From the human T2T-CHM13v2.0 reference genome, Homo sapiens, in assembly GCF_009914755.1 (NCBI RefSeq), contig NC_060934.1: a DNA stretch of 64,000 nt. One strand, 5' to 3'. The position numbers were made by a program, and so were the translations under genes. The notes beneath the pieces were generated by a model. That model ran no database searches. It was not told the origin of the DNA and worked only from the letters and a program-made list of their open reading frames with translations. This document shows, in pieces, positions 1 through 64,000 of this stretch. The stretch's first letter is position 1. Each line of letters begins with the position of its first letter.

Positions 1-32
1 TTTGGGTGGGGACACAGAGCCAAATCATATCA
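1..32 (-). mobile_element. Terminal fragment of a MaLR LTR (THE1/MST family), cut by the window edge
   Basis: tttgggtggggacacagagccaaatcatatca is the reverse complement of the THE1/MST LTR start; the same motif ends the copies at 5382, 20389 and 49230. Confidence 0.8.
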
Positions 33-44
33 AGATTCATAACA

Positions 45-778
<734 letters not shown>

Positions 779-829
779 TTGTGAGATTAGTGGAGAATTT
801 GATAGAGGTTAGTCTTGAGTAAAAGGTGG

Positions 830-1270
830 GAGCTCTGCTAGGGACTGTTGCAATGGTCTGAGTGAGAGATGCAGGTCGGGGTTTGGGCTAGGGTGGGCTC
901 CGAGGAGATAAAGATAAGGGGATGGATCTGAGAGGGGCCACACAGGCTTTGTGATGGGTGGGACCTAAGGGCAGCAAGGGAGGAAGCAGTCAGAATATTC
1001 TCAGGTTGGAGGGTCCAGGCTGGAGGAAAAGCATCCAAGGTGGCCCCACTGACTGTGACGAGGTCACTCTGGTAGGAATAGGCATGGGTGAGAGAGGCTA
1101 GGGTTAAGTTTCCTATACTTTTATTAGAAACACCTGCTGAGGTGTGGACTCTGCAAGGAAGTTGTGAGTCTGGGCAGGAGGAGCAGGTTTGGGAGCTTCC
1201 AACATAGAGAAAACATTTACATCTAGGAGAATTAAAATCCCAGGACATCTGTATGGGAAGGATGTGCAGA
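830..1270 (-). mobile_element. L2 LINE fragment
   Basis: gactgttgcaatggtctgagtgagagatg...gggctagggtggg...gatggatctgaga matches antisense L2 3' consensus, highly diverged. Confidence 0.6.
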
Positions 1271-1497
1271 GAGACGTTCACCTTCTGAATCCCTGCTGTA
1301 TGTCGGGAACACTGCAGTCGCTATTAGGGAACCAGCGATGAATAAATCGTGTTTTTCATACAAATTTTCTGCCTTGAGAGAGATTTCTCAGTAAATTTTC
1401 TTCACGAAAGAAATGGTTTTTGCTACAGACAAAACAAGAGAAGAGAAGGACACACTCCCAGTCTCGCTGGAGCCCATAGACAATGGCAATTGGCTCA

Positions 1498-1693
1498 GTA
1501 GATTTTGGGGTTTTCCATACTCACCACTATCCCAAGAGTGCTGGTGAAGGCAGTTGTGCTGTTCAAGGAAATTTCTAGAAGTTGGGGACATGGCAGGGGC
1601 ACAGCACAACTGCCTTCCCCAGCACTCTTTGGACAGTGGTGAGTATAGAAACCTCCAGATTCAACCCCAGAAGTTGGGGACATGGCAGGGGCA
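1498..1693. repeat. 65-bp inverted repeat interleaved with a perfect 25-bp direct repeat
   Basis: Arms 1498-1562 and 1601-1665 are reverse complements (56/65 identical by hand count); agaagttggggacatggcaggggca at 1577-1601 and 1669-1693. Confidence 0.9.
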
Positions 1694-3449
1694 AGGAAAG
1701 AGGCCCAGGGGACGCTGCCACTGGGTTGCGCTGATGGTTTCCAAACCTGCCAGGCACAACTGCCACAAGGACTCCTATGTGGAGCTATGAAGCTCTGCAG
1801 TGGGGTGGGTCTACTGAGTGCTCTCACACTCATTGCGGGGGGGACCCTGCATGTCATTCTGTCCTTTCCAAAATATTGCCCTTGCTCAGACACCCAAACT
1901 GGAAGATCTGTATGTCTTGCCCAGTATGACACTGGGTCGTTCTTTGGTCTGAGAAATCCGGGATAGAAAAATCCATCATCCCAGTCTCTCCAATGCCATC
2001 CCATAAAGACATTTCTGGAGTGGTCTAGCCCATCCGATGAGGATTGATCATTTAGTTAGCTACAGGCAAAGAGACTCTTGCAACTTTGCTGCTCAGTGAA
2101 TTCACCCCTAAGTTTTGATGTGGTGCATCCATTTTCAATTTCAGTTTCCTTTTGACTGTTCTTCATCTCTTGCTTGTGGGTCAGCTTTGCATGTCCAGAA
2201 GGAGTGCTTGAGTTAGTGTTTCCTGCAGGTGCTAACCATGGATTATTTGCTACTGTGGATTTGAGGGAGCATCTCACGGTGTGGTGTACGCGGCTCTGGG
2301 TTTTACCCAAGACCACATTTCTGTCCCGTTCTCTGCTTGATGCCCAACCTAGAAAACCATGCTGGGTACATAATGAAACTCAGTAAGCATTGGTGGAATG
2401 AATATTACTCCTTAGACGTCACCCTGCAGTTTGGCTTTTGGCAGTTGTCTGTGAAGTGCTCACATTGCTTGGTGGGCACTTTTTTGAGGATGAGCATCTC
2501 CGTGCTGCTCACTCTCCTCCCCTAGAGGGCCTGGGCTGGGCTGGATGTAGTGGTCTCTAGGTGTCAGGAGCCATGTGAGAGTGAAGAGGGATGTTGGGGA
2601 CCTTCTGCCGATGGAGGTTGCTTCTGTCCTTGATCATTGGAGCTCAGGTTCTCGTGGAGATGCCTGGCTCAGAGAGGGACACAGAAGCTCCCCGTGCAGG
2701 CTGGAGGCCAATACTCATCTGAGAGCTTGTGCACGGACCCCCGACCTGCAGCTGTCCAGCACTGTTGGGAAGGCGGTTCTAGTTGAGTGAGAGTGCCTAC
2801 CTGATGAGCTGGCCACCCATTCTCTGGATTTCTTAAGCTCTTGTCTTCTTTCCGGATGAATGATGGCAAGACTAGCTCCCCGGTGAAACATCTGCATGTA
2901 TCAGTTGAACCAGTTACTTAAAACTTCATAGAGCTCAGGGTTTTCTTCCAGAAATTGGGCTTAAATAGCAGCATATCCATTCCTGTCAGGATAACTGTGA
3001 AGATTTCATGAAACACTGACCACGATTCCCAATTATCCTCAGATCCATCGTTCTGGCCATCATTCCCAATTATCCTCAGACCCTTTTGCTGCCTTTTCCA
3101 GTAGTAAACGACATTTCTATGCTCTCTCACTGACTGGTTTTCAGCCAGGACCAGCCAATGGAAGCTTCTGGAAGGACATAAGCAGGGCTATTCCTCCATC
3201 CCCACCCTCCTGCTCTTCTCTGCTGGCATCTCCTACAGTATTGGCTTCTCTCCAGGTCCAGACCTGCCCTGCCCAGTGGCTGGTGGGGACAGCATCACCT
3301 TCTCCTTGCCTTTGTCCCTCTGGCACCAGGGGTGCTGGGGGCTCCAAGCAGTCCCCTCTCTGGCTCCTTGACTTTCTGGCACCTCTAAGACTAGATTCCT
3401 GTGTAGAATGGGGCTCAGTTTTCCTGATGGAATCTGGACTGCGTAGAGC

Positions 3450-3478
3450 TATTATTATTATTATTATTATTGTTATTA
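3450..3478. repeat. (ATT)n microsatellite
   Basis: tattattattattattattattgttatta. Confidence 0.9.
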
Positions 3479-4999
3479 AGATTTTTACTTCATCAATTTT
3501 AAATTCTAAATTCATTTTCCCAACTTCAACATGGACTTGTGAGTAAAATTCAAGGAAAGAAATTGAGTTTCCAGAAAATACTAACCCTACATCAAAGCAA
3601 CAAGATGGCTTGGTGTGTGTGGACATTGCTATCCTCATTCTCAGGTGCCGGGAGCATCATGACCACCCATGTTTCCCAACACAGGCCAGGGTGCTTCTAA
3701 CTCCTGGGAGGATTGGGCAGGCCGGCCTCTGGAGGCTTCTTCTTGACCTGCTCCACACCCTGGTGCTCCCTTTTGGCTCCCAGAACACACTCAGCAGGGA
3801 TCAGCCACCCACACACCTGCAGAGGCAGCTCAGCCAGCCGTAATACCAAAGAGGTTGAAGCAAACATACATCTAAACCCCCCATCTTAGGGAAAGGGGCC
3901 TGAGCCTAGAACTGTGCTTTCCTTAAGCATTTCTTAGACAACTCCCCACATAGGTACCATTTTTCCCGGGCTTTCCTGGGCATTTCTCAGCATTCCTGGG
4001 CATTTCTCAGCACAGTGCTCTGCTCTCACCATGAAAGCTATCAGTTTTGAGTTGTAGCGGCTTTCTGGAGGCTGGCCAGCAAAGGATGGCTCTGCATGTC
4101 CAGTGTCTGAACTTAGATCCCTGGCAGACTCAGACTCTGCAGCAGCAGCATACCCATGCAGGAGGGCAAGGCAGCCCACACACGACGATTATGCTCCCTC
4201 GATACAGGGATGGGGATCGTGGGGAGAGGATCCCACATATTAGCATGAACTGCAAGATCTAAGATTTGACCAATCTTTAGATTAAAAGGCAAGTGTTAAA
4301 ACGTGGTTGAAGGGTGACTCTCCCACCCTGAAGGCCCCAGGAGGGAAGAATATATACTGTCGTGGTGAATTTGGGCTTATTGCAGCAATAGGAAGCTGAC
4401 AACAAGAACTCAGGGGACTTCTGGGGACCTATTGGTTGTGCTTTTTAATTTCAGAGAATAATAACTAAGAAGGCATCCCAATAATTACAGCCCAGGTGTG
4501 CAAGGCCCACTGTTTGTGCTCAGTAACGCAACTCCATTTCCCATCTGTGTAACAGAGGTGCTGAAACTGTGAAAGATCTGTCATTCTGGTTCCAGACCTG
4601 GCCAGGAGACTGCATCATCTCCAAATATTAGTGATTTGCTTAAAACTAAGAAGGAAAACCAAGCCACCTGTCTCCTACCTTCTTAGGCAGCATTTTCACC
4701 TTTCACCCTTCATGGGGCTGCTTTGTCTTCATGGGTTCTAATTTCAAGATGAATGATTGAGAGAGTCAGGCCCAGGCTTTCTAAAGCTGTTTGGATTTTC
4801 TAGGGAATCTTCGGATTTACCTTATCACTGATAGCTCCCTTGAGTTACTACATTCTTACATCAACTCTGCAAATTTGGGTCAGAGAACATCTTATTTAAT
4901 GAATAGGAGTGTCCACACAAGAATCAGAGAAATGCTCAACCCTAAGAGCTGCACTCAGACACTGCAGGGCTCTTTATGAATGTTTGTTAACTTGGTTAT

Positions 5000-5382
5000 T
5001 GTATTAGTCTGTTTTCATGCTGCTAATAAAAACATACCCAAGACTGGGTAATTAATGAAGGAAAAAGGTTTAATTGACTTACAGTTCAGCATAGCTGGGG
5101 AGGTCTCAGGAAACTTACAATCATGGCAGAAGGAGAAGCAACACATCCTTCTTCACATGGCAGCAGTAAGGAGAAGAGTGAGAACCAAGCAAAGGGGGAA
5201 GCCCCTTATAAAACCATGAGATCTTGTGAGAACTCACTCACTATCATGAGAACAGCATGGTGCTGATTGAATCGGCCCCACGATTCAATCACCTCCCACT
5301 GGGTCCCTCTCACCACACGTGGGGATTATGGAAACTACAATTCAAGGTGAGATTTGGGTGGGGACACAGACAAATCATATGA
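5000..5382 (-). mobile_element. THE1/MST MaLR solo LTR
   Basis: tgtattagtctgttttcatgctgct...ctcaggaaacttacaatcatggcagaagg...gagatttgggtggggacacag. Confidence 0.92.
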
Positions 5383-7627
5383 GTTATCATTTTGCCAGAT
5401 AATTTCTTCTCATCTAATTCAACCAAAATAATGGAGCTGAAGAGTCTAGAGTGACAAAGAAAAGAACTGAGACTGGCAGGAAGCACGCAGTATTATTGAG
5501 GCTGGGCACTGAGGTTGGGCACTCCACTTCTGACTCTGGGTTTTGGTCCCAAAGCTTCAGAGTACAAGGCCACCAAGACTCATTTTAAGGACAGGACATT
5601 ACTGTGGGAGGGGCTTTTTATTGTTCCACCTATTACAAGCCCTCACACCCCACCAGAGTGTGGGGGGGGCCTGTCTGGACTTAAGAATGGGCAAGGACCC
5701 ACTATGTCATGAAATGAACACTTGGACCAAAATTCCCAAGGCCACACTGCTCCCTGGCCCCAAGTGGGGGGATGGAGACCACAGGAAAGCATGCAGTTGG
5801 CTTTACTATGGTGCAAAAGGAATGTTCTCATTGCCAGGTACCTTAGTGCAGGACCATGAGGGACCCCCTGAGCCACGGGAATCTCTTTTTCTCATCCCAT
5901 CCTCCTGAAGTCATCCACCAAGATGGGTCAGGCCAGCAGGTGTCACCTGCATTTACAGGGCTGTGCCCACTGTGTGACCAGCAGCCTGTTGGATAATGCA
6001 GTCCCCAACTTGGAGGCTGCCATCCAAATGTGTCCTTCTCATAATGCCTGGAGGGTCCACTCCTGCTCATCATTTCCTCACAGAGGTAAGGAAGGGGGAC
6101 CCCCACGGCCTCCCACAGGGTGGAGAACCAGGGCCTCCTTCTGTCCGCTTGGTAGTCATTTCCCTGCGCAGCCAGGCTTTCAGCTTTCTGCATGTAATTA
6201 TTTCCAAAATGAGGCTTAAAACCCTTTCTGCTTTTCTTGTCCAATGTTAGTGATTTATTAACAGATGTGGCTGTGGTCCCGACCTCGGAGGAGTTTTTTA
6301 TCTGCCAGTTGTAAATACAAGGTATGCAAATACAGCCGCCATTCAGGCTGTATCCACAATCCAACTGAAGTGGTCCCATCATAAATTAAACACGTGTTTG
6401 TGTTCACAAGTGCCAGCCTTCATGGGGCCATGTATACCCTAATCACAACCATTGAACACTCTCTTACAGGTGCCTAGTAGTGGCAGGCGTGTAGCAGCCA
6501 ATTGGCAGAGTGTGGGGTGTGCTGTCCTCCCCTCAGAACTCCCCAGGCAAGGGACACATCCTTTCCATGACAGGCTTGGGCAGAAATAGCAGCTTGTATG
6601 TCTGATTTGTAGAAATAAACAAGTTGTCTTGTTTGTCTCCCCACTCCCACCACCGCTGCCTGATGTTGGTGACAGGAAGAGGCATAGAATCTTAATGGTG
6701 AACAATAATTTTTACCTTGATACTAAATGGGTTTGACCTGGCCTGGCCACCTCTTTGAAACAGGTCTGTGGAGCAGCAGGCACGTTGGAAAGTTTATACT
6801 TTGGGGATCTGGTCGACAAGCTAGAAGCCGTGAAAGGGCAAGTTACTAAAATAGATAGTGATGGCTTTGGACTGCAGCACAGACATGGTGTCAATTAAGG
6901 CAGCTTGGGCTCTGTGTCTGTTGGAGGAGGTGTTGTGTGTGGCTTAGGGGGTTGAGAAATTTGCCCTTTGGACTTGTTTCACCTTTCCTGTCACCAGAGG
7001 AGTTGGATTGACATTGTGCCACATCAAGCACTGTTTCCACTCTGGGATAATTACCTGAAATTTCTGGGCAATTGGGAGCTTGGAGTGTGTGCACACCTGC
7101 ACACTTCTGATCAAGGCATGAGCCTCTAAAGGCAAGCCTGGGTCTGGGGTCCTAAATGATCTCTAAATGTGTTCCATCTCCATGTGTCTGTTGAGTGGGA
7201 CCTAATACTGCCCTGCAAAGTGGAGTTAGGATCTGAAGCCCCCCTTGGCAGAGGCAAAACCTGCCTAACTTGAGGGAGCCTGTCAAGGAGGGTGAGGGTC
7301 CCGGGGAGGACTTTGTAGGCATGGACTCACTTAAACGCGAGGAATGGGAAGGAAAGAGTGAAACCGATAGTCAGAATGGGCCGGATACTTTGCTTGGAAA
7401 ATATTCTTCAAATGAAGTTCTTTCATGCAAGCTCTAGAAAACGTAGGCTCTTAAATTTGCATTTGTAAGGAGGTAAAGCAAATTTGCAGCTTAGAAGGGA
7501 GATAAACTGGACAATGTGCTGTGCATATACTCAAAGGGTATAAAATAAAAAAATATTTGAAAGGCTATGTGGGACGCTGTAAAAATATTAGTCTGAAATG
7601 ATCATGGGATTAAAAGCAACTTAGAAA

Positions 7628-7970
7628 GGCCGGGCGCAGTGGCTCATGCCTGTAATCCTAGCACTTTGGGAGGCCGAGGCGGGTGGATCACCAAGTCAGG
7701 AGATCGATACCATCCTGGCCAACATGGTAAAACCCTGTGTCTACTAAAAATACAAAAATTAGCTGGCATGGTGGCGCGCGCCTGTAGTTCCAGCTACTTG
7801 GAGGCCGAGGCAAGAGAATAGCTTGAACCTGGGAGGTTGCAGTGAACTGAGATCATGCCACTGCACTCCCGCCTGGGCAACAGGGTGAGACTCTGTCTCA
7901 AAAGAACAGGGATTCTGTCTCAAAAGAACAAAACAAAACGAAAACAACAACAAGAACAATTAAAAAAAAC
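7628..7970 (+). mobile_element. AluS (AluSc-like)
   Basis: ggccgggcgcagtggctcatgcctgtaatcc...; flanking near-duplication caacttagaaa/caacttagaga; tail carries a small duplication of tctgtctcaaaagaaca. Confidence 0.96.
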
Positions 7971-8343
7971 AACTTAGAGAAAGGCCACTTATGAAAACAT
8001 TAAGTAGACATCGTTAAATTTGGAGAAAGGAGAAGGGGTAGAGGTGAGAAAGAGTGTGCTCAGTCCAAGATCATGTATTTTCCCCTAACTGTGTGCAGGC
8101 TTGTGGCTGAACATGGGCGTCATGCTTAGTCCTCTGAGGGCTGGGGTCCTAGAACTCTTCATTTCCTGGAAGCATAAGTGTGTGAGGGGAGGCTGCTGAG
8201 AAGTGAGGAAGTAGTGCTGGGGACGCCCTGCTGGTGCTGGCCGGGAGCATGGAATGTCCACAGGTCAGTTGGGACCCACATCGGGAGTTCCAGTGTCCAA
8301 AGCACCTGCCTTAGGCGTCCCTTTGCCCCGCTGTGGAGCCTGG

Positions 8344-8371
8344 GAGAGACAGAGAGAGAGAGAGAGAGACA

Positions 8372-8405
<34 letters not shown>
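8344..8405. repeat. (GA)n microsatellite
   Basis: Imperfect GA run of ~60 bp. Confidence 0.95.
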
Positions 8406-8407
<2 letters not shown>

Positions 8408-8689
8408 CTCTGTGCAGTTAATTCCTCTGGTTCTGTGAAGGGTTCCCCTTATTTCAAGAGCATTTGGTTGTGATTTATATTCTATTTCCAATAAGAAGTT
8501 TCCCAGCTGAGATCCAACACAGGAAACGGAAGCAAGCATCTTTACAAGTCCCCTTCTATGAAGGAATGGGTTTGCCCCACGGCTGCCTCACTTGATGTTT
8601 CTGCGATTCCTTTAGAGTCTCCCAGAAAGGGGGAGAGAAGCCCAGAACCTCGCAGGAGCCCCTATCCCTCATTTTCAAACACTATTTGA

Positions 8690-9090
8690 AAATCAACTCA
8701 AGATGAGGGTTAGGGATTAAATGGAAAGTACCGTATATGATCTAGGAGTGAAGACGGCCTTTCCATGAGACAGTGAAGGCAGGAGACCTTAAAAACACGG
8801 CTGGCAGACCTGAGTAAATGAAAGCCCCCAGAGAGCACAGCGTCCCAATGCCAGAAAGAGACTCCAAGCAAAGGAGAACCTGGGGGAACATGAGCTACCT
8901 CCGTGACAACAGATGTTTTTAAAAATTAACAAATTATTCAGAAAAATATAAATGTCTTCATAGAAAAATGGGCAGTGAACAAGTAATACAGAAAATAAAA
9001 ACCACAAATGGCCAGTGAAAACTAAAAAATATTTCACTTATAATGGAATAAGTCATATTAAACAAGATTTTTCACCTTTAAAATGAGTAA

Positions 9091-9133
<43 letters not shown>

Positions 9134-9480
9134 AAAGTTCAGGGAAATTGTTAGTCTCAAAGAGCTGGTGTGAATGTGAATTAATACAGCACTTCTGTGG
9201 GATGATTTTGGCAATACGTTCCAAACACCTTAAAAATGGATGCACACTTGACCGTGTAATTCCACGTGTAATAATTTAGTCAAAGAATTCACTGCAGGGT
9301 CTGCATGAGCATTTCCCATGAATGTGCACACAGGTGTTTGCTGCAATGCTTGCATTGCAAGCTACCTATTTGTTGGAAAATACATTGGAAATACATTTCC
9401 AAATACATTGGAAACTACCTATTTGTTGAAAAACACAGGGTTAGTGACATAAACTACAGTGTGCTCATGTTAAACACAAA
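8690..9480 (+). mobile_element. Ancient L1 (L1ME-like) ORF2-end/3' fragments
   Basis: aaaatcaactcaagatg, gaaaaatgggcagtgaac, caaatggccagtgaaa, ctggtgtgaatgtgaattaatacagcacttctgtgg...ttggcaata resemble L1 3' landmarks. Confidence 0.55.
9093..9131. repeat. (TG)n microsatellite
   Basis: ~19 perfect TG units. Confidence 0.95.
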
Positions 9481-9944
9481 TGTCCTACTGCCCCAGATTA
9501 GTGATTCTTAATCTGTGCCCATAAAAGCTTCTGGGTTGCCCTGGGGAGTCCCTTCAAGGGCCACAGGAGACCAACTTTGGGGATATTACTCTGATTTGAT
9601 TTTATTGACATGAAAGGCTTAATTTGAACAAAACTTTTCCTCACTTTAGTAAGGTTTAAGTCCACAATTGTAGAGAGATGTTTAATCACGTGGACAGTTG
9701 CCTGAGATATGGTTGTTTTAAAGACTGTTTATAAGATAGTGCCCAATGTACAACTCTGTGGTCCCGAAGCACCGATCCTACAGCCCACAGCTTCCACCCC
9801 TCCCGACGGCACCCTCCACTGGGATGATGTCCTCTCCCTGCAGACCTGCCCTCCTCTGCCCCCTGAGACCCCCAGCCCATGATCTGAGCATGCCTCCCCA
9901 GCACTGCTGCTAGAAGCTGCACAGTGTGGGGCTCATGCCTGGGG

Positions 9945-10085
9945 CTCAAGGCTGGATCCTGGCTTCACCTGCTGTTGTGCAAGCTCCTCTGTGCCTCAGT
10001 GTCCTCATCAGCAAGTGAGGGTGCTGACAGCTCCTCCTTCCTCAGGTAACTGGGGATTAAATGAGTGTATACATACTCAAATAAT
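9945..10085 (+). mobile_element. MIR SINE (continues ~10780-10845 after MER2 and a low-complexity block)
   Basis: ctctgtgcctcagtgtcctcatcagcaagtgagg...ggattaaatgag MIR core; downstream gcacacagcaagcactctatgta...ttactactatt. Confidence 0.6.
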
Positions 10086-10107
10086 GCCGTAGATACTTAA
10101 ACATAGA

Positions 10108-10452
10108 TACCCTCCTCCCTTGGTACACATGGAGGATTTGTTTCCCCACAGATACCAAAATCCATAGATGCTCAAGTCTCTTATATAAAATGGTGTAGTA
10201 TTTGCATGTAACCTACACACATCCTCCCCAAAACTTTAAACCATCTCTAGATTACCTGTAATAGCTAATAGGCTGTAGATGTTATGTAAATAACTGTTAT
10301 ATCGTATCATTTAGGCAATAATGACAAGAAAGAAAAGCCTGTACTTGTTCAGTGCAAAAGCAAAGCATCTACTTTTTCCTGAATATTTTTTATCTCAGGT
10401 TGACTGTTGAATCCACATATGGGGAACCCACGTATACAGAGGGCTGACCCTG

Positions 10453-10453
<1 letters not shown>
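10108..10453 (+). mobile_element. MER2 (TcMar-Tigger non-autonomous DNA transposon)
   Basis: ataccaaaatccatagatgctcaagtctcttatataaaatggtgtagtatttgcatgtaacctacacacatcctccc...gaacccacgtatacagagggctgac. Confidence 0.88.
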
Positions 10454-10454
<1 letters not shown>

Positions 10455-10485
<31 letters not shown>

Positions 10486-10520
10486 TTGAGTGTGCATGTG
10501 TGTGTGTTTGTGTGTGTATT
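10455..10520. repeat. (TG)n compound microsatellite followed by AT-rich low complexity
   Basis: Direct TG runs. Confidence 0.9.
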
Positions 10521-10959
10521 GTTCTTTATAGATTCATATATTTATATATATTCACTTCATGCTATATGCCAATATATACATGTATTTATTATATAATTCT
10601 GATTATAGACATATTTTATATCCTCATTTAATCATATACATATCTAATCATGGCTATTTTTGCACCACATGTAAATATACTTATTTGTGTGTGCGTTTGT
10701 GTGATGAGTGCATTGTGCTAGCAGTATATATCTCAGGAAGAATTTCATAGGGATCTTGTAATACACACTCATTCAATCCTATGCTCTGCTTTGGTGCTCG
10801 GCACACAGCAAGCACTCTATGTAGGTGAGCAGTTACTACTATTGTCCTTTAACATTTGATTCCAGATCCTGGGCTGCCTCTGCCCAACCCCCGCTGCACT
10901 TTTCCCAACCCCTATTGCACTTTCTCCCCCTCCGCCCCAAAATTGAAGGCAGCATCTCA

Positions 10960-11330
10960 CCTGGTTCCCAGAACATGGCACCTGCTGCCTCTCAGGCCTT
11001 TCTTTTTACCACTCTCCCTTTTTGCTGGCTCTGCTCCAGGCATTCTGGCTTCAACTTATCCTCAGACAATGCCCTGTGTTCCACTTCCGACCCTTTGCAC
11101 GAGCTGTTCCTGCTGACACATGCTTGCCACCTCAACTCTGCTGGTGGTGCCATAACAGAGACACCCTCCCCAGGCCCTAGATCTAGGAGCACCTCCTTCA
11201 TCTCTCTTGACTCCTTTTCTGCAAAGCCCCTGGAACAGATCACCATGTGACTGCTTGCCAATTTACTGTCAAGTTCCCAGCCTGAGCTGTAAGTTCCATG
11301 AGGCCCAATGTGGCTGCTTTGCAGTATTCT
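10960..11330 (+). mobile_element. L2 3' fragment (terminal part resumes at ~12040-12090 after the VNTR)
   Basis: ccctttgcacgagctgttcc...gagctgtaagttccatgaggccc; after the VNTR ctcatgaagtatttgaggagtgagtg resembles the L2 tail. Confidence 0.55.
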
Positions 11331-12040
11331 TGCAGTGTGAACTGTGCTCCCACAGAGTGAACAGTGCTGCCATACGGTGAATGGTGCTCCCACAGGGTGA
11401 ACAGTGCTCTCACAGGGTGAAGAGTGTTCCCACAGTGTGAATAGTGCTCTCGCAGGGTAAACAATCCTTCCCTGGTGTAAACCGTGCTCCCACAGGGTGA
11501 ACAGTGCTCCCAAAGGGTGAAGAGTGCTGCCATAGAGTGAATGGTGCTCTCACAGGGTGAATAGTGCTCCTACAGGGTGAACAGTCCTTCCCTGGGGTGA
11601 ACAGTACTCCTGCAGGGTGAAGAGTGTTCCCACAGTGTGAATAGTGCTCTTGCAGGGTAAACAATCCTTCCCTGGGGTAAACAGTGCTCCCATAGGGTGA
11701 AGAGTGTTCCCACAGTGTGACTAGTGCTCTCGCAGGGTAAACAATCCTTCCCTGGGGTAAACCGTGCTCCCACAGGGTGAATAGTGCTCCCAAAGGGTGA
11801 ACAGTCCTTCCCTGGGGTGAACAGTGCTCCTGCAGGGTGAACAGTGCTGCCATAGGGTGAATGATTCTCCTACAGGGTGAGCAGTGCTCCCATAGGGTGA
11901 AGAATGTTCCCACAGTGTGAATAGTGCTCTCACAGAGTAAACAGTCCTTCCCTGGGGTGAACAGTGATCCCACAGGGTAAACAGTCTTTCCCTGGGGTGA
12001 ACAGTGCTCCTGCAGGGTGAACGATACTCCCACATGTAAA
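11331..12040. repeat. Minisatellite/VNTR, ~35 copies of a 20-bp unit (consensus cacagggtgaacagtgctcc)
   Basis: Strict 20-bp register without indels from 11331 to 12030; recurring 80-bp block at 11411, 11611, 11691 and 11891. Confidence 0.98.
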
Positions 12041-12617
12041 GTGTGTCCCCACAAGCACGGCCTCATGAAGTATTTGAGGAGTGAGTGCAATGTGCTAACA
12101 GAAGGATTTTAGAAGTTCTTTTATTTAGCTTTTATGTATTGTACTTATTTTCAAAAATGTACATGAAACAAATGAGAGTTACTTTTTAAAATCGGTTGAA
12201 GAATGGAGACAACCTGAGAGCCAGTGGGTGGGAGGGTGATCTGAACACTGTCTTTTAAGTTTCAGACCCAGTTATCTTCAAAGTCTACCTTACTGCAGAT
12301 GGCCTGCAAAATGTGTCTCATTCTGAAGCTTCCCACCCCATCAGATAGATAATTTATTGCAGATAAACATTTTTTTGATATGTATTTAAATAACCAGATC
12401 TTCTCTTCTCTTCTACAAGTGGACACTAGCTTGAAAATAGAGATAACTGAGAAATAAAGATGGGGGAAATACACTTACCCTGTTTTTGTATTGTCTAGTT
12501 GTCTGTACCATGGGACTTTGTACAGATCTGAGAACAACATGAGTAGAGGACAGGGCAGAGCAGTGGGAAGATAGCATCCGGAGCTAGGAATGTTTCAGAA
12601 GACATCAGAAATTCTTG

Positions 12618-12768
12618 GCGAGACCTACCACATAATTTGCTGGTCTCCTGTTAAAAAATTATGAAGATTTTCAAGAGGACTACAGGAGAGCATGAAACCA
12701 TGCTTCTGGCTTTCGAAGGTGGGAACCTGTGCAACAGCTCAGGTCGGGCATTTGTGAAGCCGGTCCTG
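12618..12768 (-). mobile_element. MER45-like hAT-Tip100 element
   Basis: Ends gaacctgtgcaacagctcaggtcgggcatttgtgaagccggtcctg, similar to the reverse complement of the recalled MER45 terminus. Confidence 0.55.
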
Positions 12769-13970
12769 AGTCCTGGGGAATAGAAGTCAAAGGGCATTGA
12801 CCGCCCCCGCCGCAGCTGACAGTGGAGAGGCTATCTAAGGATGTGGCATGTTGGGGAATTCAGAGTGGGCCTGGGAAAGAAACTACCACTGACATTTGGA
12901 TCAAATCCATTCTTCATATTGACTTGTGGAAAGGGACACAGCTGAATGCCGGGTGATAGAGAAACACAACATCCTCATGCCGGTGACAAGAAGAAGGTTG
13001 GGCTGGTCAGGGCAGGAACAGCTTGTTAGGGCAAGGGCCACAGCTCCTCCGTGTATGTGAGCCCGTGGCCTCTGCCATGTCCACTCAGGGGAAAGGGTGG
13101 AGGCAGAACAAGGTGTTGCATGCACAGAACAATCCAAACAGGAAGAATGCAAGAAAGGAAAGGAATGTTCTGGAATAATGGAGGGGTGCTACAGACACAT
13201 CAGCCAGTAGTGCCCAGGCCAAGTCAGACAGAAAAAAATTTAAGTCCAAGAAAATCGTGTGGTGAAACCCTGTGAAGTGGACATTCCCTTGAACCCTTTT
13301 AGCAATCCTGAAGGTGTTCTCCGTTTCTGAGGAGTTTGGGTATACCATTTTTTGACTCTCCCTCTCTGTGACTCTCCCATTTTCATCTGTTCTTTTTAAT
13401 TACTGTGTTCTGGCCTCTCCTGGTTTAATTGCTCAGTGTCTGTCATGTGGCGGGCATCTCATTAACAGGACGCCTTCTTCGGTTCTTACTTAGCAAAAGA
13501 TGATCCATGACCCGCGCTCAGTGTGCGGCTTTGCAGAGCTGGCTTCTGTTCCAGATGACTTGCTGAGTTAGCAGGGCTGGCTGGTCTGCTGAACAGTCCT
13601 CCTGGTGTTCCATATGCACGGGGATGCTAATTAGTGAGGAGGACCCTCCGCAAGTTCACGCCGAGAGACCATCAAAGTTTCAGAGCTTCTCTCCAAAGGG
13701 CTGGATCTGTCCACAGCCTCTGTCTTCCATTTCTTCTTTTCCTGTGCCTTATTGAGATATCGTTTTTTTTTTCTTCTCATTTTGTTCCCCTATCCATTCA
13801 CCTCCTCAGCACACAGTGGCCAAGTCTTCCATCTGTCACCAAGTCATCCCTCACTCCCCGGACACGGAGTGTCTACGTAAGATGCCCATGCCAATGCTGG
13901 GTCCCAAGGCGCTGCTGGAGAGGGGGCAGTGGCTGTTATTGAGGTTGTTGTGTGGTTTACGTCTTCGTGA

Positions 13971-14331
<361 letters not shown>

Positions 14332-14357
14332 TTGTTTTTGACTTTTAAAAAGGAGTC

Positions 14358-15225
14358 TGACCACAATGAGACACCACTTCAGATCCATTAGAATGGCTCC
14401 TAGCAAAAAAACAAAATCACAAGTGTTGGTGAGAACGCGGAAGCATTAGAACCCTTGTGCACTGTTGGTGGGAATGTCAAACAGTGCATCACTATGGAAA
14501 ATTAAAACCAGAATTACCATATGATTCAGCCATTTCACTTGTGGGTATATACGCAAAAGAAGTGGAAGCAGGAACTTGCACAGGTACTCACACCCCCATG
14601 TTTATAGCAGCATTATTCACGATTACCAAAAGGTAGAAGCAACCCGAGTGTCCATCAGTGAATGAATGGATAAATAAAATATAGTGTATCCATGGAATGG
14701 AATGGGATTCAGCCTTAAAAAGGAAGGAAATGCCAACACATGCTACAACCTGCATGAACCTTAAAGACCTTATACTCAGTAAAATAAGCCAGTCACAAAA
14801 GCACAAATACTGTGTACTTGCACCTGAATCAAGTTCCTAGAGGAGTCAGATTTATAGAGAAAGGAAGTGGAATGGTGGTTGTCAGGGGCCGGGGACGGGA
14901 GGAATGGACAGTTTGGGTTTCATGGGGCCAGAGTTTCTGTGAATGGTGGTTGTCAGGGGTCAGGGGTGGGAGGAATGGACGGTTTGGGTTTCACGGGGAC
15001 AGAGTTTCTGTGAATGATGGTTGTCAGGGGTTGGGGGCGGGAGGAATGGACAGTGTGTGTTTTATGGGGCCAAAGTTTCTGTTTTAAAAGATGAAAATGT
15101 TTTGGAGACGGATGGTGGTGTTGGCTGCACAGCACTGAGCATGTACTTCATGCCACTGCTGCACACCTAGAAATGGTAAGATTGTAAATTTTATGTTACA
15201 TGTGTTTTATCACAGTTTTAAAAAC
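14358..15225 (+). mobile_element. L1MB-like 3' end
   Basis: accacaatgagacaccacttc...agaacccttgtgcactgttggtgggaatgt...aagcaacccgagtgtccatcagtgaatgaatggataaa...gtaaattttatgttacatgtgttttatcaca. Confidence 0.9.
14870..15082. repeat. Three tandem copies of a 71-bp unit inside the L1 3' UTR
   Basis: Units start at 14870, 14941 and 15012 (gaatggtggttgtcagggg...agagtttctgt). Confidence 0.93.
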
Positions 15226-17070
15226 GAAGCCCAAATCCCTGGAGGAAATCTTGAGAAATATTTTACATGAATAGAAATTAGAAGGAACTCAAGGGTGGCA
15301 GGCAGGCACCGCCTCCTGATGAAAATTTGTCTCCTACATCAGTGCCTTCCACATAAATTAATGAAACCTCCCAGACAGTCTGTTGGTGACTGAGAGGGAA
15401 CCAAGGGGATCTCAGGGAGGGTCATGGGATGTCTGAGTTTGTCAGGATAAAGCATCCCTTGCCCAGGAACATGCAGGCGCTGGCTGGCAGCCCGGCTTCT
15501 GCTTCGCCAGGAGTCCGGGCATCGCGGAGATTCATCTTCGTCCTGGCACCCACCATGCGGTGCCCAGCCAGCCCTGCACTTGGTCGGCCCTGCTCGAGAA
15601 TCCAACCTGGTTCCATTTTCAATTTTGGAAGCGTTGTTGCGGATTAAAAACCGGTCAAATGATGGGAAAGAGTCAGAGAGAACAGCTGCTCTGTCCCCGC
15701 CATCCTGCCAAGGCCTAAATGAGCCTCCAGGAAGCTTCAGAGAGATGAGGGATGCATTTCCCAGCAGGAGTGATGCATGGCCCAGGAATGGCAAGTCACG
15801 TCGGGGGCTTGTGGCACCCTGGGGAGGACCTGTCAGTGCAGCGCCAACTGGCTGCCAGTGCCCATGCACACACGATGGAAACTTGATCGGTCAAGTTTCT
15901 GATGAAACTTTAAGGACAGTAACAATAGGGACATATGACAACCTTGGCTGTTCCTAATCACGTGGTTAATCTATTTAGCTCTTCGTAAAACGATGCACAA
16001 GGACGGGATACACGAAGCAACCAGTCATTTGCTGTCACCTGAGTGTTGGTACATTTTCTCCACCTCCTTTTTGCCTGTCTTTTACCTGTAAACTTCATCT
16101 TCATTTGAATAGCTTAAAGAGCACTGAACACTTTGGTATATAAGTCAAAGATGGAACTTCAAGATTGTCTTCTCCCGACCCATGTTGAGGGAGCTGTCAA
16201 TCAATAGGTTGGGTGGATAACAAAAAATGAATTATTGTTTCTTGTCTGGCACAGGCTCAGCCTCAGCACCAAAGCCCAGGTGCCCCTCGGACACCTCAAC
16301 TTCAGCTGCGGCTTCCTCCTGAGGAGTTGGGGTAGGGCACCCTTCCCAAGCACCCTCCAAAGACCTTCTGTAAAACCCTCAATTTCAAGGCTGTGCAGAG
16401 CCAGATGTGGGTCTCTTTTGATGGGGTAACCATTTGCCCAGGCAGGTCTTCAGGCAGGAGAAAGCAAGCCCACCTCTGTCTCTGAGGCCACTGGATCTAA
16501 AGGATCTGTCAGTGTTGGCTTCTCTCCAAGCGAGACTTCTTTCTGCTGGAGCAGAACAGTGCAGTGGAGGTGGGAGGCAGGAGGATGCCCCAGGAAAGAG
16601 GCGAGACACGAGACATGAAGGGTGGGAGGGGGAGGCTGAGTCAGGGGCTGCTAGTGGCTGTCACCATCAACAGCAAATAACTTTGGATATGGAGGTCTAG
16701 GTAGAATTTTCATTGTTGTTTGACCTTATTTACTATTAAAATGATATTAAAGCATAATTTAGACAATAGTTTTTTCTTTGTTTTTTTTACACAAAGATGT
16801 TTATTTTTGGTGTTCCCATTCACTTTTTATTCATATCTGCTCAGAGTAGCATGCTTTCTCATTTAACATGAGAAAATAATAAAAATAATTGTGATGGCTA
16901 TAATGTACATACATAATTTTAAATAGTTTCAAAAAGTAGATCTAGTTGACATATATTTAAGAGTTCCCTCTGCTGCAGATTTTAGGTTATTTTTAATCTT
17001 CAGTTTTTATGAAAAGATAAGAAATATATATCTTTGTAAAAAGAGTTTTTTTTTTTTCATTTTGAGTTAA

Positions 17071-17516
<446 letters not shown>

Positions 17517-17714
17517 TAGGATTAACACTTATTTTCAAACTGATTTTTATGTGCATCATTTTAATGAGTACATCCTTGAGTGGGTAGCTGACTGGAGCAG
17601 TAATCGCATGTCTGGAATCTTCTCTTTCTTGTCTTAGCTACACTGGTCTGTAAATATTTATTCATGCTAGTATTTGGAAGTCCTGCTGTACTCATCTTTG
17701 GACATGCTTTGGCA

Positions 17715-18125
17715 GAAAGCACAGATGAGGTTCTGTCTGTGATGGTCTAGCTGGGGAGTAGAAAGGTGAGCACATAAGTCATTATACAATCATAGATGAT
17801 GATGTGTTCCACAAAGGACAAGGAAACGTGTTGTGAGAGGCAGTACCCAGGCAGACTTGCTCCAGATAGGAGTTCAGGGAAGGAGTCTCTGAGGAAAGTG
17901 GAATGAGGCTGAGGAGGTGGTGGTGGAAGGGAAGTGGAAGGACTCTCCCGGCAGAGGGAAGAGAAGGTGCGAGGGTTAAGGGTGGGAAAGGGCACCACAG
18001 CCGAGGCCCCCATGGGAGGAGGTAGAAACACGGTTAGAAAAGCAGGCGGGGATTAGATCCTGACCTTGCAGTCTGGGTGGAGGAGTCAGGTTGGTCTTTC
18101 AGTACGTAGAAACACAATGAATTGC
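17715..18125 (-). mobile_element. L2 fragment
   Basis: gtctagctggggag...tcagggaaggagtctctgaggaaagtg...gcagagggaagagaaggtgcgaggg antisense L2 landmarks. Confidence 0.6.
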
Positions 18126-18999
18126 CTACACACATTCTCATAAGAGCACAGGTTTTTGTTGTTTATATCTTGACCCAAGACAATTTCCCTGAATCCACTT
18201 GGGAGGTTTCTGGGGGACCAGCTAGGGGAGAAATTTGACCAGCTAGGTTGCCCTGGACCTAGAGAATGGTTTCCAACTTGAGATCCTGGCATTTCATTGC
18301 TAGGTTGTGGTCTACTTCAAACCCTTCACACCAAACTGTAGATAAATTTTGCAAGATAAATGCATTGCAGATGACCACATCGATCTCTTGCTTTAGATGT
18401 AGACAGCTGGAAAGTAGCTTAGAGTGCTTCTGTAAAAGTGGAAGTCACAAGGACTTAGCCTAGGTCAATTTTTTACTTGTCAAAAATAGTACAGTTACAT
18501 CAAAGATACCTAGAGAAACTTTCTCTAGGCTTGAAAAAAAAATCCCTTCTCTTCCAGGGAAGTCTACTTAATGTGACCACTTACTGCTTTTTTACTCCAA
18601 CCTGTGTATCCACATCAGAACTAAACTCTTCCATTACAGAGGACTGCCTCTGGGTCCTTCTGATAACTGTGCCGCGGCACTTCTGCCTGTGGGTCTCAAA
18701 ATGACTCATTTTCCCATGAGTTGTGTTTATAATCTTGTACAGTTTGGGGAATTAATCTGAAAAAGAGACTGGGCTGGCAATAAAAATGTAGCAAATGAAT
18801 TGCTAATTATTATAACCATCGCTCTGAGCTTTTGTTGGTTACCTGCTGCCTGTGCTGTTTCTGTTAAAAAAATAGCCATTTATTATTATGGTTTTGAATT
18901 AAACATGTTGATAAACAACCATATTTAGAATCATGCAGACATCTGATGTCAATGGACATTTGTGTTTCACCTTGTTGTAGTCCATAAAACTCATTCTGA

Positions 19000-19645
19000 A
19001 TTTTAATTTGTTATTGAGGTGTAATACATACAATAGAATGTGTAAAGGCTATTACTAATCTTCAATGCACAGTCTGATAAAATTTTATCTCTATGTACAC
19101 TCTGATCAAGATATACAGCATTTCCAGCCCCTAGAGGTTTCCTCCATTCCCCTCTTATTCAATACAACCCTCCCCAAGGGAGCCACTATCCTGAGTTCTT
19201 TCATCTTCCATTAGTTTTTCTTGTTCTTTACTTTTATATAAATAGAATCATGCCATATGTACTATTTTGTGCTTGGCTTCTTTCCCTCAACATAATAACG
19301 TAGTAACAGAGACTCAGGCTTGTTACATGTATCAGCAGCCCGTTTTCCATTCAGTTCCACGGTTTGTTTATTTGTATTCCTGTTGATGGACGTCTGGATT
19401 GTTTCCAGTTTGGGGCTATGACAAACAGGGCTGCTATAACTATCCTTGTCCTTTTTGGACATGTCAACTCATTTTTCTTGGATATGTCTAGGTGTGGAAT
19501 TACCGGGTCATAGGGTGGGTGTATGTTTAGCTTTAGTAGATCGTGCCAAGCCCTTTTTAAAAGTGGTTGAACTAATTTACACTCCCACCAGTAGTATATT
19601 AGTAGCTCCCATTGCTCCGTATCTTTGCCAACACTTGGCCTTGTC
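19000..19645 (-). mobile_element. Old L1M (L1MB8/L1ME-like) 3' end
   Basis: ttattgaggtgtaatacataca...gatcaagatatacagcatttccagc...gttgatggacgtctggattgtttccagtttggggctatgac...ttacactcccaccag. Confidence 0.85.
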
Positions 19646-19949
19646 TCACAATTAATTTAATATGAGTATATGTAAGGGGTGTGTGTGTATGTCCAGGGTG
19701 AAAGGGGGAATAGGATGTCTAGTAAGTGTTGAGATTATACTGGGTGCCTTAACTCTTTAGGCCTGGGTTTCAGGAACGATGGTCAGAGATGAGGGGTGGG
19801 GTCCATCTGGAAGGTGGTGTTGGCCGGGAGTGAGCCAAGGGATGAGACACTCCCTGAGGACAGTGAAGCAGGGTGTTTTCAGCACCACTTGGAAACCTAC
19901 ATAAGATGCCCAAATACACAAAGAATATTTTGGAAGAATTTTTGCCTTA

Positions 19950-20447
19950 CCTGGAGTTATAAGTCAAGGTGCTGGCAAGAAATATATCGCATACTGGCAT
20001 TAGTCTGTTCTTTCACTGCTGTAAAGACATACCTGAGACTGGGTAATTTAGAAGTAAAAGAGATTTAGTTAGCTTATGGTTCTGCTGGATATACAGGCTT
20101 CTACTTCTGGGGAGGCCTCAGGAAACTTACAATTATGGTGAGGGTGAAGAGGGAGCAAGCATGTCTTACATGGTGGGAGCAGGAGGAAGAGAGCAAGGGG
20201 GAGGTGCTACACACTTTTAAACAACCAGGTCTCATGAGAACCCTATCATGAGCCAGCACTAGGGGAATTATTCTAAACCATTAGAAACCACCCCATAATC
20301 TAATCACCTCTCACCCGGCCCCACCTGCAACACCACAGATTATAATTCAACATGAGATTTGGGTGGGGACACAGAGCCAAACCATATTAATACTCAAACT
20401 GGATAATCTGGGAAGTTAATAAAGGGACTATTTACAAGAGGTGGAGG
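19950..20447. mobile_element. Fragment of an ancient ERVL-class LTR split by the MST insertion (subfamily uncertain)
   Basis: Rejoined flanks gcaagaaatatatcgcatact/caaactggataatctgggaagttaataaagggactatttacaa resemble the element at 29940-30420 (gcaggaaacagg...agtttagtaaggggactatttacc). Confidence 0.5.
19996..20389 (-). mobile_element. MSTA-like MaLR solo LTR
   Basis: Full LTR text; 5-bp TSD atact at 19991-19995 and 20390-20394. Confidence 0.92.
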
Positions 20448-20544
20448 CATGGCCAGTGCCTATGTTATCATTTGCATTTGTCATGATTTGAATTTTCACC
20501 ATAGCCCCAGCTCTGTTGACCTGAAATCACAAACATACTTCTCT

Positions 20545-21057
20545 AGTCCTGTTGGTTTTGCCTCCCAGCATCCTCTTATCGTCTTTCTGATCACCACATC
20601 TCCAACTCTCCTCTACGTAAATGTGCCCACCAAAACAGCCAATGTATGTGGGTGAAATCTGTGTCCAAGGCTAAGCCAAGCAACACATCCAATCCCCTTG
20701 GCTTTAGTAATTAGCTTAGAGACAGGCTCATAAATCAACTCATGCTGATGGGGCCAAAAAGATTTACTCATGGAACTTTTGTTGAGGTATTGGTAGAGGT
20801 CAGGGTGCTCTGTGTTCTGAGGATATGGTCTTGAAGCCTACAGGAACCCTGCAGGGAAGCTGAGAACAAAGCCAGGGAAGAAGAGCTGAGAGAGACACCC
20901 TGGTGGCATCGGCTAAGTCATGGGCTGGCCAAACCAGGAGCCCAAATGTACCTATGTACTATGTGGCTACAGAAAACAATTGTTCCTTGCTTAGGCTTAA
21001 GCCAGTTTTCACTGTGTGTTCTGTTGTTTGCAACCAGAAGAGTTCTACCTAATGCAG
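20545..21057 (+). mobile_element. Old MLT1 MaLR LTR (MLT1J/K/L-like)
   Basis: 3' end ttaagccagttttcactgtgtgttctgttgtttgcaaccagaagagttctacctaatgca matches the old MLT1 terminus. Confidence 0.6.
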
Positions 21058-21307
21058 AGGAAGCTGGAGTTTAGGCAGTCACTGATCACCATATTTTTTC
21101 CCATTTCACATATTTTAGGATTTAAGTTAAACACTGGTTATGAAGTAGATGTTCCTCACCCACCACCAGTAGGCTGGGCTTTGCACTAGTGATGTGATTG
21201 CACTTTTAGTCATCACCCCATACCTAGTATTAGTGGCAACATGCTCATGAAAGAGCTTGGCTGTGCCCCAGATAAGTATAAAGATGGCTGGTAAGAAGCC
21301 AAGGCTC

Positions 21308-21658
<351 letters not shown>

Positions 21659-21714
21659 TTACATTACGCATGAGATAAAGCCAGTGCGGCAGGTGAGAGG
21701 TGAATGTCGAATAA

Positions 21715-21945
21715 CAGAGAGGCACTGTGTGGTCTAGGCAAATGTACCTACACAGTGAGATGCGAGAGAGCTAGGCTCAACTTCTCCCTAGCCATGTCAG
21801 CCCCCAGTACCTCATTCAGTTCTTTTGCCAGAAAATGAACACTAATGACCTTATCTTGAAGCTTTGAGTATTGGGAGAATTCAAGTTAAATATGATGCAT
21901 GCAACAAGCATGAAACAGATGCAGGGAAAGAAGTAGATTCCTCCC
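21715..21945 (+). mobile_element. MIR SINE, diverged
   Basis: gcactgtgtggtctagg...agctaggctcaac...gaaaatgaacactaatgacc...tgggagaattcaagttaaatatgatgcatg. Confidence 0.5.
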
Positions 21946-22279
21946 ATCAACAGAACAATTTGCAAGAGTATGCCTTGCACATGGTTTCATGTCACTTCCT
22001 CTCTGTTGTGCTTGTATGTGCACGTGTGTGATTATTTTGTTTGTATTTTTATTGTTTTGAATTTCTCTTTCTCTCCTCTGGCTGATTTTGCTGGAGGGGT
22101 TAATATAGTTCTACTTTCCCCACTCTTAACCCCAAGAGGTCACTGGGGAAGAAAATATCTCATTGGTGAGACACAGGTTTTTCTGGGTGAGAGACAAGTC
22201 ATAACAATATGTGCAAGGGTGGGGCTGGCTAGGACTTTCAGTTTGGAACCTTCGTTGCTATTCTATTGGTATGGCTGAG

Positions 22280-23240
22280 ATGTAGACAGTCTAACGTCCT
22301 TGCTGGAATGGCCCAATCTGTCTTCTTGCTTCAAAGCGGAATATTTTTCTGCCTTTCAACTCAGCTGGGCTGCAGGTTGTTCACCATTTGCCTATTCATC
22401 CTTATTGTTGTGGTGAAATGCAAATGAAGTCGTCTTTGATGTATTAGAAGCATAATAGCAATTTTCTGACTTTCTTTCCCAGAGCCAAAGTCTTCCCAAA
22501 CCTCAGCACCAGGGAGATGATCTTAAGAGTGGTAGGATTGTCCTGGAGCCAGGCTGGTGAACATGTTACCTTTTCTGTTAGGAGACATTCATTATCAAAT
22601 CAGATTGTCAGGGAGTAACCTCGAGACTCCAGGAGAGAAGAGAAGGGATTTTTATTTTTGATGCAGAAAGTCGGAAAGTAATTAGTATGCATTAATTACA
22701 AATGACAATGATAATAATAATAATAATAATGACGTTTTGAATTGGTGCCTAATATGACAGTTGATTTGAGCTCCTTGCCAGACTTCATATCTATGGTTGC
22801 TGCCTTTCAAGTGGTCACGCATCCATTTTGAGATATGACAGTGATAGTCTCTTTTGAAACATTTAATTGCTGGCATTGTTTATTGAGAGAATTTTATAGC
22901 CTCTCTTAGGCATCTAATTTCACACAGCATCTGCTATGGATGTCACTGATTTAAGTATTTAGAAGAGAGAGTAGAAAGTAAATGGAGAAAATAAAATATT
23001 ACATAATTCATTGCTATGGAGGGACAAAAGAGTTTTGCTTGGACAATCAACACCTTAGAAGCTGCCGTACCCATAATCAAATGTGCGCCATATTTTGCCA
23101 AGTATCCCGGGCTGTCACATCTGCCATCACCACCTGTGATCATTTTCTTCCTCTTTTGCGCTAAATAATCAATTACAAGATTCTAGGTTTTTCTCCCTTT
23201 ACTCATTTATTACTGGCTCAAGACCTTGCTTCCAGTAGTG
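22280..23240 (-). pseudogene. Degenerate DDE transposase fossil, Kolobok-like
   Basis: Colinear minus-strand motifs: LEPVINE from 23222; GDGRCDSPGYLAKYG 23131-23087; RDYHCHISKWMRDHLKGSNHRYEVWQGAQ 22852-22766; NECLLTEKVTCSPAWLQDNPTTLKIISLVLRFGK 22593-22492; RLH..AFHHNN ~22432-22404; stops and frameshifts between blocks. Confidence 0.78.
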
Positions 23241-23439
23241 CCAGAGTGAGGACGCAGGAGCTTTCTGCTTCGGAGGACAGGACAGACGATTTGTGAATCA
23301 TTAATTGGGCTAAGGACAGATACAGTCATTGACAAAGTGTGTGAATATCTGCTTTGAAAATGCTTTTAAAGTATAAAAATTCACAAAATTCCATGCTGCT
23401 GAAGTTTTGGGGCTGAGCCAGGCTCTCTCTGGGCTATCA

Positions 23440-23870
23440 CTGGGAGGGTTAAATTGTCACAAACTTTCTAGAGAGCAATTTGACACATGCATTGCTTTAC
23501 CATTTAACCCAATATTTTCTATTCTATGAAGCCATCCTAAGAAAATGATCAGTGCCTAACACATATTAGATGCTCGAACATGGTGAACTGAATGAAAATA
23601 TAAAGAAGGATATACATAAAAAGAAATGCATTGTAGCACTAATCCCCCTCCACTAAAAGAAACAATATAAATGTTCAGTAAAAGGCAACCATTAAAGTGT
23701 AATGGAGTATTATGTGGTAATCAAAAATGAGGTTTACTGAGTTTCTAATAGGACAATGATACTTATAAAATGTTAAGCAAAAAGGAATATAAAACTATGT
23801 ATTCTGTGACCTCAAGACAGACATGCATGGGAAAGAGAAGAGTGGTAAAATTATACCCTCATAAAAATTG
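23440..23870 (+). mobile_element. L1ME-like 3' fragment (continues ~24170-24240)
   Basis: gggagggttaaattgtcacaaactttctagagagcaatttgaca...aatggagtattatgtggtaatcaaaaatga. Confidence 0.55.
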
Positions 23871-23871
23871 A

Positions 23872-24169
<298 letters not shown>

Positions 24170-24644
24170 AAAATTAGTTCTTTATATCTCTGTATTGTTC
24201 AAAGTTTCCACAATGAACACACATTATAAAGATCTGTATTTGTGTTAACAATGTAATACTTTAAATATGCATGAAGTAAGTAAAATATTCTGCAAAAAGA
24301 TCCCATTACTCTAAGAAATATACAAAAATATAAATTACTCTCCATCATTCTCACATCTACCCTTGTAAACGGATGCTAGATTTTCTTTAGAGTGTTTTAC
24401 AGAGAGAAGGCAGGCATCATATCTGAAGGTCTTTGTGGTACCCACATGGTCCTAGTTACATGTAAAGGCAGACAAGAAATAGGATCGAAACATGGTCTGG
24501 TCACATCGGGATCTTCATGGTACACTGCGGGGTCACATGTATACCCAAGTCAAGCTGGTGCAGCGGAGCTATTAAAGAAGTGCTTGGTAGAAGATAACCT
24601 GAGACTAAGGAGATTTCTGATTGAGGGGTGGTGTGCTCTAGATT

Positions 24645-24805
24645 TGAGATGTTGAAAATGTGACTTGTGGACTAACAACGTCACCACCTGGAAGCTTATT
24701 AGAAATTCTGAATTCCAGGCCCCCCAGACCCACTGCACTGGAATCTGCTGTCAGTAAGATCCCCGGTTAAGCCCAAGGTTGATCCAAGGTTAAGAGGTGC
24801 TACTA
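24645..24805. mobile_element. MER5-like hAT-Charlie MITE
   Basis: caccacctggaagcttattagaaattctgaattccaggcccccagacccactgcactggaatctgc...aagatccccgg. Confidence 0.7.
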
Positions 24806-27429
24806 GAAAAGTCGCCTTGGGGAAGTGGATGCTGGGATGCAAAACCCTGGGGAGAATACATGTGGTTACCAGCACTCCTTTTTGGGAAGGAGAATTTGGT
24901 AGTCAAGGTAACTGATTTTCTGCAGGTGGCAGGAAGTACACTTTACCAAAGCTTTCCAAGCTGCACCAGGCCTCTTGAGATGATGTCTGAATCAGCGCTC
25001 ATCGAATGGGTGGTGAAGAAGTGAGGGTGGAGACCGGTGGGAGACCTGGAACCTGGATGGGCTGCCAAGCTGGATGATCCCTTTTTCGATTGCATGGTCC
25101 CAAAACCAGGGCTGCAGAGGCGAGTCCCTCAGAGGGGACAGCGACCCTAAAATTCTTTGACAGCCCTACTTGTCTTAGAATGATGAAATTGGCCTGTCTT
25201 TGTATTTGTTTTTCCTACAAAAAGAAATTGAACAAGTGTATCCAAGGTGCCCAATGTGAAGTTCTGCACTCCCTCTGGTAGTCAGTGAAGGCAGCCCCTC
25301 TAATTTGAGTTCTCTTTCTAAACATCCCGGTCAGATGCTTCCCTGTCTTTCTGACCACCTGTAGCAAACCCACCTGTGAGTCCCAAGGTAGGCTGCATGG
25401 TTACAGATGCCTATTTTCAGACCTGTGACAGTTCCCATAGAAGAAATCTAGAAAAACAAGAAAATAAGAAACAACCTGTGAGTCTTTGACAAAGCTCAAT
25501 GGATTCAATGTAAAGGGTTGTCCTTTACCTGAGAGTAAGATCTTTTATTTTCTTTTTTGCTGTTAACATTTTTTTAAATAATGAAGACTATTTTTCTCAT
25601 AATGTTCTTGACAAAAGAAAAAGTTGGCAAACGTGCCATTGACTTCTTTTCTTAGGTCTTTCCTAGGAACCTGGGCATTTTAAAGAAGATGCAGTTCCCA
25701 TGTTGGTGGAGATCCGGTCCCATCTGTGAGGGAACTAACAGTCACTCAGTGGAAGCGGCCATGTGGCGCATTCCTAGAAAGTTGACAGTGCCTTGACTAC
25801 CCCACCTCCAAAAAAATCCTCCCCGACGAGATTTCATGAGCCACAGTCACTTCTCCATTGCAAGCTGAAACTTGAACTATTTCTAACTTAAACAATAGGA
25901 ATAATACATTATATTCTAACGTTAACTACTGTAATCTTATATCAACAGGGGGCTCACCACCCTTTGTGATATAAACAGCACTGGCCCAAACTCATTTCCA
26001 TTCCACGGCCTGTGGAAGCCAGGAGAGCTGTGCAAATTCCAGATCTGGGGCCCCGGAGCTTCAGCACTGTTGGTCACTCCATCCCATCCCTGTTTCTCCT
26101 TCCCTGGAGCATTTCAGTTCCGATGGCCTCGCTATTCTGAACACAGCTGTCTCCCTTCTGCCTTCTTCTCCCCCCTCCCTACTCTCTCTCCTAATACCTT
26201 GGGTCTCACCTCTCTCCCCTCAAGGGACATATCAAGCCTTCTCATCAGCACACACAGTACCCTCACTCATCTGTGGCCAGCCATTAAGACAATAAAATGT
26301 CACACTGGCACACTACTGTTAGCAAGAAATGAGATGTGACACCTCACCCCTGACCGTGACACGGTGGTAGATCAAGACCTGGCTGGGGGCTCACGACTTC
26401 AGCTGGGGTTGGCCTTCTGAGGAGCTCTTGTCACCTGGGCATTGCAGGGACCTGAGGCCTGAGCCTTGAGTCCTGCAGGACTGGACTTAGCCCTCAGATG
26501 CTCACCCAAGCAGGCAGCCACATGCCTCTCGATTTTGTCTACAGCTGACCAGGGTGCGTGTGGTTGAATCTGTACCCTAAGCCTTATTAGACTTCCCCCT
26601 GTGTGTATAAATGAGTCTATTGTCCAAAGTGGCTGGGGGTGCCTTCTGGCAGATCTGGAAAAAGATCTGGATCCTTCCATATCTGAAAGTGACCTCAGCT
26701 TTTAGGCTTCAGTTTTCTGAGTACAGAGTCTTTACCTGATGCTCACAGCTGCTCACAGCCTTTCCACTCACGCAGCCTTCCATGTGGGAAATGTTCCTCA
26801 TTCCTCAGTGTCCCTGTCACAGAGAATAATGTCATGCCACAGCACACTGCCCAGGGCGCAAGTGCTTGGCGCTGAGAGAGACCCAAGGAGTCCAAGCGCT
26901 CAGCTGCTGCCAGCTTGCAGGAGACGTGCAATTGCTCAGGCTTATCACGGCGCATTTGAAAGCCTGCCTTCTTGCCATTTCCACCTTTTCACTTGGGTAG
27001 GATTGTATTTTCCTCGAATCTCCATTTTCCACTGTGCTCATGGCACAGACAGAAGCACATCAGACCTGTAACTTGAATCACAAACACCTTGACATTTCGT
27101 TCCAGAATTAGAATGTCCCCAAGGCTTATGCCAGAGAGCAAGACAAACCTTTTGGATGTGTTTTAAGAGGTGGCCTCTGCTACACCCCAGGGCCTACTTC
27201 ATCTGGGAATTGAGATGAATTCGGAAAGTGCCTATCATATCCCAAACTGGGCCCCAGGTCCTGGGGATAAAAAGATGAATAAAGGCAGGAGAGAGAGACT
27301 GTAAATAAATACCTAGCATGCAATTTGTAAACATACGTGAAAATACTCTAAAAAGAGAAAGAGAAGCAAACCCACTGTGCTTATGTGGTTCAGAGTCAGG
27401 GTAAATGGTCCCTGAAGGTAAGAATTGGG

Positions 27430-27750
27430 CCAGGGTAAGCCAGGCTTTGCTGCAGAAACAAGCCTGCACAATTTCAGTGGCTTGAAATGTCATGGTTATT
27501 CCTCCATCTGAGGACATGTCTGTGCGGTGTGGGTGAGCTCTGATCCACACAGGGGTCTGGGCTGATGGAATCCTTAAACTGGTGTTGGATCAGGGAAAAG
27601 GAAGAAGCAGAACAGACATTGGCTCTTAAATGTTGCAGCCTGGAAGAGACATACATCCCTTCTACCTGCATGTCATTGGCCAAAGTAAGTCATGTGGCCA
27701 AGGGTACTTGAGAATTTGGGAAAGTGCAAGCTCATCATCTTCCAAGAAGG
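27430..27750 (-). mobile_element. Old MLT1 LTR fragment
   Basis: gctgcagaaacaagc...tttcagtggcttgaa...atcccttctacctgcatgtcattggccaaagtaagtcatgtggcca. Confidence 0.6.
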
Positions 27751-28269
27751 AAGAGGAGAAGCCTGCTGACATCCACAGGGGGAAAGACATTCAACCAGCA
27801 AGGGCAACACAGGGAGGCAAGTTAAGTCAGTGGGGCCGGGGACCCATGCCCAGGTTGGTGAGAAGCTAAGGTGTGTGGATGTGTTTCCTGCTAAGCTGAT
27901 GCCTGTCACTACAGCACCATTATTTGAATGCCTGCCTATGGGGCACTGGGTACCGAGAGCAGGTGCACAAGACAATAGACCTCATGCAGGGGGAGAAAAA
28001 GTAGGGCCCCACAGCCCAATGCACTTTCATCTGGGGGCTCCTTGAGGGTCAGAGATGGCCCTTATATGTCTTTTTGTCTCAGGCCCTGTTGGGTCTGTAT
28101 AGTTCTCAGGACTTGACCCACAGCTGACGGAACCTGAGGGAGCCCTGTGGGTGCTGAGGGCATGCTTCAGGGACAGGAAGGCTGGCCCTAAAGACTTGTC
28201 CCCACCTCATGATGCATTCAACTAAGTAAGGTGAGCTTCTTCATCTCAGCCTTTCACGAAAGAGACTGC

Positions 28270-28610
28270 ATGGGTTCCAGGAAGCTAGTCTGGAGTAACA
28301 AAGCACCAACATTTCGGTAGCTGAGGACAGCAGAAGTTGAGTTGTTGCCCATGCAGCAGTCCTGAGAGTGCCCTGGCTCCTCATGCGTGGTCTCTGGGTG
28401 GGGTCTTTACCTGGGCTGCTCCAGGGCTGCACATGGATGCTACGGTTACTTGGAAGGAGCCAAGGGCTGAAGAGCAGGCGTTCCTATGTCCAGCTCAGGC
28501 ATTGCTCATGTCTGTGCATGTTCCATGGCAGAGGACATATTCCCATGGCTGCAGCAAAGTATAAGAGAAGCCGGAAAATATAATCTAGCTGTGCCCATGT
28601 AGTCTAGCAG
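28270..28610 (-). mobile_element. Probable old MLT1 LTR fragment
   Basis: gagtaacaaagcacc... and catgttccatggcagaggacat...catggctgcagc...gaagccggaaaatataatctagctgtgccc. Confidence 0.42.
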
Positions 28611-29939
28611 AGCCTCCAACCCATGGAAGTGAGGAACACTTGATAAAATGGGCTTAGTCAAAGTCACAGACTATTCTGAAATTCGTTTTTTCCTTCCCTG
28701 ATTGCCTAGGAGAATGGCAAACTGGACCGTTTATTTCCAAGGAATGGGTCATAAAATTGTGGGAGAATGTCGCCTGGATTAGGATGAGCACAGCTCTCCT
28801 TTGAAACCAGGCCATGCTCATGACTATCCTGTTCTGCAGGAAGAGCCTATCACTTCCCAAGAACACACTCATCCATTGAGGCTTAAAGCCATTCCCCACC
28901 ATCTGGAGAGACTCATCAGGATCTGAGTAAGGCAAGGGCAGTGTCTCCTTGCTCTTGTGGTCATTCCTGCTAATTCCAGCATATAAGGCTGATGCGATGC
29001 TTCTAGAGTCTTTGGGCACCCAAGACCGCATTGCCAATGACAGGGACTCCAGCCAAAGGCTGTCTGGCCTCTTGAAGGAGCCCCTTGAACCTAAATCCAT
29101 TCCATCAAGTCAAATCCTTTTCCATCATAGCTGAGAATCAGCATTTGCTTTCTAACCAGTGATTCAGAGAACAGGTGTCTTTACAGAGCAATAGGAATCA
29201 CTGTGTTTGTTGAATCTACTTGAGTTTATTTAAAATTATTTGTTGTACGTGTGGGAAAGCTTGCCCGAGCTTGGGGTTTGCTGCTTGTGGCTTGCTGTTG
29301 GAGTTCTGCCATATAGCCACCTGTGTTTCATAGCCGGCTATCTGATTACAGTGGAGATGCAGTATCTGACTCTATATATGTTCTCGCTTGTCTTACATCT
29401 TCTGAATTTCATTGAATATAATCACGTTAAGGTAAAATGTGTTTAAACTGCTAATGGACTGGGCCATTGACTTTAACGACATTCTCAATACTACATTTAA
29501 TTATCGTACAAGCTTTTCTTGATGATCATATTTCCCAGGATCAGTTGGAGTTATGTTAAGTACACTTAGGCAGATAATAATGAATGAAACAACTCTTTTA
29601 TAATCTAGGAGAAGTAGAAGCTCTTATTATGTGGAGGATGAGGCAGACACTATGCAAGCACCCATGGGGCACGTGACCATGCTGAGGACTGTCCTGCACC
29701 AGTGCAGAGAGTTTTGGCACATCTTAGAGAAGATGCTGATGTTCTGGAGGCAGATGGCACTGAGCCAGGCAGCCCCATGGCTGGGTGGTGGTTGGAGAGA
29801 GTACTGGAGACAGGAAGCGCTCTCAGTGGCAACCAGGGTTCCTCTGGGAAGTGGCTGCTGCTGTTTCTGGAATGACACTGTGGGTCCCAAGCCATCTTCT
29901 AGACAGTGGCAGATTCCTGGGCCAGCCCTGCAGAGTCTT

Positions 29940-30420
29940 TTTGTAGCAGTTAGAACTTGGCAGGAAACAGGGGACCCATTCAATCTGGGGTATTTGAGCA
30001 GAGTTTAGTAAGGGGACTATTTACCAATTGTGGTCAAGATATGAGGAGGAGATCTTAAGGGAGAGTGTGATCTCCCTGAGCTGCTAACACCAGGGGCATG
30101 ACTAGGCCTTGGAGGGCAGGGAAGAGTGGTCACTAGCCCCAGAGAGCATTGCCTGGCAGCAGCTATGGCAGCTGGTGGAGAGAGGCAGTTACAACTGCCA
30201 TCTGATAGGGAGGTTGCTGGAGGGGCAATCACACCTGGCGCCACTTCATCCTTGGAATCTCCTGCCAGTGCCCCTCATTGACTAAACCCCAAGCTGAAGG
30301 GTAAAGCTAAAGGGTAAAGAAGCCATATGATGCACCCAGACCTGTCCACCTCCTGGGCATGGAGCAGGAGGAGGGTGAGGGTGAGGACAAAGAGCAGACA
30401 AAGCACAATCCCTGTCTGCA
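29940..30420. mobile_element. Ancient ERVL-class LTR (subfamily uncertain)
   Basis: gcaggaaacagg...gagtttagtaaggggactatttacc...ctcctgccagtgcccctcattgactaaacccc...agggtaaagaagcca. Confidence 0.5.
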
Positions 30421-30544
30421 AACCTCTCCAGGCCAGAGGCTTGCTCATGGCCAGGCCCACCATAGAAGCTTAACCAGTAAGAGAATACTGAATCGTTCTC
30501 AGAGAAGGAAGAGGTGGAATAAGAGAAGGATCTGGTTTTGGAAA

Positions 30545-30685
30545 GTTTGCATTCTAGTCCTGATATGGTCCCTGACTGGCATGGACCTGGGCAACTCATG
30601 GGACCCCAATTTTCTCATGTTCAAACTGAGGATAACGATGGTCATCCCTGAAGGTTTCTGTGGGGCCCATATAGAAATAGAAATG
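30545..30685 (+). mobile_element. MIR SINE
   Basis: ttctagtcctg...gacctgggcaactca...ccaattttctcatgttcaaactgaggataa. Confidence 0.5.
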
Positions 30686-31041
30686 GAGCAAATATAGAGT
30701 ACACTCAAAGAAGGGGAACCAGCAAAGGCAAAGCTGTGGAGGTGTGGAGGTGTGAATGTGTGGTCATGTCCAGTGAAAGAAGCAGAGACAGAAGAAGAGA
30801 GCTGGCATTCTCCTGATCACAGGGCCCCTGGGGCCATGCCAGGGAGTTCAGAATTTTCTTAGACTACTGAGGAGCAGAGAGCTCAGGCAGCAAGGGCTGG
30901 GGGCTTGGCCTTTGTCAGCAACAAGAACAGAACAAGGGGCTTGAAGAGGAATGGAACTTAGGGAAAGGCCAGCCCAATGACTGATTGTTTCAGCTGCCAG
31001 TGTAGAGAAGGTAGGAGGTTTGTCCAACAGTGTATGAATCC

Positions 31042-31592
31042 TATGTTAGTTATTAGTGTAACAGTATTATCACAAACTTAGCAGCCTAAAGTGACATATT
31101 AATATCTCAGTTTCTATCAGTCGAAAGCCTGAGCATGGCTTAGCTGTGTCCTCTGCAAGGCGTTAATTATAGTATTGGTATCAGGGCTGTATTCTCATCT
31201 GAAGGCACAACTGGGGAAGATCTGCTTCCAGAACCATGTGTTTGTTGGTGATGTTCATTTCCTTGCAGATCAAAGATGGGGAGGCCAAGTTTTTGGCTGG
31301 CTATTGGCTGGACATCAGCCTCCACTCCTGCGATGTGGCCTCTGCATAGGGCAGCTCACAACATGGTGACTGACTTGCTTCTTCAAAGCCTGCAAAGAGA
31401 AGGTCTGCTAGTGAGGCAGATGTCACAATCTTATGTAAGGTAGTCACATGCAACTTGTCATTCTGCCATTTTCTGTTGGTTAGAATCAAGTCACTGGTCC
31501 CACCTACACTTCCGGGTGGGAGTGGGGCACTAAACAAGGGTGCAGACTCCATGATGGAGGGTCACGGGGCCACCTTAGTATCTGTCCAGGAC
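31042..31592 (-). mobile_element. MLT1E/F-like MaLR LTR
   Basis: cacaaacttagcagcctaaa...gcatggcttagctgtgtcctctgc...ctggggaagatctgcttcca...gttagaatcaagtcactggtcccacctacac. Confidence 0.8.
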
Positions 31593-31640
31593 AGGTGCCA
31601 AGACACACACATCAAGTTATGCCACTTAAAAACACAATAA

Positions 31641-31984
<344 letters not shown>

Positions 31985-33549
31985 TCTGTTTTTTTTCTTA
32001 AAGGCAAATAAAACTTGGGTTGCATAAGAGGACTGTTCATTTGAAGTATATTATTTCTTTAAGTTTTGGCATCAGAATTCAATTATGTTTCTATAGGAAA
32101 AAGAGCCATGGATAAGTCCCAAAGGTATGTTTGAGAAACCCCTGGGAATTCCACTGGCTTCAGTAAGAGAAACAATCACTTCAGAAACTATAGTTTTATT
32201 CCATAGAAATGGCTTTTGATGGGGAATTACCACAGTAAAAGAGAGGTTTTTATATTGCAAAATTAACTTTTTAGATGTTCAGCCAAATGACAACAGAATA
32301 AAAAATTAAATGCTCAAGTAACTGACAAAACTCCTAGGATATATCTGTGAATTGGCCTTACACATTATGAAAAAATATTATTTGAAACCAGAAATCTCTT
32401 TGTATGCAATTCTAATAATGTCAGATTTATAGAGATAATATAATTTACATTTTAATATATGTAAAAGGAATCATGAACAAGTTGGTTTTTAGGATTTTCA
32501 GTTTATAACATCTTCCAGATTGAATGTAACATATAAGAAATGGGACTACAATGTTACCCCAAGAAGACCATGGGAAAGAATTTGGGCAGTAACAAGATAT
32601 CTTGCTAGTTGTTTTAAAACTGAATTCAATGCATGTGTCTCTATGCTTTTATGTAACTGGATACTATTGTGATTAATTAACCCTCAAATTTTTTCAACTT
32701 TATCTGAACTTTTTAATAAAACATATTCATTATTTTCTCAGCTATTTTTTTCCATGCATCTGCCCATTGCATGAGTTAAACACATTAATTATGATAAACA
32801 AAAGATAAAAGAAACAGCAGGTATTTCCTTCTATGTTCCACAAATAATTTAATTTTTTAAATTTTACCAGTTTGTTTGATTCTCCCTGGGCCAGGCTTTC
32901 TGCAGGAAACGTTCCTGGGTGTAGCGTCCAGACCTTCTGCAGAGAATGTGTGGTGATTTGTCCCAGGAAGTTGGGGAGATGGTGCTGGGCATTCTAGTCC
33001 TTTCACTCTGTGATCAGCTGAGTGACAAATGTCCGATCAACTTCAAAGTCTGGGGAAAAGGACGCATTTGCTAAGAGAGTTTGCTTGTTTGGAAGAGAGA
33101 TTGACCAGCCACGGGCAGAAGGAGAAGGTGGAGGAGTCAGGGCTGGCCTCTGGTCCCGGGTCTTTCAGTGGGATTCCCTGGGAGCCTCCCTGTACCCACA
33201 CCACCTCCCATCAGGAGCACACAGAGGAGAGCGCTGATGTTCCTTCTTTTTAGTGCTGACAATCCCCTATTTCATGGTTTCCGGATGTCTGATCCCTTTC
33301 CTGCTACAAACTTTGCAGTTAGTCTTGAAAGAAACAACCTAAACCTAAACAAACGCATTTTAATTATTTGTTTGGGTTTAGATTCTCTCAGAGAGCCCCA
33401 TCCGAAGGGGCTGTTGGAGGAAAAAGTCTCATTTGAAGATATGTTGAGAAACCTGCTCTGGAGAAGTTGACGGGACTATAGCTTATATGGGAGTATTTTT
33501 GAGAACTGGGGCAGCTCTCCCAGCTGACTGTATTAGAGGTCCCAGGTCA

Positions 33550-33680
33550 ACAGGACCCCCTCGCACAGCGGTGTGATGTGTAAGCTGCACAACATCAGGG
33601 CGGGAGTTGATGTGGCCCACAGTGTGAACGGCGCCCTCCAAGATGAGCAGTGTGATGCTCCGCAGAGTCGTAGACAGGAA
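33550..33680. mobile_element. Possible diverged MER91-like hAT MITE
   Basis: gctgcacaacatcagggcggg...agtgtgaacggcgccctccaagatgagcagtg resembles the recalled palindromic MER91 core. Confidence 0.35.
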
Positions 33681-33874
33681 AAGTGGAGGCTGAAGTGGGA
33701 CCGGACAGCACTGGCACGGCTTGACTTTGGCAATGGACAACAGGGAAAATGGAGGCGCAGGTGAGAAAGGAAGGCAGGTGAAGCGCCCGACTCACTCCAA
33801 GCCGGGGGTCTGAATCAGATCTGCCTGGAAGTGACTGGGGTGAGCTTGACTTCCATCTCCCTAGAAGTGGACCC

Positions 33875-34230
33875 TACGGTAAACCACCCACGTGCCCAGC
33901 TTCCCCTTCATACCACCCAGGTGCCCAGGTTCCCCTTCATACCACCCAGGTGCCCAGGTTCCCCTTCATAATGAAGGCTCCCATTTCTCCAGCTTCTAGA
34001 AGTGTTGGCTTGACGCTTCACTGAATCTCCAGGAACTGCCCTTGGCAGCAGAAAGCTGCCTTGCCCGAGGTTAAGCCCCTCTTCAGGGGCAGCCCATGTC
34101 CACAGGCTGGCCACTGAGGGGCCCCTGGCTTCGGTCTAGGACAGCTCAAGTGACCCGTGGCCTCCTCTGTGGCCCCTGTTGCAGCCGCATCACAGTTCAC
34201 CTCCTCCCTCTGTCTGGTGCCCAGGTCACC
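33875..34230 (+). mobile_element. LTR16-like ERVL LTR
   Basis: aggaactgcccttggcagcagaaagctgccttgcccgaggttaagcccctcttcaggggcagcccatgtcca...gcagccgcatcacagttcacctcctccctctg. Confidence 0.65.
33883..33970. repeat. Three tandem copies of a 29-bp unit (accacccaggtgcccaggttccccttcat)
   Basis: Units at 33883, 33912 and 33941. Confidence 0.95.
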
Positions 34231-34599
34231 CCCCTGCCTGCAGTGCCCAATGTCTTAAGTCCGTTTCTTCAGAAACAGAGCCTGAAACACCGGCCTCCAC
34301 CAGCCTCACCCAAACACCAACTTTTTCTCCATCTTTAAACATTTGCAAGCCAATTACCCCCTCTGCAGTTTCTCCTCGGCCTCTCTCCCCAGGCTTCTCC
34401 ATGAACATGGCCTCCAGACTTGGGATTTGTGGCTTCTTATGGTTCTCTGCGATTCCTGGAGCTTAGGAGGAGGAAAAAAGAAGGAAACAGGCGTTTTCTT
34501 GGTAATAGCTGGCATCTTTGCCCAGAGTTAAGCCATGAATGCCGCAAATCCTAGAATTCCAGAAAGAAAGGGAAAATTTTGCAGTTCACATTCACTGCT

Positions 34600-35650
34600 A
34601 TATTTAAGTTTAATTTTACCACATTATTTTGTGCGTATGTATCCTCTCCCTCTCCATCTTTTTCTTTCCTTTCTTTGTCCTGGATTGGATTGGATTGGAG
34701 GGATTTTGTTCGTTTGTTTGTTTTAATTATTTCATTGTTTTTCTTCTTTCAAGTTTGAGAGCCTCTCAGATTCCATTTTTTAGGGGTTACCCTGGAAATT
34801 ACAATATGCAAACAATTTATTAAAGTTTAAAGTTAATCACAGTCTTTTTCCTACACCAAAGTAATACAAAAGACTTGGGGTATTTTAACCAATCACTATC
34901 ACCTCTTCGATAGTTTAGTTCTCTTGTTCTTTATCTGCCCTACTGGACATAATTATTACTGTGATTCCTATTTTCCCAGAAATTCATTCCTACACTGAAG
35001 GATTTCCAAAAGGGGAAGATCTTTCCTGTAGTTTCTTTTAAAATATTTTTATTATCTTCACTTTTCAGCAGCCTCACTTGGTTTTCCTAGGTCTTTCTTC
35101 TCATTTTTCCTGCTTGGGATTATCTTGACTTCTTGAGTTCGTGTATTAGTGCCTGCCACTGGTTTTGATTTTGGACAATTATTAGTCCTGATCTCTTCAC
35201 ATTTTTCCAATTCTGCATTTCCCCTCTCTTTCCAGGACTCCTATCAATCATGCGCGGTGGGCACGCTTGCTATCTTCCCATACTCCAGACCATCTCTTCT
35301 GATTTGTCCACCCTTGTCTGAGCTGAATTTATCTTTTCTCTCTTTTTTTTGATCAGTGTTGTTCAATAATTTGTTCAATTGTTGAATTCAATAGTTTGTT
35401 CAATAATTTTCTCTCTACTTAGTCCATCCTGCAGTCACATATGTATATTGATTTTATTAAACTTTCAGTTAATGTATTTTTCACTTCTAGACACTATGTG
35501 GTCCTTTTTCAGATCTGCTAATGTCACTTCTTATTGTTTTCCCTTTCCCATTTTTAAAATTTGTCCTTTATTTCTTTAACCATAACAGGCACAGTGAAGT
35601 TATCTTGCCTATCTGGTGATTCCAACACTAACTAGTTTGATTTTTTTTTA
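34600..35650 (-). mobile_element. Very old L1M/HAL1-like fragments
   Basis: T-rich antisense LINE-like text (ttttaggggttaccctggaaattacaatatgca; tttttcacttctagacactatgtggtcctttttcagatctgct). Confidence 0.45.
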
Positions 35651-36270
35651 GTGACTCTATGTGGTCCTGTGAACGTTAACCCTAAGAAAACTATACTACT
35701 GGGCCCTCCTTGGAGAGGCTCTGCAGTTGTTTCTCCTGGTACCAGCATCTGTGGGTCCAACTCAATCCATGTTCTTACCTGGAGCCTCCCTGGCCACCCA
35801 AGCTGTATAGACCTGGGACACAGCTATGCACCATCACTGCCTTGGGGCCACAGTCTCTGAGTGACAGGACACTTTTTCTGTCTGTCTTCTTCTCCTCTGC
35901 TCAGTCCCAAGGGAATCTCCTCTATTCATCCCCAGGAATGAAGAAATGAAAGGGTTCATTGATTTTCATCACATCATCCTCAAGAGCTGCCCAAGCCCAA
36001 GAGAGTGGACTCCAGAAATGTCCTCAGGGTCATTTAAGATTCTAATTCCAGAATATGACCTGGGAGCTCCCTACTACTATTTCAGTTCTTCTCTGCTTTT
36101 TAGGGGATGTCTGTTTGGCAATCATTTTTCATTGTTTTCAATGGCAGTACTCAGGAATCTGAGTTATAGATCCCAGTAACTTAGCCATCATTATTGGAAA
36201 CATTCTTTCCTGTTGATCTTCCCTACTGACTGATATCACACTTTAATTCTGAGAGTGACTACTTTAATAT

Positions 36271-37612
36271 AACTTTTATTGATATGTAATAGGTGTACAT
36301 AGTTTTGGGGGTGCAGATGATAATTAGTTCATGCATATTATTTGTAAAAATCAAATCAGTGCAATTGGGATATCTGTCACCTTAAATAGTTGTCTTTTCT
36401 TCATGCTTGAAACATTCTCATTCTTCTCTTCTGGCTATTTTGAGGCATGCAATAGATTATTGTAAACGGTAGTCACCCTACTGATCTATCAAACACTAGG
36501 TCTTATTTCTTCTATCAAACTGTATATTTCTACCCATTAATCACCCTCTATTCATCCTTCCCTTCTTCTACCCCTTTCCTGACCTCTGATAACCACCAAT
36601 CTACTCTCTATCTTCATGAGATCCACTATTTTTTGTAGCTCCCACATATCAGCGAGAACATGTGATATTTATCTTTCTGCACTTGGCTTATTACACTTAA
36701 CATAAGGACCTTCCATTTTATCCATGTTGCTGCAAATGACAGGATTTTCTTTTTCATGGCTGAATAATATTCCATTGTGTATAAGTGTAAGTTGAACAAA
36801 ACTACCTGAACATCTTCTTTACCCATTCACCCATTGATAGGCATTTAGGTTGATTCCATATTTTGGCTATTGTAAATAATGCTGCAATAAATATGAGAGT
36901 GCAGATGTCTCTTCAATACATGGATTTCTTTTCTTTTGGGTATATACCCAGTAGTGGAATTTCTGGATCATATAGTAGTTCTATTTTTAGTTTTTTGACA
37001 GACCTCCATACAGTTTTCCATAGAAGTTGTATTAGTTGACATTCTTATCAACAGTGTTTGATATTTCCCCTTTCTCCACACCCTAACCAGCATCTGCTAT
37101 TCCCTTTTTGATAACAGTCATTTTAACAGGGGTGAGATTATAGCTCATTGTAGTTTTGATATGCATTTCACTATGGTTAGCGATGTTAAGCAATTTTCCA
37201 TGTAACTATTGGCCGTTCATATGTCTTCTTTTGAGAAATGTCTTTTCAGATCTTTTACCCATTTTCCAATTGAATTATTTGTTTTTATTTTTTGCTATGG
37301 AATCATTTGAACTCTTTATATATTTTGAATATTAATCCCTTGTCAGATGAATGGTTTCCGAATATTTCCTCCCATTCTGTGGGTTGTCTCTTCAATTTGT
37401 TGATTGTTTCCTTTTCTGTGCAGAAGACTTTTAGTTTGATGTGACCACGTGAGTGTGGTTTTGCTTTGGTTGCCTGTGCTTTTGCCGTCTCACACAAAAA
37501 AATCTTTGCCCAGACCAGTGTCCTGGAGCCTTTCCCCAATATTTTCTTCTAGTAGTTTAATAGTTTCAAGTCTTAGATTTAAGTCTTTAATCCATTTTGA
37601 CTTGATTTTTGT
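36271..37612 (-). mobile_element. L1MA-type 3' end including ORF2 C-terminal remnant
   Basis: Antisense L1 3' UTR and ORF2; translations KLKVFCTEKETINKLKRQPTEWEEIF and YTMEYYSAMKKK. Confidence 0.93.
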
Positions 37613-37739
37613 TGGTTAGAAAACACATTTAAAGCATATTCTCTATCAATATTAAGCATAAAACATTGTCCTTTGATTTTTACTGTTATAGTATTTAATA
37701 CAAATATATTAATTTAATTTTTTTCAGTTTTCCTGGGGT

Positions 37740-38450
37740 TTTAAACTCCCCTAATAAATGGACATTTAATGTTGCAGAGGAGAAATCTGAAGCCAATCTA
37801 ACTTACTTTGTGTAAGCAGCACCTTTTCATCTTTGCTTTTGTTTTTGTTTCTTGCATGGATACTTGTCATGTTTTAAAAAATTAATCCTTAAAACTCCAA
37901 GCCTTTTTTCAATGTATGCGTATGAGGACTTTGCTTTTCAAATCCAATTTTTGCCGGTGGTAAACTATTTCAGACTTTAGATTGAAGCTTTTTGTTTTTT
38001 TTTGTGTCTTAAAAAAGGTGTATTCTGCAGGGGTTGCTTCCGTTTATTCTGGTCTCTTTTTCATGAAGAGCAATCATCTACATAGCTGATCTCCATCCTC
38101 TGCTGCTCCTATCTATCATGTTCTCTCTTACAATTTTTTTTGTTTTTTCTTCTGTATCCTCACTCCTTAGAAGGTCATCAACTCCTTTATTCACCGATCT
38201 GAGGTTTTCTTGAGGGGCCAATCCTTTGTTTAGAGCCTCTGGTTCTGTTTTATTCAACATTTTTGACATCATTCCTTTCCTTTAATTTGCTCTTTATTGA
38301 TGCCCTTCACTGCCTTTCATCCTGTTATTCTTTCATCCTTTTCTCATCCTTTGTCTCTCAATTCTAAGAGCTCTTCTCCTATTTTTTAAAGATCTTTCTG
38401 AGAGTTCCAATAGGTGCTGTAGAACTGTAATGAATCTTATTTTTGTAAGT
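37740..38450 (-). mobile_element. Very old L1M fragments
   Basis: atttaatgttgcagaggagaaatctgaagccaatcta resembles the antisense L1 ORF1 region; T-rich. Confidence 0.42.
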
Positions 38451-38461
38451 TTTTGTACACA

Positions 38462-38890
38462 TTTTTCTTTCTTTTTTTTAAACTTTTATTTTAAATTCAG
38501 GGGTACATGTGCAGGTTTGTTACATAGGTGAACTTGTGTCATGGGGATTTGCTGTACAGATTATTTCATCACCCAGGTATTAAGCCATAGTTATTTTCAC
38601 CATTAGTTATTTTCCCTGATCTTCTCCCTCCTGTTACTCTCCACCCTTCAATAGGCCCCAGTGTGTGTTGTTTCCCTTTATGCGTCCTCATGTTCTCATC
38701 ATTTAGCCCACACTTATAAGTGAGAACATGCAGTATTCGATTTTCTGTTCCTGTGTTAGTTTGTTAAGGATAACGGCCTCCAGCCCCTTCCATGCTCCTG
38801 AAAAGGACATGATCTCATTTTTCTTTATGGCTGCATAGTATTCCATGGTGTTGTATGTATACCACATTTTCTTTTTCCAGTCTACCATTC
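38462..38890 (-). mobile_element. Older L1PA (L1PA13-16-like) 3' end, 5'-truncated
   Basis: ttcaggggtacatgtgcaggtttgttacataggt...ttatttcatcacccaggtattaagcc; translation WKKKMWYTYNTMEYYAAIKKNEIMSF. Confidence 0.92.
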
Positions 38891-41157
38891 ACATTTTTCA
38901 AAAGTGCCTTTTTTCTATATTGTGAATTCTTGTTTTTTAATGTCACAGAATCTTCAGAATCTTTGGATTTTTTTTTCTCTTCACTTATTAAGGAATGCAG
39001 AGATATCTCTCCAGGTCTGGTAAGTGGATATAAAGAGATTCGGTGAATTCCACCTTTCCTGGTGCTACAAAATGCTCATCTCATACATTAGGCCCGACTA
39101 GGAGTGGACATAAGTGTGTTCTAAGAGGCGAGCTGCTTCCACCTCAAGGGGTGGAGGGGGAGTGCTGGCCAATTCCAACAGGTGGATTCCTTTCTCAATA
39201 ATTTCCTTCCCCCAGTAATCTGTCAATTATCCCCTTTTCTAGCAGTGATCTAGCACCTTCTCTGCACAGTACCCACCACTGTGTGCTGAGCTTAAAAATA
39301 AGGCAATGATGGCTCTTGCCTGCATGGAGCTTAGATGACGGTAGAACAAACACATATTAAATAACTAATTACATAATTTAGTTGTACAGTTCAACAGCTC
39401 ATGAGAGCTACTACACAATGGGATAAGCTTTAATACCCAGCTTTCTGCTCTCCATCATGGCCTTTGCTGCTGGGACAAGGTATGGATTATTTTATTATTA
39501 TTATTATTATACATCATAGTATTTAAAGTGTGGGGATTCTTGATGGAAACAGAATTCCTTCCAGGACACTATAATCAGTCCGTAGCTTCAGTTAGGAGTT
39601 CTCTTCTCTGATGTATTTTTGCTTTGAGATGCTGTTGAACAAACCATGGGTCCTTCCACTGGAAGGCATTTTCCCAAAATTTTGATTGCGAGAGGAACGG
39701 TGTCTTCCAGTGGATGTTCCCTGGATGTGCCTGGTGTCACCTGCAGGTTCTGCTCCCACCTGGCCACTGCAAGGGGTATGCGGGGGGTGGGGCATCACAC
39801 ACACCTTTCATTGTTAGTTCCCTTTAGGACTTTTGGTGGTGTTTTGGTGAGATAAGTAAACAATGGAGCTGAAATCACCCTTTTCCTCAAATATTTTGCT
39901 ATTTTATTAAACTTAAGGGCATGCAGTCACCATCTCCATTGTTACCAAAGATGGTAACTTGGGAAGATTTCTAACAGAGCTGTAGAGAGGAAGTAACTGT
40001 GGACAGGAAGTTAGGGGATTGTGGTTCCTGTCCTGCCTTTTCCTCCACTAGCCCTTTGTCTCTTCCTTTCTCTGGGTCTCACTTCACTCTTTCTAAAAGG
40101 GGGTAGTTGATCTAGGTACTAAAACCAGAAAACGTCTGAAATATTTTGTAATTTATAGGATAAGGAGACTATTAGAATGAAAGTCTCATGTTGGGAGAAC
40201 AGAAGAGGAACAGAGCAGTCAGAAAAGGCAGAAAAGGGAGGGGAAGAGGGAAGGACAGCTGAAGCTAAAAGGCCACACCCAGAAAGAGGAGGAGCAGAGG
40301 AGTGGTGGTGGGTGGCACGCATGATTCCCAGTGGAAACAGCATGGAATGCTGATGCACTGGTGCATGGAATGTTTTAAGACAAAGGTCACACATTCTACA
40401 GAATCAAGGTTGATTGCCTTCCCATCTGCCTTGTTTCTGGTGGGACTGTCAGATGCATGATATCATCAATGACAATGGAAATGGTGTGTTATTCCTCCCT
40501 TGCCCTCTCTTTTGGCAATGCTTTGTGTTGGGACAAGGAGGCAACATTTTCCATTTACTGTAGATGCTTTACATCTGTCACTTCTGTGAGGGTTTGTCTT
40601 GCCCTTCATGGATGTTGCTGTGTTTGCTATAGAAAGTGGAGGTTTTGAATCAACATTTCTGTTAACCCAGGGATCATTGCTTTCAATACATAATTATTCA
40701 TTGTGCTCTATTAGAAAATCTTTTTATTTGCTAAAAATGTTTGAAAAAGAATATGCCCTAGAGTCTTTCTGCAGAACCATCCTGTTTTTCTGGTGCTGTC
40801 TGTTTGGCCTCCGTGGGGTGGTTGCTGGGTGCCTTTGTCTTTGCAGTGATTATGTAGATAGATGAGGATGGTGGGGGGATTTGGTGGTTCCTACGGTTAT
40901 GTTGTACTGCTCAGAAGGTCCCATGACCTAGACTGGGGAGCAGTAAGCTACTGAATAGTGTTCTTGACACTTGGAAGAGGCCTCAGCAAATGTGGTCAGT
41001 TAGTTTAGCCCTGGTCCCCAAGGGTAGCATCCCTTTCCTTGACTGGCTGCTTTCTCAAAGTGTGTGTCACTATCCCTGCTGTGCATGGATTGCTGAAACC
41101 CACCCTCCCTGGCTTTTCCCTGCAAATAGTTCTAGACTGACAGGCGGAAGGTGCAAG

Positions 41158-41601
41158 TGAGGCAGGGGAATAGGGCCCAGAGGCAGGGAACCTAAAGACT
41201 TCCCAGAACTAAATCAAATGGAAACACCTCAGCTATGAGAGAAATACCCTCTTTACATAGGGCATACGCGGAATAAATTACTTTGTACCTTTACTTGCTC
41301 CTCTTCATTTACATAGGGTGTAAACGAAGTAAGTAACTTTGTAATTTAACTTTAGCCTCTTCATTTACATGGGCATACACCAAGTAACCAATGGAAACAT
41401 CTAGAGGGTATTTAAACCCAGAAAATTCTGTAAGTAGGCCCTTGAGCCACTTGCTCAGCTCACTCCCACCCTTTGGAGTGTGATTTTGTTTTCAATAAGT
41501 CTCTGCTCTTGTTGCTTCATTCTTTCCTTGCTTTGTTTGTGTGTTTTGTCCAATTCTTTATTCAAAACGCCAAGAACCTGGACACCCTCCACCCAGTAAC
41601 A
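41158..41601 (+). mobile_element. ERV1 solo LTR of the MER51/MER83 group
   Basis: TG...CA termini (tgaggcaggggaataggg...gacaccctccacccagtaaca); internal CCAAT (aaccaatgg) and TATA-like gtatttaaa; flanks caag/ccag. Confidence 0.8.
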
Positions 41602-43049
41602 CCAGGACTTATGTGAACTTGGACACTCTCCTCCACTGCTTAGCTTGGGAGTGGGAGTTACTGTACCTCTCTTAAGCTCAGTTTCTCCATCTATGAAAAT
41701 GAGGTAGTCAATGGGGTCATTTCTAAAAATGTCTGTGATTCACCTTCCCTACTAATGTCTGTGATTCACCTTCCCTACAATGCTAAAGAAAGCCATTAGC
41801 AGTGTTAAATTTATATCACTATTTCTTCATGAAAGAGGAGATTGAAATAATTGTTTGGGAGGTGCATCATGTTGAGTCTGACAAGGCTGACCAGAAGGCC
41901 GGCCTGTTGACTAAGGCCAGTCAGACCTGAGTCTGCGATCTCTAAGCAGGGTCACTGCTCAGCAGAGGCAACTCTGTTCTGTATCTGACAACTGCACTCT
42001 AAGGAGATTTGAGCAAGAAGGGAAGCACAAGAGAGACAGAAATTAAAAATATGGAAAATAGAAAAGGCTGTTGAGAGAGAAAAATCAATGAAAGTCCAAC
42101 CATAGTTATACACAACTCACCTGTTCCCCAGATGATGGACTTTCTCGGTTTTAGGGAAATTTGTATGCAACCAATTCACATCAGAAGCTTTAAAAAGCCA
42201 TTAATTTCGGCATTATTTTTCTATTTCAAAACCAAAGTGAGGATTATAAACAGTTTAAAGAGCTTTAAAATGCTAGCACCGTTCATCAGAGACCCCAGTG
42301 AATACCCAGAAGAATATGAAAATGGACAAGGTTCTGTTTCATTCCTGAAAGCTCCCTGAACCTTCTACTTTTTCATGCCTTGATGTTGGTGCCTATGAAA
42401 AGCAACTGTCCCCTGAGGTTCCCGTAAGGGGCTTCAATGGAAGTCAAGCAGAGTGGGTGAAGGAACAACACTGACTTGAGTTCTCTCTGTGTTTCTGATG
42501 GTAGGAAAAAAACTTCTAGATTATCTCACAAACACATAGAAAACATAAAAAGAGGCAAAATTATGCAGAAGCATATAAATTATGTAGATGATGGAAAGCC
42601 TATGCAAAACATGATATGTGCACATAATAGCATATTTCCCCTGGGGCTAATTGCATCCTTTGGGTACCTTTTGAAGCATCTGAATATTCAGAAGAAAGCA
42701 AATTTATTATAATTTGAAAAATACCACAATAAATAAGGCTGAAAGAATAACGCACATTGTATTGGAAAGGGGAAACTCACAATCTGGCCATTTCCCCCAG
42801 TTTGACCAAAGCGTGGAGCTACCGAATGCAGTCAAACCTTGGTGATACGATTCATGGGAGTGTTTCTTTTTCTTCCATAGTTTCTTCTCCCAGGTAGACA
42901 AGTTGTGCAAAATCCATTCACTCATTCAACAAATATTGATCTGTCGCCATGACAGCATTCCTTCACATTTTTACCATCCAAAAAATATTTCCTGAGACCT
43001 GTAACATGCCCAGCAGTGAGCTATCCCTTGGTGGAGCTTGTGACATAGT

Positions 43050-43475
43050 ATGACAGAGAGGCTGAAGGAAGGGAGAAAGACCACATGTAGGAGAACTAAC
43101 AGGGGCTGTTTATTCAGAGCTCAGAGCTATGGCAAGGGGGTTGGCCACTGTCACTTGTGTCTGGCAGAGACTCCAAGGCAGGCGGAGGAGTGGGGAAGCT
43201 TTGTGATGGAAACGGAGGCTCCAGGGGCAGCCTGGGTGTGGGCTGTTAGCCTCGGAGAGCTGAAGGGCACTCATTAGAAGAAGATCCATTTGGGGAGCAC
43301 ATTTGGCTTTCCCTGGCTGGTCCTGAGTTGGAAACAGGAGTAAAAATAAAGGAAATTGACAGATATCAACAAAGTCTTTAGCGTTTGCGGCCAACTGCTA
43401 CAGAGGTTGAGGGTTAGAGTTCTATTTTTATAGATGGTTTGGCCATTGTTTGTTTTCTGTTCAGTTTCCTAAGTC
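43050..43475 (-). mobile_element. MER31-like ERV1 LTR
   Basis: tttattcagagc...ctatggcaagggggttggccactgtcacttgtgtctggcagagactccaaggcaggcggaggagtggggaagcttt. Confidence 0.6.
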
Positions 43476-43564
43476 TAATCACCTGATAATTACTTGTGGG
43501 GCTTTGAAGGCACAGGAGAGGGCCTCCTGCAAAGGACGGAGCCAACGTGGTGTATCCAAGGCCT

Positions 43565-44022
43565 CGTATTAGTCAGCTCCAGCTGCCGTAACAAAGTGCC
43601 ACAGATGGGGGCTTCAACAACACAAATTGTTTGTCTCACAGAGGCCAGAAGTCCAAGATCAAGGAGTCTGCAGAGTTAGTCCCTTCTGAGCACCCTGAAG
43701 GAGTAGCTGGAATGCGTGGATGGTTTTAAATCTAGATCTATTCCAAGCCCATCTTCTGGCTTCTCACAGCCTCAGGCGTCCGATCCTTGGCTTGTACATG
43801 CTGTCACCCTGTGTCTTGCCATCATCTTCCCTCTATGCATGTTATCTTTGTGGCCAAATGTCCTCTTATAATAAGGACACTAGTTATATTGAATTAGAGC
43901 TCATTCTAGTGGCCTCATCTTAACTTGATCATCTGCAAGAAATGCAAATAAGGTCACATTCACAGGTCTTGGGGGTTAGGACTCCAACATTACTTCATGG
44001 ACCCAATTCCACCCACAGTCCA
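43565..44022 (-). mobile_element. MLT1C-like MaLR LTR
   Basis: tattagtcagctccagctgccgtaacaaagtgccacaga...ccagaagtccaagatcaagg...aataaggtcacattcacagg. Confidence 0.8.
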
Positions 44023-44838
44023 CCGAAAGGGAGTTTGCCCAGTTAGGGCCTGGAGTTCAAGGCAGACGAGCCTAGAGGAGCAGGAGGGGCCTGAAGGACC
44101 CTCTCTCCTCTAAGGGTGGTGCAGTGTGGTCACTTGAGAGCTGGCAGGAAGCATAGGATCCCCAGACACCCTGGAACAATTCTACCGGAATCTGCATTTA
44201 AGGGGTCCCTGCCATCCCCATGACTTAATTTGTCTACTTAAACAGGTTAAGAAGTCTTAATGGAGATACTGTACGGAACTTGGGAAAACTAGGAAATCGT
44301 TTTGAGCAGGGACTGGGCTGGCACTTTTTAAAAAGTCAGTTCTTGTACTTAGCACTGCAAAATAGTTTGTATCTATGAAGGATATTCTATCCTAAACCAG
44401 CATTCTTCATTAGAACTATTTGAAACTTTTCACCCATAAGAGCTGGGTGGGGACCTTCCCTCCCCCACTCGGATCACCAAGGACAGCTGGAATAGGGAAT
44501 CACGAAAACACGACATGTCGGTGTCTTCAGGATATTTACAAAGAGCAGTGCACACAGAGTCGATGCTGTCCATCTCAGGAGCTTGCTCTTTGTACCTGAG
44601 TTAGACACAGTCCGAGATTTAAAACCATCCATGCATTTCATCCGAGGAGTGGGAGAAATCTGCCTTGCCAGTTGAATTTTAGAGGACATTTCAAAAGAAG
44701 CACCTGAGGAAAGGAGCCACCTTCCCTCAGAATTTCCCATCCACTCATCCTGCCCCCAACTCTTCCAGGCTGTGAGAGTCTAGGCCAAAACTGGCGGCCA
44801 GATGGAGTTGTCTCCAGCCACCTCTCCTTAATGGCATA

Positions 44839-46035
44839 CAGCCATGTTCTGAATGACGATGTTTTGGCGAACCACTGACCACATGTACTGTGGTAGGTCT
44901 CATAAGATTAAAATGGAGCTGAAAAATTCCTATCACCTAGCAACGTCATGGTCATCAGAACACAGCACAACACATTGGTCATGTGTTTGTGGCAATGCTG
45001 GTGTAAACAAACCCGCTGCACTGCCAGTCAGGTAAAAGTGCAGCACAAATGATGTCCAGTACCTAATCCTTGATAATGATGATAAACGACTATGTTACTG
45101 GTTTATGCATTTACTATACTATACTTTTTGTTGTTATTTTAGAGTGTACTCCTATTTATTAAAAGAAAAGTTAACTGTGAAGCAGCCTCAGGCAGGTACT
45201 TCAGGTGTTCCAGAAGAGGCCATTGTTATCAAAGTCTTCTGTGACGGGTTTGCAGCTCCATGTCTCTTATTGCCCCTGAAGAACTTCCAGTGGGACAGGA
45301 CGTGGAGGTGGAAGACAGGGATATTGATGATCCTGACCCCGTGTAGGCCTAGGCTAATGTGTGTGTCTGTGTCTTAGTTTTTAACAAAAAAGTTTAAAAA
45401 GTAAAAATAAAATAAAATAAGAATAGAAAAAAGCTTTTAGAATAAGGCTATAAAGAAAGAAAATATTTTTGTATAGCTGTATGATGTGTTTGTGTTTTAA
45501 GCTAAGTGTTATAACAAAAGAGTCAAAAAATTAAAAAGTTTATAAGGTATAAAAGCTTACAGTAAGCTAAGGTGAGTTTATTATTAATGAAAGAATTCTT
45601 TCAAATAAATTAAGTGTGGCTTAATAGTGCAGTGTTTATAAAGTCTAAAATAGTTTACAGTCATGTCCTAGGCCTTCACGTTCACTCACCACTCACTCAC
45701 TGACTCACCCAGAGCAACTTCCAGTCCTGCAGGCTCCGTTCATGGTAAGTGCCCTACACAGGTGCACCATTTTTTCTTTTCTACCATTTACCTTTTCTAG
45801 GTTTAGATACACAAATACTTACCATTGTGTTACAATTGCCTACAGTGTTCAATACAGTAACACATTGTACAGGTATGTAGTCTGAAGCAATAGACTATAC
45901 CATATGGCCTAGGTATGTAGTAGGCAATGCCATCTAGGTTTGTGTAACTTCACTCTGAGATGTTCACAAAAAGATTCAATCACCTAGCAACGTATTTCTC
46001 AGAATGTGTCCCCATCATTAAGTGAGTATGTGGAG
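44839..46035 (+). mobile_element. Tigger3b-like (MER7B) TcMar-Tigger DNA transposon, ~1.2 kb
   Basis: TA-cagccatg start; gtctcataagattaaaatggagctgaaaaattcctatcacctag; cactcaccactcactcactgactcacccagagcaacttccagtcctgc; end ttctcagaatgtgtccccatcattaag. Confidence 0.88.
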
Positions 46036-48867
46036 AAGTATGTGCATACATATACACATATACTTGTGTATGCGTGCACACACACACACACATACACACT
46101 GTCTTTGCTGATTTACACTTGAATCAGAAGCTTAAGTGAAGCATAAAAATGTCTAGGCAAGCCATGGTTGGTTTACCGTTGTTCCAGGGTTGAGATCTCA
46201 AGATGACCGTGTTTTCTGGGTGCAGGTGAATGACTCCTCCTTGTCCCACTTGGTCGGGCTGGCTGTTAGCATCCAGGGTGAACATTCCTGATGCTTTTCA
46301 GTGGACAAGAGAGCTGATGGCCTCTGTGATAGTTGATGGCCCCACAAATGGGCCATGGCTTTACACAGCCAGTGCCGCCTGCAGAGAGTGGAATTTTCCA
46401 GGCAGTGATGATAAACAGACCCTCACTGCTTGAAGATCAGAAAAGGTACTTAAGGTTCTCCTCATCTTGGAGCAAATGTCTGCCTGCAGAGGCTGGGAAG
46501 TTAATTAATCAACAGCTGACATTTAGCTGTGAATGTCCTTGGTCACTGGCAAAGAGAAAGCAGAGCCCTGTGTACTAGGAACCCTGTGTGCATGAAGCCT
46601 TGTGTGCACACACAGCCCTGTGTGCACACATAGCCAACGCTGTGCGCACAGAGCTGTGGGCTGTGAGAGTACAGGCAGATCCTGATTCTACTGCTTCTCT
46701 GATGGAAACCAGGCAGCATAACTCAGTCCAGAATTATTGATGACATACCTTAAAAAAAAAAGGCTGAAGCCTTTCTCTGAGGAGCTCGAATGTCCCCAAA
46801 GTAAAAAGCTTGACTACTTCTTCCTTTCCAGTTGTGATGAAAATGGGGATTAGTGGGATGTTAGAGGCAAAACCTCATCTATGAAGTTATGAATGAATAA
46901 TTCTAATTTCTTTCTGAGTTCTGAGAAATCAGTTTGTTTTACATAGAAATGCAATATGTTCTTGATCTCTATGTATGCGATTAGAATTTTTCCCTCTACT
47001 TGGTATTTGTTTCGTTACCGAATGAAATTTTGAGCTTATATTTTTGGATATATTTCACCTCATGCATTTCAATGTCTGTTTTCTCCAAATCTCTGCTTCT
47101 AAAGAACACTTCAACCCTATCTTTTTTTCATACTAGCTTTAGAATGTGGAGAAGTAGGTGGAGATGCTTTCTTTAAGATTCCGACTCTCATTGGAGCAGA
47201 CACTCCACCATCTCATGAATGTATTTGGAGGAATGTGCCAATTTTTAAGATAAATGATGATTGCTTAGTGCCGCTAAGAAAAAATGGAATTGCCATGCCG
47301 GCCTCAGCATCAACGTGTAGATGAGGTTCATAGGGTGGCAGCGCAACAATGTTGAAAATATCCACTGTAAGAAGGACAATCAAGGTGACAAGTCCAGAAC
47401 GAATGGGGGTTTCAGAAGGGAGTAGGCATTCTGGGTTGTAAAAGGAATCAGACTGCTCTGGGATCAGAGGGAATGAGGCATAGTGGGCGGATGGTGGGAG
47501 CAGGAGGAGGGAGCAGGTTGTCAGTGTGGGCTCTGGGAGCTGTCCATTGTGGCAGGAGCTGGGCCTGAGTGGGGAGAAAGCAGGGAGGGACCTGAGAGCA
47601 GACCAGCCAAGACTCAGGACTCAGGGCACCAGCAGAACTGGGGCACAGCAACAAACACACTACAGCCCTGATAAGTTCGTCCACCATCTCATAGTCAGGA
47701 AATCTGGGAGCAAAGATATTTTAATTTCAGCATCCATGTGTTTTACTTTTTTAGAGTCACAAGGGTGCCCAGGGGCTAGTGGAGTGCCATCTTGTTACCA
47801 GGTCCTGGAATCTGTAGGGAGGATGTGTCTGTGGTCTGTAGGTGAAATGGATGAGGGTGGGAGCTACAGGGGCTCCTGGAAAGCAGAAGCCTGATATAGC
47901 GGCAGCAGTGATCAGAGAGGCCCGCCAGGTGGATGAGTTTTGCATTGAAAAGCATTGTGATCCACCTCGCCATTGTCCAGAGGTAGATTATCCAATTTGT
48001 GACTCCCAAATCTATTTCTTCTCCCACTGCACTCTTTGGCCACTGCCCTGTTTATTAGCACCTCTGCCAGAGGAAGGGGAAATTGGGAAAAGGCAGTTGA
48101 TCTATATTTCAGCAGCCTACTTGGCTCAGGGGGGCAAAAGCACTGTGCTAATGAAGCCAAGGTCAAAGGTAGAAGCCCCAGGTGGGCCAGTTAGTTGGGC
48201 TACCTTAGACGGCCTCAGACTAGAGCCCCATCTTGGCCGACTGGTCTGCATGTACATTTCTGCTGGCTGAGAAAGAAGTGGGTGACTCACTGGCATAAAT
48301 TTGTGCCATCAGAAAAAATAACCCAGTGAGGTGGCTGGTGGTTTATAGCACCCTCTCCTGGTCCCTAGAGCACCAATGTGGGTGGCTTCTGTCGGAAGAT
48401 GTGGGTGGTACATTTGGGTGTGATTTGTAGAATCCGTGTATTCTCAATCACCACAGGTGATTGGACTTTGCAGTCAGTAGATTTTTCTAAAGAGTTTCAA
48501 TATTTAATAAGCTGTGTGCCATGTGTATCAACCAGGACAGCCTGATTGGTCCCTCTCTCTCTGCCATTAACTCTTTTCAGAATGACCCTGCCTTTTGCAC
48601 TGAGAGAGAGGAGATTTCATTTGGGAGGATGCAGTCCACATCTTTATATGTATGCATGTTCTTATTGAAGAAGAATGTATTTATTAAGCTCTTACTGTAC
48701 ACCAGGCATTCTCCATGAATTAAGACCTTATAGGTTGAGAATTGGTAAATTCTAAAAGATAACTACATTGGCAACCTTTTTAAGTAATTAAATGGGTTGG
48801 TTCTTATCAGAAAAGTGTAGGTTCTGTTAATAATCACGGGATTGTGATGAATCCATAGAAGACCTAA

Positions 48868-49230
48868 TATAGTTAATTCTCACATTGTTATAAAGATACT
48901 ACATGAGACTGGGTGCTTCGTAGACAGAAGAGATTTAATTGAGTCACAATTCCACATGGCTGCAGAGGCCTCAGGAAACTCATAATCATGGCAGAAGGCA
49001 AAGGGGAAGCAAGGCACATCTTACATGGGGGCAGGAGAGAGAGAGGGCGCAGGGGAAACTGTCATTTTTAAAACCATCTGATCTCGTGAGAACTCCTTCA
49101 CTATCATGAGACCAGCACGGGGGAAACCACCCATGTGATTCAATGACCTCTCACCAGGTCCCTCCTTTGACATGTGGGGATTACAATTCAAGATGAGATT
49201 TGGGTGGGGACACAGAGCCAAACCACATCA
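48868..49230 (-). mobile_element. THE1/MST MaLR solo LTR
   Basis: Full LTR text; 5-bp TSD cctaa at 48863-48867 and 49231-49235. Confidence 0.92.
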
Positions 49231-52200
49231 CCTAATATTGCTGAATGTGGGCAATATAGAAATGTTTGGTAGCTTTAGGCCAGGTTTATACAAGTTGTAT
49301 CAAAGCCCAGTTGCCAAGTCTCTGACGGCCAGGTGGTGTTTGCACACACGGAAAGATTTGGCAGGCAAACAGCACAAGACAGGTTGAACACAGTCAAATA
49401 CCTGGATGTTTAAAAAATGATCAGTATCTCTTTCACCCCAACATATTTTGTGTTGAGAGACACTTATAAGGTGAAATGTTTTCTGAAAATATCTTTCTTG
49501 TTACAACTGAGTGACACCACCATTATGTCTTGCTTGCTCCAACAGCAAACGAACCATGACCATCTTCACGTTGTCTGTGATTATTCCTTAGCATCTGTAG
49601 GGATAAGAGGTGTTAACAGAACATCCAAGGATCATGTGAGCATGGTTTCAATAATATGCAAAGATTTTAAGCCTCTGTCCTTTAAGGGCCAGGAAAAGAG
49701 CATTTAAACCTTTTAAATTTTGGTGAAGAGGTAATCAGAACTGAGCTGAAGGGAAATAATGTTCTTCATCAAAGGGAGAGAAGTTTGTCTCATTTTTACT
49801 AAATCATGACTATTGTGCGGTGCTTGGGGGAGTGAGGGCCATTGTTTCGATTTGTTGGATAGAATGAAAGAAAAGGGAAAAGAGAGGCTGAATGGCAATG
49901 GAGGATGTGACTTTAGACTGAGCACAGGTGTCTGCAGAAGAGAGGCATAGGGAGCATAAACGCAACTTAAAAACTGAGTGCACGGATAGTCCAGAAGGTT
50001 CTTCTCCTCATCGTTTGTAGGGTCAGCTAGTGGGCAGCTGTCTTCACCCATCCTCATGGAGACAGCTTCCTCTCTGTACATGCCAAAGTTGGCTTAGGCC
50101 TGGCTGAATGACCTCATGCCTTGAGCAAGCGGGGGTGGTCCCCTTTGCAGCTGACCAAGGGGAGGTGCCCAGAGGTCCCTCGTTTAGCAGTGCACCTCTT
50201 CCTGCATGGTTCCTGGTACCCCAGAGGCTGAAAGATGCTCCATTATCCTTCTAGAATTTTGGGAAGTAACTGTGGATCAGCCAGTGAATACTGAATAGTA
50301 AAATAAAATATAATAAAATAAGCCGTGACTCTTTCCCACTGTGAATTTTGGATCACAAGTTGCAAAGATCAAGCCCAGATCAAGCCTGCAGCAATCCCAG
50401 GGTCTGATGCAGGACTGGACTATGTCTGTCTTCAGGAATGTTTGTAGTTCCAAAGCTCACAAGGGAGTGTGTCACAGAGACCGTGTCGAGAAGGAGAAGG
50501 GAGATGGGTCACTTTTTCCTCCTGAAGGGGGAAAAAAATGCAACAAAACCTCCGGCAGGATTTTCATTTCCCTTTCATAGACATTTTGTTTTTTTTCATT
50601 AGTTTTTTTCTCCAGGGAGGCAGCCAGAGTGGGCAAAGGGAAATATGTAGGGGAAATAGCCTTGCTGAGATTAAACAAATCTCTGCTGCCGTGTGTCCAT
50701 CTGCCCGTCCATCTGTGAATAACCTGTAATTATTAATAATATGAGTGATGTCATGAACATTCTGGCAAGAATGCCGAGCCCCAGAGACCACTCTGGAACC
50801 CGTCAGCACAGGACAAAGCCGGGAGAATGATCGGCCGTGTTTGCACTGAGCTGAGGATAAATCTGGCTGGCTGGTGTGCGCCGCGCCTGCCAAACCCTCT
50901 CGGCAGTAGGACCAGAGCATATTGGGTTTTCTCATAAACTTCCGATGAGATCAGATTGGCGGCATCTCAAAGGAACACCTCTTATATAAAAAAAGGTTGA
51001 GTACACAATCCAGCAAAAAATGTCATTAAAAGGACACATGGTGCTGAGTGGGACAACCTTAAAATCACTGAAAATGGAGCGTTTAAAAGAGCACTGGAGG
51101 GACACATCCAAGAAGATGACAAAGGGGGATGGGGGGAAATATTAGAGACATTTACCCTGGGCCGTGTTTCTGTTTTCCATGAAAATACTCATGAAATCAT
51201 ATGGGGGGATGGAGAGAAAAAAAAGAAAAGAAATTCTCAGTAAAAGCCACCCCTAAAAGAGCTAGGACTCCAGAATATTCCAGAAATCACTCTATGGCAT
51301 TTCACACTGGTGGTTGACCTGAATAACTGGCACCAGTGCAAACCAATGCCTCAGGCTGTGGTGCAGGAAGTTTCTGATTGGGGCAGGTGGGGGCCGATGG
51401 GCAGGTGCCAGCGGGGTGGGAGCCCTCAGCCATGGGCTGTGAACAGGCTTCGGACCCCTATGTGGCTTCACTGTGGGGCTTTAGTCATCTGAGTGGAGCT
51501 GTGCAATAGCAGGGGTCTTTGTTGGTGTTGTTCATTATGATATCTCTAGCTCCTAGAATAAGAGCACTATAGCAGGTGCTCAACAGACATTTCCTAAATG
51601 TGTTACTTTATGGCGACTCCGTTACAGATGTCTAAGAGCATATTTGTGTCTGGCACAAGTATCTGGTCCAATTCCGGAAGCTACTGGCCAGGGGCTGGGT
51701 AGTGGGGGTGGAGGTATTAGAAAGAAAGAGACGCACCACCTCCATGTGATGTGGACATCACACATGGCCCACTCCTCAGGCCATAGGATTCTGCTGAACG
51801 GCTCCTTACACAAGTGTCTGCCTTACTGCACCATGGTGTCCACCCTTGGCTGTTTACCATGTTGTTAACTCAGTACCAGGATGATTCACAGCTGCCTCCC
51901 AAACAGCCTGGTCTCTCTGTGTTGGAAAGAACAGTGGATTCCATTGCAAAAGTTGTCTTGTTTCAAAGAAAACAAAAAGCAGGAGAAGTATAAAGACGAA
52001 GGTCATTCTGGAATGGATCTCCCACAGGAAGCCTGAGAGTTTGGCAAAGGACCCTGATCCACTCCCAGGAAGAGGGAAGGCAACGTGGCAACCATGAGAC
52101 CAAAATAGTGTAGGCTGCACTCTGCCAGTGAAGTCAAATTGCTCTTGAAAACATGAAAATTAGGATTGATGCTGTCGAGCAATAGACATTCCAAACATAC

Positions 52201-52249
52201 ACTCCTAACCACAACAATAATGAAAAAATAAAAATAAAAATGAAAGCAA

Positions 52250-52450
52250 GAATGGCTAGCTTGTTTTAAGCAGCTTTGCCAGGTGTTTTACACGTATCAT
52301 TTCATTTAATATCCACAGCAACCCTACAAGGTAAAAGCCATTACTATCCCAAGTTTGTAGATAAGAAACTGAGATTTGGAGATTAAGTATGTTGCCAATG
52401 TCACAAATCTAGGCAGTGGTGGGGCCAGAATTACAAAACAGGTCATACTG
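52250..52450 (-). mobile_element. MIR SINE
   Basis: tcatttaatatccacagcaaccctacaaggta...tagataagaaactgagatttggagattaagtatgttgccaatgtcaca. Confidence 0.8.
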
Positions 52451-52554
52451 AAACATATAGGTGAAGGCATTGCCTCTAGAATGTAGAAGAAACTACAAAG
52501 AGATAAAATGTAAGAAAATATGACAGACACGTAGTGTAGAACTCTGAGGTTCTT

Positions 52555-52898
<344 letters not shown>

Positions 52899-54289
52899 CT
52901 GAGGTTCTTGGAGAGCCAGAGAAACAGATTTCATAATCAGGGTTATTGATTAAGTTCTAGAACTTAATAAAATAAAATAAGAACTAGATAAATATTAATG
53001 AAATTAAATAAAGCCAATATTGAAAAATCAGAGTCATGTTCCAGGTAGATTAAATAGGAAGCATCACCAAGCACCACAGCTGGGCCCGCAATTTTGGTGA
53101 TGGGGTTTATGGATTCATGTCTGGCTATTCCTTTCCAGCCTCACTGTTCCAGCCTCCTGGAGGACTCCCTGCTCTCCTTGCCTTCTCCAAAGGCTACTGA
53201 TGCTCTCCCTAGCCCCACAACCTCCATCCCCTTTCCTCTTTCCTAGCAGAATTCTCCTTTTGTGCAGACATCTGTCTGCTCTCGTATGTGGTCCTCGGCT
53301 GTCTAAGGATGCTGCCTCTGCAGGAGCTTGAATCGCGACCCAGGATCGCTCCAGGCAGTCTGCACACTCCATGCCCCAGCCACAGTCACAATCCTCCAGG
53401 TGAGTCTCAGAGCCTCGCTGGAGGAGGCAGGAACATTTCTTCTCCTATTGGCCATAGTGCCCACAGGCCCAGAGCTCCCTCAGCCTTCCTGGGAAGCAGG
53501 GCCACAGGTAAAGGTGGGGCCGAGAGAGTCATGTGTTGCAGGGCACCAGAGATGAGCAAGGTGGAATAAATTGGGGAGAAACCCACCCTACTCTTGTGAC
53601 TGTCCATATTTGAGCTGATTTGTTTCTCTATTGTTTCAGCCAGTTGTGTCTTGTTGCCATCTCTGAAATGGAAAACATCCTCACCGATCATTTCTCCGCT
53701 CCGCAATCATTGTTTTGTGGTGTGGAGCATTTCCATTTCTGAAATGCAAATTTGGTCCCCACTCACCCCTAGATACTGCCATGGTCTAGCTTCCTAGCCA
53801 GACTCTTGGCACACCAGGTTCCATGATCCTGGCTACACTATACTTTTGTCTTGGTTTGGTTTGGTTTTACACCTTTGAGGTTTTGTAAGATCTCCCTCTT
53901 TGTGGATTGACTTCACTCTTCACCCCACTCTCTGCAACACACCAGGTAACTTTCTTCTTTGTCCAGAAAAGATCAAGATCCCTTCCTGGAGATTCTCCCT
54001 GGGTCTCACTTCCCTAAGCCTAGATACCCAGTTCCTTCTGTGATCACCTGCATACCTGAGACTGTCCCCTTCCATGGCAATAGTTACATCCTGCTTCATT
54101 TCCTCCTGTGACCCCTGCCAGAGGAGCATGGGCTTCTCATGACAGGAGTCCTGTTTGTTTCTCTTTATATCAGTAACATTTTGCAGGAAGCCTGGCATGA
54201 GGAGAAGGTTTGACCACTATATGTTGGATTATACTGAACTCTGGTAACATTCTGAAATTGCCAGAAAAAAGAATGCTCCAAGTTCCACA

Positions 54290-54410
54290 AAAGAAAAATG
54301 GAGCACATCTAGAAGAACTAAAATCAAGAGAGCTTCAAACTTCTCAACTGTAACAATCAAAGCAAGAAGAGAGCGGAATAACGGTTTCATAATATCTAAA
54401 GAAAAAGGAT
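54290..54410 (+). mobile_element. Ancient L1 ORF1-region fragment
   Basis: aaaatcaagagagcttcaaacttctcaactgtaacaatcaaagcaagaagagagcgg resembles the L1 ORF1 IRL..DFS....ARRQW segment. Confidence 0.42.
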
Positions 54411-54417
54411 GTAAGTT

Positions 54418-54809
54418 CCGTTAGTTTTTTAGGGCTGCCATGACAAAATACCAGGGGATGGGTGGTTATTTTCTGACAGTTCTCGAGGCTGGAAGTCCAT
54501 GATCAAGCTGTCCACAGGGCTGGTTTCTTCTCAGGCCTCCCTTCCTGGCTTGCCAATGGCCGCCTTCTTACTGAATCCTTGCAGCTGCTTTCCTCTATGC
54601 GTGTGCATCCCTGATGACTCTCTCTGCGTGTCCAGATTTCCTCTTCTTATAAGGAACCAGTCAGGTTGAATTAGGATCCATCCTAACAGCCTCATACTAA
54701 CTTCGTTATTTCTTTAAAGACCCTGTCTCCAAACATAGCCCCATTCTGAGGTACTGGGGGTTAGGGCTTCAACATATGAATTCTGGGGGACACAGTTCAG
54801 CCCATGACA
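54418..54809 (-). mobile_element. MLT1B-like MaLR LTR
   Basis: agggctgccatgacaaaatacc...gaggctggaagtccatgatcaag...ttctgaggtactgggggttagggcttcaacatatgaatt...cagcccatgaca. Confidence 0.85.
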
Positions 54810-55119
54810 TAAGCCGCACCATCATTCTCATGTGAAAATGACAGGAAGGCCCCATAAGACTTGCATTTCCCAGAACTCCCGATCAACATTGGTTCTGTTC
54901 TGAGATCACAGGAAGGCTGAGATAAGCCTGAAATACAGATATCTTAAATAAAAATATAATTGTGGGGAAACACTTTTGCTGACCTGTGAAACTAAAAAAT
55001 CTAAGAGATAAGTAAAATATATGAATGGGAGATGGACAGTTATGGATAGAGCAAGAGACAAGAAGAATGTTAAGAGAGTGGGGGGATTATGGCTATGTCT
55101 AACCCATGGGTAATCATTG

Positions 55120-56140
<1,021 letters not shown>

Positions 56141-56559
56141 ACAAAGGCAAGATGCCAAAACCAGAAGAAAAAAAAGGTGTGAAAATACGGGACTAAAGTA
56201 ATGAAAAATGGGCAAGGCTGGGTGTGCAAGTATGGCCCCCACCCTCCCTAAAAGAACCCCAAAGGCCAGTGGTGCTGAGATCTCATGAGCACTGGAATGA
56301 CAGCCATTTTACAAATGTGGGTGTGATGCCTGAGACCATAGCAGTGAGAAGAATGGAGCGCGTACCTTCCAAGTAATTTTAAATGTTAGCTCCAGGTAGA
56401 TCATGGTTAATGCATCAAAAATGATAAGTGATGAGGCTTCTCTAACTGATGATAACAATAAACTGTGTTGATGACTATGCCAGTGGCCCCAAGGGTTTAA
56501 GTTCACCCATCCAAAAACACTCCAGGTCCCTGGGTAGGTTAAAAATTAAAATCTAACAG

Positions 56560-57945
56560 AATGTTGCTTATTAGACATCCAGCTACACAACAAGAAAAGA
56601 TTTTAGAAATAGAGAAGGAAAACAAATACACATTCTCAATTTTAAATATTAGATTAAAATCTATTTATTTTGATAAAAATATAAAAAATAATAAATGCAT
56701 GACATTAATTAAATTCCTTGGATAGGGTCAAATAATATAGCATCAAGGTATTTTAAATAAAATCCAGGAGAAAAGTAGCAGTGGAGATGGTTAGATATTG
56801 ACAAAAATACAATTATAAGGAGATACATGCATTCACTATTAGCAGGAAATGCGAATAAAATAAGAGTAGAGAGAAAGTCATCAACATAAATAATAAGAGT
56901 AAACAGATATGAGCAATACTATTTTGCCATAACAGGAATCACTCATCTCTATTAAAAATTTTCTGTAACCAGATGGAATATAAATACAAATGATAAAACC
57001 TTCCAATCAAAAGATTACCCTTTGATCCAAACACAAAGGCAAATGGACACTAAACAAAGCCCTGAAGAAAATCTAAATAAACTTCAAAGAACAGAGGTTT
57101 TCAGGGGCTTCATTCTCTAGTAGGAAGAGGAAAGCAACAGAAATTATAGACATGATGAATACATCCACGAGCTAGTTTTCTGAAAAAGAGTGTAAAAACA
57201 ATAACATTTATAAATCTCCAGAGAATCTAACTAAAAGTGAATAGGAGAAAGTAAACATAAACCAAATTAGAAATGAACGGGGAAAGAAATAATAATAATA
57301 ATAATAATAATAATTTTTGGAGACTTCACTGGTCGTTGCATCTTCCCAGATTTGGAAATAGCAAGGTGTTTCACCTTCTGTGAGTGGGGCTCTCAGAATA
57401 TGGGATGCCTGGCTGGGGGTGGGGGGATTTTATGGCAGGTGGGGGCTCTAGCTTTTGCAGGGCTCCAAGTCATGGGGGTTAGGGGTTATTCCTTGGTTGG
57501 ATGTTGGCTGGCTTCGGGCTTTCTTGGCGGGTATATAGGTTCACTTTAGACCAGTATTGCCACTGGTTCTCAAATGAGAGAAAAGCGTGGGGCTGAGTCA
57601 GTTCTTTTCTGTTTTATTTGAAGATTCGTTTACATTTTCAGCTCGGAGAAGATAATATTCCACGTATCATCTTAGAGCGTGTCTCTCATCGTCCACTATG
57701 GGCCAATTCTCCTTTCCATCCTTTAGGGTACCTTTGCCATTTTGACAACCCATACAGACCTTAAACTGCATTCCTTAATATGGTTATGGCTGTTTAAACT
57801 AAAATTACAAGATGTTAAAAAAAGAAATACATATTGAACATGGAAAAACAAAAATAAAAAGACTTTATTTGTAGATGACAGGAGTATTTAACGAGAAAAG
57901 CCAAAGCAAGCAGATTTTAAAAGTGGGAGAATTAATAAAAGGTTT
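56560..57945 (+). mobile_element. Ancient L1 ORF2 fragments (56560-57290 and ~57800-57945) split by an (AAT)n run and inserted DNA
   Basis: A-rich sense LINE text; ttatttgtagatgacaggagtatttaacgagaaaagccaaag resembles the L1 RT motif LFADDMIVY.ENPK. Confidence 0.55.
57318..57565 (-). mobile_element. Possible hAT-Tip100 (FordPrefect-like) terminal fragment
   Basis: Minus strand starts cagtggcaatactggtctaaagtgaacc, a hAT-like CAGTGG terminus; GC-rich block inside an A-rich L1. Confidence 0.35.
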
Positions 57946-58460
57946 TAAGTACGACTACCGTTTACAGGGTAAGTTGTCAAAAATGGAATGGATTCCTTTG
58001 CTGCAGCGAAGACTAGATGGATCCCTTCTGCCAATGTCATTCCGTTCCTAAAGCAGCGGGAAGCATCGCTTAGAACCCAGGGAATCTTCAGAGGCGGGAC
58101 TGAAGAGAGCCAAGCAACGCTGTTGGAATAGAGACACACCCTGGGCTAGATGCAGTGAGACCTGGCGCTTTGGGGTAGCAAGGGTCTGGGGGCTGGGTCC
58201 TGTCCCTCTGGAGTGCCTGCTGTGTGCTTTATATTAATTTTATTAATAATTGTTCTCAGACGTTAGAATAGTGAAAAATCACCCCAAGAAAGAGTGAAAC
58301 GTGGAGGTTCCGAGGCCTCTGCCAGGGGCTTCAGCACATCTGCGTGGGGCTGGAATCTACTTTTAGTCCAGTGAGAAGCTGAGGCAGAGTCCCCGATGTC
58401 TGTGTGAGGTGCGCAGCTCCGCTTCCTGGGCCTCATTCCTGATTTTCGGATGAGGAAAAG

Positions 58461-58566
58461 CAGAGCTGAGCGGGATGCAGGGACCCACGCACAGTGCTGC
58501 TGCTGAGTACAGAGCTGGGCGGGACGCAGGGACCCACGGACAGTCCCGCTGCTGATACAGAGCTGG
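58461..58566. repeat. ~49-bp unit x2.2 tandem duplication
   Basis: cagagctg(a/g)gcggga(t/c)gcagggacccacg at 58461 and 58510; cagagctgg at 58558. Confidence 0.85.
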
Positions 58567-60489
58567 CCTTGGGTGTGCCTCGTTTGGCTTCTGCAGGCAG
58601 AGGGAGTGACTGTGTGCGTGTGGGCCCGTGGACGCACGTGCAGGCACATATGTACATGTGTGCCATGCATGAGGTGCTTGTCTTCACCATTGCAAGCAGC
58701 AGGGACCACCGGCACCAAGAGGTGCTGTGCAGACCCCAGCCCATTTCTCAGGACTCCATGGGCGCGCACAGGACGTGCTCTCGTCCCTGCCAGGGAAGTG
58801 GCTCCTGGCGGTCTGGGCTCCTGTTGCTAGGAAACCGCTCCCTTCGATTGTGTATGTCGAGCATGCCTGTGTTTGTCTTTGGCTCTCAGAAGGACAAAAT
58901 TCACCATGTGGCGACGGAGAAATAATATTGAAAAGTACTTTAAAAATGAAAGAAGTGCCAAATGGCGCTCTGGATTGCAGATGCTCCCCGTGCTGCTGGC
59001 GTCGCGTGGATGGGGGACCCGGGCTGCATTCTGAGGCGCTGCTCTGTCTCCCATGTACTCTGCCTTGCTCCCAGATAGCTCTGCGCACAGCCCTGTCCTG
59101 TGTCCCTCTGGCATGCAGACCGTGGTGTGCAGGTTTGCAGGGCAGCATGGGGCTTGTGGCTTGCCCTCTGTCCCTGCTCTCTCTCTCTCTCTCTTTGTTG
59201 AGACAGGTGTCCAGGCAGAAGGGAAGGCCGCTTGTAAGTTTGAGCCATCTCTTAGTGTCTGGAGAAGTGGGGAGTCGTGGGGACATGGCAAGGCACACTT
59301 CACCCATCTGGAGGCAGAAGATGCTAGGGAGAGAGCGGTAACTGCTTTTGAGGTGGCGCTGGTCTGTCCTGACCACCTGTGACTCTGTGGGCAAAGGTCA
59401 AGGTTGCATTACAGCCTGTGGGTCAGGATGCAGGGGCTCTATCAATGGCTGGCTGCCTGGGAGAGAACTGGGGATTTTCTTGCCATGCGGCAGGAAGGAG
59501 AGTTCGCTCTGGTGCCTGGTGGCCTCTTCCCCATTGCCTCCTTCCCTGCTACACTTCTGGCTGCTCACACCTCCAGCCCATCCATTTGTGTCAGGGCCCC
59601 TGGGTCCTTGGTGGCCCGGCCCACACCAGGCCTTGGCTCCGGTTGACATGTGACTTTGAACTCCCCATCCCAGGGCTGCTTGTTCCAGCAGGCAATTCCC
59701 TGGACTGACCTCTTTTCAAGTTCCGCGAGTTGATCATGGCCCCTGGTGTGAGCTTGAGCATTTCCTGCCGCCTCCTTGTCTGCCTGCTGATGCTCTCGGC
59801 ATCTCCGGCAAGCCCCCCTCCGACCCTCTGTAACCTACAAGCAAGCAGAGCCGGGAGAGGCTGCACAGGCAATCAGGCGCTCTGGCTGACGAGGATGCCT
59901 GAAGATGAAATATGAATAAGAATATGCACTGGGGGCCTGTGGGCCCTGCTGGCAAACTTGCACCTTGTCTGGCCTCCATGTGGGCCCAAACCTGCCTCCC
60001 GACCTCCCTCGGCAGGTGGAGGTGTGAATGTTGGGGGCCGCCGAACACTAGGAAGTGTCCTCATGCATCACAATTACAGAAACACCTGTGCTAAATACCT
60101 TTGTGCGGGTTGGTTGTGCAAATTCACGAGGTGTTCAATTGCTTCCAAATTTCTTATTTCTACACTGTCAACAAGCCGCAGGTGTGCACGGCATGAGCCG
60201 CCGCCGCTGTGGTTTGGAGGCCTGTGCTGACAGCTTTGCATCCAGCATGCATTTGTCCTCACCAGCGCCCTGCACCCCATATACATCCCCACATTTACAG
60301 AGGGCTCGGAGGAGATTCGTCACGTCGGACCTGCCTCTCGGCTCTTGGCATCCAAGGATGGGAGGAGGGAGCAGAAGGTAAAAGCGCCGCGGATGGAGCT
60401 CAGCAGGCTCTCAGGTGGGACAGGCGCCGTCTGAGGCCTTACCTGTGGAAAATGGGGAGCAGGGCCACAAGGAGTTTCTGCTCAAGAGA

Positions 60490-60785
60490 ACAGACGGGCT
60501 CGAGGTGCGTGCTGCTGGCCTGTGCTTGCATCTGGCCTGGGCTATTTTAAAGAATTTTGTGATCATTACTAATATCAAATGTCAAGAACGTTCACCTATT
60601 AAATCCGGATTTCTGGCTCATTTTGGACAACGGACAGTCCGTCCTGCAGAGCCCACATTCCCCTGTTTAAAGCACGATTATTGGCCTCCTCTATGGAAGG
60701 AACACGCCCTTCTTGGCAGGCTTCATGCCCCACCATCCCTTGCTGGGCCCCTGCAGGCAATTGGGTTGGTGGCAAGTGGCTGAGA
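60490..60785. mobile_element. MER102-like hAT-Charlie element
   Basis: aaatccggatttctggctcattttggaca...gagcccacattcccctg...gcaggcaattgggttgg. Confidence 0.55.
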
Positions 60786-61396
60786 ATGCTGCTTCCACAT
60801 GCACACAGGCAGCTGGGCAGATGCATGGCATTCTCCTCCGGATGGCGGCCTCGAGAACAGGCTTACAGAATTCTGCAGACCCCACACTTGAATATTTTTC
60901 TGGATTTGTGCATAAAATTGTTCCTGAGTATTTCCTAATTTAGAAACATAACACTGGGAATTTCCTGCTGGCAACATTTTGGATTGAGACTTTAGGTGTT
61001 TTCTAGCTTTCTAGTTGGTGAGTAGCCAAAACTGCTGGTGCTCTTTGTGACTGTCTCTCTCCCTGCAGATGCTCCGCCTGTCGCATGATCAACCCTGGCA
61101 ACCACAAGCCCTGTTGCTGCAGGGCCGTTGCTCCCATGGGAAGGAGCTGAACCAGTGTCTTGGGACCCCGACCTTTGTGCTGGAACCAGAGCTTCATCCA
61201 GTTCTCCATCCACATGCAGGCGCCAGGGGTGGGGCAGGGATGTTGGGAGGCAGCATCCTCTCTCAGTTGGCTTTGGCATCTCTGTCTGGGTGCCTGTGAG
61301 TTCCATACAGCTGCTCTGCCAGTGCAGGTGTTTCCGAGTAAATAACCACTGCCCTTAATAAGTCCAGATTCAGCCACTTTGTTAACAAATGAGGTT

Positions 61397-61908
61397 CCTG
61401 GGTGTATACCCAAAGGATTATAAAACATGCTGCTATAAAGACACATGCACACGTATGTTTATTGCGGCACTATTCACAATAGCAAAGACTTGGAACCAAC
61501 CCAAATGTCCAACAATGATAGACTGGATTAAGAAAATGTGGCACATATACACCATGGAATACTATGCAGCCATAAAAAATGATGAGTTCATGTCCTTTGT
61601 AGGGACATGGATGAAGATGGAAACCTCATTCTCAGCAAACTATCGCAAGGACAAAAAAACCAAACACCTCGTGTCCTCAATCATAGGTGGGAATTGAACA
61701 ATGAGAACACATGGACACAGGAAGGGGAACATCACACACTGGGGACTGTTGTGGGGTGGGAGGGATAGCACTAGGAGAAAACCTAATGCTAAATGATGAG
61801 TTAATGGGTGCAGCACACCAACATGGCACATGTATACATATGTAACAAACCTGCACATTGTGCACATGTACCCTAAAACTTAAAGTATAATAATAATAAT
61901 AAAAAAAA
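61397..61908 (+). mobile_element. Young-ish L1PA (PA3-PA5-like) 3' end, 5'-truncated
   Basis: Translation [60 protein letters not shown] (L1 ORF2 C-terminus), 3' UTR and (TAA)n/A tail; TSD gaggttcc on both sides. Confidence 0.96.
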
Positions 61909-64000
61909 GAGGTTCCACACACTTCCGGAAGGCTGGATGCACTCACAGCAACCTTTGCCCACCTTCACTATTTGATCACTAACAGTATGTTTCCATCTCC
62001 CTAGGTGTATCAGGAACTGAACAGGATAGAATAAAATTAATACGACATGCATCTCTTGAGTGTCTACTCTGTATCAAGAACCATGCTAACTCAAAAGCAC
62101 AGTGGTGAGCATATTACACGCGGATTCTGCCCCTGCTGCTGCAAACTCACCAAAGAACATGCTGGACACACAGCTCAGAAAAGGGCCAGGGGCCAGGCTG
62201 CAGTGCATTCTGCCAGGGCTCTGGAAAGCAGGGGCCATGCTGACTGAGGATGTGAGGGAATGCTTCCCGGTGGCAGTAGCATTTGAGGTCTTGCAGGATA
62301 GAGGATGACCATTCCAGGGAGGGGCACTGAGCACAGCATGGACATACAAAGCTGGTGACACCAGGTCAGAGGAAACAGACACACTCAGCTTCCCATGAGT
62401 GCATGAAAGATCCAGGCTGGAGCCTTCTCTGGGAGGAAGTTGGTCTGGGGTGGGGCCGAGGGGGCCGAGTCTCCCATACCTGAGGGAAGAGACGGTTAGA
62501 CGTTGCACGTGTGTATTCTCATCCCTCCGTCTCCTCTCTCACGAAGGCATTTTCTTGAGTGCTTCCTCTCATGAACACTCTTCAGTGGGCCCACTGCACA
62601 CCATTCCTCTGCCTCCTTTTTCTCCACCTACTAGCAAGGCTAAGCTCCCAGCCTGCCCTAGCCTGGACACCTGCTGGCAAAAATCTGCAGCTCCACTGAC
62701 TGGCCTCAACCTGAAATCAGGACCTCAAAGGACAATCAACCATGCAGCCAACTCACCTGCCCTGCTTTTGTGTATTTCCTCTCCCACTCTCCAACGTGAT
62801 TCTTCCACACCATCTTCTCCCCCTCTATCTTCTCAAACTCTTCATTTGGCATCCCCCTACCAAACTCCCAGCCAGGACCTTATTCTTATGTCACTGAGCA
62901 AAACCATTAGATGGGGACCGAGCATCTTCCCACCACCACCTCAGCCCGTCACCTGCATCTGTCTCTACTTTCATGTCCTGGAGGAGGAAGAGCCTTGCTC
63001 CCATCAGAGGGAGCTCCTCCTCCTGGGTGGGGGGAACTTCTTTTGCCTTTCCGGGACTTTGCATCTGCAATTGTGCCCCTGTCTCTGGCATCGCTAATCA
63101 TCCCCATTGGATAATGGCCTGTAGCATGCATGAAGATGTCTTAAGGAGACTGTCCTCTGGGGCCCCTCATCTCTATCCAGCGATGACTACGCTTCTTTTC
63201 CGGGCCAACCAAGGCCCCTGCTGGGTGAGGTGTGTGTTCATGTGTTGGTCCCCAATGTCCCTTGATTGAAGAGTGATGTCTATTTTTTCTGCTGGCGCGC
63301 TGGCCAGGTGGCTGCCTCTAGCTCCCCTGGCTCCCCTGCTGTGATAAAAATCTCCCCAATCCCAGGCTTTTGTGTCCTGCAGCAAAACAGCCTTGCCTTG
63401 CTCCTCTCCTAGTGGATCCCAATCAGGCTTTATATTTTAGCTAAAGACTCACTTCCTCAGCGCACCTGTTCCCCTGGCCACCGACGCCAACTGTCCCTCC
63501 CATTAGAGGCTTCCCCTGCGTCTCTGTAGACCTGGCACCGTGAGAGTGTCAGATTTGAGTGGTGTGTTTTTTGATATGAGAATGTTGGCTGAAAGTTAGA
63601 AGACTTGCTCATGAGCCCCTTGCTCCTCTGCGCAGGAGCCTGAAGCCAGCCCCAGTGGCTTTGTCCTGACCGTATGCCGCTGCCCTGAGGACCACACTCT
63701 CTCCTGGCTGGCAGCCCCGCTCCAAAGCTGCCTGAGCACTTCCAGCTGGAACTTGGGGTGGGTGGACATCCCTTTCATGAATTGTCAGTTTACCGTTGAA
63801 GAATGGGAGGAGGGAGAATTGAAAGGAAAGGAGAGAGGGAGGAGTGCCTTGTGAAGATGGAGGCGGAGTTGGCACCTCACTGCTGCAGCTGAGGTGTACC
63901 AAAGTGTCACCAGAAGCTGGGACAAAGCCAGGGATGGCTCCTCCTTCAGAGCTTCAGAGGAGCCCACCTTACCAACACCTGGACTCCTGGTCTCCAGAGC

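What the first reader, a model, noticed from the sequence alone, without database searches (positions are those of the whole stretch)
22280..23240. Fossil Kolobok-like DDE transposase coding sequence in a primate genome
Seen on the minus strand, in order: LEPVINE*REKNLES/VIDYLAQKRKKMITGGDGRCDSPGYLAKYGAHLIMGTAASKVLIVQ (23222-23039, one frameshift); CEIRCLREAIKFSQ*TMPAIKCFKRDYHCHISKWMRDHLKGSNHRYEVWQGAQ (~22921-22766); NECLLTEKVTCSPAWLQDNPTTLKIISLVLRFGK (22593-22492); RLH/AFHHNNKDE*ANGE (~22432-22380); SKKTDWAI (~22331-22308). From recalled family knowledge these parallel the colinear motifs LEP.I...W, GDGRCDSPGHSAKY, TDRH..I.K.MR...H.FDVWH.AK, NKRLLKDI.KLSP..QTSSLE.FHS.ILRFAPK and RL.LAALH.NEN of transposases common in fish, amphibians and invertebrates, which I assign to the Kolobok superfamily. 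The first two catalytic Asp positions appear retained and the Glu position reads Lys (AAG). To my knowledge Kolobok is barely represented among human repeats (UCON29 is the one I recall), so a readable transposase-coding relic is unusual. The superfamily assignment and the novelty are inference.
Basis: partly seen in the sequence, partly recalled or inferred. Interest (0 to 1): 0.85.

Follow-up and report, generated by a model that had tools for sequence, protein, structure and literature searches.

The report
Dead Kolobok-type transposase relic, human chr10
This stretch of human chromosome 10 is a real but broken leftover of a jumping-gene enzyme of the Kolobok kind, apparently the only readable one in the genome; it no longer codes for anything, and a relic of this kind has already been counted in print.

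Summary
About 480 bases (23240-22766, minus strand) are a genuine transposase fossil. tblastn with animal transposases gives one colinear match, E 1e-10 to 1e-13. Profile scores are 57 and 35 bits, against at most 20 bits in 152 control segments. The three downstream blocks, and so the "Glu reads Lys" claim, score no better than chance.

The relatives have a DDE triad, a DxxH motif, an H2CH zinc finger before the Glu, and often a THAP domain. Two papers use this combination to define Kolobok (PMC9587614, PMC6004289).

The relic keeps both Asp residues. It has lost DxxH (it reads E-V-W-Q), carries three in-frame stops and a frameshift, and keeps a 105-base intron-like insert at a family intron site. 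I found no second copy in the human genome.

Novelty is overstated. Frith 2022 (PMC9004415, Table 5) already counts one Kolobok-T2 protein fossil in human that RepeatMasker had not found, with no location in the main text. A roughly 50-90 base core looks unusually conserved among ortholog-like ORFs, which may hint at exaptation.

The parts
23200..23240 (-). Upstream end of the recognisable relic. The 'LEPVINE' stretch corresponds to the family's 'ylvPavekvw' segment. It is followed by a stop and a frameshift before block 1.
   Evidence: Translation. The ortholog-like ORF P0002 reads through this stretch in one frame and aligns to HMM positions 260-317. It is not significant in human DNA alone: 13 of 152 controls match the N-terminal test, and the best hit lies elsewhere.
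23039..23182 (-). Exon-like block 1. It holds the first catalytic Asp in G-G-D-G-R-C-D-S-P-G (Asp codon 23128-23126).
   Evidence: phmmer gave 98 hits at E<=1e-3. HMM E 5.8e-11. 57 bits against a control maximum of 19.8, 0 of 152. Alignment shown.
22934..23038 (-). A 105-base intron-like insert with no family counterpart. It starts right after ...I-V-Q, with GCA where a GT donor would sit. It ends in a pyrimidine-rich run plus AG (22935-22934). It does not change the frame and contains two stops.
   Evidence: Sequence. tblastn needs about 26 extra columns here. 57 of 217 family proteins read V plus unrelated sequence right after the same L-V-Q, which is what read-through of a GT donor gives. 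3 of 12 ortholog-like ORFs have V at that position.
22766..22933 (-). Exon-like block 2. It holds the second catalytic Asp (R-D-Y-H for family T-D-R-H, codon 22849-22847) and the decayed DxxH signature, which reads E-V-W-Q (22786-22775). There is one in-frame stop at 22882-22880.
   Evidence: HMM E 1.5e-3 at profile positions 353-385. 35 bits against a control maximum of 16.9, 0 of 152. Same frame and same match as block 1.
22600..22765 (-). Unalignable stretch where the H2CH zinc-finger region should lie. It is about 130 bases shorter than the family spacing and contains an (ATT)n run at about 22709-22730.
   Evidence: The family has about 100 residues between DxxH and the next motif. No profile match here.
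22308..22593 (-). Their positions fit the expected order, but they are not statistically supported. Treat them as possible further decayed relic only.
   Evidence: numbers in the observation check.
21304..21585 (+). Alu-like insertion downstream of the relic, with an A-run at 21552-21577. It is not part of the relic; it bounds the old DNA.
   Evidence: Inverted-repeat pairs I1-I3 with the stretch at 23872-24164. 'Alu' is my reading of the printed arms. Masked in the hub's table.
23872..24178 (-). Alu-like insertion upstream of the relic, in the opposite orientation. It is not part of the relic.
   Evidence: hub mask 23979-24178.

Best explanation
This is an inert, single-copy fossil of the transposase gene of a Kolobok-superfamily cut-and-paste DNA transposon, lying on the minus strand.

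Shown:
- About 480 bases (23240-22766) still read as the stretch from just before the first catalytic Asp to just after the second.
- That stretch is split by a 105-base intron-like insert at a site where many family members appear to have an intron. The relic is therefore a genomic copy of the gene, not a processed retrocopy.
- It cannot make a transposase. It has one frameshift and three in-frame stops within the solid part. The DxxH signature reads E-V-W-Q. The zinc-finger region is shortened and unrecognisable. No THAP or N-terminal part is detectable.

Inferred:
- The element inserted in a distant ancestor, because ortholog-like ORFs exist in other unnamed records.
- It lost activity and then decayed largely neutrally.
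- Two Alu-like elements landed beside it later.
- Its original mechanism would have been DDE-catalysed excision and TTAA-targeted integration, as described for Kolobok.
For: - tblastn of 10 family proteins against the whole 64-kb window gave one colinear match, 23173-22766, in one frame. E was 1e-10 to 1e-13 for 7 of the 10. Two more matched block 1 only, at about 1e-9, and one matched at 7e-4. Nothing else in the window scored below E 0.2.
- HMM E 5.8e-11 and 1.5e-3. 57 and 35 bits, with 0 of 152 controls as high.
- Family architecture in 22 aligned proteins: first D 21 of 22; TDRH D 22 of 22; DxxH D 22 of 22 and H 21 of 22; H/H/C/H 20, 20, 19 and 20 of 22; E 18 of 22.
- Pfam: PF20700 at 46.6 bits against a cut-off of 26.5 (P0069). 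THAP at 88 bits plus MULE at 44 bits (P0023). By my count, 25 of the 120 listed relatives carry THAP PF05485.
- PMC9587614 (passages): Kolobok shares C/DxxH with hAT, P, MuDR and Dada. Almost all Kolobok have a zinc finger between that motif and the last E, which MuDR, P and hAT lack.
- PMC6004289 (passages): Kolobok transposases usually have DDE, THAP and H2CH.
- Intron site: 57 of 217 family proteins.
- Single copy: the DNA and peptide searches of the genome found only this locus. Three family proteins each found it as top hit, at E 0.018, 1.06 and 1.6e-4. Six other places turned up, all at E>1 and none in more than one search. The three of them that the profile matched are L1 ORF2 look-alikes.
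Against: - No named Kolobok reference (Repbase or Dfam) could be compared, so the superfamily call rests on architecture and two papers' definitions.
- My attempt to link the family to the Xenopus Kolobok paper through its cnidarian LOC numbers found neither among 17 listed hits.
- Pfam labels the domain 'Mutator-like'.
- Element ends, TTAA duplications and RR/YY termini could not be found. Only Alu-like pairs appeared.
- The C-terminal third, including the catalytic Glu, is not demonstrably present.
- Strong conservation of a 16-30 residue core among ortholog-like ORFs does not fit purely neutral decay: mean pairwise identity is 0.89 in the core, against 0.34 and 0.24 beside it.
- The genome searches score only the best candidates, and one used a stricter first look. 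'Single copy' therefore means none found.
Confidence: 0.8

Rival explanations
1. Part of the relic, about 50-90 bases around the first-Asp motif (roughly 23182-23093), has been exapted as a conserved non-coding (regulatory) element. That would explain why it is still readable. This is compatible with the best explanation for the element's origin.
For: Among 10 ortholog-like ORFs, pooled identity to human is 94% (151 of 160) in the 16-residue core and 76% just upstream. It is 39% just downstream and 31% in the intron-like part. All-pairs means are 0.89, 0.67, 0.34 and 0.24. Frith 2022 reports that old TE protein fossils in human are often strongly conserved and lie in gene deserts (PMC9004415, abstract and section 10). 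The hub table shows no gene in the window.
Against: The ORFs were found by a search that the core itself largely seeds, so there is ascertainment bias. Their species are unknown. Only protein-level data were available. Some flank differences are frameshifts (P0008, P0011). RefSeq lists no functional element here; the nearest annotated enhancers are at 15138-15639 and 63207-63708 (hub table).
Confidence: 0.25
2. It is the unitary pseudogene of a once-domesticated Kolobok-derived host gene that was lost in mammals or primates, not a dead transposon copy.
For: No second copy was found in the genome. The intron-like structure is retained. The core is conserved. Massive Kolobok domestication is documented in Xenopus (PMC6004289).
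Against: No long, closely similar protein appeared among the 98 phmmer hits; the close ones are ORFs of 49-231 residues. The stop after ...K-Y-L-N-Q is shared by human, P0002 and P0215. PMC6004289 states that no orthologous domesticated Kolobok genes are known in other vertebrates.
Confidence: 0.1
3. The relic belongs to a different DDE superfamily (MuDR/MULE, P, or an unnamed THAP-bearing group), not Kolobok.
For: The Pfam hits are to 'Mutator-like transposase' PF20700 and MULE PF10551. No named Kolobok sequence was compared.
Against: According to PMC9587614, the zinc finger between DxxH and E is absent in MuDR, P and hAT. It is present in 19-20 of 22 family members. None of the 17 proteins scanned matched a P-element transposase family. 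Family proteins found no other human copies, whereas MuDR relics number in the hundreds in human (PMC9004415, Table 6).
Confidence: 0.1
4. The similarity is due to chance.
For: Only the weakness of blocks 3-5.
Against: E 1e-13. 98 database hits. 0 of 152 controls for each of blocks 1 and 2.
Confidence: 0.01

Closest known systems
Kolobok superfamily transposases (Kolobok-T2 / Kol0-type of vertebrates and invertebrates; Xenopus XKol-Tpases)
   Same: The relic's relatives show the DDE triad, DxxH after the second D, an H2CH zinc finger before the E, and frequently an N-terminal THAP domain. These are the features named in PMC9587614 and PMC6004289. The relic keeps both Asp residues and the surrounding motifs.
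   Different: The relic is broken: stops, a frameshift, DxxH changed to E-V-W-Q, and the zinc finger, Glu region, THAP and termini not detectable. No named Kolobok sequence was compared directly.
The single pre-amniote 'Kolobok-T2' protein fossil in human counted by Frith 2022 (PMC9004415, Table 5)
   Same: The same kind of object: a Kolobok transposase-coding fossil in the human genome that RepeatMasker had not found. Only one locus turned up in my genome searches as well.
   Different: The main text and the preprint give no location, so identity with this locus is unproven. I have no evidence that this locus predates amniotes.
UCON29 (the only Kolobok family among human Repbase repeats, PMC5753468 Table 5)
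   Same: An ancient Kolobok-derived sequence in human.
   Different: UCON29 is listed only as a repeat consensus. Its nature beyond that is my recollection. Whether this interval is annotated as UCON29 could not be tested, because no Dfam or Repbase library is available. No other copy was found at DNA level.
MuDR/MULE relics in human (Ricksha; the name is from PMC5753468)
   Same: A related RNase-H-like DDE fold with a C/DxxH motif; weak Pfam MULE and Mutator-like hits.
   Different: The family has a zinc finger between DxxH and E, and THAP. No dispersed human copies were found.

Membership tests
Kolobok superfamily | DDD/E catalytic triad in the transposase domain | tested here: inconclusive
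   Family: D 21 of 22, D 22 of 22, E 18 of 22; PF20700 above its cut-off. Relic: both Asp codons are present. The Glu position cannot be aligned better than chance.
Kolobok superfamily | [quoted passage not shown] | tested here: met
   Family: F-D-V-W-H, with D 22 of 22 and H 21 of 22. The relic aligns at this place but reads Y-E-V-W-Q, so the site is present in decayed form.
Kolobok superfamily | Zinc finger (H2CH) between C/DxxH and the last E, absent from MuDR, P and hAT (PMC9587614, PMC6004289) | tested here: inconclusive
   Family: H 20, H 20, C 19, H 20 of 22. Relic: the region 22765-22600 is about 130 bases too short and gives no match.
Kolobok superfamily | N-terminal THAP DNA-binding domain (PMC6004289) | tested here: inconclusive
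   Family: 25 of 120 listed relatives carry PF05485 (my count); P0023 scores 88 bits. Relic: 0 of 100 neighbouring ORFs (19760-26701) match THAP, so it is lost or was never present in this copy.
Kolobok superfamily | TTAA target-site duplication and 5'-RR...YY-3' termini with inverted repeats (PMC9587614) | not testable with these tools
   The ends of a single, old, truncated copy cannot be located. The inverted-repeat scan of 19000-27500 found only the Alu-like pairs and short chance-like pairs.
Kolobok superfamily | Direct sequence similarity to a named Kolobok reference (Repbase/Dfam) | not testable with these tools
   No such library is held. The indirect link through LOC numbers quoted in PMC6004289 was not found among 17 hits.
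P element / THAP9-type transposases | P-element transposase domains | tested here: not met
   None of the 17 family proteins scanned against Pfam matched a P-element transposase family.
MuDR/MULE | [quoted passage not shown] | tested here: not met
   The family has H/H/C/H there in 19-20 of 22 members. The MULE and Mutator Pfam hits are partial.
UCON29 repeat family | DNA similarity to the UCON29 consensus | not testable with these tools
   No consensus is available. The genome DNA search found only the locus itself.

The most novel reading that the evidence does not exclude
The relic survives as the only readable Kolobok transposase fossil in the human genome because a roughly 50-90 base core around the first catalytic Asp motif (about 23182-23093) was exapted and has been under purifying selection across mammals. 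It may also be the same pre-amniote Kolobok-T2 fossil that Frith counted. That would make it a conserved non-coding element of transposase-coding origin in the gene desert next to LINC01163.
Probability: 0.25. Interest if true: 0.5.

Novelty: new member of a known kind. Interest (0 to 1): 0.3.

Why it matters
It documents, with coordinates and anatomy, a coding relic of a DNA-transposon superfamily that is almost absent from mammals. That adds direct evidence that autonomous Kolobok elements once lived in our ancestors' germline. The relic also keeps an intron position shared with invertebrate and fish relatives. The practical value is modest. It improves repeat annotation of an unannotated stretch and offers one candidate for a transposase-derived conserved element. 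It does not open a new kind of biology, because genome-wide fossil surveys have already reported this class in human.

Tried and rejected
- Pfam scan of the six relic ORFs gave nothing meaningful; the best were DUF1999 at E 0.015 and a Cas9 domain at E 0.11, both below their cut-offs.
- A Pfam PF20700 search of the human genome found nothing, not even this locus. It rang in 0 of 14 control genomes, so it is uninformative.
- A profile search of the human genome by alignment was not accepted. I used three single proteins instead.
- Six other places turned up in those three searches, all at E>1 and none in more than one search. The profile matched three of them (chr4, chr6, chr11), and those are look-alikes of the L1 ORF2 C-terminus; 'L1 ORF2' is my recognition of the printed peptides. 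The chr7 place shows no motif. The chr9 and chrX places scored E>7 against the profile.
- The C-terminal and N-terminal extensions of the relic were rejected as unsupported.
- A Pfam scan of 100 neighbouring ORFs for THAP, KolX or other domains gave 0 relevant hits and one chance CotH hit.
- The search for terminal inverted repeats gave only Alu-like pairs.
- The second homolog search (P0002) returned 5 unnamed records, so the species range of the ortholog-like ORFs stays unknown.
- The third (P0134) did not recover the LOC numbers quoted in PMC6004289.
- Literature searches for Kolobok with T2T, hg38 or Dfam, and for 'protein fossils' with Kolobok, gave only PMC9004415 and PMC5753468 as relevant. 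On these searches, no paper describes this locus.
- Yuan and Wessler 2011 is not held.
Its list of fossils may name this locus.

Full report
**Observation.** The reading itself is accurate.

**Is it more than chance?**
- The 79-residue ORF 23182-22943 was searched with phmmer against 1.84 billion representative proteins. It gave 98 hits at E<=1e-3, 6 at E<=1e-10 and 1 at E<=1e-30.
- The consensus of 22 of them reads GGDARCDSPGHSAKYG ... TDRHSQVKKYMR ... FDVWHVAKG ... KLSPxxQTxxLExFH ... AALHxNEN.
- tblastn of 10 such proteins against the whole 64-kb window gave one colinear match in a single frame, 23173-22766. E was 1e-10 to 1e-13 for 7 of the 10. Two matched block 1 only, at about 1e-9, and one at 7e-4. 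Nothing else in the window scored below E 0.2.
- A profile of 74 full-length relatives scored the block 1 ORF at E 5.8e-11 and the block 2 ORF at E 1.5e-3, among 3879 ORF pieces of the window.
- I wrote a frameshift-tolerant profile-to-DNA aligner and used 152 other 766-base segments of the window (both strands) as controls. Block 1 scored 57 bits (control maximum 19.8) and block 2 scored 35 bits (control maximum 16.9). That is 0 of 152 in each case, with two different profiles.
- The 'LEPVINE' stretch upstream is not significant in human DNA alone. An ortholog-like ORF without the frameshift (P0002) aligns through it to profile positions 260-317.

**What is not supported.**
Block 4 scores E 140, although it aligns at the correct profile place.
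The figures are 19 and 35 of 152 for block 4, and 16 and 27 of 152 for both together. For the whole C-terminal part they are 64 and 21 of 152.
- One weak positive: block 3's best pairwise alignment fell on the E-motif in 20 of 56 proteins, against 1-15 in 20 shuffles. Its mean score was no higher than the shuffles.
- The statement that the catalytic Glu reads Lys is therefore unproven. The N-terminal part is not detectable either (13 of 152).

**What the family is.**
- Pfam gives PF20700 'Mutator-like transposase' at 46.6 bits against a cut-off of 26.5 for P0069. It gives THAP at 88 bits plus MULE at 44 bits for P0023.
- Of 120 listed relatives of P0075, 25 carry THAP PF05485 and 26 carry PF20700 (my counts). 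They come from molluscs, ticks, fish, cnidarians, echinoderms and amphioxus.
- In the 22-protein alignment the first D is kept in 21 of 22 and the TDRH D in 22 of 22. A D-x-x-H follows (D 22 of 22, H 21 of 22). Then come H, H, C, H in 20, 20, 19 and 20 of 22, and then the E in 18 of 22.
- PMC9587614 (passages read) says Kolobok shares C/DxxH with hAT, P, MuDR and Dada. It also says almost all Kolobok transposases have a zinc finger between that motif and the last E, which MuDR, P and hAT lack.
- PMC6004289 (passages read) says Kolobok transposases usually have DDE, THAP and H2CH.
- The family therefore meets the published architectural definition. I could not compare a named Kolobok reference, and an indirect link through LOC numbers failed. 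I put the superfamily call at about 0.85-0.9.

**Anatomy of the human relic.**
- Both Asp codons survive (23128-23126 and 22849-22847).
- The DxxH site reads E-V-W-Q (22786-22775).
- The solid part has a frameshift before block 1 and three in-frame stops.
- Between blocks 1 and 2 lie 105 bases (23038-22934) with no family counterpart, and they keep the frame.
- This insert begins exactly after ...I-V-Q. In 57 of 217 family proteins the same L-V-Q is followed by V and then unrelated sequence, as expected when a gene model reads through a GT donor. In 74 the exon continues.
- Human has GCA at that spot, and 3 of 12 ortholog-like ORFs have V. The insert ends with a pyrimidine-rich run and AG.
- I read this as a retained ancestral intron. 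It argues for a genomic gene copy and against a retrocopy.
- Downstream, the zinc-finger region is about 130 bases too short and holds an (ATT)n run.
- Two oppositely oriented Alu-like elements (21304-21585 and 23872-24178) bracket the old DNA. No terminal repeats or TTAA ends could be recognised.

**Copy number and age.**
- DNA and peptide searches of the whole genome returned only the locus itself.
- Three family proteins each hit this locus (E 0.018, 1.06 and 1.6e-4). Six other places turned up, all at E>1 and none in more than one search. The three that the profile matched proved to be L1 ORF2 look-alikes.
- These searches score only the best candidates, so the result means 'none found', not proof of absence.
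- At least 12 short ORFs from unnamed records share the relic's particular sequence, including its non-family flanks. The relic therefore exists at what look like orthologous sites in other genomes. Their species are unknown to me.

**An unexplained feature.**
- Among those ORFs the 16-residue core around the first Asp is 94% identical to human (151 of 160). The 14 residues upstream are 76% identical, the next 18 are 39%, and the intron-like part is 31%.
- All-pairs means are 0.89, 0.67, 0.34 and 0.24.
- Ascertainment by the search contributes to this, and some flanks are frameshifted. Even so, the contrast is large and suggests local constraint.

**Comparison with what is known.**
- PMC5753468 (passages) lists UCON29 as the only Kolobok family among human Repbase repeats.
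[quoted passage not shown] Exactly one of them is 'Kolobok-T2', and RepeatMasker had not found it.
- Its location is not in the main text or the preprint, and I could not see the supplement or the Zenodo data.
- This class of object is therefore already in print, and this locus may well be that entry.
- My literature searches found no paper that describes this locus.

**Verdict.** This is a real and carefully observed, but ordinary, molecular fossil: a dead Kolobok-type transposase fragment, about 480 bases solid, single copy as far as I could find. The downstream blocks and the Glu-to-Lys claim are not supported, and the novelty is overstated. The open point worth a look is the unusually conserved core.

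Noticed in passing
window 23093-23182 (minus strand): Among ortholog-like ORFs from unnamed records, the 16-30 residues around the first-Asp motif are far more conserved than the adjacent residues and the intron-like part: pairwise identity 0.89 and 0.67, against 0.34 and 0.24. This may be a conserved non-coding element.
   Followed up: partly
window 22934-23038, and family proteins P0012-P0098 and others: 57 of 217 family proteins read V plus unrelated sequence right after the conserved L-V-Q. That points to a widely conserved phase-0 intron in this transposase family. The human relic's 105-base insert sits at the same site.
   Followed up: yes
L005 (chr4), L006 (chr6), L007 (chr11): The family profile's lysine-rich stretch after DxxH weakly matches the C-terminal part of L1 ORF2 (my recognition of the printed peptides). 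This can produce false 'Kolobok' hits in genome-wide protein searches.
   Followed up: yes
window 21304-21585 and 23872-24178: Two Alu-like elements in opposite orientation (arms 82-86% complementary, about 2.3-2.6 kb apart) bracket the relic. Together they form a large inverted repeat.
   Followed up: partly
window 22709-22730: A short (ATT)n microsatellite lies inside the stretch where the transposase zinc-finger region should be.
   Followed up: no
protein P0004 (unnamed record): This 58-residue ORF joins a plus-strand translation of the locus (as in ORF 23007-23168) to the minus-strand relic peptide. That suggests an inverted join or an assembly artefact in that record.
   Followed up: no
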